64,000 nt of DNA from Podarcis vaucheri. Taxonomy: Eukaryota. The DNA lies in the NCBI GenBank assembly GCA_965113315.1, contig OZ220367.1, one strand, 5' to 3'. The position numbers and the translations under genes were made by a program. Positions 1-64,000 of this stretch are shown here, piece after piece. Every line of letters begins with the position of its first letter. Position 1 is the first letter of the stretch. The notes below the pieces were generated by a model, which saw only the letters and a program-made list of their open reading frames with translations, was not told where the DNA came from and did no database searches.

Positions 1-379
1 TCATTGTTCCACCTGATGTGTGTGTCTTTAAGGGGCCGGAGCAAGGGCCAGAGCAAGATAACGAGACCCAGCTTTACAGCTGTGAAACATAGCAGGTGCT
101 GCTGAGTTGTATTTGATTAAGGCGTGTCAGCATTTGGGTAGAGTATATAAGGAGCAGCACCTAGCTCTCCCATTACCCTGGGGGATGGGTTGGTGGTTGG
201 GTCTGGTTTGGTTTGGTTTGTTAATGTATTTAGTGTAAATGGAGTTTTTGTTTTTCTTATTAAAACCTTTAAGTACTTTTTGAGTCCTTTCTTTTTAATG
301 CATGATCTCCCCAGCAAGCTCTCTGCAGCGTTACCATACTGCAAAAAGCCAACAGAAGGTGGTCACCATCTTATGGTCT

Positions 380-564
380 TGATCTATCGGCTATTTTTAA
401 AATGAGGCTGCATTTTAAATTGCATTTTAACCTGTATTTTAAATTGGTTTTCCCCCTCCCCCCATTATGTTTTTACTGTGATTTTATTGGTGTTTGCTGC
501 CCTGAGCCCGGCTCTGGCCGGGGAGGGCAGGGTATAAATTATTATTATTATTATTATTATTATT

Positions 565-609
<45 letters not shown>

Positions 610-612
610 ATT
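380..612 (+). mobile_element. L2 LINE 3' end fragment with (ATT)n(GTT)n microsatellite tail
   Basis: Ends ...gccctgagcccggctctggccggggagggcagggtataaat, closely matching the 3' end of the L2 copy at 55275-56810 (minus). Followed by ATT then GTT trinucleotide runs at ~537-612. Confidence 0.75.
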
Positions 613-2378
613 ATCTCCTCTCTAGGAACCTGCATGATTTTGCTTAGAATTCTATGCAAACTGAGTCTCTGTTTTTCTCAGCCCCATCCAAAGTTCATTG
701 TTCTTTTGATACCTCGAAATCTTCATTCACCATAGAAGCAATCCCTGTGCCTGATAAGTGAATGTGGGTGTTGGTGTGTAGGTTTTTCCCCTCAGCAAAG
801 TCCCCTCTTAGCTCCAGAGTCAGATCTCTTTCTGGGGGTTTTTTTGGGGGGTGGACACTCTTGCAAGCTTTATTAATGGAACGAACAATCCCAAGTTCTC
901 CCCTCGTTCCATTAATATGGATGCAGATAACAAGCGGTTCCTCTGCCACTCCACTATCATTTAGTAATAAATTAATACAACATTAGCCTAAGCCATCTGA
1001 GATCTCCCTAATGGACCCAAAGAAAAGAAGCAATTATAATAACTCCCAGGACTTTGACAAATAAAAAGAAAGGAAAATAAGCTGGAAATAGTTGAGAAAT
1101 CGGCAGCCTGGCAGACACAGCACAGGCTTGCCCTTGGTTTATCAGCTGCTTCCATCCCCTGAGGGGAGACAGGAGGGCCACGAAGCCTGAGGCAGCCGCA
1201 GGGCCCTCTTTGCGTGCTTGTAGCAGCGCCCTAAGGCTGCCTACAGTTGAGCAAATCATCGGTTTTTATCGTGTTCCAAATAAGCCATCTGCTAATAAAA
1301 CATTGTGTGTTGCTGTTCAGCGCAAACAACAACTGTTACGTCTAGTTAATATTATTTTTCCAGGAGCCAATTCTTTTTTCGGTTCCCGATTAAGAAGCCA
1401 AATATTAACTCTAGCCCTTTGTGGCTCTTTTGCGGAGTTACGTTTGCAAGCAGCGATGAAATAGCTGTGAGGCAGGTGGCACACGAGCCTTTTCAACAGT
1501 GTTTGCTGTTCAGTCCCTTCAGTGCGCTGAATAAGTTTCCGAAGCAAATGTCTTCTGATTTTCCGTGATAAGGCAATATACACAACAATCACATGCTGTT
1601 TTGCTGAAGAAATGGCTTCATAGCTTAAACTTTCCCTGAAATGGGATGCTTTAAATCAAGGGTAGGGAACCTTTTTCCAGCCCACTGTTTCCTTCTGGGC
1701 AATTTTCCAGGGGACACATGCCAGGGGTGGGAGGAGCCAGAGGCAAAAGTGGGCGGAGCTGTGGATGTAAGTTTTATCTTTCTACACACACCAATCTATC
1801 CTGCATTGAGCCATTCCTTTCCCCAGAACTGAGATTCGCTACTCCCTATTCAAAGCACCCAGCAACCTTGGGCAGCATGTCCTGGCAGGAGCTGGCACAT
1901 GCCTTCCTTCGCCCTTCTGTGCACACATTTTGCTGCTAATAGCATGGCAGCATTTGCCATTTTAAATGTCCCACCATGCCTTGGGCACTACGGAATGGTA
2001 AAAACAGTGGACAGCTGGCCAGATCTAGCCACTGCTGACAGGTAAACCAGTGATTGCCAGGGTGGTGGGGCACTGCTCCTGCTTTTAACGTTGTTAGAAA
2101 CGCATGGGACACAGTTCAACTTCCCATTGGCAGTGTGTGGGGTAGGGTGGAGCCACAGGGGCACCCTCCCAGCAATCCACTGCTGCTCACGTGGATGCAG
2201 CTGGGGTGGGGCAGGACAGCAGTGAAGTCAGGGGGTGCTTCTCCCCTGGTGGACCCACACAGCCGTGGTCTAGCCATTGTCCCGCTCCTCTGCAATCCTG
2301 TCTAGGTAAGTAGCAGTGATGCCGACACTGGTGTCAAAAGGCTGGATTTGCTGCTCTGCCCCATCATACACATCAGTA

Positions 2379-2919
2379 CAGTGGTACCTTGGGTTAAGAA
2401 CTTCATTCATTCTGGAGGTCCGTTCTTAACCTGAAACTGTTCTTAACCTGAGGTACCACTTTAGCTAATGGGGCCTCCTGCTGCCGCTGCGTGAGTTCTG
2501 TTCTCATCGTGAAGCAAAGTTCTTAACCCGAGGTACTATTTCTGGGTTAGCAGAGTCTGTAACCTGAAGCGTTTGTAACCTGAGATACAGTGGTGCCCCG
2601 CAAGACGAATGCCTCGCAAGGCGGAAAACCTGCTAGACGAAAGGGTTTTCCGTTTTTGAGCTGCTTCGCAAGACGATTTTCCCTATGGGCTTGCTTTGCA
2701 AGACGAAAACGGCTTGCTTTGCAAGTCGAAAACGTCTTGCGAGTGTTCCGATTTTTTTCCGCTTTCCCCCCTTTTTCTAAGCCGCTAATCTGTTAAGCCT
2801 TTAATAGCTGCTAAGCCTTTAATAGCCGCTAGGGTTGCTTCGCAAGATGAAAAAACCGCTAGACGAAGAGACTTGCGGAACGGATTAATTTCGTCTTGCG
2901 AGGCACCACTGTACCACTG
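2379..2919. mobile_element. Tc1/mariner (Tigger/pogo-like) MITE family A, interrupted in its right TIR
   Basis: TA|cagtggtacc ... ccactg|TA. Body matches six other copies in the window. Confidence 0.9.
2588..2911. mobile_element. Tc1/mariner MITE family B nested in MITE A
   Basis: TIR cagtggtgccccgcaagacgaa / ttcgtcttgcgaggcaccactg. TA duplicated at 2586-2587 and 2912-2913. Same termini as 52349-53421. Confidence 0.9.
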
Positions 2920-2929
2920 TACTGCTACT

Positions 2930-3068
2930 GGGTAGCTCAGTTAGTTAGAGTGCGGTGCTGATAAAGCCAAGGTTTCAGATTTGATCTCCAAATGGGACAG
3001 CTGCATATTCCTGCATTGCAGGGGGTTAGATGAGATGATCCTCAGGGTCACTTCCAACTCTATGATTC
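2930..3068 (+). mobile_element. tRNA-derived SINE with CR1-type 3' tail
   Basis: Head tagctcagttagttagagtgcggtgctgataa... with A box and a degenerate B box. Tail ...ggtcacttccaactctatgattc is typical of CR1 3' ends. Confidence 0.8.
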
Positions 3069-3362
3069 CCCCAACCTCACAAAAACAAAGTGCAGAATGG
3101 CTGCTATAGAGCTCTGGTATCATCTCCCCTCTCCCAGGCACAACTCCCCTCTGTTAGTTTACCTACTTTTCCTCACAGAACTGCAGCACCCCAAACAAAC
3201 TTCAATGCTCAGGATTATTTACGGAAAATGTGCTTTAAGTGTATGGGGGTGTGTGACCTGAAACCATGTGGATCAGACTCCCGGGCAGTCTGCTACCCAG
3301 GAACTGATCAGGGTAAGGCTTCCCTAGGCTTAACATCATAGCAGCAGCAACTCCCCTTAGGC

Positions 3363-3498
3363 CAGTGATGGCCAAACGTGGCCCTCCAGCTGTTTTGGGA
3401 CTATAATTCCCATCATCCCTAGCTAACAGGACCAGTGGTCAGGGATGATAGGAATTGTAGTCCCCAAACAGCTGGAGGGCCAAGTTTGGCCATTACTG
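3363..3498. mobile_element. hAT MITE (hairpin type)
   Basis: TIR cagtgatggccaaac / gtttggccattactg. Perfect 8-bp TSD ccttaggc (3355-3362, 3499-3506). Almost fully self-complementary. Decayed relatives lie near 3950-4060, 25760-25850, 50077-50200 and 63085-63200. Confidence 0.9.
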
Positions 3499-3574
3499 CC
3501 TTAGGCCATTCTTCGGAAATCTGAACCTTCAACCCACTTTGGACTATCAAATGTAGCATAGCAGGTATGGGTTT

Positions 3575-3817
3575 TATTAAGTTGTGGGTTGACATAGCAG
3601 CCGGCACAGTGATTCCTTCAAGTAGCTCTTTATTAAGGTAAGCTGGAACAGAACTGACTGTGAACAGCTCAGCCGGCCTGTATTTATAGGCAGCCGGCTG
3701 TCAACATTGTAACCACAACAGCCCAGAGTTCCCGCCTAAAATAACTGCCGCGGACCTGAGTGAAAACTATCTACAATATCCCCCTGTTGGCCCAGGGTGA
3801 AACTACACTACATAACA
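3575..3817 (-). mobile_element. Solo LTR
   Basis: 5-bp TSD ggttt (3570-3574, 3818-3822). Termini t(a)ttaa...taaca. TATAAA and AATAAA on the minus strand. Related to 27245-27537. Confidence 0.85.
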
Positions 3818-4184
3818 GGTTTGCACAGTATGACTTGCCTTGAAAGTGGTACAAGAAACTAGCTATTCAAAGTCACCAGCACCCTTAAAAAACAGCCACC
3901 ATGAGTTAATGCACCACACTGCTTCTTTGCTGCAGGATGTCTCTGCTAAAGCAATCTTGATGCCTTCCAGATGTTTTGGATTGTAATTCCTATCAACTCC
4001 AGCCAGCATCTTTTGTAGTTCAAAACATCTGGAGGGCACCACGTTGGCAAAGTCTCCAGTGAGGCTTCTTTTGCTCAGATGCCTGCTGAATTTGTTCAGC
4101 ATTACAGTGGTACCTCGGGTTACATATGCTTCAGGTTACATATGCTTCAGGTTATAGACTCTGCTAACCCAGAAATAGTACCTC

Positions 4185-4749
4185 CAGGGACGCGGACTTA
4201 TAAAAAATATTGGGGGGGCCCGGGAAAGCTCATGAATAATAAATAAGCTCATGAATATGCACGAGGTGAAGCCTCCTCGTGAGCGAATAGGGGAGAGCGT
4301 GCTGCGCCTATTAATCAGCTCCGAAGGAAATTGGGTGGAGCTTTTGCTCGGGAGGGAGGGCAGGAGGCATGCAGCCCGACCCTGTGCATTTTGAGCTGGG
4401 GGAGGGGCGATGATGGCGCTCTGCTGGAGGGGCGCCGGAGATTATTGGGGGGGGGCGGATCCAGTGTGGTGTAGTGGTTAAGAGCGGTAGTCACGTAATC
4501 TGGGAAACCGGGTTCGTGTCTCCGCTCCTCCACATGCAGCTGCTGGGTGACCTTGGGCCAGTCACACTTCTGTGAAGTCTCTCAGCCCCACTCACCTCAC
4601 AGAGTGTTTGTTGTGGGGGAGGAAGGGAAAGGAGATTGTGAGCCGCTTTGAGACTCCTGAAGGGGAGTGAAAGGCGGGATATCAAATCCAAACTCTTCTT
4701 CTTCTTCTTCTTCTTCTTCCCCTCAAGCCCCATGGAGTCGGCGCCTATG
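4185..4749. mobile_element. Non-autonomous hAT element nested in MITE A
   Basis: Perfect 8-bp TSD agtacctc (4177-4184, 4750-4757). Imperfect TIR cagggacgcggact / agtcggcgcctatg, similar to 33877-34152. Confidence 0.85.
4461..4719 (+). mobile_element. tRNA-derived SINE (MIR/Squam3-like) with (TTC)n tail
   Basis: A box tggtgtagtgg, B box ggttcgtgtct, gtgaccttgggc core, (ttc)n tail. Near-identical copy at 16297-16544. Confidence 0.85.
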
Positions 4750-5559
4750 AGTACCTCCGGTTAAGAACTCTGCTTCAGGATGAGAACAGAAATCGTGCTC
4801 CGGCGGCGCGGCAGCAGCAGGAGGCCCCATTAACTAAAGTGGTGCTTCAGGTTAAGAACAGTTTCAGGTTAAGAATGGACCTCCGGAACAAATTAAGTAC
4901 TTAACCCGAGGTACCACTGTATTAGGAATCTCGCTGTGGATTATTTGTACTATTCCTTAACCTTTAACATGTTTTATAGACAGATGTGCTTATGAATCTT
5001 ATGTATTTTTTCCTGGGGGGGAATGACCTGGGCACAGTCATTCATTCCCTGTAACCTGAAGGGCCCTAGGCTTGTAGAGGCTGTGCTGAGGCATGAGTTC
5101 CTAATACAGCTTCATCTAGAAAGCCATAGCAGTCCATAGCTTTACTGTAACAAATTTGCTGATATTAAGTGGATTTGAACACACAGCGGGTGTCATAAAC
5201 TTCTCCAATTGGGTTATACTGAACTCATCACTTTAATCCAACCGCTCCTATTACCCTTCACAGTAAACACAATCAAGATTTGAATCTAAACCTCTCATTC
5301 TCCCATCTCTGCATGCTATAAATGTTTCTGAACCGACAGGCGCTCACATGATTGGATGTCATGTGCTGTAATGTTACCACAGTAAACAGCACCATCTAGG
5401 GATCCACATTTGGATGATTTGTGCTTGAAGAAAATTTGACATGTAGAATTAGCTGTATGTACAGAGCAAGGTAGGTGTGTGTCGTTACTAGAGCTATGTG
5501 TGTTTTGAGTGATCCCAGAACTGAAGTATTTGTTTATTAAATCACATTTAAATACCTGC

Positions 5560-5770
5560 TTTTCCCCATGGAAACTCTTAAGGCAGCACACATGGTTCCC
5601 ACCTCCTATTTTATCTTCACAACATCCCCAGGGGGAGGTTAGACAGAGAGGGAGGGAGGGAGGGAGGGAGGCTGGGCCCAAATACCCCAGCGAGCTTTAT
5701 AATGGAGTTGGAATTTGAACTTGGGTCTGCCTAGTCATGCTCCAGCACTTGACAACTGCATCACACTGGA
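5560..5770 (-). mobile_element. Decayed MIR/Squam3-like SINE
   Basis: Reverse complement gives cagtgtgatgcagttgtcaagtgctggagcatgactaggcagacccaagttcaaattcc ... ggatgttgtgaagataaaa. A similar plus-strand copy lies at ~34810-35000. Confidence 0.6.
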
Positions 5771-5895
5771 TCTCACTGTATTCCTTAACATGTTCACAAC
5801 AAATGTGTTGCCTGCTACAGTGCATGAAAGTCAAGACTGCCACCACTGGGTGCCCCAAGCATGAAACCCAGTTAAGCATAAGGTCTATAGCTCAG

Positions 5896-6500
5896 TGCCA
5901 TGTGGACTAAGGAGTGGTGGGAGGTACCAGCTGGAGAACCTGCAAGGAAGCCCCGAGGGAAAGAAGGGTCAGAGCTTGGGCATGGTGGTGGCATGACGAT
6001 GCGTGGTCAGAGAGAGAAGAGAGGGCAGACTGGGAGGAGGAGATGGCAGAAGCTGAAGAGGCAACAGGCTTTAGTGAGCAGGAAGAGGCTGGGACAGAGA
6101 GCAGTCCAGGTTCAGAGTCAGAAGCGGAGGCTGGAGGGGAGGTGGCCAAGAAGCAGAGATGAAACAGGCTGCTGAAGAATCCAGGGAGTCTACCCCTCCT
6201 GCTGCGACCAGCTCCACTCCCTGTGATTTCCCAGAACCTGCAGAGGTATGAAGAGGGCAAGCAGAGACAGACAAGGCAAAGAACTCTCAGGTTGCTTGGG
6301 AAGGACCCAAGAGTGAAGGAGACTTAGGGAGTTGTGGGGAAGTGGGGACTTTCAATCCTTGCAACAACCTCATTGGGGCAGGATCTTCAAGGAAGTGTTG
6401 TTATGCTCACCAGGCCAGGCTTCCTGAGTTGCTTGTTTCTTTGAATAACGAGTTAGCTTCACTGACACTGGCAGTTTTTATTGGCGACCTACTCCTGACA
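5896..6500 (+). mobile_element. Solo LTR (purine-rich), inserted in the head of a tRNA SINE
   Basis: Termini tg(c)ca...tgaca. 5-bp TSD ctcag/ttcag. The flanks join to rebuild a SINE head (ctatagctcag...cagagcaacatgctttg...aaggtccc). Confidence 0.7.
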
Positions 6501-6618
6501 TTCAGCAGCAGAGCAACATGCTTTGAATTGGAAAGGTCCCGTGTCCAGCCACTTGCTTCTGCAGGTAGCCCTGGGCATGACCTCTGCCTGAGAGCTTGCA
6601 GGGCCACTGCAATGTAGA

Positions 6619-6971
6619 CCACTGCTAGGAAACCTCCGACTTGCAGGCCCGATTAGGCCCAAGACCTTCACATTTGGCCTGTGAGGTACACACCTGTGCA
6701 CCCCCTGCTGTCGTATGATGTCAGGCCCTGGATTAGCAAAGCCATGGTGCCGATCCCCAAAGGAAGAATCGGGAACACACTAAGGGCACTCCTGCCGCTT
6801 TAATTCAGTGCTTTTCACATAGCCCTGCCTACTGACCAGGAAAGAAACCAGATGCACTCCCAAGTCTTCCTTTGCGGCCGTGGCTTTAAATGTGAATCAC
6901 CTGGTGTCGTATGATGTCAGGGGATTAGCATGTGTGTGGTCCTGCCCAAATGTCAAAGAGGCCCACCCCTG
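6619..6971. mobile_element. Probable old non-autonomous DNA transposon (hAT-like)
   Basis: Ends ...gcccacccctg. Internal direct repeat tgtcgtatgatgtcagg (~6709 and ~6905). Interrupts the same SINE. No clean TSD. Confidence 0.4.
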
Positions 6972-8231
6972 GCATTGGCAGTACTGCGCTGGCTAGACCA
7001 AAGGAGTAATTTGGCAGAAGGATGTGTTTCTGGATATTTGAACTCATGCCTGAATCCCATGCCCTGTGTGCACAGTGCTTGTGGTTACAAACGGGGTATG
7101 TAAGAAGCAACTATGATACAAACACTTTGAATATGCTAATTGCCACGTTGCTCTGTAGGGATTAACCTCTTGCGCCCTGGAATAATAGGCGATTCCAATC
7201 TGTGAAGCTGAATGCTGGCTGAGGATTGAATGGCCATTCATGTCTGCTCCGCGATGATACGAAATTCATTTCCAAAGCTTCTTGAGGATATAAGTACTAT
7301 TCTCTGAAATTTTCCCAGTAAAGTAAAATCCTCCTAAAATGATTAGCTTTCCGATTAATAACCTTGTAATCATTTCACACGGAAAGGGATTACAATTGCA
7401 AGCCTCATCCTCTACTATATTATTTACCTTAAAAAAATATATAAAAAAGCTCGGCTTTAATTATGCTGGATATTATTGCCCCTCATTTTCAGGGCTGTTA
7501 ATTTGTTTCATCAAATTAAGTCCCCATAATAAGTAAGGAGCAGAAAAAGTTTATCTATATTGCTTGTAGTTTATCTATGCTGCTCACTTAAATGCAGCAT
7601 ATGTTAAATGTTTCAAAGACTTGACACCTCTGCTTTAGTTTTGCTGCTCTGCCTTCCAATCAGGTGTTGATCATCTACTTTTAATACGCTGGAGCACATC
7701 TAAGCCACTGCTGGAACCTTTAATGCTAAATTTTATGTAAACAACTAACCCGCAGAAGGGTTATGTTCACCATTTGTGGGAGAAATAGTGTGCTGGGATA
7801 TTGAATTTCAAAGCTAGCTGGATTTCCAGCAGATGTGTTTGATGTCTGTCAAACCCTTTGCACTGCTTCAGTAGAACAGCATTCATTAACGTAAATGCCA
7901 TGCAGTAAAAAGTGCTTTTCAGTGCACATTTAATATGTAGCATGTCTGGCTGCATTTTAACATTAGGGCAATCTATCCTAGTATTCAAAGCCATTTCAGC
8001 TGGTGATACTGTCCATGATAAGACCCCACCCCCCACCCCCATGGCCCTAAACAACCGCTGAGCCAGCAGTTCTCACAAATATTCTTTAAAAAAATAAAAA
8101 ACCAAAGATTATTCTTTTCGTAACCTCCCTTCCTCATATTCTCTGAATGCTCTTCTCTTTTTATTTTCTGTGCCCATCTTGCCATAGCATGAGGCCAATG
8201 TCATGCCAAACTCTAAACTGATGCCAGAAAC

Positions 8232-8332
8232 TGTGTTTTAATATTCTGCTGGAAGCCGCCCAGAGTGGCTGGGGAAACCCAGCCAGATGGGTGGGGTATA
8301 AATAATAATAATAATAATTAATAAATTATTAT
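8232..8332 (+). mobile_element. L2-type 3' end fragment with (TAA)n tail
   Basis: gccgcccagagtggctggggaaacccagccagatgggtggggtataaataataat. Same motif at 19600-19745 and 30363-31045. Confidence 0.75.
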
Positions 8333-8409
8333 CTGAATCCTCAGGGGATGAACCAGTCACCCCATGAGTCAAGGACCTTGAGGAGCAGGCAGGACCTCTA
8401 TATCCAATA

Positions 8410-8655
8410 CAGTCATACCTCGGGTTAAATGTGCTTCAAGTTGAGCATTTTCAGGTTATGCTCCACGGCAACCCGGAAGTAACGGAGCGTGTTACTTCTG
8501 GGTTTCGCCACTCACACATGCGCGGATGTTCAAAATGATGTCACGCGCATGCGCGGAAGTGGCAAATCGCGACCCACGCAGGCGCGGGTTGCGTTCGCTT
8601 CAGGATGCGAACGGGGCTCCGGAATGGATCCCGTTTGCACCCAGAGGTACCATTG
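8410..8655. mobile_element. Tc1/mariner MITE, CpG-rich
   Basis: TA|cagtcatacctcggg ... ccagaggtaccattg|TA. Confidence 0.8.
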
Positions 8656-10147
8656 TACTGAGGGTCCCCTTGAGGGGACCTCTGGGTTCACACCTGATGA
8701 AGGACCCCTGGGGCTGTCAGAGGAGGTGAACACTGTCCTAGAGCTTCCTGCCTATTTCCCATTCTGTTTATTCTGCTAAATTAAAAGTTGAAGGAATATA
8801 ATCCTAGTGATCAGTGACTAAACTGGTTATCTTTGTTTGCTTTGTTTCGTAAAGTTGTCTTACCATTTTATCTGTGCAGCAACCATTCCTTAGCAGGAGG
8901 CGTTGATTAGATTTTCTGGGTAACTAGATTACAGAGGTGGGGGCTGCTTTGTTTTCAGCACCAAAGTGCCCTCTCCAGGGCACTAGCCCATCCACTGTGG
9001 ATTACTTGTGCTGATCTTTATACAAGGTATTAGAAGCTCAGGGCATTTCTTCAATGCCTTCCAGGACAGGTTTAAGACAAGACTGGTACCAGAGTAAAAA
9101 AAAAAAACAGTTCATAATGGGGATCTCATGTCATATTGAGTTATGCCAACCTTTTAACTCATGCCATGATCTATAGTAATAAGACACAGAAAAAGTTCAG
9201 ATTGACACACACCTGTTCACAATCATACCAGATGCACATTTAAGGCAAGGAGCTCTTCCTCCAACTGGAAAAAGATTGTAAAAACAAAACAAAAAATGCA
9301 TTTAATTGTTTCCAGAAAGTACAGCCTGAGATAGGTTGGCAGGAATGGTGATCCAATGATGAAAAGCGCCACATTCATAACAGTTGGTCTGTCCAGGTGT
9401 AATTTTTTTTACTTTTTACTGAATTATATGCATTTTTTATTTTATTTTATTTATTTATTTAGAAGATTTCTAAACCACTTGATCAAGGCTCTCTAAATGG
9501 TGTGCAAATAAAACTGTAAATAAAGCACTGCTAAAACACACAAAGCAGTTAAAAACTAATATACATAGATGCTTCCAGCATTTTGTTTGTGGAGCTTTTC
9601 CTAAACCCCCCCCCCCACACACATTATTTTAGATTGAATTTATTTAATGTTGACCTCATTGTTCAATTGGCAGACCACCAAACAAAAGGGAGAAGAAAGT
9701 AGTAGAGAGTGAAATCTCAGTGTACACCAGGACTTCTCAACAGCTAGAAATGATCCATTCTTTCCTCTATCCACCTTTGCGCCAGCATTCGTAAATCAAG
9801 CATGCTTATTACCAATGAGCCTTCCTACAGACCATCTCTCTGAGACTTCTCCCCACTGCCACCATTTGTGACAGGTTGAAAAATAAAACACAACAGTTTG
9901 GAGAATAGCAAACAGCTGAATTATTTTCCTCCCCCCACCGCTACTCTCTTACGGACATTACACTGAAAGCAAGGACAATGAGATTTATAACCAGAAATAA
10001 AAGAAATTTAAGAAGCGTAATCTAAAATTGATTTTAATGCACTTCCTGGTCAGATACCATCAACCCTGGCTTGCAACTGAATGGATAATTTCATTTTTTT
10101 TGGACACGGAAAAATAGATACTTGAATACAAATGATGCTTATGGATG

Positions 10148-10347
10148 NNNNNNNNNNNNNNNNNNNNNNNNNNNNNNNNNNNNNNNNNNNNNNNNNNNNN
10201 NNNNNNNNNNNNNNNNNNNNNNNNNNNNNNNNNNNNNNNNNNNNNNNNNNNNNNNNNNNNNNNNNNNNNNNNNNNNNNNNNNNNNNNNNNNNNNNNNNNN
10301 NNNNNNNNNNNNNNNNNNNNNNNNNNNNNNNNNNNNNNNNNNNNNNN
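10148..10347. other. Assembly gap (200 N)
   Basis: Run of exactly 200 N. Confidence 1.
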
Positions 10348-10986
10348 GTATAAACACTCCACAAGCAAATAAGGATAAATGCAGAATGAATGCTCATTAT
10401 CATATAACTGCTCCATAAACCATTCAGAAAGAATGCTAAATAAAAACTGGACATAAGCTTTGTGCAAGCAAGTCAAGATGAACGCTCAATTAACAGGTCC
10501 TCTGGAGATGCCCATATTTAGACATACAGCCCCCAAAGTTTAAGAAATCTGATACATATGGTGTTTGATATTTTTTGTTTATCTGTTTACTTATTTATTG
10601 TGAAATATTTACAGGCTGCCTTTTTCCAAGCACAACAGTTTCACATAGTGTTTATTTATGTCTCTGTGATGTGTCTCTTTAAGGAAATTCAGCAGCTACC
10701 TTCCCAATTGTTTTAAAATGTTGAAAATATACATATAGGCTTTCATCATATTGAGGAAAGGAAGAAGGTTCAGCAGAATTCTCTGTCACACTCTGGTTTA
10801 GTCTACCACTGACAAGTGGAAGAATCCCTGAAAACATGGTCCCACCACTAAGCCCTTCCTGATCAAGGAAGTAGAAGATTGGGTTAGTATCTGGACTAAT
10901 TCTTGTTAAAAGGAGGATGCTTATCAAACAATGTGGCATTGATTAATGCTAGCTGACTGTGTATATTATGTAGTGATTTATTAATT

Positions 10987-11336
10987 TTGTTGTCGTTTAG
11001 TCGTGTCCGACTCTTCGTGACCCCATGGACCAGAGCACGCCAGGCACTCCTGTCTTCCACTGCCTCCCTCAGTTTGGTCAAACTCATGTTGGTAGCTTTG
11101 AGAACACTATCCAACCATCTCATCCTCTGTCGTCCCCTTCTCCTTGTGCCCTCCATCTTTCCCAACATCAGGGTCTTTTCCAGGGAGTCTTCTCTTCTCA
11201 TGAGGTGGCCAAAGTATTGGAGCCTCAGCTTCACGATCTGTCCTTCCAGTGAGCACTCAGGGCTAATTTCCTTAAGAATGGATATGTTTGATCTTCTTGC
11301 AGTCCATGGACTCTCAAGAGTCTCCTCCAGCAGCAC
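10987..11336 (-). mobile_element. BovB (RTE) LINE 3' fragment
   Basis: Translates to PWTARRSNISILKEISPECSLEGQIVKLRLQYFGHLMRREDSLEKTLMLGK...WRALVHGVTKSRTRL. Short (CAA) tail. Matches the 3' end of 20526-21910. Confidence 0.95.
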
Positions 11337-12385
11337 TATTGATATTTGAAATGGATTATATTATATTATATTACATTATATTATATTATATTAGTTCTTC
11401 GTCTCATGTATTGTGAGCTGCTTGTGGGAAAGTGGCATATAAATAAACTAACGAGTAATGAATGAATTGTAGAATCCTAATAGCTAAGAATGAATCTCCA
11501 TCTTTGGAATGAGATACCCATCACAACATGGAAATATCCCTCCAGCTAAGGAGAGAGAAAAAACAACTTTCCATTTGATTGGACAAAAATAACAAAAAAC
11601 AAGTAGAGTGAGTGAGATGAGAATTGTAGTTGGGGTTAGATAAACTCAGCTGCAACTTTTTGGGAGTTGTATCTACTCTCTGGGAATCTGCTAGAACACC
11701 CACAGATTTGCTATTACTGAATAAGTACCTATTTGCTTCCACTATTCTCTTCTTATAAAGCAAACCTACTATGAAGACCCTACAAGTCTGTTGTTCTCTC
11801 TCGTCAGCACTTAGAAGGGGGGAATGTATTAAAGTGAAGTGAAATTCCTTTTTCCATTCAGCAACAATCTGCCCCAGCCAGGTATCAAAAGTTTAGGAAG
11901 TACTTGTTTGGAATATACTCGTAGCAAATAATAGGAAAAACATTCCAAATATGATTAAAATGAATGCATTTATTTTAAAAGCCTCATCCAGAGAAGCAGC
12001 ATTAAATTACTTTGATGCACTAACGCAGAATTACTTGGGACTTAGATATGGGATATAAGCTCAGTTACCATAACTTAGTATTCACAGTACATAATTTTAG
12101 TTGATCACAGTCTAACCAAATGTATATTTAATCTTAATCCTTTAGCTGCCTTGGGTAGCTGGCAAATTGATAAAACAAGATCCAGAGACAAATTACAAAA
12201 TTGTGTTCCTGGAAAATAGGTTTCCATATATTAAAAAGCTTGTGAAATCACTGGAGTTGATTTTGTTATGCATATTATTTAATGGTCAATAATGGGTTTA
12301 AAGGAGTGCTACTTTTATGGGCTTATTATACACTTGAATGGAAGCATCTAAGGGGAAACTGAAACTGGAAAGAAGATGGAACTTT

Positions 12386-12585
12386 TGTTTGAAAGCACGT
12401 CAAAGTGCAAGTAGATAAATAGGTACCGCTCCAGCGGGAAGGTAAACGGCGTTTCTGTGCGCTGCTCTGGTTCGCCAGAAGCGGCTTAGTCATGCTGGGC
12501 ACATGACCCGGAAGCTGTACGCCGGCTCCCTCGGCCAATAATGCAAGATGACTGGACCTAATGGTCAGGGGTCCCTTTACCTTTT
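12386..12585 (+). mobile_element. Sauria SINE, 5'-truncated
   Basis: gtagataaataggtaccgct...catgacccggaagctg...ggtccctttacctttt. Confidence 0.9.
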
Positions 12586-12766
12586 TAAGTCATGTGAAAT
12601 CAGTTGGGCAGGTAAAATGATAACATTTCACAATTTATTTATTAAAAAAATAACGTACTAGGAGCATGCAAGCCCCTGGATTTATCAAGGTTCTCCAGGC
12701 AGGCTTTAAACCAGAATCCCTGACCAGAATCTGGTCTAACATATCTCACTGGAACTAATGATTTAG

Positions 12767-13010
12767 AATCATAGAACTCTATGGTAGGGCTGGAAGGAGT
12801 ATTGAAGACCACCTACTTCAATCCCTTACTCAATGAAGGATCTACAATGCTGGATGAAACTGAAGCATCCCTCGCAGATGGACATCCTGCCTCTGCTTAA
12901 ATACCTCCAGAGCCCACCATTTCCTGAAGCAATCTGTCCAGATTTCTACTTTGCTAAGCTGAAAATGTGCTTCCTTGCCATTGGCTCCTAGTATCCATTG
13001 GGTCCCTGAC
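12767..13010 (-). mobile_element. CR1 LINE 3' fragment
   Basis: atcatagaa tail, gggctggaagg...tcctgcctctgcttaaatacctccag, as in CR1 3' regions (reverse strand). Confidence 0.6.
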
Positions 13011-14489
13011 CTACCCTCTTGTTCAAGGGTCGCCAGTGTGGCCCATGAGGCCTTTCTCTGGTCTCACAGTGTCCCCTCCCTTGCCTCTCATCTACTGAAG
13101 CTCAGAAATGAACAGCAGCTCACAAAGAGGTAGCGCTGGAGTTAAATATAGTTCACAAGAACAAAGAAGAGTCATTTACTCATATACTGATAATATCCCT
13201 TGAGGGATAAGAATGTGCCAAAGTGTGAGAAATATAAATTCTCTACAAAATAAAAATGTGCCCTAACTCTACCAGCTGTCTCCTCAGCCTGTGAAGCAAG
13301 ACACTTTCTGCTACAGTTCCTATAATTCCTATTTCAACTGGGGTTTTTTTAAAATATATAATGCAAATGAGCTTGCGCCACCTGAGGTGAGACTAATTAA
13401 AATGTTAAATGTGACTTTAAGTGTGGTGTCTTCTACTACTTCATCATGTTACATATTACAACCATCACTCGCTTAACTCAAAGCTGTCTTCCCGCTGGTT
13501 AACAGCCATCTGTAGTAACAGAGACAGAACTTTATGAGCCCATGAGTAGAATCTGAGCTGCATTTAGCAATGATTAATGAGTATCATTTCTATTGAAAAG
13601 GGGGTGAGGGATGCAAAGAAGATTATCTTTGAAGAATGTTAAAATGGCAATGTCAGCGAGGAAAACAACATGGCCAGAATTTCTTGGTGATAAAGTGCCA
13701 ATCCTTCTGAAGCCTTTCACTGTGACTTTTTGGGACTGACAGCTTTTGGGTACTAAGGGGCTTGCAGAGTAAATATGCCTGGCATTTACTTGAGCAGGGA
13801 CAAGATTCACATCAACTCAAAGGAGGCTGTGTAAAAAAATTAAAATAATTAAAGGTCCTCAGGAAATTCCAGGCTATATCAAAAAGCTTGTTGCATACAA
13901 TTTGGCTGCTATTTATAGCACATGAATTGATTGCAAGTGAGAATTATTCCAATTATCAATTAAATAGCACATTGGGGTACAAAATCTATACCATTGTTTT
14001 GTGTATTTGTGAGCAATTGTTTCCATTCTAAAGTTGGGGGAACTGGAACTTAGAAATACTAGGCATTTGGGTGGACAGTTACACATTCCCAAACAAGAGG
14101 AAGTGCATTATGTGAAAGGATAGCAAAAGAAGACACATAATTGCATATGTGGATAGAAGCAAATTTTGAAATAATGAGTACTCTAATTTAAATATCAGTA
14201 CAATGCATCTCACCATATTGGGGAAACTGACCAATTGAATCTGCTGTCCAAGATGCTAACTATTTATGGGCAACTTCAAGGCTTCATACATTTCTTTATT
14301 TTTAAATGAAATGTGGATTGGAGAGTCAATCAATCAACTTTGCTGCAGTTTAGATACCTTCAAATTGACCAGTAAGCCAGTCAAACAATCCAAGATTTGG
14401 GATACACTGAACACAACATAAATGCAAAAGATCTACACACCATTGCTCTTGACACATAGCACTTCTCAGTGTGATTTGGATAAACTTCC

Positions 14490-15080
14490 CTTGTATTTAT
14501 AGTGACAAATGATGTTTTGCCATTTTTAATGTCATCTAGTTATTAATATCGGTCAATAGGAAAGATACAGAAAATATTGAAAGAGTGTCCCCCTGTAAGG
14601 AGTTAATAAGAGGGGATAAATAGCTGCCATAAATCCTTCTACAATATGCAGACTGAATGGTGCATGTACCACCAGTTCAACCACCAAAGGACCACAAGGA
14701 TGAATCGATCACCCCATGGCAGTCCTCTGAAACGCACATCCACTGCAGCTGATGGAAATATATGTAGCCAATCCAGAATAAAAGATCTACAATATTTAGG
14801 AACTATGTAAGTCCATAAGTTATTTAGCTGCTGGTAAATAGAGAACTGCCATCTGACAGCCCTTCAAATACACAATGGTCCTCTGTAAAGTAGAGCGTGT
14901 GGTGACCTTGCTCAGGTAGAAAAGATCTGAATCAATGTCTTCTGGAATACTCCAGTGCATGTGATGTCAAGTTTTCTGACTATAATTCACTTATATAGTC
15001 CACTATAATTCTCTATATCTAAACTTTTCGGCAATATAAATGGTTCATCGGTTACCCATGTACTATGCACAACACTCATA
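14490..15080 (-). mobile_element. Ancient non-LTR retrotransposon C-terminal fragment (RTE-X-like, clade uncertain)
   Basis: Manual translation across frameshifts: VPKYCRSFILDWLHIFPSAAVDVRFRGLPWGDR..PCG..VE...H....C...KDL...I.PL...SFLLTD.....KMAK, resembling a LINE ORF2 C-terminal zinc-knuckle region. Confidence 0.55.
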
Positions 15081-15782
15081 TATAGCAAATGGCTGGCCAC
15101 CCCTGGCCACGGGTCAGATGCTGCCATTTGCTAAGTACTAAACATATGAGATTTACGCATTATATAATTGGTACTACACAGTCTCCTGCTCGTGTGTGGC
15201 CAGTTCTGGGTCTTTGCTTTGCAATCCAAATTTACAGTGTAGCAGTAATATTTTTGTACAAGCTGTCAGGTCTCATGCTTGCATAGGTCTATGGGAAAAT
15301 ATCACAACCTATTATTCAGAGGGAGCAATAGGTTCTCCTTGGCAGACAAACCACTTTGTGTTAGGGCTTTCTTCCTTTTTCTAAAATATTTCAACACCAA
15401 CACTGCACTTCCCCATTGGAGGAGGCCATGTCACTGTGGGGTTTAAAGTATAATGCATCTTCTCATCTGGCAAACCAGCAAGAGGAGAATCGCACCCCAT
15501 CGGTTGCCTTCTTTATCATAGCTGCCTCAGACCATCCAAGTGTGGCCCACCCCACTCTTTTGGTAAAGCCTTTGTCAAGAAAGGTGGGAGAGTTAAGGGG
15601 TGGAGGGACTTCTGATCCCATACAGACGCTTAAACTCACCTCAGAGTAGCTGTGCTTTCTGTATCATTCTAACAAGTGAAAAGGAGCGTTTTGCCACATG
15701 TAAGGCTTGGTACTCATTTTAAGTAAATTCAAATTAAGTTAATTCAATGTAGCCACTACTGCGTTAGCACCATCACGTGGGG

Positions 15783-16187
15783 CAGCGATGTCCAATTGGT
15801 CGACCACGATCGACAGGTAGATGTTGATGTGAATGAATGTCTCTGCCGCCTGCCCCCTCGCTCTGTCCCTCTGTCACGTCCAATGGGAAGTCGTTTGTCG
15901 TCTAGTGCTGGCAGTTGGGGATACGGTAGCTGGCTTTAGTGATGCCTTCATGTTTTAGTGGCAGGTTTTTAGGTGAGCGATTTATGTCATTCCCCCATAA
16001 AAAAACTGAACAACTCTTGGGAATCCTCTCCCAAAATAGGTGACCAACTCTTGGCTCTCCCCCCTAAAAAAAAGTTCAACTATTGGCAATCATCCCCTCC
16101 TGCCCACCCCAATGTCAATGGGTAGATCACTGACTTTTTTTATATACTGGGAGTAGATCGCAGTCTCTTGGGAGTTGGACATGCCTG
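15783..16187. mobile_element. Non-autonomous hAT element
   Basis: TIR cagcgatgtccaa / ttggacatgcctg. TSD acgtgggg/atgtaggg. gtagatc subterminal repeats. Related to 17939-18183. Confidence 0.8.
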
Positions 16188-16296
16188 ATGTAGGGCATCC
16201 AAAAGTCAAATGAGCAGCACTGCATCTGCTACTGAACTAGGGGCATCCCGTTTGGCTGCACTGAATGAAATTCCCAAGCTAGTGCCGTCCAGATGT

Positions 16297-16544
16297 GCCA
16301 GTGTGGTGTAGTGGTTAAGAGCAGTAGACTCGTAATCTGGGGAACTGAGTTCGCGTCTCCGCTCCTCCACGTGCAGCTGCTGGGTGACCTTGGGCTAGTC
16401 ACACTTCTTTGAAGTCTCTCAGCCCCACTCACCTCACAGAGTGTTTGTTGTGGGGGAGGAAGGGAAAAGAGAATGTTAGCCGCTTTGAGACTCCTTCAGG
16501 TAGTGATAAAGTGGGATATCAAATCCAAACTCTTCTTCTTCTTC
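16297..16544 (+). mobile_element. tRNA-derived SINE (MIR/Squam3-like)
   Basis: Near-identical to 4461-4719. (ttc)n tail. Confidence 0.85.
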
Positions 16545-17938
16545 AACAATCCCCACCTGATCAATAGCCATGTTGGCTGCGACTGGTGGGAGTTCTAGTT
16601 CCAAATATCTGAAGGGCACCATCTTGGGAAGGTAACTCTAGCTCTATTGAACACAAGCTCATTTCTTGACCACTATGATGATACTTATTTCAATAGCATT
16701 CCATATTTGATAGTCCACAAAAGAACAGAATGAAAGCTCTGCTCCAAAAGACTTACAACGGCAGCAAACTGCCAGGCTATTCATTTTATGATGGAATACA
16801 TGTATTGCGGTAACTAGCCTTTTAAGTTTGGGGCAATTAATAAGATCCTGAATAAACAAAGAATACATTTTCAAAAATCCCAACAAAGGAAAATCTTTGT
16901 TCCTTTTAATCCACTTGGATACAAGTACTTTTTTAAAAAAGAAAGAAAGAAAAGGATGTAGCTCGACTTTCTGTATTCCTTAAAGGGCATTTTATCGGAG
17001 AATTAAATATTTCACTTTCTTAATGCTCGTGGTTTTTATATTTGGATTTACTAAAGAGAGGCATACATTAAAGATAATGAAGAGGCATTGCCATTTCAAA
17101 CCACTACATTTTCAATGCTATTCTATTGCAGTCACCGTCGCTCTGGAGAATGACAGCTATTAGACTGCAGGTGTGAATATAATAGAGCCTTCTCTGAAGA
17201 TAACATTAAGGGTGCAAAAAAAAAAGTTGTTGTAAAACTTCACCTCTTTTGTCTTCTATTGTGTGGTTGCCATTCAAAAGAATCCATAATTGGCTAAATT
17301 CTGCCCAAAGTGCCACTCATCTAGTGTGGCACAAACCTCCTTGGGAAAGATGCTTTTGCCCAGGAGTGATCTCTATAGAGAGCTTTGGAAAGCCACAGAA
17401 GCGTGTCATTATTTCAAGTATGTGTTTTATTTGTGATCTAATCAAGGCTGTGCATCTCAAAACTCTATAAATTAACACACTTATTAGGCTCATGAATAGC
17501 TACAGGCTGCCTGACACATTCACTGAAATTTCTCCATTTAAATGTAAATGTCGCCAGCCCAGTTGAGATTTGACTGAATTTCTCTACAGAATAAGGGACA
17601 GAAAAGACGAGACATTAAAAAGTGAGGGGGGGACCCACAAAGGTCAAATATATGCATAAAAATTAAAAGAGGAAAAGGCTGTTTTGGACAGCCTAAAGTT
17701 ACTGCATGAATATTAGATCTGCCTCAAAGCTGGGAAATGACAGGACTCCCTGATGGTCCACAAGCTCTTCTCTTTCACAGGATAACATTCCTCTTAACAG
17801 GCCACCCAGCTTTCAGGCACTTAGCAAACTATGGGCTGGATCTATAGCTAGAGATGGGAGAGGAGGATTAAATTGTAATATCACACATTACATTTAAAGG
17901 CGAAGCTATCTAATTATCCATTTCCCAAAACTATAAAT

Positions 17939-18183
17939 CAGGCATGTCCAACAGGTAGATCGTGATCTACTGGTAGATCACTGGATGTCCGTGGTAGATC
18001 ACTGGTAGATCATTGGCTCCTCCCAAAGAAGCTGAACAACTGTGGCTCCCCTAAAAAAAGCTCAGCATTCTACCTCCTCCCTGAAAAACTCAACAACTTT
18101 GACCTGAACCCCCCAAAAGTGGATCACTTCCAGTTTTTAACTCTGTGAGTAAATCGCAGTCTCTTGGGAGTTGGCCACCCCTG
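17939..18183. mobile_element. Non-autonomous hAT element
   Basis: TIR caggcatgtccaac / gttggccacccctg. TSD ctataaat/ctatacat. Repeated ggtagatc. Confidence 0.85.
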
Positions 18184-18510
18184 CTATACATGAACCGAAG
18201 CACAGCCATCCTTTGACATTCACACTGAATTTTGTTGTGCAGTTCTCCAGCCCAAGTAACATGTACAAAAATGCATATACTATGCCAAAATGTGCATAAA
18301 AATACGTATTTTGGTGAAAATAACATGTGAAAAGGAATGAGGCTAGGGAGCATAGTTTTGTGTGAATTTGGTGAAATTACATGCAAATGTGCATGTAAGG
18401 GAAAAAATACTGATTAAATTTTATGACGATTTTTAAGTTGCAAACTGAATTTAAGACTGGAAAGATTAGAAACCGGGAGAAAATGAAATTGACAGATTTG
18501 TCCCTCCTTA
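18184..18510 (+). mobile_element. Old AT-rich TIR element (family of 48401-48823), partial
   Basis: aaaaatgcata repeats. Ends tgacagatttgtccctcctta. Confidence 0.6.
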
Positions 18511-19599
18511 ATCCAGACTGAGGGATCACAACTGTAATTCTCTGTGATCACCCCCTTCCTAATGTTCATGATTCTAGCAAAGCTGGATTCCCAGTTGGCT
18601 GGGACATAAGAGGGTTTTTTCCCTTTCACGCTGCAAGTGGCTCAGCTGCCCACCCTCTCCTTGAAGCTTCAGGCTAAGACCTTTGTTATTATTTTGCGAA
18701 ACTTGTAGTTTGGGTTGTTTGTCTCCTTGCTTTTTCTACTGATTAGTTGTTGATTGCCCACCTGTCAGTCACCTGATGTCACAAGTTGGAGGAAATAGCC
18801 TCGTGGGCCAATCTGGAATCCATGCTGGACCAAAGGAGGCCCACGGCCTGGGTGCTCCCCACCCCTGCTATGGACCAATGAATCAATAGGAGCAAGTGAC
18901 GTTCTCTTCTGCTCGCGCATGTCTTCCTTTTTATTGCATAAAGAGGAATAATGACTGCAATGCTGTCTGAGGGTGCACAACAAACAGCTTTGCAATTTTC
19001 CCATACCTCGCCTTGTTTTTTCTATTTAATGAGCAGCACAAGCTGTTTATTGCTTTGCTTTGTCCGCCACAATGAACATTAGCCTTTAATTAAATAATGG
19101 TGGTTTTTTTCTATAAGACTCATAAAAGAGAGAATAAAAACCAGGTGTGTGTGAAGCTTAGACTACCAGCAGGCTCATTAATCACAATCACAAGTTTTAG
19201 GAGTTGTGTTTTGAGCTTTGAATGTGAAGACCTCATAGTCTACCAGCAGCCCACGTTCAATGCTGCCACACTTGGTTCTTGAGTATGAGGTCTGCTTATC
19301 GCCATCACCTAAAACCCATCTTAGAATGGGTTGGGAATGCCAGTGCCCTCATCTTGTGCGACACTCCAGGGTTGATTTGATTGGCAATGAGTCTCCTGAT
19401 TGGCTCTTCCTGGTGAGGATACCCAAAAATAGCAGGGGCAGCAACAGCAGAAGGCACCATGCTCCAATGAGCACAAGGTCTGAAAGTCATCACCATTTTA
19501 ATTTCTCAAAATGTAGCATTGCTCCAGGGCATTGTGGGAAATGCTAACTGCTAGAATCAGCCACCGAGCACCCATCAGAACTCAGGGGAGGGGCACGTT

Positions 19600-19745
19600 A
19601 GAAAACATCCGAAAGCAGCTCTATTTAGGGAAGTTTTTAATGTTTGATGTTTTATTGTGTTTTTAATATTCTGTTGGGAGCCACCCAGAGGGGCTGGGGA
19701 GGCCCGGCCAGATGGGCGGGGTATAAGCAATACATTTATATTATA
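19600..19745 (+). mobile_element. L2-type 3' end fragment
   Basis: Same terminal motif as 8232-8332. Confidence 0.75.
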
Positions 19746-20346
19746 TTGTTGTTGTTTTAAAGGAGGGCAGAGCAATAGTTGGTAGTGGTCTGTGAGTGGA
19801 TGCTAGCATCTTCTCAAGCAAGACATGTCACGATGCTAGGTTTGGTAAATTCACACATTATAGTTTACACTATATTCTGATACAACTATTAATTCTTGCC
19901 TTGGAAAAGGGAACGTAATATGAGAACTAGCTTTGCAGTATGTCTCCTTTCCATCTCTTCTCCCATAGATTAAGGGCTTATTTGCACTGTCTCAAAATTC
20001 ACCTTGTAGGCTGCCTGTTCCTGCATGAACTACATGACATTTCCACCGTCCTGTTTTCCTACAGTTAAAATCCATTTTTTCCTAAATGGTAGGAACACAA
20101 AAAGGTTTTCTAAACTGATTACATGTCACTGAAGCACATAACGTGTGTTTGCCATATCATGGGCTTTGGGGCTCCCTTTTTTTTTTTTTTTTTTTTTTGC
20201 TTATGCCATGTTCCCTTTAACTCATCCTCTGTGCTGCTCCCACGACCATGCCACCCAACCTCAGTCTTTCTCAATTCATTACTTTCTCGTTGTTGCCATT
20301 GTTCATTTCCAGGTGCAACTGTCTCTCCTTTCTGGGTGGATTTACC

Positions 20347-20500
20347 TAGTACTTTTTTTCTTTAAAAAAATGTTTAGTGGTACTCTTTTTTCCTACTCAT
20401 ATTGAAATACTGCCCCTCAATGAGGCCAAACTTAGATTCACAAAATGTTTAGGGTATGCTTACCCCTGCGTCCCGTCCCCCCCCCAGAAAAAAAGCACTG
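20347..20500. mobile_element. hAT MITE
   Basis: Perfect TSD gatttacc (20339-20346, 20501-20508). TIR tagtactttttttct / agaaaaaaagcactg. Related to 30449-30973 in reverse orientation. Confidence 0.85.
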
Positions 20501-20525
20501 GATTTACCTGGCAGTAACTCTCTCT

Positions 20526-21910
20526 GCACACTCAATATGCCAGCAAGTTTGGAAAACTCAGCAGTGGCCAGAGGATTGGAGAAGATCAGTCTACATCCCA
20601 ATCCCAAAGAAGGGCAGTGCCAAAGAATGCTCCAACTACTGCACAATTGCACTCATTTCACACGCTAGCAAGGTTATGCTTAAAATTCTACAAGGAAGGC
20701 TCAAGCAGTATGTGGACCGAGAACTCCCAGAAGTGCAAGCTGGATTTAGAAGAGGCAGAGGAACCAGAGACCAAATTGCAAACATGCGCTGGATTATGGA
20801 GAAAGCTAGAGAGTTCCAGAAAGACATCTACTTTTGCTTCATTGACTATGCAAAAGCCTTTGACTGTGTCGACCACAGCAAACTATGGCAAGTTCTTGAA
20901 GAAATGGGAGTGCCTGATCACCTCATCTGTCTCCTGAGAAATCTCTATGTGGGACAAGAAGCTACAGTTAGAACTGGATATGGAACAACTGATTGGTTCA
21001 AAATTGGGAAAGGAATACGGCAAGGCTGCTTGTTTATTTAACTTATATGCAGAATTCATCATGCGAAAGGCTGGGCTGGATGAATCCCAAGCTGGAATTA
21101 AGATTGCCAGAAGAAATATCAACAACCTCAGATATGCAGATGACACAACCTTGATGGCAGAAAGTGAGGAGGAATTAAAGAACCTTTTAATGAGGCTGAA
21201 AGAGGAGAGTGCAAAATATGGTCTGAAGCTCAACATCAAAAAAACGAAGATCATGGCCACTGGGCCCATCACCTCCTGGCAAATAGAAGGGGAAGAAATG
21301 GAGGCAGTGAGAGATTTTACATTCTTGGGCTCCATGATCACTGCAGATGGTGACAGCAGTCACGAAATTAAAAGACGCCTGCTCCTTGGGAGAAAGGCAA
21401 TGGAAAACCTAGACAGCATCTTAAAAAGCAGAGACATCACCTTGCCAACAAAGGTTCGTATAGTTAAAGCCATGGTTTTCCCAGTAGTGATGTATGGAAG
21501 TGAGAGCTGGAGCATAAAGAAGGCTGATCGCTGAAGAATTGATGCTTTTGAATTATGGTGCTGGAGGAAACTCTTGAGAGTCCCATGGACTGCAAGATCA
21601 AACGCATCCATTCTTAAGGAAATTAGCCCTGAGTGCTCACTGGAAGGACAGATCGTGAAGCTGAGGCTCCAATACTTTGGCCACCTCATGAGAAGAGAAG
21701 ACTCCCTGGAAAAGACCCTGATGTTGGGGGGAAATGAGGGCACAAGGAGAAGGGGACGACAGAGGACGAGATGGTTGGACAGTGTTCTTGAAGCTACAAA
21801 CATGAGTCTGACCAAACTGCAGGAGACAGTGGACTGCCTGGCGTGCTCTGGTCCATGGGGTCACGAAGAGTCGGACACGACTAAATGACTAAACAACAAC
21901 AACAACAACA
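20526..21910 (+). mobile_element. BovB (RTE) LINE, 5'-truncated, RT pseudogene
   Basis: RT motifs QAGFRRGRGTRDQI, FIDYAKAFD, G.RQGC and YADD (21133-21144). Frameshifting deletion near 21030, TGA at 21532-21534, (CAA)n tail, 10-bp TSD aactctctct (20516-20525, 21911-21920). Confidence 0.97.
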
Positions 21911-22094
21911 AACTCTCTCTACTGTGTAGGAGTGCCTGGGACTGAGTTCCTGGCACAACAAGCCCAAAGCCCTGTCCTCTCTCCCTACTCCTTCAACTTG
22001 TAAAAGCTTTGCTGCTCTCTCATTACTTCAGTGTGTGCCGGTAGCTTCCACTTTCCCCAGCAGCCCAAGAACCTGCATGCAAGAAGCAAGGCAA

Positions 22095-22185
22095 CTGTTT
22101 TTCACAGTTTTTCACAGTTTTTCCATAATTTTCCACAGTTTTTCACACAGTTTTTCAGTTTTTCACAATTTTTCACAGTTTTTTT
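22095..22185. repeat. Imperfect 10-bp tandem repeat (gtttttcaca)n
   Basis: About 9 degenerate units, seen directly. Confidence 0.9.
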
Positions 22186-22549
22186 CCATATTTTTCGCTC
22201 TATAAGACACACCCGACCATAAGACGCACCTAGTTCTAGAGGAGGAGAACAAGAAAAAAAATGTTCTCTCCCTCTCTGCGCAGCGCCTCTCCAGCAAAGC
22301 GGGAGGAGAAATGGAAGGGGCAATGTGAAGCCTCCTGAGCACTGTGGGAGTGCTCCCGCTGCGCTCAGGAGGCTTCGGGCGGCTATCCCTGAAGCCAGGA
22401 GAGCAAGAGGGATTGGTGCGCACCAATCACTCTTGCTGTCCTGGCTTCAGCAAAAGCTGTGCAGCCTGCATTCGCTCCATAAGAAGCACACACATTTCCC
22501 CTTACTTTTTAGGAGGGGGAAAGTGTGTCTTACAGAGTGAAAAATATGG
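22186..22549. mobile_element. Tc2/pogo-like MITE
   Basis: TIR ccatatttttcgctctataagacacac / gtgtgtcttacagagtgaaaaatatgg|TA. Same family as 37715-38445. Confidence 0.85.
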
Positions 22550-23262
22550 TAGTTAGAGTGGAACTCTTTACTTAGTGGGGCTTACTTCTGAGTAGGAGTT
22601 CCTGAGACTTGGTTATTAGTTGTGTTAGTCAGTAAGGAACAGAGTGTGGATTTTCCTTTATTCACTGAGGTGAGGTGTTGTGAAAGAATGACAGATACAC
22701 AAACCCTGAAACACATCACGTGCTCTTCCCCCATCTATGGCAAGGTATCATAATATGGCAAAAGCTTTCCCACCAGAAAACAACCCATGGCGATGATTCA
22801 CTTATTCCTGGTACTGTCACTGTGGAGCAACATCACTATGAAGTTTAGTCGGAGCATAGCAGCAATCTTACGGCAGGGAGGGAGAAAAGCAAGTAGAACA
22901 CATGTGTTTTCCTTGTTTCTGCTGGAAACAGTGATAGAAGGGAGTGTCAGTAGGTTTTATGGGCTGCAGTTTTGAAATGAGAAGCAGGATTCTAGGTCCA
23001 ACATACAAACAAACAAAGCTTGTGGAACAATGGAATGTGAGAATAGCAATGGTATGGAACCATGGAGGACACACAATGGATTCGAAAATGTAGCTATTCA
23101 AAGGCAGTGTGCAAGAGATTTATAATAGTACAAATGGAGTAATTGCACCATGGTCCATACCAGCAAGGGCCCCAATTTGAGGTTTTGCTGGGATTGTGAT
23201 TAAATATTCCTGATCTACCTACAGTATATACCTAACACATTACTTTTTGCATCTAGATCTTG

Positions 23263-23665
23263 GATGATAAGAACATGACAAGCCTGAAAGAAGAAACCGT
23301 TGACATTTCCATTCCACCTTAAGGAACAGGCATGAGATTGTTGTGTGTCACATGTCTGTTTACATTCCACCACAGTATGCTGGGAACTTCTGTTTGTGTA
23401 CAGCTTTTGCTTTTGCTGTTCTCTCTCAGACAACACGAGAGAGAGACGACATGTTTCTTTGTTCTGATTTATGTTTAATAAACCTGTAGTTAAATTATGA
23501 CTTCACAAGCCTCACGCCTATTCTGTGTGTGCAGTACACTCTGCTAATAGCATGCCCTAGCTTCTGAAGCCCAGGTCGCTGATTTACTTCGGAGCACAGG
23601 CTGATGGATGGAGACGGCACAGCTGGAACTTATCAGCCGGCCTCCCAGCCCTCTGCATGTCAACA
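23263..23665 (+). mobile_element. Possible decayed solo LTR
   Basis: tga...caaca ends, pyrimidine tract followed by aataaa near 23477. No TSD found. Confidence 0.35.
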
Positions 23666-24630
23666 GAAACAACCCACCCACTCCAGGATTCTAGCAGCAG
23701 CCAGGTGATGCTTAGGGATATGAAGTTATATTCTCTAACTATCCTGGCCAGTAGGGTTTGACGGTCTCCTTAAATAATGAATCGAGTATAAGGGGATAAA
23801 TGTGTTATATAGTAGTTAATTCTAACAGCATTGCACCAAAAGCTATTAGAGTAACACAACACAACTTTTGTTTAATTCATAACATACACAAGCAGTGCTT
23901 TGTTATTTCGAAAGACCAAAGATATTATTTTATTGCTTATTTTCCCCTTCAATTTGTTGTATCTAGATGATGACTGGCTAATTTATGCACAGTTGCTTTA
24001 AAAGCAAGTCCACTTCCCATTTAATTGCATTCCGTTGCAATCCATCTGTTGACAAGCCTGTGTGTTGTGCTGTTTATTTGCTAATGCAATCCTCTCCTAC
24101 AGCCTGATCAGTCATACACATCAATTCTTTTATTATAAAAGCACTGCAGGATAATTAAAATACAGATGTATGGCCAGTGGGACTAGGTATTTATTTGCAG
24201 CCCTGGCCACAATGACCTGATTATTGCTTCTTCATGGAGAGTGAATCAAAATATTTAGGGTTTGATCCAATCTGCCATGGGCTCAATATGTGTGGGTGGA
24301 GGGGCATGCAGTGTTGTACATGCTGGGCCTGCAACTAGCTTTTATGGGAAACAAGAAGCCTGCGTGCCCTTCTCCATATCCCCAAACAGGCTGCCACATC
24401 TGCTTGGCCAAGGTGTTCGTCAGCACTTTGGGTGGATCTTGGTGCTCTTTCCCCAAAGCCACAACAACAGAGGCAACCAAGAGAGGCATGCTGAAGTTTT
24501 CAGGGCATGCTAAATCTGTGAGACAAGTATTTCCTCCAGCTCTCTTCCAGACCTACTGCTTCTCCCAATTTCCCCTCAACACTGTATCCCGTTAGACTAG
24601 GGGGGGAAGTAGACACCCTTCCCTTAGGCT

Positions 24631-24818
24631 GAACACAGAAAGCTGCCTTATACCAAGTCATTGACCTATCTAGCTTAGTACTGTCTACACGTCAGACAGA
24701 CAGCAGCTCTCCAGGGCTTCAGGTGGCATTTGCAATCCTAGGTCGAGATGCTGGGGATGGAACCCGGGACCTGCTGCATACAAAGCTGGTGCTTAACCAC
24801 AGAGCTATGGCGCTTCCC
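24631..24818 (-). mobile_element. tRNA-derived SINE (Squam2-like, ~185 bp)
   Basis: Reverse complement: gggaagcgccatagctctgtggttaagc...gggttccatcccc...gtataaggcagctttc. Confidence 0.75.
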
Positions 24819-25919
24819 TGTATGATGCTTTCAATGGGGAAAAAACCCAGCCTCTGATCACATGTATGTGAAGGGGTCTAATGGTTTTAGAGGAGGGATC
24901 AGAGCTGCTGCTCTCTTACTTCTGAACAGAACAACACCCTGTAGCACCATCCCTGGGACTTGGGTAAATGGGCAGTGTGCTGTGCACACACACCAACATC
25001 ACTAAAATCAGAGCTGAAGGATCTACTAGTGACAGGCTTGTCCTTTCCCCTGCATTATATTATGGGAACTATTCATTCCCCCTGTTTAAAATGTTCAGTG
25101 TGCTACACACACACACAACCATTCTTCAAAATAAATTAAAGGGTTCAACATAACTAAAAATGCAGGTGTCAGTTTTATACAGGTGGCATTAATTTCAAAT
25201 GTCAGATTTCTCCCCTTTATCCCTGTAGCATAAATGTCAACAGCATTTCTTTCCTCTGAATCTGTTCCACCCAGAGGAACTGAAATTGGCTCATCATATC
25301 CCCATCAAACTTTGTATAGTAAAAACTCCACTGGCTAATGCTATGGTTAGGTTTTTCCAAGTGCAACTGCATCAATTGCAGCCTATCTGCTCCTGGTCAA
25401 GACCTATGAATAAATCACAGAATCAAGGAGGGAAGGGGATTGAGTATAAAAAATCAACACCTACAGTACACTTGAAATAAACTTGCCTTGGAGTTGCTGC
25501 AAGGGTGGCTGGGACTCGCAAATGCACACCTGCCACCAATAATGGTCCTCTTAATCTTACCCACAGGGGGCAACATCCAATAAAATCAGTGGCTCACCAA
25601 AATTTACTCCAGGGGTTCCCCCTAATTCTCTGGAGCAGATTCAGAGGAAGGAAAATAGAAGCCCCATGACATGACCAATCACCCATTTGTGCTACATTCA
25701 GTGTCATCCAGGAAAATTCAGGTGGTGACTTACCATGTTGTTGTCATTGCAAACAGGACTCCAGGGTTGCCAAATGTTGTGGACTTCAGTTCCCATCATC
25801 CTTGACTGCTGGCCATGTTTGATGGGACCTGGAGTTCAACATCGCTTCTCCGACTTAAAAGTATTTCATATTGCAGCTGTAACAAGGGTTGGGGGGGAAT
25901 TCAACTCAGTTTGCATTTA

Positions 25920-26148
25920 CAGTGGTACCTTGGGTTAAGTACTTAATTCGTTCCGGAGGTCCGTACTTAACCTGAAACTGTTCTTAACCTGAAGCACCAC
26001 TTTAGCTAATGGGGCTTCCCGCTGCTGCCGCTGTGCAGCTGCTCCACGATTTCTGTTCTCATCCTGAAGCAAAGTTCTTAACCCGAGGTACTATTTCTGG
26101 ATTAGTGGAGTCTGTAACCTGAAGCGTATGTAACCTGACGTACCACTG
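25920..26148. mobile_element. MITE family A inserted in an older AT-rich element (~25885-26410)
   Basis: TA TSD. Flanks rebuild gcatt-ta-aagg as seen at 48430. Confidence 0.9.
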
Positions 26149-26460
26149 TAAAGGCAAACTTGCCAAATCAGCATTTTCTGAAACAATACATGCACTGAAA
26201 CACAGCCAGCCTTTGAAACTTGCACTTATCCAAGTTTTTTTCAAATTGCTTTGGAAAAAATGTATACAGTAGGCAAAATTGCATATATACATATCTATAT
26301 TGTGGGGGAAATCACACAAAAATGCTGATGAATTTTCTTGAGGGCTTAAAAAAATCACAAACCGATTTATAAATGTGGAGAACTGAATTTAAGATTGGGA
26401 AAATGAGAAATATCCAATTGCTTCAAGCTTCAGTCCAATTGATCAGTATTAATACCTGCA

Positions 26461-26641
26461 ATAAAGTTGCCTTCTGCTATTGGTCCATCTAACAGAGTAT
26501 AGTCTGTGATGACTGGCAGCAGCTCTCCTGGGTTTCAGACAGAGCTTCTATCCCACTAGTACTTGGAGATGCTGGAGATGGAACCTGAGACCTTTGGCAT
26601 GCAAAGCAGATGCTCTTCCACTGAGCGATGGCCCTTTCCCC
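26461..26641 (-). mobile_element. tRNA-derived SINE (Squam2-like)
   Basis: Same family as 24631-24818. Confidence 0.75.
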
Positions 26642-27244
26642 AACATCTGCTAGTGCTGCCTTGGCTTGTGAGACAAAGGGCAACTCATAAATAACATTAT
26701 AAAACTGGGCTCAGGTTTTCTGGTTCTTAAAGGCAGTAAACCCAGTTGGATAGGTGCAAATAGTTATAACGCAACCTTAGAGAAGTATAGAAAGGGATTT
26801 GTCAAAGGGATATATAATCTGGTAACAAAATTACTCTAAACTATCCTATGTGATTAAGATTTATTACAGAGACTTATTGCAATGATCACGTGCCGATTCC
26901 CCCCGCTCCCCCAATGTGGATTTTATGAGGATAACACAGTTAGATTTTGTGGCTTGATAACCATGGGCTTTTCTGTCTTTGAAATGGTATTCCTTTTGTT
27001 AATTGCACTTCCCCTCATAAAGTGAGCAGCAGAAACAATAATGATAGCACAAGGTTAAACTTGTTATGAGGAAATTATACTTGGTAATGACTAGAACGTT
27101 GGGTTTTTTTAAAAAAAAAAAGAAGAAGAAGAATCCATTTCCCATTTCAGAACTGAGTGTGTGGGACTAGAGAACAACAGCCAGAATACATTGCATTTAA
27201 GATCCATGGCACATCTCTTCTTTTATGAAGTGCAGCCTGGTGAG

Positions 27245-27537
27245 TGTTAAGTTGTGGGCGAACATATCAGACGACACAGTGATTCTTCCAAAGCAGCTCT
27301 TTATTTGTAAGCTGGAACAGAACTGAACTGAGGAGCTCAGTCAGCCTGCTTATACAGAGCTCCACTAGAATGCAACAGTAACCATTTTCTGTAACTAGCC
27401 AATCACTGAACGTCACTTTTGATCCTTCATTTGCATACAAACTATCCAATCACTGAACGTCACTTTCGATGCTTCATTTGCATAACTATCTACAGTATCC
27501 CCCTGCTGGCCCAGGGTGAGAACTTCAGTACATAACA
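27245..27537 (-). mobile_element. Solo LTR
   Basis: tgtta...taaca inverted termini. Perfect 5-bp TSD gtgag (27240-27244, 27538-27542). TATAA and AATAAA on the minus strand. Confidence 0.92.
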
Positions 27538-27907
27538 GTGAGGACTGGAGAAGCATGGTCTGGCTATTTCTCCAAGGCATCTGCATTAGGCCTGGATGTT
27601 TCCCCATCCCAGGGAAAATGTCTTGGGCTGGCCCTGCTCCATCCACCACTAACAGCTTAGGGGGTGATCTGGATCAGGGTCATGGCCAGGCAGATATTAT
27701 TAGACTCCCCTCTCCCAGTGTTTCAGCCCAATTTCCAAATCAGAGCATCATGTGTCAGGGGATTCAATCAAGGGTCATATGTACTACCCTACATGACTCG
27801 CAACACCCTACCAGAACAATTTCTTGAATTCATAACTGCACAGGCTTCTACCCAAAGTAGTGCTAAGTCACAGTCCCATGAATGCAAGGATTTCCGTGTG
27901 TACTATG

Positions 27908-28076
27908 CAGTGGCATAGCGTGGGGGTGCAGGGAGGGGGCGGCCACACTGGGCGCAACATCTGGAGGTTAGGGTTAGGGGGCGCAAATCCACGGGTTAGG
28001 GGGCACAAATCCACGGGTTAGGGGGCGCAAATTACTTGCCTTGCCCCGGGTGCTGACAACCCACGCTACGCCACTG
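27908..28076. mobile_element. hAT MITE with G-rich internal repeats
   Basis: TIR cagtggcatagcgtggg / cccacgctacgccactg. TSD gtactatg/gtactata. Confidence 0.88.
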
Positions 28077-30448
28077 GTACTATAGGGTTTCCCTCTTTCC
28101 TCCCATTGTGAACCCCCTAAATCTGTTCTAGAAGTTTCCCCAACTGTACAGAGCAGAATTGGAGAGGGCTGTGCATGTAGAGTGGAGAAAGCCCCATTGC
28201 ACAATTTCAGATTTTTGCGCTGGTCGACCGTGTCCCTTGGATACCACCCACAGAAACTGTTTGGTTTCTAAATCCAGGCTCACAGACCCTTTGCACTCTC
28301 TAAGCTAATCCAGTCAGGGATCTCCTATTTAATATCTAGTTTGGGCCTAGCCCACCTTTGCAGTATCGAGTCAAAAACAGGCTTTACCCAATATTCATGT
28401 CGCTGTGATTCCTTTCCTACCACCTATGTCTGGCTTCCCTCTTCTGTTCCTCATTTTGGCCCTTTCATGACCCATGGCGGTCTGCTGCAAAGGCAGCAAA
28501 GGGCAACAGGTGCTTGTGCTGATTTGGGCCTCGATCCAGCATGCAGATAAGTGCACCAATATTCCATTGATTTCAGGCTGCAGGAGTCAATAGTGGCTGA
28601 GCTAGAAATAGCAAGCACTAATTTAATAGACAGAGCCAAGAGAAACCGACTGTGACCCAGGGCACTTCTAAGAATACAATAGTGCAGTTCCCATTCCCTC
28701 ACTGAAGACAAGGGGGGAAAGGTCCCATTTGAATGCTGATTGATAACAGCTTCTCACTGTATGGTTTTGTGCACAGCAAGGGACAAAAAGCAAACAAACT
28801 AAACACCTAACATGGAGAAGAATTTACCAGTAATTTCAGGTAATGGTACACATTATCATTATCATTATCATCATTATTACTATTGATCTTTCATCACTTT
28901 CTAAACCACCATCTCCAGGTGATTTACACATAACCGCTTAAAAACAGCTAAAACATAAAAACAACAAATACATTTAAAATAAGTCAAGAGGTCACTCTTG
29001 GTAAAGACCCATGTATTCAACAGGGAAAGCCACCCCCACTTAATATGAATTCTCCTAGATTATTGGTGGAGTTGTGGTTAATGAGAAAATGAAAGCAGAC
29101 ATAACCGCTCCCTGGAATTATAGCTTTTTGACCAACATGCTGTTATGTTGCACTAAATTTAATTCATACCAGTGAATGTGTTATGACACAACAACTTATG
29201 TTAATGGACACTTTCAGTACTCCTCCACCAATTCCACATATGTGTGCTTCTGTTTTCCCATCATTCGCCCATGAAAGTGGCAGGAAAGAAATGTACTGTA
29301 TGCTGGTATACCACACCAATTTTCGTGACTTTACTCTGGAAATCTTCTGGGTTAATTAGGTAGCACGTTGGGTTTTTTCTGGAAGCAATTAACACAGAAG
29401 TGAGTGCACAACGTCTGCTAGATTTCCAGCTTTTGCGTCATGTGAAAACTCAAATGTAACTGGGAATTTAAGAGTTAGGGAAATGTCAGGGAAATGGCAT
29501 AGACTGCAGTGTGAACGCAGCCAATATCTGCTCCCAAGCTCAGATAACAACCATAAATTGTCAATGAAAACCAGACTCACAAAGTGAGGGGGCTTAAATG
29601 CAAATCTCAGCACTAGAATTCATAAACTCTTTTAACAGGCCCACGTTTGAAAAGCAGACGCAACAGCAGAAAAGATACTAAACTAATGCCATTGCTTAAA
29701 TGAATATTCTGTGCTCCGGGTACATGCACTCACACCCTTTGGCAGCTGAAAGAAAACTTGTGAATGATATGGAGCTGAAAGAGTGGCAGGAGAAAGGAGA
29801 CATAAATTTATGATAGACAGGTGGAGATTTCCTTTCATTAGTTATGACATTTGCATTCTACAAAATAGGCAGTTCTGTAAATTTGTTGTCATTTTCAGAC
29901 TATAATGCTGTTGATAAAATAGCTTGCCTGGTAATGACTGGCAGCTGAATTGAGGGCACACCACTGCAAAGGAGGCGCAGAACAACGGCAGCCACTTATT
30001 AAGGCCGCGTTTGGATGACAGCTGTTCTAGATGCTTATGGTTAACAAGCAACTACCTGGGGGTGGCAGGGGGCGGGAAGAAGCACCCACTAAATGAACCT
30101 TCAAACTCCAAGGAAAAGTTCACACGCTTAGCATGAGAAATACCCTGGTTTATAAAATACCAAAGAATGGAAAATAAACATCTAAAATCAGGACACATTG
30201 GGGGGAAATGAAAATACAAACACCAGGTGTTTATTGATATTGAAGAGGTCAGGGGGGGGAGCTACAGAGGAACATGGAGTGGGCCCCCCATAAGATAACC
30301 AATCTCAGGGTGTCACATGCCCTCCAACATTTCTCCAATGAAAATAGGGGCGTCCTATTCCACAATAATAATAATGTTATGATTTTTACTCTACCCATCT
30401 GACTGGGTTGCTCCAGCCACTCTGGGTGGCTTTCTACATACATAAAAA

Positions 30449-30973
30449 CAGTGGGGGGTTTTCTGGGAGGACGCAGGGGGACGCATACCCCTAAAAAAAT
30501 TGTGAATCTTTGTACTTTTGTTCATTTACTGCATTTATTTTCCCCGATTTGAACTATAAAATGGTGAATTTCTTCAGTCAAAATTAAAGTAAAGAGCCAT
30601 TAGGTCCAGTAGTGACCGACTCTGGGGTTGCGCCGCTCATCTCGCTTTATTGGCCGAGGGAGCTGGCGTGCAGCTTCCGGGTCATGTGGCCAGCATGACT
30701 AAGCCGCTTCTGGTGAACCAGAGCAGCGCACGGAAACGCCGTTTACCTTCCCGCTGGAGCGGTACCTATTTATCTACTTGTACTTCGAAATGCTTTTGAA
30801 CTGCTAGGTTGGCAGAAGCAGGGACCGAGCAACGGGAGCTCACCCCGACGCGGGAATTCGAACCACCGACCTTCTGATTGGCAAGTCCTAGGCTCTGTGG
30901 TTTAACCCACAGCACCACCCGTGTCCCTCAAAGTTAAAGTACCCCTAAATATTTTTTGAGGGGGGAAACACTG
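30449..30973. mobile_element. hAT MITE containing a Sauria SINE
   Basis: cagtg...cactg termini. TSD cataaaaa/tataaaaa. Confidence 0.85.
30592..30927 (-). mobile_element. Sauria SINE, near full length
   Basis: tRNA head gggacacgggtggtgctgtgg on the minus strand. 14-bp TSD tcaaaattaaagta/tcaaagttaaagta. Confidence 0.92.
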
Positions 30974-32632
30974 TATAAAAACATAACAAAACATTAAACA
31001 TTTAAAAAGTTCCCTGTACAGGGTTGCCTTCAGATGTCTTCTAGATCGCTGTGGTTCGGGGGATTCATATTGTCCAAAGGGAAAGTGGGACGTTATGGGA
31101 TTGAATCAGAAACCGGGACAGCTTCTGTAAATCTGGAACTGTCCCTGAAAAATAGGGACACTTGGAGGGTCTGCAGACATTGCAGATTGAACCTGGGATC
31201 TTCTGCATGCAAAGCAGAGATGGTCTTAGAATTGATATTTGGCCCTTTCCCATCTGCATCACCCACTGATAATACACATCCTCTGCAGGTATTATCCACC
31301 ATGAACATACAAGAAACATTTAATAACCTGGAGAGCATTGCACTGGATCCTCAGCATTATTCACCTTCCAAATATATACAACATCCTTGTAGCTACCAGC
31401 TTGATGTAAGCCTAATAAATTTTCTCTTAACCATTTCTTGTTGCCCAGTTTAGTTCTGTTGTTTAACAAAGAACTCACCTGATTCTTTTTTTTAAAAAAA
31501 AGACCTTGCAGTTTAAGATTAGAAAAGCTTCTTAAATGCTGTTACAATTTTAACAGCACTGATAGCAGAAGAAAGTAAATTTTGATTTCAACACGCAAAC
31601 ACACCAAACAAACGCTTTTGGTACTTAACTGCGCACAAAAAAATTAATTTATGGGTCTTGGGTGTCCCTGCTATTTGTAATGCAAATGCTCTATTTAAAA
31701 AAAGCAGCTAAAAATGAGTGCTATTAACTATTCATTTCAAGTATCCAAACTTTATTCTAAATGGTTACGCCTGCTAGCTATTGGGAAGAACTTATAAATA
31801 TGCAATTTAAGCAAAAAAGAAAGAAAGAAATCCCATATAAAAATGCACAAGGGGAAAAAACCACACAATAAAAATAGACATTAGGATTCCACTCCTAGCT
31901 ATTTTCAGCCACCCGATGATTGCTGTTCAATTCCTCCCCCGTTCTCAGGCAGTGGCACTTAGTTCAGTTTGTTTATGAGGATTTTCCTCCTCATAACAAA
32001 ATCATTCAAACAGAAATGAAGTAGTCCTAGTAATCAAAGGCCTGTTTATTGTTCCTTGAAATCAAGGAGCACTCCATTCTTATTCACGCTAGGCTCTGCC
32101 AGACAGTTTGGCGAGAGTGGGGGCGAGGGAAAGGTTGAAAATAGCTTCCACATGTGAGACTTGGGCAGCTCAGATTTTTAAAAACAACAGCAAAAAACCC
32201 AAAATTCTCCTCACAAATTGGCAAAACTTGCAAAACTCCAAAATTACGTTCTCGTTTTATTTTGCCCCCAGCTTTATTGTTTATGGATACAATTGAATTT
32301 AGGGATTTTAATGGTGGTGGTGTAGCGGGGACAACATTGGACTATATTCAACTAAGTCACACTCAGAATCCATAGATCCATTGCAATCAAAGCACTTGAA
32401 TTCATCACATCTGCTAATATGGATGGGTCTACTCTGAGTAAGGCATAGCAAACTGATATTTCTTTAAAAGCACTAGTGGGACTTAAGTTTCTGGGCACAC
32501 TCCCATTCCAACAGAGTGATCTTGTCTGATTCCATGTGTCTTGGAATATGAGCTGAGCTCCCATGCAGGGATTTACAAACTCCTAGAGATGTGCTGTGGC
32601 CGAAATCCTGTCCTCTAACATGTCTCAGGATT

Positions 32633-32985
32633 GGGATGCAGGTGGCGCTGTGGTCTAAACCACTGAGCCTAGGGCTTGCCGATCGGAAGGTCAGCGGTTT
32701 GAATCCCTGCGAAGGGGTGAGCTCCCGTTGCTCGGTCCCAGCTCCTGTCAACCTAGCAGTTCGAAAGCACCTCGAAGTGCAAGTAGATAAATAGGTCGGG
32801 AAGGTAAATGGCATTTCCATGCGCTGCTCTGGTTCGCCAGAAGCGGTTTAGTCATGCTGGCTACATGACCTGGAAAAACTGTCTGCAGACAAACGTTGGC
32901 TCCCTCGGCCAGTAAAGCGAGATGAGCGCCGCAACCCCAAAGTCATTCACAACTGGACTTAACTGTCAGGGGTCCTTTACCTTTT
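32633..32985 (+). mobile_element. Sauria SINE, full length
   Basis: gggatgcaggtggcgctgtggtctaaacc...ggtttgaatccc...gtcctttacctttt. Confidence 0.92.
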
Positions 32986-33876
32986 AGGTCATTATCTTGG
33001 GTTTTCAATATCCAAGATATTTATTTTCATTTTTCACCTAACAGAGGCAAGTTACATGTGGAGGCTTTCTAACATTATCTGAAATTTGCCTTACTGGTAT
33101 GAGACTTGATGAAATATATGTAATAGCTACGCTTTGCCTCAGCCTTAAGGCTGAGAGGTGAACAACGTTAATGTAATTACTTCAAGAATGTTAATTCCCT
33201 CCTTGCTGGCCCAGAGAGGAATGAAGATTTCAGTTTCCCAATTCAGAAGGGATGGATGATGGCAGGAGACGCACACTGTAGGGTCCCTTATCAGGCATTG
33301 GCATCACTGTGGTCTTAGCTTATCACCATGTCTCTGGGGTCTTGCTCTTCCTTAAAATTCAGCTGAAAAGAAAGGACCAGTTTTGCACTAAATTTCTCAT
33401 AAAAGTCCACAGGGATGACAACTATCCCAGGGATTTGCCATTCATCCAATTCTTAATTACTTCAACAACCTTGTCTTCTGTCACTACTCCTTCAAGAAAG
33501 TCCTTTTGCCCTTGGCACAGGGATTTAGTTAAATTCTTCTGAAGATGTCTTATTATTTCCTCCCTACAGGTCTTACTGAACTAAACAGGGCATTGCAACA
33601 CGCCTTGAAAAACGCCACAATATCTGTAGTTTTGATTAGCTGCGTAATGCCCTTTCTAGCCTTTAGAAGGGGCATTTGCACCTTTCTTCATTTTGGGGGC
33701 CTGCTTTCTGGCCCCAAGCCTGTGTGATTTTGCTCCCATTTTGTTGAAGGCTCGTTGCAAATCTAGGAGTGCCTTAAGGCATTTGGTTGTGTCATCCTCA
33801 CCTCTAATTTCTTTCTCCTTTACACCATGGAACCCTTTCTGTAGTGTCACAATTTGAATTGTTTCATTCTTTCTAG

Positions 33877-34152
33877 CAGAGGCGCCAACTTGTGAGGGAG
33901 ATTGGGAGGGGGCGATGTCATGTGTGTGACAAGGTCCCTTCAGGCTGAAGGAGCCAGGCATGGCTTCAATGGCTGGCAGCTCCACCTCCTAATGCTGTGG
34001 CCGCCACATCTTCCACCCTCCTTCTCCTCCACGGCAGGAGGAGGAGCCGGCCACTGAAGTCCTGCTGCCACTGCATTCCTGGCTCTTCTGACCTCACACA
34101 ATTTTTTTTTTTTTAACATTGGGGAAGGCCCAAAAGGGAGTTGGCGCCCCTG
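33877..34152. mobile_element. Non-autonomous hAT element
   Basis: TIR cagaggcgccaact / agttggcgcccctg. Perfect TSD ctttctag. Confidence 0.9.
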
Positions 34153-36055
34153 CTTTCTAGAAACTCAAACCTCTTCTATTATTTTTGTAACTTGCAAAAA
34201 AGGAAGGTAGATGGGTGCAATGCTAATGTTATAAATGTGAAACCAATGTGTCTGTACAGATGCATATTTCTGTTATTAAAAGTTATTTTATTCAATTATT
34301 GAAAAGCAAGCAAACAGTAATCTACCACAGCAACAGAGGCAGGGATGGAATGGGGCAGGGGTGTTTTGTGTGTGTCAGTCCAGCCTATCATCTAGTTGTA
34401 TATCTTGGGGTCTCAGTATTTTAGCCTCTTAACGGTGTTCGGTTCCTTGGGTTGCATTCAACTAACTTATTCAGTGCAGACCCATTGGAGTTATGGACCC
34501 GAGTTCATCACGGTCATTAATTTCAGTGGGTTTGCTGTGAGTAAAAGTTAGTTAAATACAACCCTCAGTACCTAATTGTTTGTTAGTGTTAGAGTAACAG
34601 AAAATAATAGAAATATTTTTCAATTTTTAATTTTAATTTAAATAGTTATTTATTTTGGCTGTGTGTTTAGTTCACCTCTTAACCTGGATGCTGAATGAAT
34701 GCTGAATGATGGCCCTGCGAGGAACCACAACTTGATATAATGTGTTGGTTGCCTCATATCATTGGGTGTTGGGGGCTACCTTAATGAATTAGAACTCCCA
34801 CCCCTGAACAGACTGGGTGGGGGACGAGGAGACCCAGATTCAAATCCCTCACTCAGCTACATAGTAACTGGCTTAAGGTCCTGCCGTGAGCACTCTCTCA
34901 GCCTAACCTTGCTTCCAGGATTGCCGCGAGGATAAAACCTGCAGAGAACTTTTGAGCCAGTCTGAGCACGTCAGAGGCTACGTGGGATAAAAATGCAATA
35001 CATAAAATGCAAGCATAACATGTTCAAGTAACGGGACTCCAAGTAACGGGACCCCACCTAAAGACCCCCCTTTCCCCATATCTTCTTTTGATTGCTCTGC
35101 AATATACAAGAGCCTAGCAATTGTAATAATAGTTGGAGAAAGGTTAAGGACATATCTAGATCATACCCAGTTTTTTCCCCGTTTAGCTGTAAACAAGTAG
35201 TATGGAAAGCATCCCTGGGAGAGGCAGATAGCTCTCTCATTTTCTGTTATTCCTGCATCAATGCTCAAAAGCTGGTCAAGCGGAGTGCATGACTTCTTAC
35301 TGATCCTATGATTGCCTTTATCTACTGTCTAACATTTTAGGTGGGGGGGGGGGGAGAGAGCAGGCTAAGGCCCCAGACTACAGAGGCTGGATGTGCTGAA
35401 TGCTTGCATCTGTTGTCGGAATCAAGGTTAAAGACCATGCAGGACAAAAATAGGGGATTTGGGATAAATGGTATTTTTTGTAACCGGTGATAAGGACATT
35501 AATTCACATGCTCACAGTCCTTATTACATCCTTTCTCAAAAGGCAAAGCCCTGTGGCCAGCATGTGCTCTCTTCTGGCAACTGCACAGCAACCCAGCAAT
35601 TCAAGTGAATAATAATCAGGATATTGTGGCTTTCGCATTATTGTGTTCCTGGCTCAAAAAAGCCTCTCGCTTGAAAGATGTCTCTTATCAGCTTGGATAA
35701 TTAGCATGCATTCTGCCCACTGCCGCCGTTTGTTCTTTTTCCTCTTTAGCCGTGAGATTTAAAAAAATTAAGTTTCTGAGGGTCAGACCTGCATGAAATA
35801 AAGATGCTGTATACCCAACCTCAAGTTTCCAACCATTATGAAAGGCAACTCAAAAACTGTGGCAAGGCTAGTTCTTTTGTGCCAAGGTGATGGGTGCACC
35901 TTAGTTATATAGGGGGTGGCAAATATGGACAAATATCTAAAAAAAAAATGTTGCCAGCATGGAAAACTCTAGCAGGGGCTATTTCCAGATGTGATGAAGT
36001 CAGAGCAACAATAATGCAATACCATCTTATACAGCAGACAACTGAGGACGAAATA

Positions 36056-36819
36056 CAGTGGTACCTTGGTTTTAGAACAGTTTAGTAGTTATGGAAAACT
36101 TGGAAACAGAACGCTGCAAACCCGGAAGTAGGTGTTCCGGTTTGTGAACTTTGCCTTGGAAGCAGAACATGTTCTGCTTCCTGTTGAGGGTCTTCCGTTT
36201 GTAAACTGAGTCCCCCGCTGCTAATCAGAGGCTTCCTGTTGAGTTTGTTGGCTGTTGAGTCCCGAGCACCCACGCAACATGGATGTGATATTTGGAGCTT
36301 TTGTTTTTGCTATTTTTTGTGTTTTTGTTTGTGTGGCTTTTTGGGTTTTTTGACAGTGACTTTTTCTTTGTTTTATGGGACTGGCTTGTGACTTCGTTTT
36401 TGTAACTGTGGCTTGTGACTTCATTTTTGTGACTTGTTTTTGTGACGGTGTGGAACCCAGCTCAGCTACTGATTGGTTGTGTGACTGCAGAAATGGATAA
36501 AAGCTCCCCATCCAAACAATGACTATCATCAGGGCACGTAAAAAACAACAACAAAATTTAATTTTTATAATCTACAATACTGTCTTATTTATTTTATAGT
36601 ACAGTACATTGATTATTGCTTTCATTTTATGGATCAATTGTCTCATTAGATAGTAAAATTCATGTTAAATTGCTGATTTAGGGGTTGTTTTTAAAAGTCT
36701 GGAACGAATTAATCCATTTTGCATCGCTTTCAATGGGAAAGCGCTCCTTGGTTTTGGAACGCTTTGGTTTTGGAACAGACTTCCGGAACTGATTAAGTTT
36801 GGGAACCAAGGTACCACTG
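36056..36819. mobile_element. Tigger/pogo-like non-autonomous transposon (764 bp)
   Basis: TA|cagtggtaccttggtt ... aaccaaggtaccactg|TA. No transposase ORF recognised. Confidence 0.88.
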
Positions 36820-37714
36820 TAGTCCTTAATAAAAACAAAAGCAGAGTTAGTGGGAGGGAGGGCAAGGGGAATTAAATTTATCCAATGCTGCACATGTGGA
36901 GTTCTGCTTGTACAGTGGAACTTCCCTTTTCCATGACTCCCCCCCTCACACCCCCAAGAACTGTTCTAGAGTACCCCCCTACTTTCCAGAGCAGAATCTG
37001 AGGGTGCACAGAGGAGTCCAGGAGAAAAGAGAGGAAGGAAAATTTCCTTTGCATAGGCATCATGAGGCACAACACTACATTTTTTAAAAAATTAAGAATT
37101 CTTTATTACAATGAAATAATTAGCATATATACAAGCACTCCAATAATAAACCCTGAACAGGTCAAATTCTATGCATCATATAAAAACAATTTCTATACTG
37201 CCTTTTATGTAAACATCTCAAGACTCTGTACATTAAAACGTACTTACAGAATGAATTAAATAGCGGTCATTAGTCCAAAACAGAAATAGCAAGTTACTAC
37301 AGTCAACTGCTATCAATATCCAGCAAAGACCTGACATAATTAAGTTTTTAGCAGACACTGAGATGCCATAAATGTTGGCACCTGCCTCAGTTCATGGCGG
37401 GGGGTGTTTCTAAAGAGAAGGCACCACTATCAAAAACATTTCAACATATGCCCAGCACATTTGAACCCAAAGCTCTTCACCAATGGCCTAACAGAATATC
37501 AAACAAATTAAACACTGATTTCAACTACTACGGGGACAGCTGACAATATCAATTTGGCACAGGAAGATGAGCTTGAGACCCAGATTAATGAATATAGATG
37601 GGCTAGTATGTGGACTCACCTCCCCTTATGAACTGCCTCTGCCAAAACCCAAGGTGCAGTGCTAAAGACACTCTTTAGATGGCACTGGAGTCTTCCATTC
37701 ACATCAGCCATATA

Positions 37715-38445
37715 CCGTATTTTTCACTCCATAAGACGCTCCTGACCATAAGACACACCTAGTTTTTAGAGAGGGGAAAGCAAGGGGGGGGGAATCTGCG
37801 CAGAGCATGTAAGCAGCTCTCGCTTTTCTAGCTTTAAAGCAAGCAAAGCGAGAGCCGCTTACGTGGCTTCTCTCCCGCTTCGAGCAGCTCTCACTTGACT
37901 TGCCCATCCCTCCTCCCGCCTCGCTGTAAAAGAGGAGGAGACGCCACCAGGACAGGTGCTTGGCTTGCTTTATAGTGAGGCGGGAGGAGAGATGGGCAAG
38001 CAAAGTGAGAGCTGAACAAAGCGGGACAGAAGCCATGTAAGAGGCTCTCGCTTTGCTTGCTCCCATCCATCCCTCCTCCCACTTCGCTGAGAAGCCCGCA
38101 GAGCAAGAGGCGCTGCACAGCTCTTGCTCTTGCACTGCTGCCTTCAGTAGAGCAGTGCAGCACCTCTTGTTCTGCTGGCTTCCCAGAAAAGCAGGAGGAG
38201 GGACAGACAGGAGCCCTTACACGGACCCCCTTCTGTCCCTCTTCCCGCTTCGCTGCGAAGCCAGCAGAGCAAGAGCAACAGACGGGAGCTATGGCTCCAG
38301 CTGCGGAGGCATCTCTCAGCTCGTGACTGCAGCGGTAGCCAAGGGATCCCTCTGCTGCCCAGTGCATTCGCTCCATAGACGCACAGACATGTCCCCTTAA
38401 TTTTTAGGAGGAAAAAAAGTGCGTCTTATGGAGTGAAAAATACGG
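37715..38445. mobile_element. Tc2/pogo-like non-autonomous transposon (731 bp)
   Basis: TA|ccgtatttttcactccataagacgc ... gcgtcttatggagtgaaaaatacgg|TA (25-bp perfect TIR). GC-rich interior. Confidence 0.92.
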
Positions 38446-38918
38446 TAGTTTCACCCTTCTGATGGCAGGGCTGTAAAACCGTAGGTTCTTTTTTACATAT
38501 GTGGTGGGTGGGTGCACTGGTCAAAAACTTTTGGGATATTGTTTTGGATAAAATTTCTGATATAACCGGACAAACAATCCCCTCCATCGCAGCATTTGCT
38601 GTCTTATCCTTCACTGAGCAAGTGGAAGCAAGATTTATAAGAACCAAGTAATACTGCTTCATGGAAACATGAAGGCAGTCTCTCTTTAGAGAGATGGATG
38701 GCCAAAGACTAGGGCATGGCCTTATCTGAAAAGTTAATGCAGCACAGCAGGATAGTGTGTGGTCTTTTTCGCCATGGGAAATTTGACAGTATAGGGTATA
38801 CCTTCATCACATATATCAACAGATCTCTTTCATTGTTTTCTCCCCCACTTACCCACATTTCATTCTGGCAAAGTTCCATAAGATGAGCAGACACAGTGAT
38901 TTAGCCTTAGACATCCCT

Positions 38919-39163
38919 TAGGTTTGCCATATTTCAAGAGGTAAAAATCCAGACACAAAAGGTTGCTGAGCTTTCCTAGGGCAATCGCCCAATCGCCTCA
39001 CCGCCAAGCCAGAGCCTGAAACTGAGCTGCCCGGGGACATTTAACACAAATCAAATCCATAATCCAAGATATTTGCTTTCAAATATAAAATTCTCCCTGG
39101 GTGGGCATATAGGACCCCCAAAAGAGGACATGTCAGGGAATCCCCAGACACATGGCAACCCTA
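38919..39163. mobile_element. Old MITE with taggg(t)tgcca-type TIR (hAT Blackjack/Tip100-like)
   Basis: taggtttgccat ... atggcaacccta. ggaca subterminal motifs. No clean TSD. Confidence 0.6.
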
Positions 39164-40733
39164 CCTTTACTCTTCAGCATAATGCGTATTAAGTTAAGGC
39201 AGAGCTCTTTATTGTTTGTAATTCTGCTTACCTTTACAGTCCAGTCTCAACTGCATTCATTTTAATACATGATTTACTTGCTTCTTTTATTGGAAAAAAA
39301 ACCACAAAAAGGAAAGAAAGAAATTAAGCATGGACAATCAGTAAGACAGACAGACCCTTCTAGGATAGGTGTTGGCTTTGACTCTTTCACATAACCCTTT
39401 CAGCCTCTGTTGAGTCCCATCTCCATGGATGCAGCACCCAAGAATCTTAAGACAGGGGAGGAAATGCTGAGAAAGATTGAATTGCCGAGAAGGGTGAACC
39501 GGGTCACAGTGGAATTGAAGTCCAGACTTCCACAACATCACTGGCCCCATCTACACTGAGTGAGGGAGAACTGATAAGTGATTGGATGGCCAGCTGCAAG
39601 TATAATGCAACAAGCCAGACTATCTCATGGATTGCACAGGTGCTGCCTATAAGGACCAATGATTCTGGAAATAAATCCTGAAGGAGTTGCCAAGTTAGAC
39701 AATGCGGTCGTTAATTTTTAGAGGGGGGGGGTCCTTCCTTCCTTCCTTCCTTCCTTGCTGCAACATTTGCAAACTTCAGATTTTGATTGTCAGTTATTGC
39801 ATATGGCACTTCCTCCCCATCCACCTCTTTGAGGGTCACAGTCTAAATCCTTGGAGAGAAATCTTACTAGATAATTAGGTAGATGTGCGATCAGCTGTGC
39901 AAGAGTCCATCACACATGTTTATGAAGCCTTAAATTATATATTTTAAAACCCACAAAACTGATTGTTTTAGGTCCCATCTGCAGTTATCCAGTCGGAAAT
40001 AAATGACAAGTACCTAATTTTTGCTTTCTCCTGGCTCAGCTTTCAAGAGGGGGCCCTTGCCATTCCCACCCTCAGTATGTACACAAACATACAGCCCCAT
40101 ATATTATGGGATAGGGTAGTTGTCTCTTCTCTGAGAGACATTTGTGTCATCTGGTTTATGGGACTCCTGTGAATTATCTGGCAGGCAATGAGGTAATTGA
40201 ATATTTAGACTAACTAGGTTACATTCTCTTGTGGTCTAGCAAGCATTTATTTTGCTGATGTCTTGAAGAGTTTTTTTTAATGCTGCAAGAAAAAACCCAC
40301 CGTTGCATCAGAATAAACAGTCTAAGTGGAGTTGCAGAGAGATTTTTGGGTGTTTGTGAACTTTCTAGTGATAGAAATATAGCTTGAGAGATACCTGAGA
40401 TATAGGAGCCTTGAAGATCCCTAAAGACACACTAAATTCCAAGTCTCTCTACCATGGGGAGGGAATCGATAATACTCTGGTTTATGAAGGACAGGGTGAT
40501 TAATGAAACAGAAAATGAGTCACTTCTTTTATTCACTTAGCCTACAGTCCTGCACACAGTTTGTCTGCTTAAATCCATCTGAAGTCATTGGAAGTTTAAA
40601 AACCCAACGGTATGCAGGGCTGCAGCCACAGATTGTTTTGGATCATTTGAAATCAAAAGGAAATAATTTCCAAAAGGTCCAGTTTGATTCTGCATCACAG
40701 CAGGCATCACCAATATCAGAATCTGTAGGGGAC

Positions 40734-40853
40734 TCATAGAATCATACAATGCAGGAATCTCAACATGCGGTCTCCCATCCAATTCAAAACCATAACAGGC
40801 CCTGCTTAGCTTTGCAAATTCAGCAACAGTTTTATTGCTGCACCACTATGAGA
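40734..40853 (-). mobile_element. 5S rRNA-derived SINE-like element with CR1-type tail
   Basis: Minus strand aagctaagcagggcc...ttggatgggagaccgc matches the 5S A and C boxes, then ttcctgcattgtatgattctatga. Confidence 0.7.
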
Positions 40854-41469
40854 ACACAGAGAAGAATAAACTAGAGATTTTGAGCTTAATCTTCACGGGT
40901 ATGATATAGTTCCACTTGATACTAGCCAGAGGCTCCAGCTTGTGAGCATGTTGGGGAGGCCAATATCACACACGTCAAGATGTTGGGAAGGGCTGGAGGC
41001 TGGGCCAAACGTGGCAGCCCTGTGGCGTCAACGGTCGGCAGCTCCTCCTGGTGCCATCACCGGGAGGAGGCTGCTTCGACCTTCCTTCCCCTCCAGAGCA
41101 GCAGGAAGCAATGGAGCCAGCCACTAGAGCCACACTACGCCATGCTCGGCTCTGCGCTTCGCCTCAGTGCCTTTGAGACATTGGGGAGGGGGTGGTCCCA
41201 ACCCCCCAAAAATTGAAGCCGCCCAAAAGGGCTCAGTCCCCAGGAGCTGGTGCCTCTGATATTAGCACAAAACTGGGCTCCACATTGGTGTATAATTTGA
41301 TGGCTACCACAAGCATTAATGTACACAGTCTGAGTGAAATGTTGTGCTTGGGAAAGGAGACCATTTTGAGGTAGGTGCCAGACTTTTCAATTGCCCAAGA
41401 AGCAATTTGGAGATCCATGGGGGCAATTGCTGGATTCTCTCTCACACAGAGACTGGCTCATGGTCCCAT

Positions 41470-41650
41470 GGGGAAGGGCTGTATCTCAGAGGGAGAACAC
41501 CTGCCAAGTTCAATCCCAGGCACCTCCACGTAGGACTGAGAATGTCCCCTGTCCAAAATCCTGGATTGCCACTGCTAGTCAGTATAGACAGTACAGACCA
41601 CAAGGTGGGTAATAGGTCAACTCAGTATAAGGCAGTTTCCTGTGCTCCTA
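41470..41650 (+). mobile_element. tRNA-derived SINE (Squam2-like)
   Basis: gggaagggctgtatctcag...gttcaatccc...ctcagtataaggcagtttcctgtg. Confidence 0.7.
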
Positions 41651-42300
41651 TTTCTTACATGAACAATCATTCCCTGGAAAAGTGGGGAAAGAATTCATCT
41701 CCTTTCAGGCTAATTTCTTAGAAATTATGACAGAGAAAGCTAAGACATAAATCCTCTTACGTGGAAATGCATGATTCCATCAATATCAAGCCTTCGTATT
41801 TGTCTACACTCTTCAGCAACCACCTCCCCCCATTTTCCCATTCTATTTTCCCATTTCTCATTCTATTTACAAGCTATAATATTTTTCTGTAATGTGTTTA
41901 TTCCATTTATTTCCAGGAAATCATAATACTAAATAAATATAATTGAACTGGATGTGTATAAAGCAAAAGGAAGATGTTAAAATTGGATAAAATAAAGTGA
42001 GTTAAATACAACTGCAGTTTAAAATGCTTCATGGTTTTGAGCATGGTTATTGTTTACCAGATATGCAAACATACCCAGTGGATTAATTTTATCATATTTA
42101 TTTCCCAGGAGAAAGATATTCTTTTCTGCAATGGAAATTTAACATCATAGATTTACTTCAGAGTCTGGTACACAACTGAAAACTATACAAAGATCCTCAA
42201 TTATACTATTGTTTGTCAGGAGATACAGATACTTGTATTATATAACCTGACACTGTAGTCTAAAGGCATAAAAAATATACACTGGAATACCAACATCCTC

Positions 42301-42450
42301 ATCATAGAATCACAGAATCAGAGTTGGGATGTCTGCAAGGATAATCTAGTCCAACCCCTGGCAATGCATAAGCCTTGGTTTCCAGACCCTTGATCACCTT
42401 GATCACTTTCTTCTACACACATTCCAGTTTGTCAATATCCTTCTTAAATC
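42301..42450 (-). mobile_element. CR1-type 3' tail and CR1 fragment
   Basis: atcatagaatcacagaatcagagttggga...tctagtccaacccc. Confidence 0.65.
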
Positions 42451-45226
42451 CTATTTATATACCTTACTATACCATGTATGGCAGATATTTAGACTGCAAC
42501 TCCATTCCCACTTACCTGGGAGTTTGCCCCAATGAACTCTATGGAACTTAGTTCTGAGTAGACATGTGCAAGATTGTACTATGAAGATACTGGTTGATTT
42601 GCAGAATGTTGTTTTTGGGATTTCTATGAAACTTCACACAACCCAGGTCAGATATACACCAAAACAACGCTAGCATTAACTTCTAGTACATCTTCAACCT
42701 CCTTCACAAATTATATTCATAAAGAGGGTACCCATCTTCAAGGTGGTAGTGGAGCTCCACCATTGGCCTGCCTCCTGCTGGCCATGCATTGAGTTTGAAC
42801 ATCTGAGCAGAGGAAACCTGTGTACTAAAAATCTGCATGCATAGGTATCACCATAGCTCAGATGTCCACTCAATGCATGGATATTAGGGAGCAGGGAAGA
42901 TACCCTATATTAATATGTAAACAGGTTACAAGCATAATCTGTGAAGAGGGCTTTCTTGAGGATATCCTCAGCAGGATGGCATCTAGCAAGAGAACATTAT
43001 GGCCCAATTCAGGCATATTAAGGCTTATGCCAAGCTATGCATGCCTTTTGATTGCATGCTCTATCCTTGCCCTCTCTCTTCCACCTTCCCTTCTCAGCAC
43101 ATTGCAATTCAACACGTCTTGGATTAATTAACCATAGTTTAATTAACCATAGTGTATACATAGATGGCTCTTCTGAAATAATTACATTCCATTGTGAGCC
43201 AGGAAATTATTGTTACTAGGATCCAAACGTCACTATTCAAAGTTGGTCTATGATCTTAGCCAGGTAACCATAGTTTTCTCAAATGAGATGCAGTGGGAAA
43301 CTATGGTTCATTAACCCAGCAAGTGCTGAATTATGATGTATTATGAAGGAAGGCAGGAAGGGGTGGTGCAAAGACTGAGCATTTGGGCACAAGGCACATC
43401 TTGACTTAAGAAGCAAGGGCATGCATCCAAAACTGGGTGCTGTTTGGATTTACAAAGAGCTACAAGAAAGAAAGAAAAACCTCAAAATAGGATGATACCA
43501 TTTTCTGGTGTCCTATCAATCCCACCTACTTAACTTTAGCCTGAGGCTTTACTGGGCTTTGTTTCACATAGGAAGAGTGAGTTTCCAGTTAGTATATGTG
43601 TGTTGCCTGGCCCTTCATATGCACATCCAGCAATGGCATTACCCATGACACAAAGAACATACACTGCACCAGACTTAGAGGACGATAAGGCTGCAGCTCT
43701 GTCCTTGTGGGAAGAACTGTCAGAACCATCTTCAAGAACCAACCAAAGAACACAGCCTTGCCACCTTCCTCTGATTTAGAGGAGGAATCTACCATAGTAC
43801 CTTTACTTCCCACGCTGCAGTCCTGCAATAGCAAAAGACTGTAAAACAGGGATAGCAGGTCTTACTGCATTACACCCCTGACGATATTCTTCACTGTGCT
43901 TTGCTGAATCCTGGCAAGACTTACATGTGAGTAAATGTTATATTTTCTTATGCTTACTACACATTCTGTTGCCTGATTATTTTTGTAGGAGGGAAAAGAG
44001 GGTGATCCCAGACTGCTGGGGCAGCCTGGGTAAGAATATTTAAGGCTAAGCAGCCTAGTTTCAAGTTTCCATTTTGCTCTGCAAAGGGATGGTAATATTT
44101 TACCAAAGAAAGACTAAAACTCCAAACCTCACTCAAGTGAGACTGGGGAGATAATCCTCTCCTACTTAATCAAAATCCATCCAATAAATTGTCGCCCAAT
44201 AATATCTAGAGGGCCAGAGGTTCCTTACTACTGCTGCACTAGTGTAGGGCACATGATTTGCTTGGGTCAATCTGGGGATCATTTCTTGGCATCACCAATG
44301 AAAGGACATCAGGATCGAGCTATAAGTTGCATGTGACATTTTATTGATATTTGTTTTTAATGAAAAACAGCCTTCAGAGGCTGAAAATTTGATCTGAGAA
44401 GCAGCGGGGGAGAAGCAGCCCTTTCGTTTAGGGCTTTAGCTGATCAGAATTGTCCTCTCTGACCTGCTTTTTCCCATGAGGCACTTCTTAGCTGGAAAAT
44501 GGTCAGCAGGAAAGGCTTGGTCTTTCCTTAAAATCCCACCACTCTCAATAGCATCCTCCCAAAACTGCTTAAAAAAAGAAGCAGCTTTGGGAGAAAGTTA
44601 CCTACATCTTAGTGGCCATGTCTAGTTTGACCCACAGATAGCTCTCTGCCTGAGACTACTGACAGCCAGCTTCTTAGATTCTCACAAATTACTGCTCTGT
44701 GATAAATTTCTGTTAGCTAATGATTCCTATAAAACAGAGCCATCCTTCATTTTAGCATTTTGCTCAATACAAATAAATGCATCTAATTTCTTTTACCATA
44801 TCTTTTTCCCAGGGTAACCAGTTGTTGATTGGATATTGTTGTAGCTCAGCATACACATTTGTTACAGAAACAGACCATTAATTAGGGAATGTATCATTTG
44901 AACTGGGCCATCATCCTTCTACCTGGATTTGTGCACAAATACACCATTAAGAATGACGAGAACCCGCCTGCGCAAGGTGGAAAAAACACGTCCCCAGCAC
45001 GATTTCTAATCTGATAGTAATGATACATTTTATCATGTTAATGATTTACCTTCTATTCTTGGGTCTTTTCTTCTCATTGACTGCTCTGTTAAAGGGGGAA
45101 GGGGAGTGTTTGAATAAGAAATCTTGGTGGTATACGTAAATGGACTTTGTATTCACCTGGGTCTTGGTAGTTATTGTGCTACATTATGAAAACCATATAG
45201 GTTTGTAAAATAATGTTCATAAAATG

Positions 45227-45266
45227 TGCTGTTCAGGCCCCTCATAAATGAGGGGCCTGAACAGCA
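45227..45266. repeat. Perfect inverted repeat, 19-bp arms, 2-nt spacer
   Basis: tgctgttcaggcccctcat-aa-atgaggggcctgaacagca. Confidence 0.97.
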
Positions 45267-45338
45267 TGAAAAATGGGAGTAGCGTGCTGCCTCCAATTCT
45301 CACTGAGGACTGGGCAAGACACTCCAGATCATGAGACA

Positions 45339-45364
45339 GACACACACACACACACACACACACA
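45339..45364. repeat. (CA)n microsatellite
   Basis: Seen directly. Confidence 0.95.
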
Positions 45365-47001
45365 GGCCTTTTGGAGGGCTCAGTGGTGGAGCATGCTTTT
45401 AATCAGAAATGCAAACAAATTTGCATATAAGTTTTTCCATCTAAACTGGTAGTATGAGGTAGGATCCACATCAAAGAAAAGGGAAGAAGTACGCACATTC
45501 TGTTTACCTATTTTCCTCATTCTCTGACTATCGCTATGCTAATCTGTCACAAATAAACTTGAAAACCTCATTGTCTTGTTCATTAGCCAGAGCAAGGAAG
45601 AGCCACCCATTACCTTGGCATCCTAGCAGACAATATCAAGAGTCCTGCCAGGAAAAAGGTTTCAGAGCTCTCCCTTGCCTCTCCCTTTCTATACCGCTGT
45701 TGTCATATATATTTTTCACCTTTCTGTTGCTCCTCCACAACAGGCCAGCATAGGCCATGTATGCTTTCTAGCTTACTGCGAAATAACACAAGCACCATGT
45801 TGGATGTCTGTGTTGTCTTTGTCACCACTGTGGACCAGCTCTAACTCACTCAGCCAAGCTATGTGGCCTTGCCCTGGCCATTTCCCATTCCTTTAGTGCC
45901 ACTGGAGCTGTGACAGGCTGTCTTTGTTGGACTCTTCACAGGCTGGGCTCATGTCACTCCATCATATTATTGATGGAGAACCTCAATATGATGGATTTTC
46001 CTATCAGATTTTGATGCATCAGGTTATCTGTGCTGGTTGCCCGAGGCATTTCTGACCAGATCCTTGGACTTGCTGGTGCAGACTGTAAAGTATAATGAGA
46101 ACTGGAGAAGGTTCACCATTGAGACTGTACTTGTACATAGTGACTCTGAGAACCTGGCTCAACAGGGAACATCTGAGATTTCATGCTTGGGTAATTTCAT
46201 GCTTGGGAATTCAAGCTAGGTTTACTACACTGCCTCAGAAAGCACCTCAGCTAATACTAACCGTGTCCAAACAAATCCTGAGCATCCACAATTACTGTTT
46301 TGCTTTCATTCATTTGCAAACAAAATCTCCATGCTCCTGTTTTTCGCTGGCCAGTGTGGGCCATATAATCCACAGATGCCAGAAGTGTATGTAGTCCATT
46401 CATTTCATTGGCTCCCATCGCCCTACATGTGCCAACTGAGGCTAGCAATCCGTGTTTCTGATGGGATTTCGTCCACAAAGGCTTATGACATGATAAATCT
46501 GCCAGTCTTTTGAGGCGTCACACAAATCTATTTCTTGTGTTAAGAGCATTCAGGCAGTTTAAAGCTGAATTGCAGCATCAGACACTTCCAATGTGTTTTG
46601 GAGTTTCAAACAAGAACATTTGATTCAGGGTCAAATCGTTCCAGATTAGTTATACAATTATAATGGGTTTCCCCTGCTTCTCTTTATGAATCATTTATAT
46701 ACTCATTTATCTACACAATTTCTCTCAATGGTTTCTGACATACCAGTGGATGCAGGCTTTCCACAAACTAGTTCCTTGATTATGTTGTTAGCTCTTCCTT
46801 ATTAGATGCTGTATGACTGTGCCCCTTATGTTCCTATATTGCTGCTTATGACTGACTCCTTACGACTAATTAGAAACAGTTATACAAATATGTATAACTG
46901 AATGGTACATGTTACAGATAGGTAGCCGTGTTGGTCTGCCATAGTCAAAATAAAAAAAATCCTTCCAGTAGCACCTTAAAGACCAACTAAGTTAGTTCTT
47001 G

Positions 47002-47039
47002 GTATGAGCTTTCGTGTGCATGCACACTTCTTCAGATAC
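47002..47039 (-). ncRNA. Minimal type I hammerhead ribozyme motif (left arm)
   Basis: Minus strand GUAU-CUGAAGA-A-GUGUGCAUGCACAC-GAAA-GC-UC-AUAC. Confidence 0.8.
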
Positions 47040-47208
47040 ACTGAAACAGAAGTTGCCAGACCCTTCTATATAGTGTAAGACAGTCGTTAAGAGTCGTCAA
47101 CAGGCTCATCTCAGCTATCTGCCAATCTCCCATTCCCACCACCCTTCTGAGTAATACCCCTCCCCACCTTCTCACTATATAGAAGGATCTGGCAACTTCT
47201 GTTTCAGT

Positions 47209-47246
47209 GTATCTGAAGAAGTGTGCGTGCACACGAAAGCTCATAC
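47209..47246 (+). ncRNA. Minimal type I hammerhead ribozyme motif (right arm)
   Basis: GUAU-CUGAAGA-A-GUGUGCGUGCACAC-GAAA-GC-UC-AUAC. Stem I GUAU/AUAC, stem II GUGUG/CACAC, palindromic AGCU at stem III. Confidence 0.8.
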
Positions 47247-48400
47247 CAAGAACTAACTTAGTTGGTCTTTAAGGTGCTACTGGAAGGAATGTTTTTATTT
47301 TGAATGGTACATAACTGTCATGTACCAACATAGCCAGCCATGGCAACGTTTTATGGAGCAAATCTATCCTGGAATGGAGTGTGACCATTCTGATCCCATA
47401 GTTCAGTTCATTATCCTGTAAACTAGTGAAAGTTTTTGTGGTACTTCCAGAGCAGGAGCAGCAACAGTCCTGCTCAATCTAATCATCCCATTTGCCCATG
47501 ATTTCTTCTTGTGAATATTTTACAGTGCAGTTCTATACAGTAAGGCTGCATTATTAGCTACATTTATAGCACAATCCCATGAATGTCTACTCAGAAGTAA
47601 AGCACATACTTCCACCTAAGTGAGTATAGGATTGCAGGTTTTGTTTCTGGAAACATGGCATATATATTAAGATGCAAATAAGCAAGTCTGTCATGATTAC
47701 ATAGGGGTGAAAAGGAAATGCTTAAGCGTGACTCACTAATGCAAAAAGAATGGCTTTGTTTTCCATCTTTAATGTCAGCAGATATATGAGTGAAGTGGAA
47801 GGCATATGGCCAACAGCACATTCTACTGCATATTTGAAGTTTAGACAAGCTTTAATAATCTGCCTCTTTCTGGAATTGTGTTCCTTGAATATAGAAGCAA
47901 AAAAACAAATTTCAAAAGGGTTTGGGAACATTCTCCCCAGTTAGGCAAATGTGATGTTCCATCTGGCTGCAAATATGTTTATATATTTTAACCTGAGATT
48001 TTAATGCTGGTTTAAGTAAACCAGTTTACTTGGCAATAGAGCAACAACAACAAGCAACTTATTTGACCAAGCTATTGAGCTCCACACATGTTTTTTCTCC
48101 ATTGGCAAATGACTATCTGTATGTCAGATTTCCCCTCCATACCAGATAAAACAGGCTTATCCCTGTGAAAACCCAATTAACTTATATGGTGTCCTGGCAC
48201 ATTGTGTCGTTCATAGTGGATGGACTTTCAAAAGAATCCTAATTCGTAGGATGCAACTCTACATGTACATACTTGGGAGTTAGTCCCATTGAACTCAAAA
48301 GAACTTAATTCTGAATAGACATTGATAAGATTGCATTGTTAAGTTATGCAATCCTATGCCCACTTGCCTGCCATTAAGCTCAGTACGATTGACTTCTTGG

Positions 48401-48823
48401 TAGGGATGGGGGGGGATTCAATTTGGTTTGCATTTAAGGTTGAATGTATGTGCTTCATTTACACTTTCTGAAATGACATGAGAATTGAAACAATAATCTT
48501 GCAAAAGTCACACTTCTCTGAATTTTGCAATGCAGTTCTCCGGATATGAAATGGGTACAAAAATGCATTCCTTAGAGCAAACTGCATACAAATGCATACA
48601 ATAGTGAAAATGACATACAAAAATGCATTATTTGGGGGGAATTGCTATGCAAAAGTTTATTAGGCAAAATGCATACAAATATAATAGAAGAAATTTACAC
48701 TAAAATGCAGGATTTTCATGAGGCCTTTAGGGGAAAAAAGCAAACTGATATGGTAATGTGGCAGACTGAACTTATAAAAATCAGAAACAGAGAAACCAAA
48801 CTTGACAGATTTGCCCATCCCTC
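48401..48823 (+). mobile_element. AT-rich hAT-like element (tagggatggg TIR)
   Basis: tagggatggg ... cccatccctc. Decayed 8-bp TSD cttcttgg/cttctgag. Relatives at 18184, 25885, 54303 (minus) and 58915. Confidence 0.7.
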
Positions 48824-48938
48824 CTTCTGAGTAAGCATGTATGGAACTGCACTATTAAGGGGCTTACCCAGAAACTAGCCTCTTACTTGTAATCTTGCAA
48901 AAGACTGAATATTTCACCTGAAATATGCTTTTGTATTA

Positions 48939-49148
48939 CAGTGGTACCTCAGGTTACAGACTCCACTAACCCAGAAATAGTACCTCAGGTTAAGACCTTT
49001 GCTTCAGGATGAGAACAGAAATCGTGCTCTGGCGGCGCAGCGGCAGCAGGAGGCCCCATTAGCTAAAGTGGTGCTTCCGGTTAAGAACAGCTTCAGGTTA
49101 AGAACGGACCTCCGGAACGAATTAAGTACTTAACCCGAGGTACCACTG
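48939..49148. mobile_element. MITE family A
   Basis: TIRs and TA TSD. Confidence 0.93.
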
Positions 49149-50608
49149 TACTTGCATGCAATGGAGAGCTGTGCATAATAAGAATTTCTACGAAGTGATG
49201 CCAGTAATTGTCACTTTGCTAACTTGTGCCTTTCTCAACAGCAAGGTAATCCTGTTCTGGCCTGTGCTTGAAGCAGAAGCAGGTGCTGTCCCTCAGGCTT
49301 TTGATCTGTTTGTAAGTCATTGCTGCAGATATGTGTGCCTCCTCCAGCCGCCCAAACCTGGCACACACAACCCACCAGTTCTCTCATGAGGCCTGCGCAA
49401 ACAGAACTCATAAAAGGCTAACAAATCCCTTCTTCTCCTAGACCGACTTATATGTGTGTTTCAATCTTTAAACAAAATGAGAAAGTTTAATGAAACAGTC
49501 CCCTTTTCAGACCTTCGCAAGAAGAGCCTCCAGACAAAATTAGATTGAAGTACATAAATTCTTAATTTGCTGTAGATAATGTCTACCAGATGATAGGATT
49601 GGGAGCATGAGTGGAAAACAGATTTGGAACAAATGTCATTCAGCACTTTTCATGCAGAGAATAATTAATGACTTGACCTCAGGCAAGATTGTCAAATCAG
49701 GGCAAAAAAAAAAAGAGAGAGAGATCTACTGAGGTCATTCAAAAGCCAATCCAAAAGATGGCATCCTTCAGGAACCTGACTCATTTGCAGAAAGAAGCCT
49801 AATGTATTCTTCCAGCAAGAAATGTACAATGCAGTCTAATTTAAAACCCTGCCATGAGGAATATCTATAGTTTTGCTGGCTGCAGCACCTAGCTGTATAG
49901 TGTTGGGCTGCAGAGCTTGCATTGCCCAATGGATCAAATAAATATTTTTAAAGAGTTATTGCCCTTTGTGGACTGGGCACAAATGCTAGCAATGTAGGGC
50001 TCAGAGGAAATTGAATCCCACCCTGGAATCTACAATACAACTGAGTTAAAGACATTGATTTTTCCCTGCTTTCTAGCAGGGATGAGGAACCCGTGGCCCT
50101 GAAGAGGGCTGTTGGATTACAAGACCCATCAGTCCCAGCCAGCCTCACACCAATGGTCAAGGGTGATGAGTTGCATTCCAACAACCTCTGCAGGGTCACT
50201 GGATAGCCAAACCTTATTTAAAGTTCCTAAAATTGAGAAATCTTCAAACCACCACTAATTAAATCTCCCCTTGGTATTTTAAAACAGATTCCCTGGAGAA
50301 ATAAAATATAAGATGCCATGGGGCTCAAAAGTGGGCATGGCTACCTGCTCCCTTTGTTATCAGAGTTGAGGACTGAAAGAGGGAACTGCGGGCTGTGACA
50401 CTAGGATCATCCTAGCCAAGAGAATCGAGTGATTAGAGAACCACACTTCCGTCACTGCCTAGAAAGTTCTCAATCCTTTCCTATTGTGCAGATAAGAGGC
50501 TCTCTTTTTGCCAATTGCCTGTCTGCTCCAGATACTTCCCATTCCTCAGGATCAAACTACATCTGCTAATTGCATTTGTGCGACTGAGGTGATACAATTT
50601 TTGCAGTA

Positions 50609-50850
50609 CAGTGGTACCTCGGGTTACAGATGCTTCAGGTTACAGACACTTCAGGTTACAAACTCCACTAACCCAGAAATAGTACCTCAGGTTAAGAACT
50701 TTGCTTCAGGATGAGAACACAAATCACGTGGCAGTGGTGCGGTGTCAGCGGGAGGCCCCACTAGCTTAAGTGGTACCTCAGGTTAAGAACAGTTTCAGGT
50801 TAAGAACGGACCTCTGGAACGAATTAAGTTCTTAACCCGAGGTACCACTG
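50609..50850. mobile_element. MITE family A
   Basis: TIRs and TA TSD. Confidence 0.93.
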
Positions 50851-51729
50851 TATAAACAGCAGCCATGGGAGGGAGCAATCAGAATTGAGTCCATGGTGCA
50901 CACTGAGATAGTTTAGTTCTTTCCCCCTTGCCATGGTCCCCATGGAAATCCCTGCCCAGAAGTTGTGTTTAGCCCCCAAGAGGGCTGCTTGCATTGATGC
51001 TAATGGACACCTGCCTGCTTATAACAGCTTGAGGGGCAGGGCATGATTTTCAACAGGACCACAGTCTGTAGGGTGGGAGAGAGTTCATCTCCCCTCCCCC
51101 AGGCATGGCCCTGGATCCTGGATGTCATCACCACCACCCCATGGTTGATATTAAGTTAAAAATGTTCATTGCTTTCAAACAATTCATGTAACTTGTGGTT
51201 TGATCATCTTATCTGAGCACCTGACAGAATGATTGAGAAGAAGTTCAGATTCCAAAAGGCTTTTCCAGCATGTGGGTGATTATGAGCATTCAGCTTGCAG
51301 AAGGGAAGATAAATGGTTCTGTGTATTCTTTTTAATGATTTCTAAAAACTCTGCCTCTCGGAAGGGGCAAGACCTACTCTTTTGCACACTATGCTACAAC
51401 GACAAGCTCCAAGAAGCACTATTAAACCAAAAGCAGGCAGCTTCATCAAAATGAGCCTTGACTTGGAAGAAATTTCATGTGCAGTCAAAGCTTTGCTCCC
51501 TCTTGTCACTGCAGCAGTTCCCCCCTGCTGTCAAGCATACACATTACATTTTAAGCTAAATATCAGTTTTGGCAGCAGAGACTGCAGCAGCAAACTCGGC
51601 AAGTGAAGCTGCAGCTATGCAGGTGGTTCTCTTCCAGCTACATACATCTTTTCTTTGGATCCTGGCCTCTAAATTAGTTGCAGTGAGAACTTACCATAAT
51701 GACAAGGAACATGGTAGATAAAAGGCTAT

Positions 51730-51890
51730 GGCCTTTTAAATGTGCTTGTGGGACGGGGGTAATTGGTTTTTGTTTGGTTATGTATTTTGTGTTCTCATTT
51801 TGTATTTTTATATCGTGAACCACCCTGTGAACTTCAGATGAAGGGCAGTATATAAATTTTAATAATGATGATGACGATGATGGTGATGAT
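51730..51890 (+). mobile_element. L2-type 3' end fragment with (GAT)n tail
   Basis: gtgaaccaccctgtga...gaagggcagtatataaattttaataatgatgat. Confidence 0.6.
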
Positions 51891-52058
51891 AGTAGCTGCT
51901 TTATTCTATGTCAGACACTTGGTCCCTCTAGCTCAGTATTATCAGCTCTGAACTGGCAGTGGCTCTATGGGGGTTCAGACAGGAGATCCCAGGAACTGAA
52001 GCTGGGACTTCACTGCATGAAAAGCTTGTGCTCTAACCACTGAGCCTCAGTGTCCCCC
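51890..52058 (-). mobile_element. tRNA-derived SINE (Squam2-like), decayed
   Basis: Same family as 24631-24818. Confidence 0.65.
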
Positions 52059-52348
52059 CTGAATGCCGTGCACTTGCAGAAGCTGCAGCACCAACCAATA
52101 CTGACCCCTTGGTTTTTTTCCCTTCTTTCAAAAAATGATTCCACTTAATACATCCCTATAGAGTTCGCCAGTTTATTTCTGTAGGACCAAAATTTCTACT
52201 GCATCTTGATGGATGGTAAAATGTAGGAAGCGTATACATTTATAAAGAACCAGATGGTGTAATGGAAACTGAATTCAGAAAGAGAACATGTCCCCCAGTA
52301 TCATGTATCATGTTGATTATCTGCCAATAATCTCCATGGCAAACCATA

Positions 52349-53421
52349 CAGTGGTACCCCACAAGACGAACGCCTCGCAAGATGGAAAACCCGCTAGACG
52401 AAAGGGTTTTCCGTTTTGGAGGCGCTTCGCAAAACGAATTTCCCTATGGGCTTCCTTCGCAAGACGAAAGCCCATAGGGAAATCTCCGGGACAGCGGGGA
52501 AGCGCAGCGCGTCTTCCCCACTGTCCTCGGACCTCCTCCGAAGGCTGGCAGCGGGAGGAGGGCTCTCCTCCCGCCGCCAGCCTTCGGGGCAGCCTTTCAA
52601 AGGCTGGCGGTGGGGCGGGAAGCCCTCCTCCCACCGCCAGCCTTCAGGGCAGCCTTCCAAAGGCTGGCAGTGGGGCAGAGAGCCCTCCTCCCGCCGCCAG
52701 CCTTCGGGGCAGCCTTCCAAAGGCTGGCAGTGGGGCAGAGAGCCTTCCTCCCGCCGCCAGCCTTCGGGGCAGCCTTCCGAAGGCTGGCAGTGGGGCGGGA
52801 AGCCCTCCTCCCGCCGCCAGCCTTCGGGGCAGCCTTCTGAAGGCTGGCGGTGGGGCGGGAAGCCCTCCTCCCGCCGCCAGCCTTCGGGGCAGCCTTCTGA
52901 AGGCTGGCGGTGGGGCGGGAAGCCCTCCTCCCGCCGCCAGCCTTCGGGGCAGCCTTCCGAAGGCTGGCGGTGGGGCGGAGAGCTCTCTGCCCCACCGCCA
53001 GCCTTCGGAAGGCTGCTCCGAAGGCTGGCGGTGGGGCGGAGAGAGCTTCTCCCCGCGCCAGCCTTCGGATGGCTGTCCTGAAGACTTGCGGTGGGAGGAG
53101 GGTTTTCCTTCCCACCGCCAACATTCAGAATGCTGTTCTGAATGTTGGCGGTGGGGAGGAAAAACCCTCCTCCCACCGCAAGCCCCGGGAACAGAGGAGA
53201 AGCGCTGCGCCCCTTCCCCTCTGTTCCCGTACCTGTCCTGAAGGCTTGCGGTGGGGAGAAAAGCCCTTCTCCGCACCGCCAGCCTGGCAAGCGGTTTCCA
53301 TAGGAACGCATTAATTGATTTTCAATGCATTCCTATGGGAAACCGTGCTTTGCAAGACGAAAAACTCGCAAGAAGAAAAAACTTGCGGAACGAATTAATT
53401 TCGTCTTGTGAGGCACCACTG
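52349..53421. mobile_element. Tc1/mariner MITE family B, long copy with internal minisatellite
   Basis: TA|cagtggtaccccacaagacgaa ... ttcgtcttgtgaggcaccactg|TA. Confidence 0.92.
52535..53290. repeat. 60-bp GC-rich palindromic minisatellite
   Basis: Unit agccctcctcccgccgccagccttcggggcagccttccgaaggctggcggtggggcggga. Seven near-perfect units at 52561-52980, with diverged units after them. Confidence 0.95.
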
Positions 53422-55274
53422 TAATACACTTGCTTTCTCAGTAAATTCAGAGGTCAGTATTCAACTAAGTTATTGAACTAGTGCAAAGATTAGCACTAGC
53501 ACAATGGGATTTCACCCCAGATTTAGGGGGTACAAAGGAGAGGAAGCGATGGGGAGAATGTTCCATTGCACATGGGGAAATCCTTGCAGTGATGGAACAT
53601 TCACCTTATCACTACATTGAATGCAACCCAGGAATCAGTATTTTTTTAATATGCTCTACCTGACTATACGACTGTTTCCCTAAGAATATTTTACAGACAC
53701 CTGCCATGCTTTGGTTTTAATTTAAGATAGTGTAATTTTTTTCTATTTAAAACTTCATCCTTGTATCGTGCTTTATTATTTATGACATACAAATGTTTGT
53801 CTCTCAAGGTCACTTACCTAGAAAGACCAAACACTCTTTTTAAAAGGCATGTTTTATCTCTGAATTTCAATCAACTGAGGAAAGAATACCAGGAAAACTA
53901 TAGTGGCAGAAACAAAGACCGTAATAGTTTCTGCAAGTGCATTCAGGCCTGGAAATCTACCGAACAGCTCTTTAGTGAACATTTCATTTTAATGGTACAT
54001 TTAACTAATATCATATTTCACTGAGGGCTCTCTAAAAGCCCATATGACATGCATATAAATATGAGACCAATTCATCTGGACAGGTGTTGCTGAAAAGCAT
54101 ACTAAAAGGTGACAGCAAGCTAGAAGCCTGCAGCCAAAGTTCTAGCTGATAAATACCTATGTGCACAACCACCCAGAATCAGCAGATTAGGAGAGATGCC
54201 TGTCTTTCTCTCTCATTCTCCTCCACAGTCCTAACCTTGCTCTTTCTTTCTCCCTACTGCTCGACATTTCACTATCCTCATTTCATGATCCTAACCTCCC
54301 ACTAGAGATGGATGGAGGCATCAGTCAAATCTAGGCCCATGACAATTTTTCATCCCTAAGTCTATACTGTCCCATTTTTTCATTAATCTATATGCATCGC
54401 AGAATGACCATTCTTATTTGAATACCTAATTGAATACATATTTTATTACAAAATGTGTACCTATTTCTAAACATATTTCATCCTAAAATAGGCCATGTTC
54501 ATGCATGTTGGTATGCATTTTGTGTAAAGAACTGTATCAGTCAAAGCACCAAATCTGAAGGATAATTACGTTCTGATCTGTGTATCAGTCCCAGAGATGT
54601 AAATAAGGCCAGTTTGCTTAAAACTGTGGATCAAACAAATTATCCTACATTTCTGCCTCTGACACCACTATACCCCACCATTTATCTTTCACACATCCTT
54701 CTATAGATAGATCCTAATCCCCCCTTATTTTCCTCCATTCCTCCTAAGCACCAGCCCTCCAGTCTCCCATAAACATACGGTACTTTCTTCTGCTCACTTA
54801 TTTCCTTTCTTACAGGTCTCCATTCATGTCTCTGCCGCTCCCTCATCCTTCTTCCCTGCTGCACATTCTGCTGTCATGCACTCTCTCTCTTCCTGCCTCA
54901 CGCTACATGCTGCTTCACTGCCTATTTTGCAATTAGTCCTTTTCAAATGCAACTAGCAATTCCAGCAAGAATGATCCCCAGGAAGGTTGTCTTTCCAAAA
55001 CAATCACACATCTAGATATATATATATTAAAGGGCATTGGGAAGGTAGAATCCAGTAACAGGTGGTACACATACAGCACTTCTGAAGTTTTGACAGCAGT
55101 GAGGAGCAGGCTGGATATGGGAACTGGGTTTAGGCATCGCCTCCACAAGTGATCAGCACTGTCAGAAGTGATTAACACCAATAAGCCATTGAGTGGGGAG
55201 GAATGGAATCTTTGTGTACCACAGCTGACAGTCAGGCACTGTGCAAATATATTAAATTAGGCCCTATACATATA

Positions 55275-56810
55275 AATAATAAATTTTATTTATACCCCGC
55301 CCTTCCCGGTTCAGAAACGGGGCTCAGGCCGGCTAACAACAAATTTAAAACACTTAATTGTAATACAACATAGAAACAGAATAAAAGCATGAGTAATAAT
55401 AAAATTCAAAGTTCAAAAATCAATTTGGGGAAAATCCATCCAATAAGCATTAGATAGTCACCAGGGCTAGCTGGCTGAATTAGCCCTACTTGGGCCAGCG
55501 AGGAGGCCAGGGGAGAATTAGCTATGGGGTCTCAGAGCGGGTAATCTTCATAAAAAGGAAGGGGGAGGAAAGAGAAGGGAAGAGAAATAAAAGTTAAGGC
55601 TGAATTCAAATTAAAGGCCAGGCGGAATAGCTCTGTCTTACAGGCCTGGCGGAAAGAGGTTAAATCCTGAAGGGCCCTGGTCTCATGGGACAGAGCATTC
55701 CACCAAGTCGGAGCCATCACTGACAAGGCCCTGGCCCTGGTGGAGGATAGTCTGACTTCCTTAGGGCCCGGGACCCCTAAACTATGGTTATTCATGGACC
55801 TTAAGGTCCTCTGCGGGGCATACCAGGAGAGGCGGTCCCATAAATATGTGGGCCCTAAGCCACAAAGGGCTTTAAAGGTCAAAACCAGCACTTTGAACCT
55901 GACCCTATACTCCACTGGGAGCCAGTGCAACTGGTAAAGCACTGGGTGAATATGCTCCCATGGCAGGGACCCCGTGAGAAGCCTCGCTGCAGCATTCTGC
56001 ACCCACTGGAGTTTCTGGGACAGTTTCAAGGGCAGCCCCGCATAGAGCGAATTACAGTAGTCAAGCCTAGAGGTGACCGTTGCATGGATCACTGTGGCCA
56101 GGTTGGGGCGGGAAAGGTAAGGGACCAACTGCTTAATGTGGCGAAGATAGAAAAATGTCGCCTTAGCTGTTGCTGCAACCTGCGCCTCCATGGAAAGGGA
56201 GGCGTCAAGGATTACACCCAAACTCTTAACGGAAGGCACTGGCACTAATTGGACCCCTGCAAGAGAAGGGAGTTGGTCCCTCATCCCCATGCCATCCTGA
56301 CCTAGCCATAGGACCTCTGTCTTCAAAGGATTTAGTTTCAATCGGCTCCCACGAAAACCATCCAGACACAGCTTCCAAGCATCTGGCCGAGTCGGTGTGG
56401 CCATCCATCAGTGGATAGAGCTGAGTGTCAACAGCAAGTTGGTGACAGCCCAGCCCAAAGCTCCAGACAATCTGGGCAAGGGGGTGCATAAAGATGTTTA
56501 AAAGCATCGGGGAAAGGATTGCACCCTGTGGCACTCCACACACCAAGGAATGGCGCAATGACATCTCCCTCCCTAATGCCACCCTCTGTCCCTAACCAGA
56601 GATAAAAGAGCAAAGCCATTGTCAGGCTGTGCCCTGTATCCCCACATCGGTGAGGCAGTGGTCCAGAAGATCATGATTGACCATATCAAAGGCTGCTCAC
56701 AGATCTAAGAATCAGCAATCCCGACCAGCCTCGATCCAGTTGTCTACGGAGGTCATCTGTTAGACGACTCTGGTCGCCCTCGGTCCCGAAACCAGGACGG
56801 AAACCGGACT
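55275..56810 (-). mobile_element. L2 LINE, 5'-truncated, RT pseudogene
   Basis: Fragments in three frames: FQSGFRPGFGTE, GVPQGAILSP, degenerate (Y)ADDTQLY, LKLNP.KTE, SRLDYCN, LHWLPV..R..FK. Confidence 0.93.
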
Positions 56811-58208
56811 GAAAATATGTATTTATATTAACAGAACTCAGCAGTCCTATGCTGATGTGATGCCATGACACAGGGGTACCATCGTGGGGGGGGGGGCCTC
56901 AGGCACCCCCTCAAATATTCCAGGATGGGGCCAGGCCCCCTCAATTGCGGGGCAAGCTGATGTGCCTGCCATGTCAGTTATCAGGATTATACAAATGTGT
57001 GAAAAGATAATTCTCTAAACACAGTTCTTATGCAGAAAAGAAAAGGGTCTGGTTGTTTCTGAAAGTCTCTACCACCACACCACCCTCTGTACAATCAACC
57101 CTCTTACTTGAGTCAAGCCAGAAACTTGTAATTTAAAAAATAACTGCCCCACTTCTATCGCCTTGGCCAATGCCTTATGGATTGTTTTCCTCCAATTTGT
57201 AATACTGCAGATTACATTTCTGTTGCAATCATATTACTTCTCTGTGGCCACTGCAGGAATTGATGAAGTGGGAAAATAGCATTTAGGAGGCATCAGAGCA
57301 TTTTGCCCTAATCAATAAGACACACCAAAATTACTTGTCCCTTAAAATTACATGAGTCCTTGTCCAGATCCATAATGAAGGAATCTGCCAACTCTGTCTC
57401 CTTGCTGGGTGGTTAGAAAGATATGAACACAGCATAATAAAAGCAAGACGTTGGCTTTCACTGGAACAAACAGCTGTCCCGGTTTTCTGTTGGGCTGGAT
57501 CAGAAGCTATGATCCCAAATGCTTTGGTGTGAAAAGGGGCAGCCACAACTGCAGATGCAACAAAGATTTAACATTTAAATACACAACCACCACCAGAGCT
57601 AGCCCAGGCATTAGGCAGGGTGATGCCACTGCCTCAGGCGGCAGAAGTCCCTCAGGCACCAGCCTTGCTGCCACCTCAAGCAACGAAATCATGCGAAATC
57701 TTGCCCAAAATTGGTATTGATAGCAGTGCCACTTCTCTGCCAGAGGCAGGGCACATGGCAGCAGCACAGCAGGCAATGGCAGGAGCAGGTAGGTGGCCGG
57801 GCAGCAGTGGCGGCAGCAGGTTAAAACAGCACTTCCGGTTTCGCCTCAAGCAGCCTGACACCAACATTGCACCACATCTCATCAAGATTGTCAAAAGTAG
57901 TACAACAACAACAAGAACCTCTTTAGTGGCAATTAAATCTGTGCAACCTAAAAACACCACCACATACTTAGCCAAAGCCTTCTGATTACGGGTGTTCCAT
58001 ATGTGCATGACCGTGCATACGCACATCACTCCAAACCCAGAAGTTACCCAGCAATGTCAAAGACACCACTGAGACATCACTAAAAGGGCAGAGCAGAGGC
58101 AGAACAGGGTGTTTCCAGGCTTTTTCAATGAGTTTTGGTTATGTACAATTTCACCGACGCTCAAGTACCTTGGAATGTAACCCCCATGTAAACAGGGAGC
58201 TGCCTGTA

Positions 58209-58439
58209 CAGTGGTACCTCGGGTTATAGACGCTTCAGGTTACAGACGCTTCATGTTACAGACTCCACTAACCCATAAATAGTACCTCGGGTTAAGAACT
58301 TTGCTTCAGGATGAGAACAGAAATCGTGCGGCGGCAGCGGGAGGCCCCGTTAGCTAAAGTGGTACCTCAGGTTAAGAACAGTTTCAGGTTAAGAACGGAC
58401 CTCCAGAACGAATTAAGTTCTTAACCTGAGGTACCACTG
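58209..58439. mobile_element. MITE family A
   Basis: TIRs and TA TSD. Abuts the probable end (gggagctgcctg|TA) of an older Tigger-like element. Confidence 0.93.
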
Positions 58440-58485
58440 TACACACATCACTCAGAATACCCAAGCACCTGTCTCACCCTGGTCA

Positions 58486-58592
58486 ACAAAGTTCTACAGA
58501 AAGAAAATGAGCATTATACAGCTAGAAAGAAAATGAGCATTATACAGCTACAAAGTTCTACAGAAAGAAAATGAGCATTATACAGCTAGAAG
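58486..58592. repeat. Compound perfect tandem duplication (A-B-B-A-B)
   Basis: A=caaagttctac, B=agaaagaaaatgagcattatacagct. Confidence 0.9.
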
Positions 58593-58914
58593 GGACCCTG
58601 AGTGACAGTGCAGGATGCTGAACAAGATCACACGTGACAGGTGGCCATCCAACCTCTGCTTACAGAAGCATCATGAGGTCCATGATCAGGCAAACCATGC
58701 AAAAGGTCACAGGAGCCCATGTGGCCCTCAGAAAGGCAATGGAGGGGGAACCTCCAGTGGACACAGTAGAAATGAATAGAGAAGAAAACAAGGAGGTGCC
58801 TTCATGAAGGAAATACACTATAAGACAGACAATGGGATAATATGAGGAACTAAGTGAATATTAGGAGATTGCATCACTACCCTAGACATTTACAGCTAAT
58901 GGTAGCGTCACATC

Positions 58915-59342
58915 CAGAGATGAGGTAGAAATTCAATTCAGATTACCTAATCCCTTTCCAAAACAATACAAGAAATTAAACATGGCCCTCTTTCAAAATT
59001 TGCACTTCTCTGAATTTTGCAGTGGAATTCTGCAAACAACTAATGTGTAAAAAGAAAGCCTATACTAGGGTAAATTGTGTATATAAGTGTGTGTGTGTTT
59101 GTGTGTAAAAATGCATTATATTAGGAAGAACTGATTTGCAAAAAATGCATATTTTAGTCCAGATTAGATGCAAAAAATGTTTACATTAGGAGAAATTCAT
59201 GCAAAGATACTGATGATCTTTGGTGAGTACTTTTGTTATTTAAAAAAAATGCAAAGTGATGTAGAAATGTAGAGAACTGAACCTGTGACTAGAAGAAAAG
59301 AGAAATGGTGAGAAACTGAAATTGGCATTTGCCCATGTCTAA
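58915..59342 (+). mobile_element. Old AT-rich TIR element (family of 48401-48823)
   Basis: tgcacttctctgaattttgc core. Ends ttgcccatgtcta. Confidence 0.65.
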
Positions 59343-60243
59343 TCACATCGCATATCAACACAGCCAATGTTCACAGAAATCTTAATCCCTTCAATCCCCC
59401 CAGTATTGCAATTCTTACTTTATTACTCCGCTCTCCCATTTTCTCCCAGCATCTGAGATATGACTGTGAAGCACTGCCAGATATAGATACTAATGAAATC
59501 ATGATAACAATCTGCAATGAAGACATAGACAGAACATAATTGCAGCCACTGAGGTGATCTAGATCATAATCTCTCTCCTGGGTACACCCCTTGTATTTCC
59601 ATTGTGAGAACAGTGTTAAATGTGGGACAGCAAAGGAATGAGTCTGACAGTAAATTGGCTCATCTATTTGAGTACTTCTCCTGGAAGAATTAAGCATAAG
59701 TTGCCAGATTCACTCGTGGGAATAAGCAGCTCAACAGTTTTTCAGCAGCTTATTACTACATACAAATTACTTCATAGTTCTTCCTTTGGGTACATTTAAA
59801 TTATTCAAATTCTACAATGCCTTATTGCAAAAGGAGGAAGAATATCTCATTTGTAGGTTATCCACCATGAATTGGTTAGACAATGTTTATTCCTCCCCAT
59901 CCTTGTTAATATTCGAGAAGTGTGTTATAAACAAAAATACATGTATGTGCTCTGCATATACAAACCAATAATTTTCTACTATTGATCTTTTATGCAACAA
60001 AATAATATATATCCTCCTTAGCCTCATTAAATCCTTTGACCTCTGAGAAATACTGTATAGGGTCCACCCTATTTTCTTGTTTGTAGTTTGGTTTAACTGA
60101 TTTTAATATTATATTTTTAAATTGTTGTAACTCAGTTTGGGACCTCATGGCAAATGATGGGTAAGAAGTCTGGTAGTGGTATTAATCATCATCATCCAAG
60201 GAGTTCATTTCTTAGAGATTTGTGAGCACCTAGATATAGGATT

Positions 60244-60594
60244 GGGACGCAGGTGGCACTGTGGGTTAAACCACAGAGCCCAGGGCTTGCCAATCAGAAG
60301 GTCGGCAGTTCGAATCCCCGTGACGGGGTGAGCTCCCGTTGCTCAGTCCCTGCTCCTGCCAAGCTAGCAGTTTGAAAGCATGTCAAACTGCGAGTAGATA
60401 AATAGGTACTGCTCTGGCGGGAAGGTAAATGGTGTTTCCGTGCACTGCTCTGGTCTGCCAGAAGTGGCTTAGTCATCCTGGCCACATGACCCGGAAGCTG
60501 TATGCTGGCTCCCTTGGCCAGTAAAGCGAGATGAGCGCCACAATTCCCGAGTTGGCCACAACTGGACCTAATGGTCAGGGGTCCCTTTACCTTT
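60244..60594 (+). mobile_element. Sauria SINE, full length
   Basis: 16-bp TSD acctagatataggatt/acctagatacaggatt. tRNA A and B boxes. (accttt) tail. Confidence 0.95.
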
Positions 60595-60998
60595 ACCTAG
60601 ATACAGGATTGGCTACTAGCTGGAGGGGGCTTTTGAGCTCATGCCCTACTTTGGGGCTTCCTACAAACATCCAGTTGGCCACTGCGGGTAAGCAGATCCA
60701 GCAGGGCTCCACTAGTGATTTGTTTCCTGTGAGATACTTTCGTTTACTGTTAGACATCCAGAAGTATTCTAGATACATCATTTTAGCCCCTGTTGGAGAA
60801 GCTGACTTCAAATCTTGTGTCTGGCTGGTTGTCTTAAAGAGCAAGCACTGATTTCCATCTCATGGCGTATGTCCCACATAACAAGTTACATTCCCAGCCA
60901 CTGATCTGAGATAGTTTCAAACCATAGTATAAGATTCTGGCTTCTTCTAATCAATTATCTTATTATCTAATGGGAAACCCTGGTTACCTATTTTACTA

Positions 60999-61238
60999 CA
61001 GTGGTGCCTCGGGTTAAGTACTTAATTCGTTCTGGAGGTCCGTACTTAACCTGAAACTGGTCTTAACCTGAAGCACCACTTTAGCTAATGGGGCCTCCTG
61101 CTGCCGCCGTGCTGCCAGAGCCCGATTTCTGTTCTTATCCTGAAGCAAAGTTCTTAACCTGAAGCACTATTTCTGGGTTAGCGGAGTCTAACCTGAAGCA
61201 AATGTAACCTGAAGCGTATGTAACCCGAGGTACCACTG
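60999..61238. mobile_element. MITE family A
   Basis: TIRs and TA TSD. Confidence 0.93.
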
Positions 61239-63236
61239 TATATTCATTCAATAACGGGTTAATGCAAGATTTCTTCAGTTGCCACACAACAAGGAGGGAG
61301 ATATGAAGGGACAGTGCAAGGACACTGCGTGTGGGCACAAGGCTCATGCATATCTCAGCTTATGTTAAGCACGCTCAATAAAAATGGTTCAGAGCGCATG
61401 AGAAACTAGCCCAGTAAGTGTTAAATCACAACATGCCAAAAAGAGAGGGAGGGATAAGCACAAAGATAGAGCATGTGCCTCGCACAAGGCCCATGTGCAT
61501 ATTGCCTTCATAAGCTGAGATCTATACAGCCAAAGCAAATTAATGTGTAATCTGACCCTCAAATGAGTATTTCTGAAACTGAAAGCAAACATGAAATCTG
61601 TTCAGGTGCACAATTCACAAAAATGTGGGACTTGCCATCCATAGCTAGTTCCCGCTATTTTTATGGACAGCTTTCTACTTAGAATTGATTAATGTGTTTT
61701 CTACTTACTATGAGAGGCTTAAATGTGAAGAAGCCATAAAAATTAGGATGAGAGATAAGGAAACCCTGTGACTTCCTCTGAGCTTTTGGGATAGTGTGAA
61801 GAGCAAATATAAATCTAAATAAGTAGGGAGAGAACCAAGTAAAATGTGGGCTCCATCTCCTCAATAATACAGGAGTCTTCCTCTGCTGCTGTGGGAGAAC
61901 AATTAGCCCTCCTCTTACCGCCAGTTGCATCTCTACCTTCCCTCTATGACTCAGAGTAATAAATATTTGATTTTGAAGCCGATTCTGGTTCAGTCCTTCC
62001 ATCCTGAAAATGTTTTTGTGAGAAGTAATTAACCTCAGCATGCCTCTATTCAACCTATGTGGCTAGCCTATCATAAATTCTCTTCTGACTCACAATCTGT
62101 GCCAAAGACACCTCCCTCGTCTACACTCCACTGCACAGTCAAGGAGCTGCATTTGGAACAGAGATGGATTCTGAAGGGATTCAAAAGCGAGCTCTTAATT
62201 GAAGTTATCCACAGCTATAGAGCAACGGAAGGGGTCACCTAAGTGATGGCAGGCTTCCACTGAGCTCTGCTGACGCTGTTAGACTCTCCCCCCAGCAATA
62301 AAGAAAGCTTTGGTGCATCAGTGAAGAACTCTAACATATCCTTGAGCGAACTGTGGGGGACTTTGGGGCACTGTGCAATGAATGAATATGGGCCACAGAA
62401 GCCAACTTACAGAGTGATTTCTGAAGTCTCTGTTGATCATGTTACTTATTGCCATTAATCATGTCCAAGTCTGCTTCTGATTAACTTAACAGTAGCCATG
62501 GGAAGAGTAAAAAGGAGGAGATGAGATCTGTGGCTGATGAGTGACAATGTAAAAATACACCAAGGGTAGGTGCTCACCAGATTCAAATGCATGACTCATC
62601 CGGCTGACACTAATGGGATCTCAGGTGGCCAAGTCATTTCACAGCATTTGGGGAAAGCACATTTCACTTTAAAGGCATCAAGGGGAAATGGAAGGCCCTA
62701 AATATTCAGAAGTATATTCTTTGGCGATTTTTCAAATGTTCTTTATAGCCTGCCCTACCTCAAGGGCTTAAAGAGGGGGGGACTAGAGACTGGCACACAT
62801 ATTACTAACTTGAAAAAGGCCCTCAAAATTAACAAATCCTGGAAAGAACATTGCAACACACTGAAAAAAAATGAAGTTGTCAACCCACAGAACAGGAGGT
62901 GCAATCAGTCTGTCTCAAATACTTTGTGAAAGAACCATCTTTCTTTATAAAAATGGCAAAGGAGCAGCACCAGGACCAGGAGGCCTCATTCCATAACTGG
63001 TGCTGTGACCAAGAAGTCATTTCCCCATATCTCCACCCTGTTATCAGAGAGTGGGAATACAGAAAAGAGCCTCTGGTGGAGATCTGGGTCAGGGACAGAG
63101 TGGTCCTTCAGGTGTTGGACTTCAGCTATTATCATCCCTGACTATTGGCCATGCTGGCTGGGGCTGACCAAAATGTAGAGGGCCACAGGCTTCCCATCCC
63201 TGTTCTTACTGGTCAGGTATATACATATGCATGGGC

Positions 63237-63372
63237 AGAACTTTTTTCCCAGCCAGAACCCACTGGAACTCAGTTCCGGCACTTCTCAGGTGGGCACTAT
63301 TGTCATTATAAGAGAACAAGGGAGGCATTCATGATGAGTTCCAGCACCTCTTTTTCTAGAAAAATAGCACTG
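63237..63372. mobile_element. Decayed hAT-type MITE
   Basis: cagaactttttt ... aaaaatagcactg. Repeated gagttccggcac motif. TSD degenerate. Confidence 0.55.
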
Positions 63373-64000
63373 TATATGGAAATGGTCTTTAAGAAATCTC
63401 TGTCCCAGAGGGTGGTATTCAGTTAGGTTTTAATGACTGGTATTAATGGGTTAAGAGTTGCCGCATTGAAATTAATCTTATTAGTTTAAGTACACTAATC
63501 TCAATGGATATAATAGCACAGTAATGTGTTACTTTTTTTGCCCCAATGAAAACTCTGGCAACTGCATTCTGGGTCAGCTGAGGTTTCTGACTTGTTTCTT
63601 CTGACAAAGACTTGGCCAAAAGTGTGAGCAGATCTGTCTTGTCTGGGACAAGCTGTTGGTGGTGGACCAGCCTTAAAGTCTACCCGTCACTGTTGTCACC
63701 AGAGTATCCAACATTAGTGACGTATCTAGGAACACTCCCAGAATGGGAATCTGATCCTTTAGGGGGAGTGCAACCCCATACAAAGCATTGTTTAAGCACC
63801 CAAATTCAGATAAGTCAAAAATCTGTGTTGGTTGGGATTTTGCTTATCTGGATTAAGCTTCAGCTTGTTTGTCCATATCCAGGCCTCCACTGCTCTAAAG
63901 AGATTGCAAAGTAATACAGAAAAATAGATCCATAAAACAAGAGAAGCTGAAGGACTATGTTAACCACACTAAACAGCAGTGTTAGTCACTCAGCGCATGT

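Follow-up and report, generated by a model that had tools for sequence, protein, structure and literature searches.

What is a 390-nt insert (46911-47300) that holds two oppositely oriented hammerhead motifs within a single long hairpin: a switch in RNA, a mobile unit copied as a whole, or the scar of one insertion event? We considered this question for a window of 64,000 nt of Podarcis vaucheri DNA (the whole stretch that was analyzed, from contig OZ220367.1); its Bov-B, SINE and MITE content has the look of lacertid lizard DNA. The best explanation, one that we consider quite probable, is a young insertion made of two 5′-truncated ends of a likely Penelope-like element (PLE) placed head-to-head, with both nicked strands likely having served as primers and with the hammerheads predicted to be locked passengers.

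The inverted arms, 46945-47075 and 47173-47303, are 131 nt long and 97% complementary, with 97 nt between them; they differ at four places (46957/47291, 46959/47289, 47021/47227 and 47061/47187). For the complete unit the predicted folding energy is −242 kcal/mol, with z = −26.9 against 100 shuffled sequences. An exact 12-bp TSD, 46899-46910 on the left (A or T at eight of 12 positions) and 47301-47312 on the right, extends in neither direction and has a chance probability of ∼3e-5, allowing for offsets of ±10; the first three bases of its right copy match the element too, a possible priming microhomology. A PLE tail is present on one side only, at 46911-46944 on the minus strand; it is 34 nt long, or 37 nt if the three bases common to the element and the right TSD are assigned to the target, and it is predicted to have no strong fold (−4 kcal/mol). 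The outer end of the tail, 46911, is likely the distal reverse-transcription start. Other copies of the family carry letters unlike the TSD at 46909-10; because these copies continue with non-TSD letters, microhomology is absent at the junction of tail and TSD.

The 97 nt between the arms (47076-47172) adjoin the right arm without a break in other family copies, as seen in contigs over 47125-47233 and in a match to the protein P0002 over 47128-47244 in one frame. Since this ‘spacer’ runs on into the right arm elsewhere, the insert consists of a direct 5′-truncated pLTR copy of 225 nt without a tail (47076-47300, plus strand) and an inverted 5′-truncated pLTR copy of 165 nt with the tail (46911-47075, sense on the minus strand), joined head-to-head. 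At the central junction, 47074-47075, the two copies likely have a 2-nt microhomology in common; in runs X1 and X21 the upstream sequence of the family appears at loose ends before 47080-81, and the window copy is 7 nt shorter there. The left copy ends 2 nt past an 8-nt palindrome, which is the TATA-like box described below.

Four of 24 sequencing runs were examined: DNA run X1 (organism A), DNA run X10 (organism G) and two RNA runs. The empty site was found in both DNA runs, where a single contig connects 46898 directly to 47301 and the TSD sequence is present in a single copy, so the insert amounts to 390 nt plus the 12-bp TSD. The flanks of the empty sites differ from the window by 4 and 5 substitutions per 859 nt, and by one 3-nt indel common to both. 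The insertion is young and is missing at the same spot in both relatives examined; none of the four runs yielded independent reads with the filled allele. An earlier note on this DNA had reported arms of ∼130 bp with about four mismatches and a gap of 97 bp, all of which agree with our measurements, and a 12-bp TSD, which is borne out both by the sequence and by the exact empty site that the note had suggested looking for in relatives. Its 35-bp extension of the left arm is indeed one-sided, with a length inside the ambiguity of 34-37 nt; its spacer kept the length of 97 nt and lost the role of a linker, being the upstream part of the plus-strand copy.

That the insert is a stub of a PLE we regard as very likely. 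The features of EN+ PLE insertions are found together here: direct and inverted 5′-truncated pLTRs, a tail of 34-37 nt at one end, a short TSD at an AT-rich target and a hammerhead in the pLTR. The EN+ PLE insertions described in PMC3846280, PMC8557442 and, for Penelope of D. virilis, PMC2377424 likewise combine a direct 5′-truncated copy with an adjacent inverted one, head-to-head, and have a 30-40-nt tail at one end, a short TSD and TATA/Inr-like motifs in the pLTR; unlike them, the window insert, with its 390 nt, is without any ORF body. The structure, the TSD and the empty site support the earlier reading of a likely Penelope-like insertion with minimal type I hammerheads in inverted pLTRs.

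The search for a parent PLE with RT and GIY-YIG, which had also been suggested, recovered none in protein searches, genome contigs and viral contigs, and the unit itself has no ORF. The protein searches produced 2 and 6 matches; four of the six were true and represented other short copies of the family. P0002-P0005 were rejected as parent proteins because they are false ORF predictions on other short copies; P0006-P0007, which are repeat proteins of an unrelated kind, were dropped as well. A search for related loci gave none in viral contigs and one bacterial locus, which was rejected because the residues it matched fall outside the element.

Two other classes of elements were rejected. Non-LTR retrozymes, as described in bioRxiv 10.64898/2026.07.22.740005, resemble the insert in being non-coding and PLE-derived and in having a type I hammerhead; however, they form head-to-tail tandems that allow dimers in cis, whereas the window unit is head-to-head, has one sense ribozyme per strand and is single, with no second copy elsewhere in the 64-kb window. 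A MITE or foldback DNA transposon was rejected because the tail is one-sided and the centres vary among copies.

The insert can also be set beside PAc, Poseidon of Anolis carolinensis (PMC11167929), in its described features. Alike are the two RT starts bounding the tail, the start codon inside the hammerhead, the RT start ∼111 nt into the frame and, in what is described for PAc, the lack of RNA ends at the cut. In the window the distance from the ATG to the cut is 16 nt and the ATG belongs to loop II; in PAc the distance is 26 nt and the ATG stands where stem II begins. Every structural element of the insert has already been described in the literature, including opposite-strand pairs of minimal hammerheads, which in Schistosoma are 100-700 bp apart (PMC4209133).

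The minimal type I hammerhead of the right copy (47209-47246, plus strand) has a 4-bp stem I (47209-12/47243-46), a core at 47213-19 followed by an extra A at 47220, a 5-bp stem II (47221-25/47230-34, with G10.1-C11.1), GAAA at 47235-38, AGCU at 47238-41 and C17 at 47242, after which the cut is predicted. In the left copy (47002-47039, minus strand) the 5′ strand of stem I starts from 47039 and the core from 47035, and the predicted cut follows C17 at 47006; stem II together with its loop is a perfect 14-nt palindrome. The features of the published minimal hammerhead consensus (PMC4209133) are all present: CUGANGA/GAAA/UH, an extra base after position 9, G10.1-C11.1 and palindromic 15.2-16.2. 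Two opposite-strand motifs, with a 4-bp stem I, AGCU and a cut after C47242 and its mirror, had been described in the earlier note; the motifs are there as described, and the cut is predicted.

The minimal hammerheads of metazoan PLEs in PMC4209133 have in common with the window motif the 4-bp stem I, CUGAAGA with an extra A, the 5-bp stem II opening with G-C and the palindromic AGCU without loop III. Among the rows given there, that of painted turtle appears closest; it has 7 nt in loop II versus a 4-nt palindrome in the window motif, and U versus C at position 17, and it is not marked as PLE-linked in its table. The supplementary table has no lizard row; a search of its file for ‘lizard’ and ‘Anolis’ gave 0 matches. 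Infernal with the Rfam covariance models, also suggested earlier as a check, gave 0 hammerhead matches at E ≤ 10 (five chance matches in a wider scan and none in a narrow scan); since these models gave no match, the ribozyme call rests on the match to the published consensus. A scan with a 19-nt motif gave 0 matches in viral contigs, and six matches in metagenomes, all of 19-24 nt, were rejected as unrelated chance matches. In the tests reported in PMC4209133 a monomeric minimal hammerhead did not cleave and the cleavage of dimers was low; for the window motif, the double hammerhead formed through AGCU is predicted at −12.7 kcal/mol, versus −15.6 for two monomers and −29 to −33 for a stem-II duplex.

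A predicted pLTR core promoter (47176-47208, plus strand) consists of a TATA-like box at 47176-81 and an Inr-like motif with its A at 47206, 30 nt downstream; it is mirrored on the minus strand at 47040-47072 with the same 30-nt spacing. TATA/Inr-like motifs of a similar kind are described for pLTRs of PLEs in PMC3846280. The Inr-like A is three bases above 47209, which is the first base of stem I and the mirror of a pile of family 5′ ends. On the minus strand, a remnant frame of 111 nt with one stop (46911-47021) runs from the ATG in loop II to the end of the tail and is possibly the start of the ORF of the parent; the position of its stop is a sense codon in 32-43% of the summed DNA depth of the family and in four out of four true protein matches.

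The family is very large and very high-copy: the summed contig depth over the element is ∼1e5-2e6 versus 10-13 in the flanks, although depth does not equal copy number. Family loose ends with dissimilar flanks pile at three places, 46911 (52 and 45 contigs, 234 and 76 reads), 46946-52 (54 contigs, and 37 plus 24) and 47039 (45 and 44 contigs; 66 reads in run X21), all these counts being among the loose ends listed, beside which there are 737 further ones. The first two piles, family-wide 3′ ends, match both ends used by the 390-nt copy, the end of the right copy agreeing with 46946-52 through its mirror, 47296-47302; they correspond to the two RT starts that delimit the tail of PAc. The mirror position of the third pile, 47209, is where stem I begins and is distinct from the cut site. 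Mirrored depth drops 1.8-fold and 3.3-fold across the edge at 47209, to which divergence of subfamilies may contribute; one side of the joint is within 47202-47213 or its mirror in eight of the 12 family joints listed in one table, which has 94 further rows, and all four true protein matches start at 47203-47215. We observed, then, that family copies often have their start at the opening base of stem I, immediately downstream of the TATA/Inr-like pair.

The centres of the copies are variable. All 15 joints listed (of 132) connect the left arm to the right arm, with differing centres; P0002 is a further head-to-head copy with another centre; the family sequence upstream of 47081 differs from the left arm; and none of the contig pieces listed spans the centre of the 390-nt copy. 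This diversity of centres makes it likely that truncated cDNAs were put together into the hairpin during insertion.

As to the steps of such an assembly, a PLE protein made elsewhere would cut the target with a 12-nt stagger. The end of the top strand would prime cDNA at the distal start, to give 165 nt with the tail, and the end of the bottom strand would prime at the proximal start, to give 225 nt without the tail, probably on two RNA molecules. The cDNA ends would meet at the 2-nt microhomology, and gap filling would produce the TSD. PAc nicks and extends both strands and is predicted to form dimers; its RT begins internally, at two positions delimiting the tail and 111-118 nt into the ORF (PMC11167929). 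An inverted pLTR with a tail and a TSD is a typical published structure of PLE products (PMC3846280; PMC8557442). That each arm is joined to sequence absent from the other suggests that an insertion involves two acts of priming; taken separately, the two-priming step seems to us to have somewhat better than even chances.

Instead of two primed cDNAs, the inversion could derive from a single cDNA that primed itself or folded back, or else from a template in antisense (the Arkhipova 2013 model). The stop of the left copy just 2 nt past the palindrome would agree with this, as palindromes occur at inverted junctions in PMC3846280, a paper whose preferred origin of head-to-head copies is self-priming with an antisense template. 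However, the left cDNA has the tail and the right one the 97 nt, each unique to its copy; simple fold-back cannot supply them, so that neither could have served as template for the other in this way. Also, the arm mismatches exceed what is expected for identical arms: four differences versus 0.6-0.8 expected from the divergence of the flanks, with P 0.004-0.008, or 0.02-0.04 if both poly-T changes are a single event (three events), or 0.03-0.43 if the insertion is older or mutation faster. This excess mildly favours two template RNAs, though errors of RT, or of sequence assembly across a hairpin, could add mismatches. We consider an origin from a single cDNA or an antisense template unlikely.

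Starting from two primed cDNAs, one could speculate further. Head-to-head stubs may record one RNP, likely a protein dimer, that primes both nicks on two RNAs; the main template would be a short uncleaved pLTR transcript from the Inr three bases ahead of stem I, in which the ribozyme would be freed of the upstream inhibitory hairpin. We put this forward tentatively, as a conjecture with the odds rather against it. If it is true, two RNAs brought together would be the missing dimer partner, and cleavage by the ribozyme would be tied to integration. A literature search, with most subscription journals outside its scope, found no paper devoted to twin priming, two-RNA templates or hammerhead-edge 5′ ends in PLEs.

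The insert might also be a new divergent promoter, with two outward TATA/Inr units driving hammerhead-first RNAs. The 30-nt spacing kept in both copies and the pile of family 5′ ends just below the Inr argue for it, as does the ability of the D. virilis Penelope pLTR to drive downstream transcription (PMC2377424); but the promoter of D. virilis Penelope is described in the same paper as internal and TATA-less, and no nearby gene was found. The comparison of 299 ORFs with Pfam (149 of 242 in 34-60 kb and 150 of 312 elsewhere) revealed only fragments of LINE RT, a scan that short exons would escape. A role as a promoter appears improbable.

We give still less credence to a non-autonomous master element of MITE-like or retrozyme-like type, with the 390-nt hairpin being copied in trans as a whole. 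The hairpin has no coding capacity, the TSD flanks the entire unit, and solo pLTR-flanked units mobilized in trans have been described (PMC3846280); on the other hand, the widely varying centres, the family sequence above 47081 that is not left arm and the lack, among the contig pieces listed, of one across the centre all speak against copying of the whole, and the 131-bp duplex would make a poor template for RT. When the earlier note took the unit to be mobilized in trans, it was correct in that the unit has no ORF; copying as a unit is unlikely, as the centres vary among family copies.

Turning to RNA, each ribozyme faces outward; read-through from either side therefore transcribes the antisense arm before the sense arm, leaving no co-transcriptional window for the ribozyme to fold. 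When the ribozyme fold is defined as paired stems I and II with a free core, and secondary structure is modelled without protein or tertiary contacts, its predicted probability is 0.15 in nascent RNA starting at 47206-09; it falls to 0.017-2e-4 with more upstream pLTR in the nascent RNA, because the upstream sequence pairs with the core, and to ≤1e-42 in read-through RNA, where the fold is predicted to be 60-69 kcal/mol above the ensemble. In this folding model the hammerheads are locked in the 131-bp hairpin, so the insert is likely an ordinary insertion scar and not an RNA switch. Read-through RNA would form a long duplex of the kind that ADAR acts on, and the ribozyme would be off; it could fold only in RNA started at the pLTR Inr, and a partner RNA or the protein of the element would still be needed. 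The ribozyme of PAc cleaved only with protein, and the RNA-seq data presented with it have no ends at its cut (PMC11167929).

In the two RNA runs, 19 of 20 flank bins in one and all 20 in the other had no depth, and 91-96% of the mapped reads run on into other flanks. There was no pile of RNA ends at the predicted cut site, the sole pile being at 47058 (8 molecules). Both runs share the species label of the insert-free DNA run X10, and 12% and 6% of their reads were used; because of the label and this partial reading, they inform on the family and not on the filled allele.

That read-through RNA alternates between self-cleavage and a dsRNA stem, the switch proposed in the earlier note, and thereby regulates a host transcript is to our judgment very improbable: both cores are intact, the hairpin is very stable and family RNA has more A>G/T>C changes than DNA, but the antisense arm is made first both ways, the ribozyme fold is so costly that its probability is below 1e-42, RNA depth in the flanks is near zero with no end pile at the cut, no host exon appeared among the ORFs scanned and the insertion is young, with no sign of selection. 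The long dsRNA expected upon read-through is supported by the 131-bp predicted hairpin.

It is known that ADAR prefers a 5′ U. Of the variant places in family RNA, 37 of 66 and 37 of 78 are A>G or T>C, versus 8 of 26 and 11 of 30 in DNA (P 0.004 and 0.077 for the excess). At two adenosines of the sense strand, in the contexts UAG and UAA (sites 47260, 47271 and their mirrors), 14-19% of the reads of each RNA run carry a change, versus <0.15% of DNA depth. These family-level variants are suggestive of ADAR-type editing, with DNA and RNA coming from different animals. Run X21 shows A>G/T>C changes in both orientations; there is also an RNA-only change that is not of the editing type, C>A at 47162 in 136 of 237 reads, and single highly expressed loci, too, yield RNA-only and strand-biased changes. 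Strand bias as proof of editing was rejected, as ordinary genomic variants are strand-biased too in run X23.

Massive ADAR editing, with over 40,000 sites, is reported for lizard Penelope (PMC5625713) and high editing for Penelope of Xenopus tropicalis (PMC10636886); in Drosophila, inverted Penelope repeats give rise to siRNAs (PMC3681739). Penelope repeats as a source of dsRNA are the common point with our observations; in PMC5625713 and PMC3681739 Penelope is treated as a class or in Drosophila, whereas for the window the signal is a suggestive one at the family level. The idea of a Dicer/ADAR substrate is plausible at the level of the family and had already been published (PMC5625713, PMC3681739).

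By itself the locus is one of very many PLE stubs and is of minor importance; its clean empty site makes it a possible presence/absence marker. The insert is, at the same time, a clear worked example for the mechanism of PLE integration, tying the two RT starts and the two-strand nicking of PAc in vitro to a product made of an inverted pLTR plus a tail. It also shows why lizard Penelope copies are ready-made dsRNA, with no neighbouring copy required. If the two-RNA reading is true, the weak dimer-type hammerheads of animal PLEs would gain a place and a time of action.

Inverted repeats flank the target site of the insertion on either side. On the left is a perfect one with 10-bp arms and a 4-nt loop (46877-46900), reaching 2 nt into the left copy of the 12-bp target-site duplication; on the right, an 11-bp, 91% inverted repeat (47305-47327) overlaps the right copy. 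A scan of the 64-kb window for perfect inverted repeats with arms of at least 10 and loops of at most 8 found only seven distinct ones. It is possible, judging from the sequence of this single site, that the insertion target was cruciform-prone.

Several other repeats were seen in the window. A near-perfect palindrome of 40 nt, with 19-bp arms around a 2-nt centre, stands by itself 1.6 kb left of the insertion (45227-45266), and just to the right of the insertion are degenerate inverted ends, 83-89% and ∼700 nt apart (47572-47636 and 48305-48365), possibly those of an old MITE. A GC-rich array of 60-bp units, some inverted (52493-53274), lies within an apparent MITE-bounded element; at 37838-38061, inverted arms of 93 nt each are 88% complementary across a 38-nt gap. 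LINE RT fragments were present at 20436-21885, 10896-11360 and 55532-56591; we take them to be Bov-B-like and L2/CR1-like. The ORF scan of the window gave Pfam RVT_1 matches at 20436-21531 and 56229-56591.

Two further family copies, each with a tail, underlie the spurious ORF calls P0004 and P0005. Upstream of both is nearly the same unrelated sequence; it probably represents another repeat serving as target.

Stem II and its loop in the left-copy hammerhead form a perfect 14-nt palindrome (47014-47027). RNA reads of the family mostly carry this palindrome as well (at the mirror site, 171 of 176 in the RNA run X23); the painted-turtle motif, as tabulated in PMC4209133, lacks it. The predictions have one sense RNA pairing with another via this palindrome rather than via AGCU, the palindromic stem III.

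The insertion's spacer letters at 47111 and 47128 are common in X1, where the first makes up the whole of the family depth and the second roughly half, but nearly absent from X10; both are DNA runs with the empty site. This difference suggests a young, lineage-specific subfamily.
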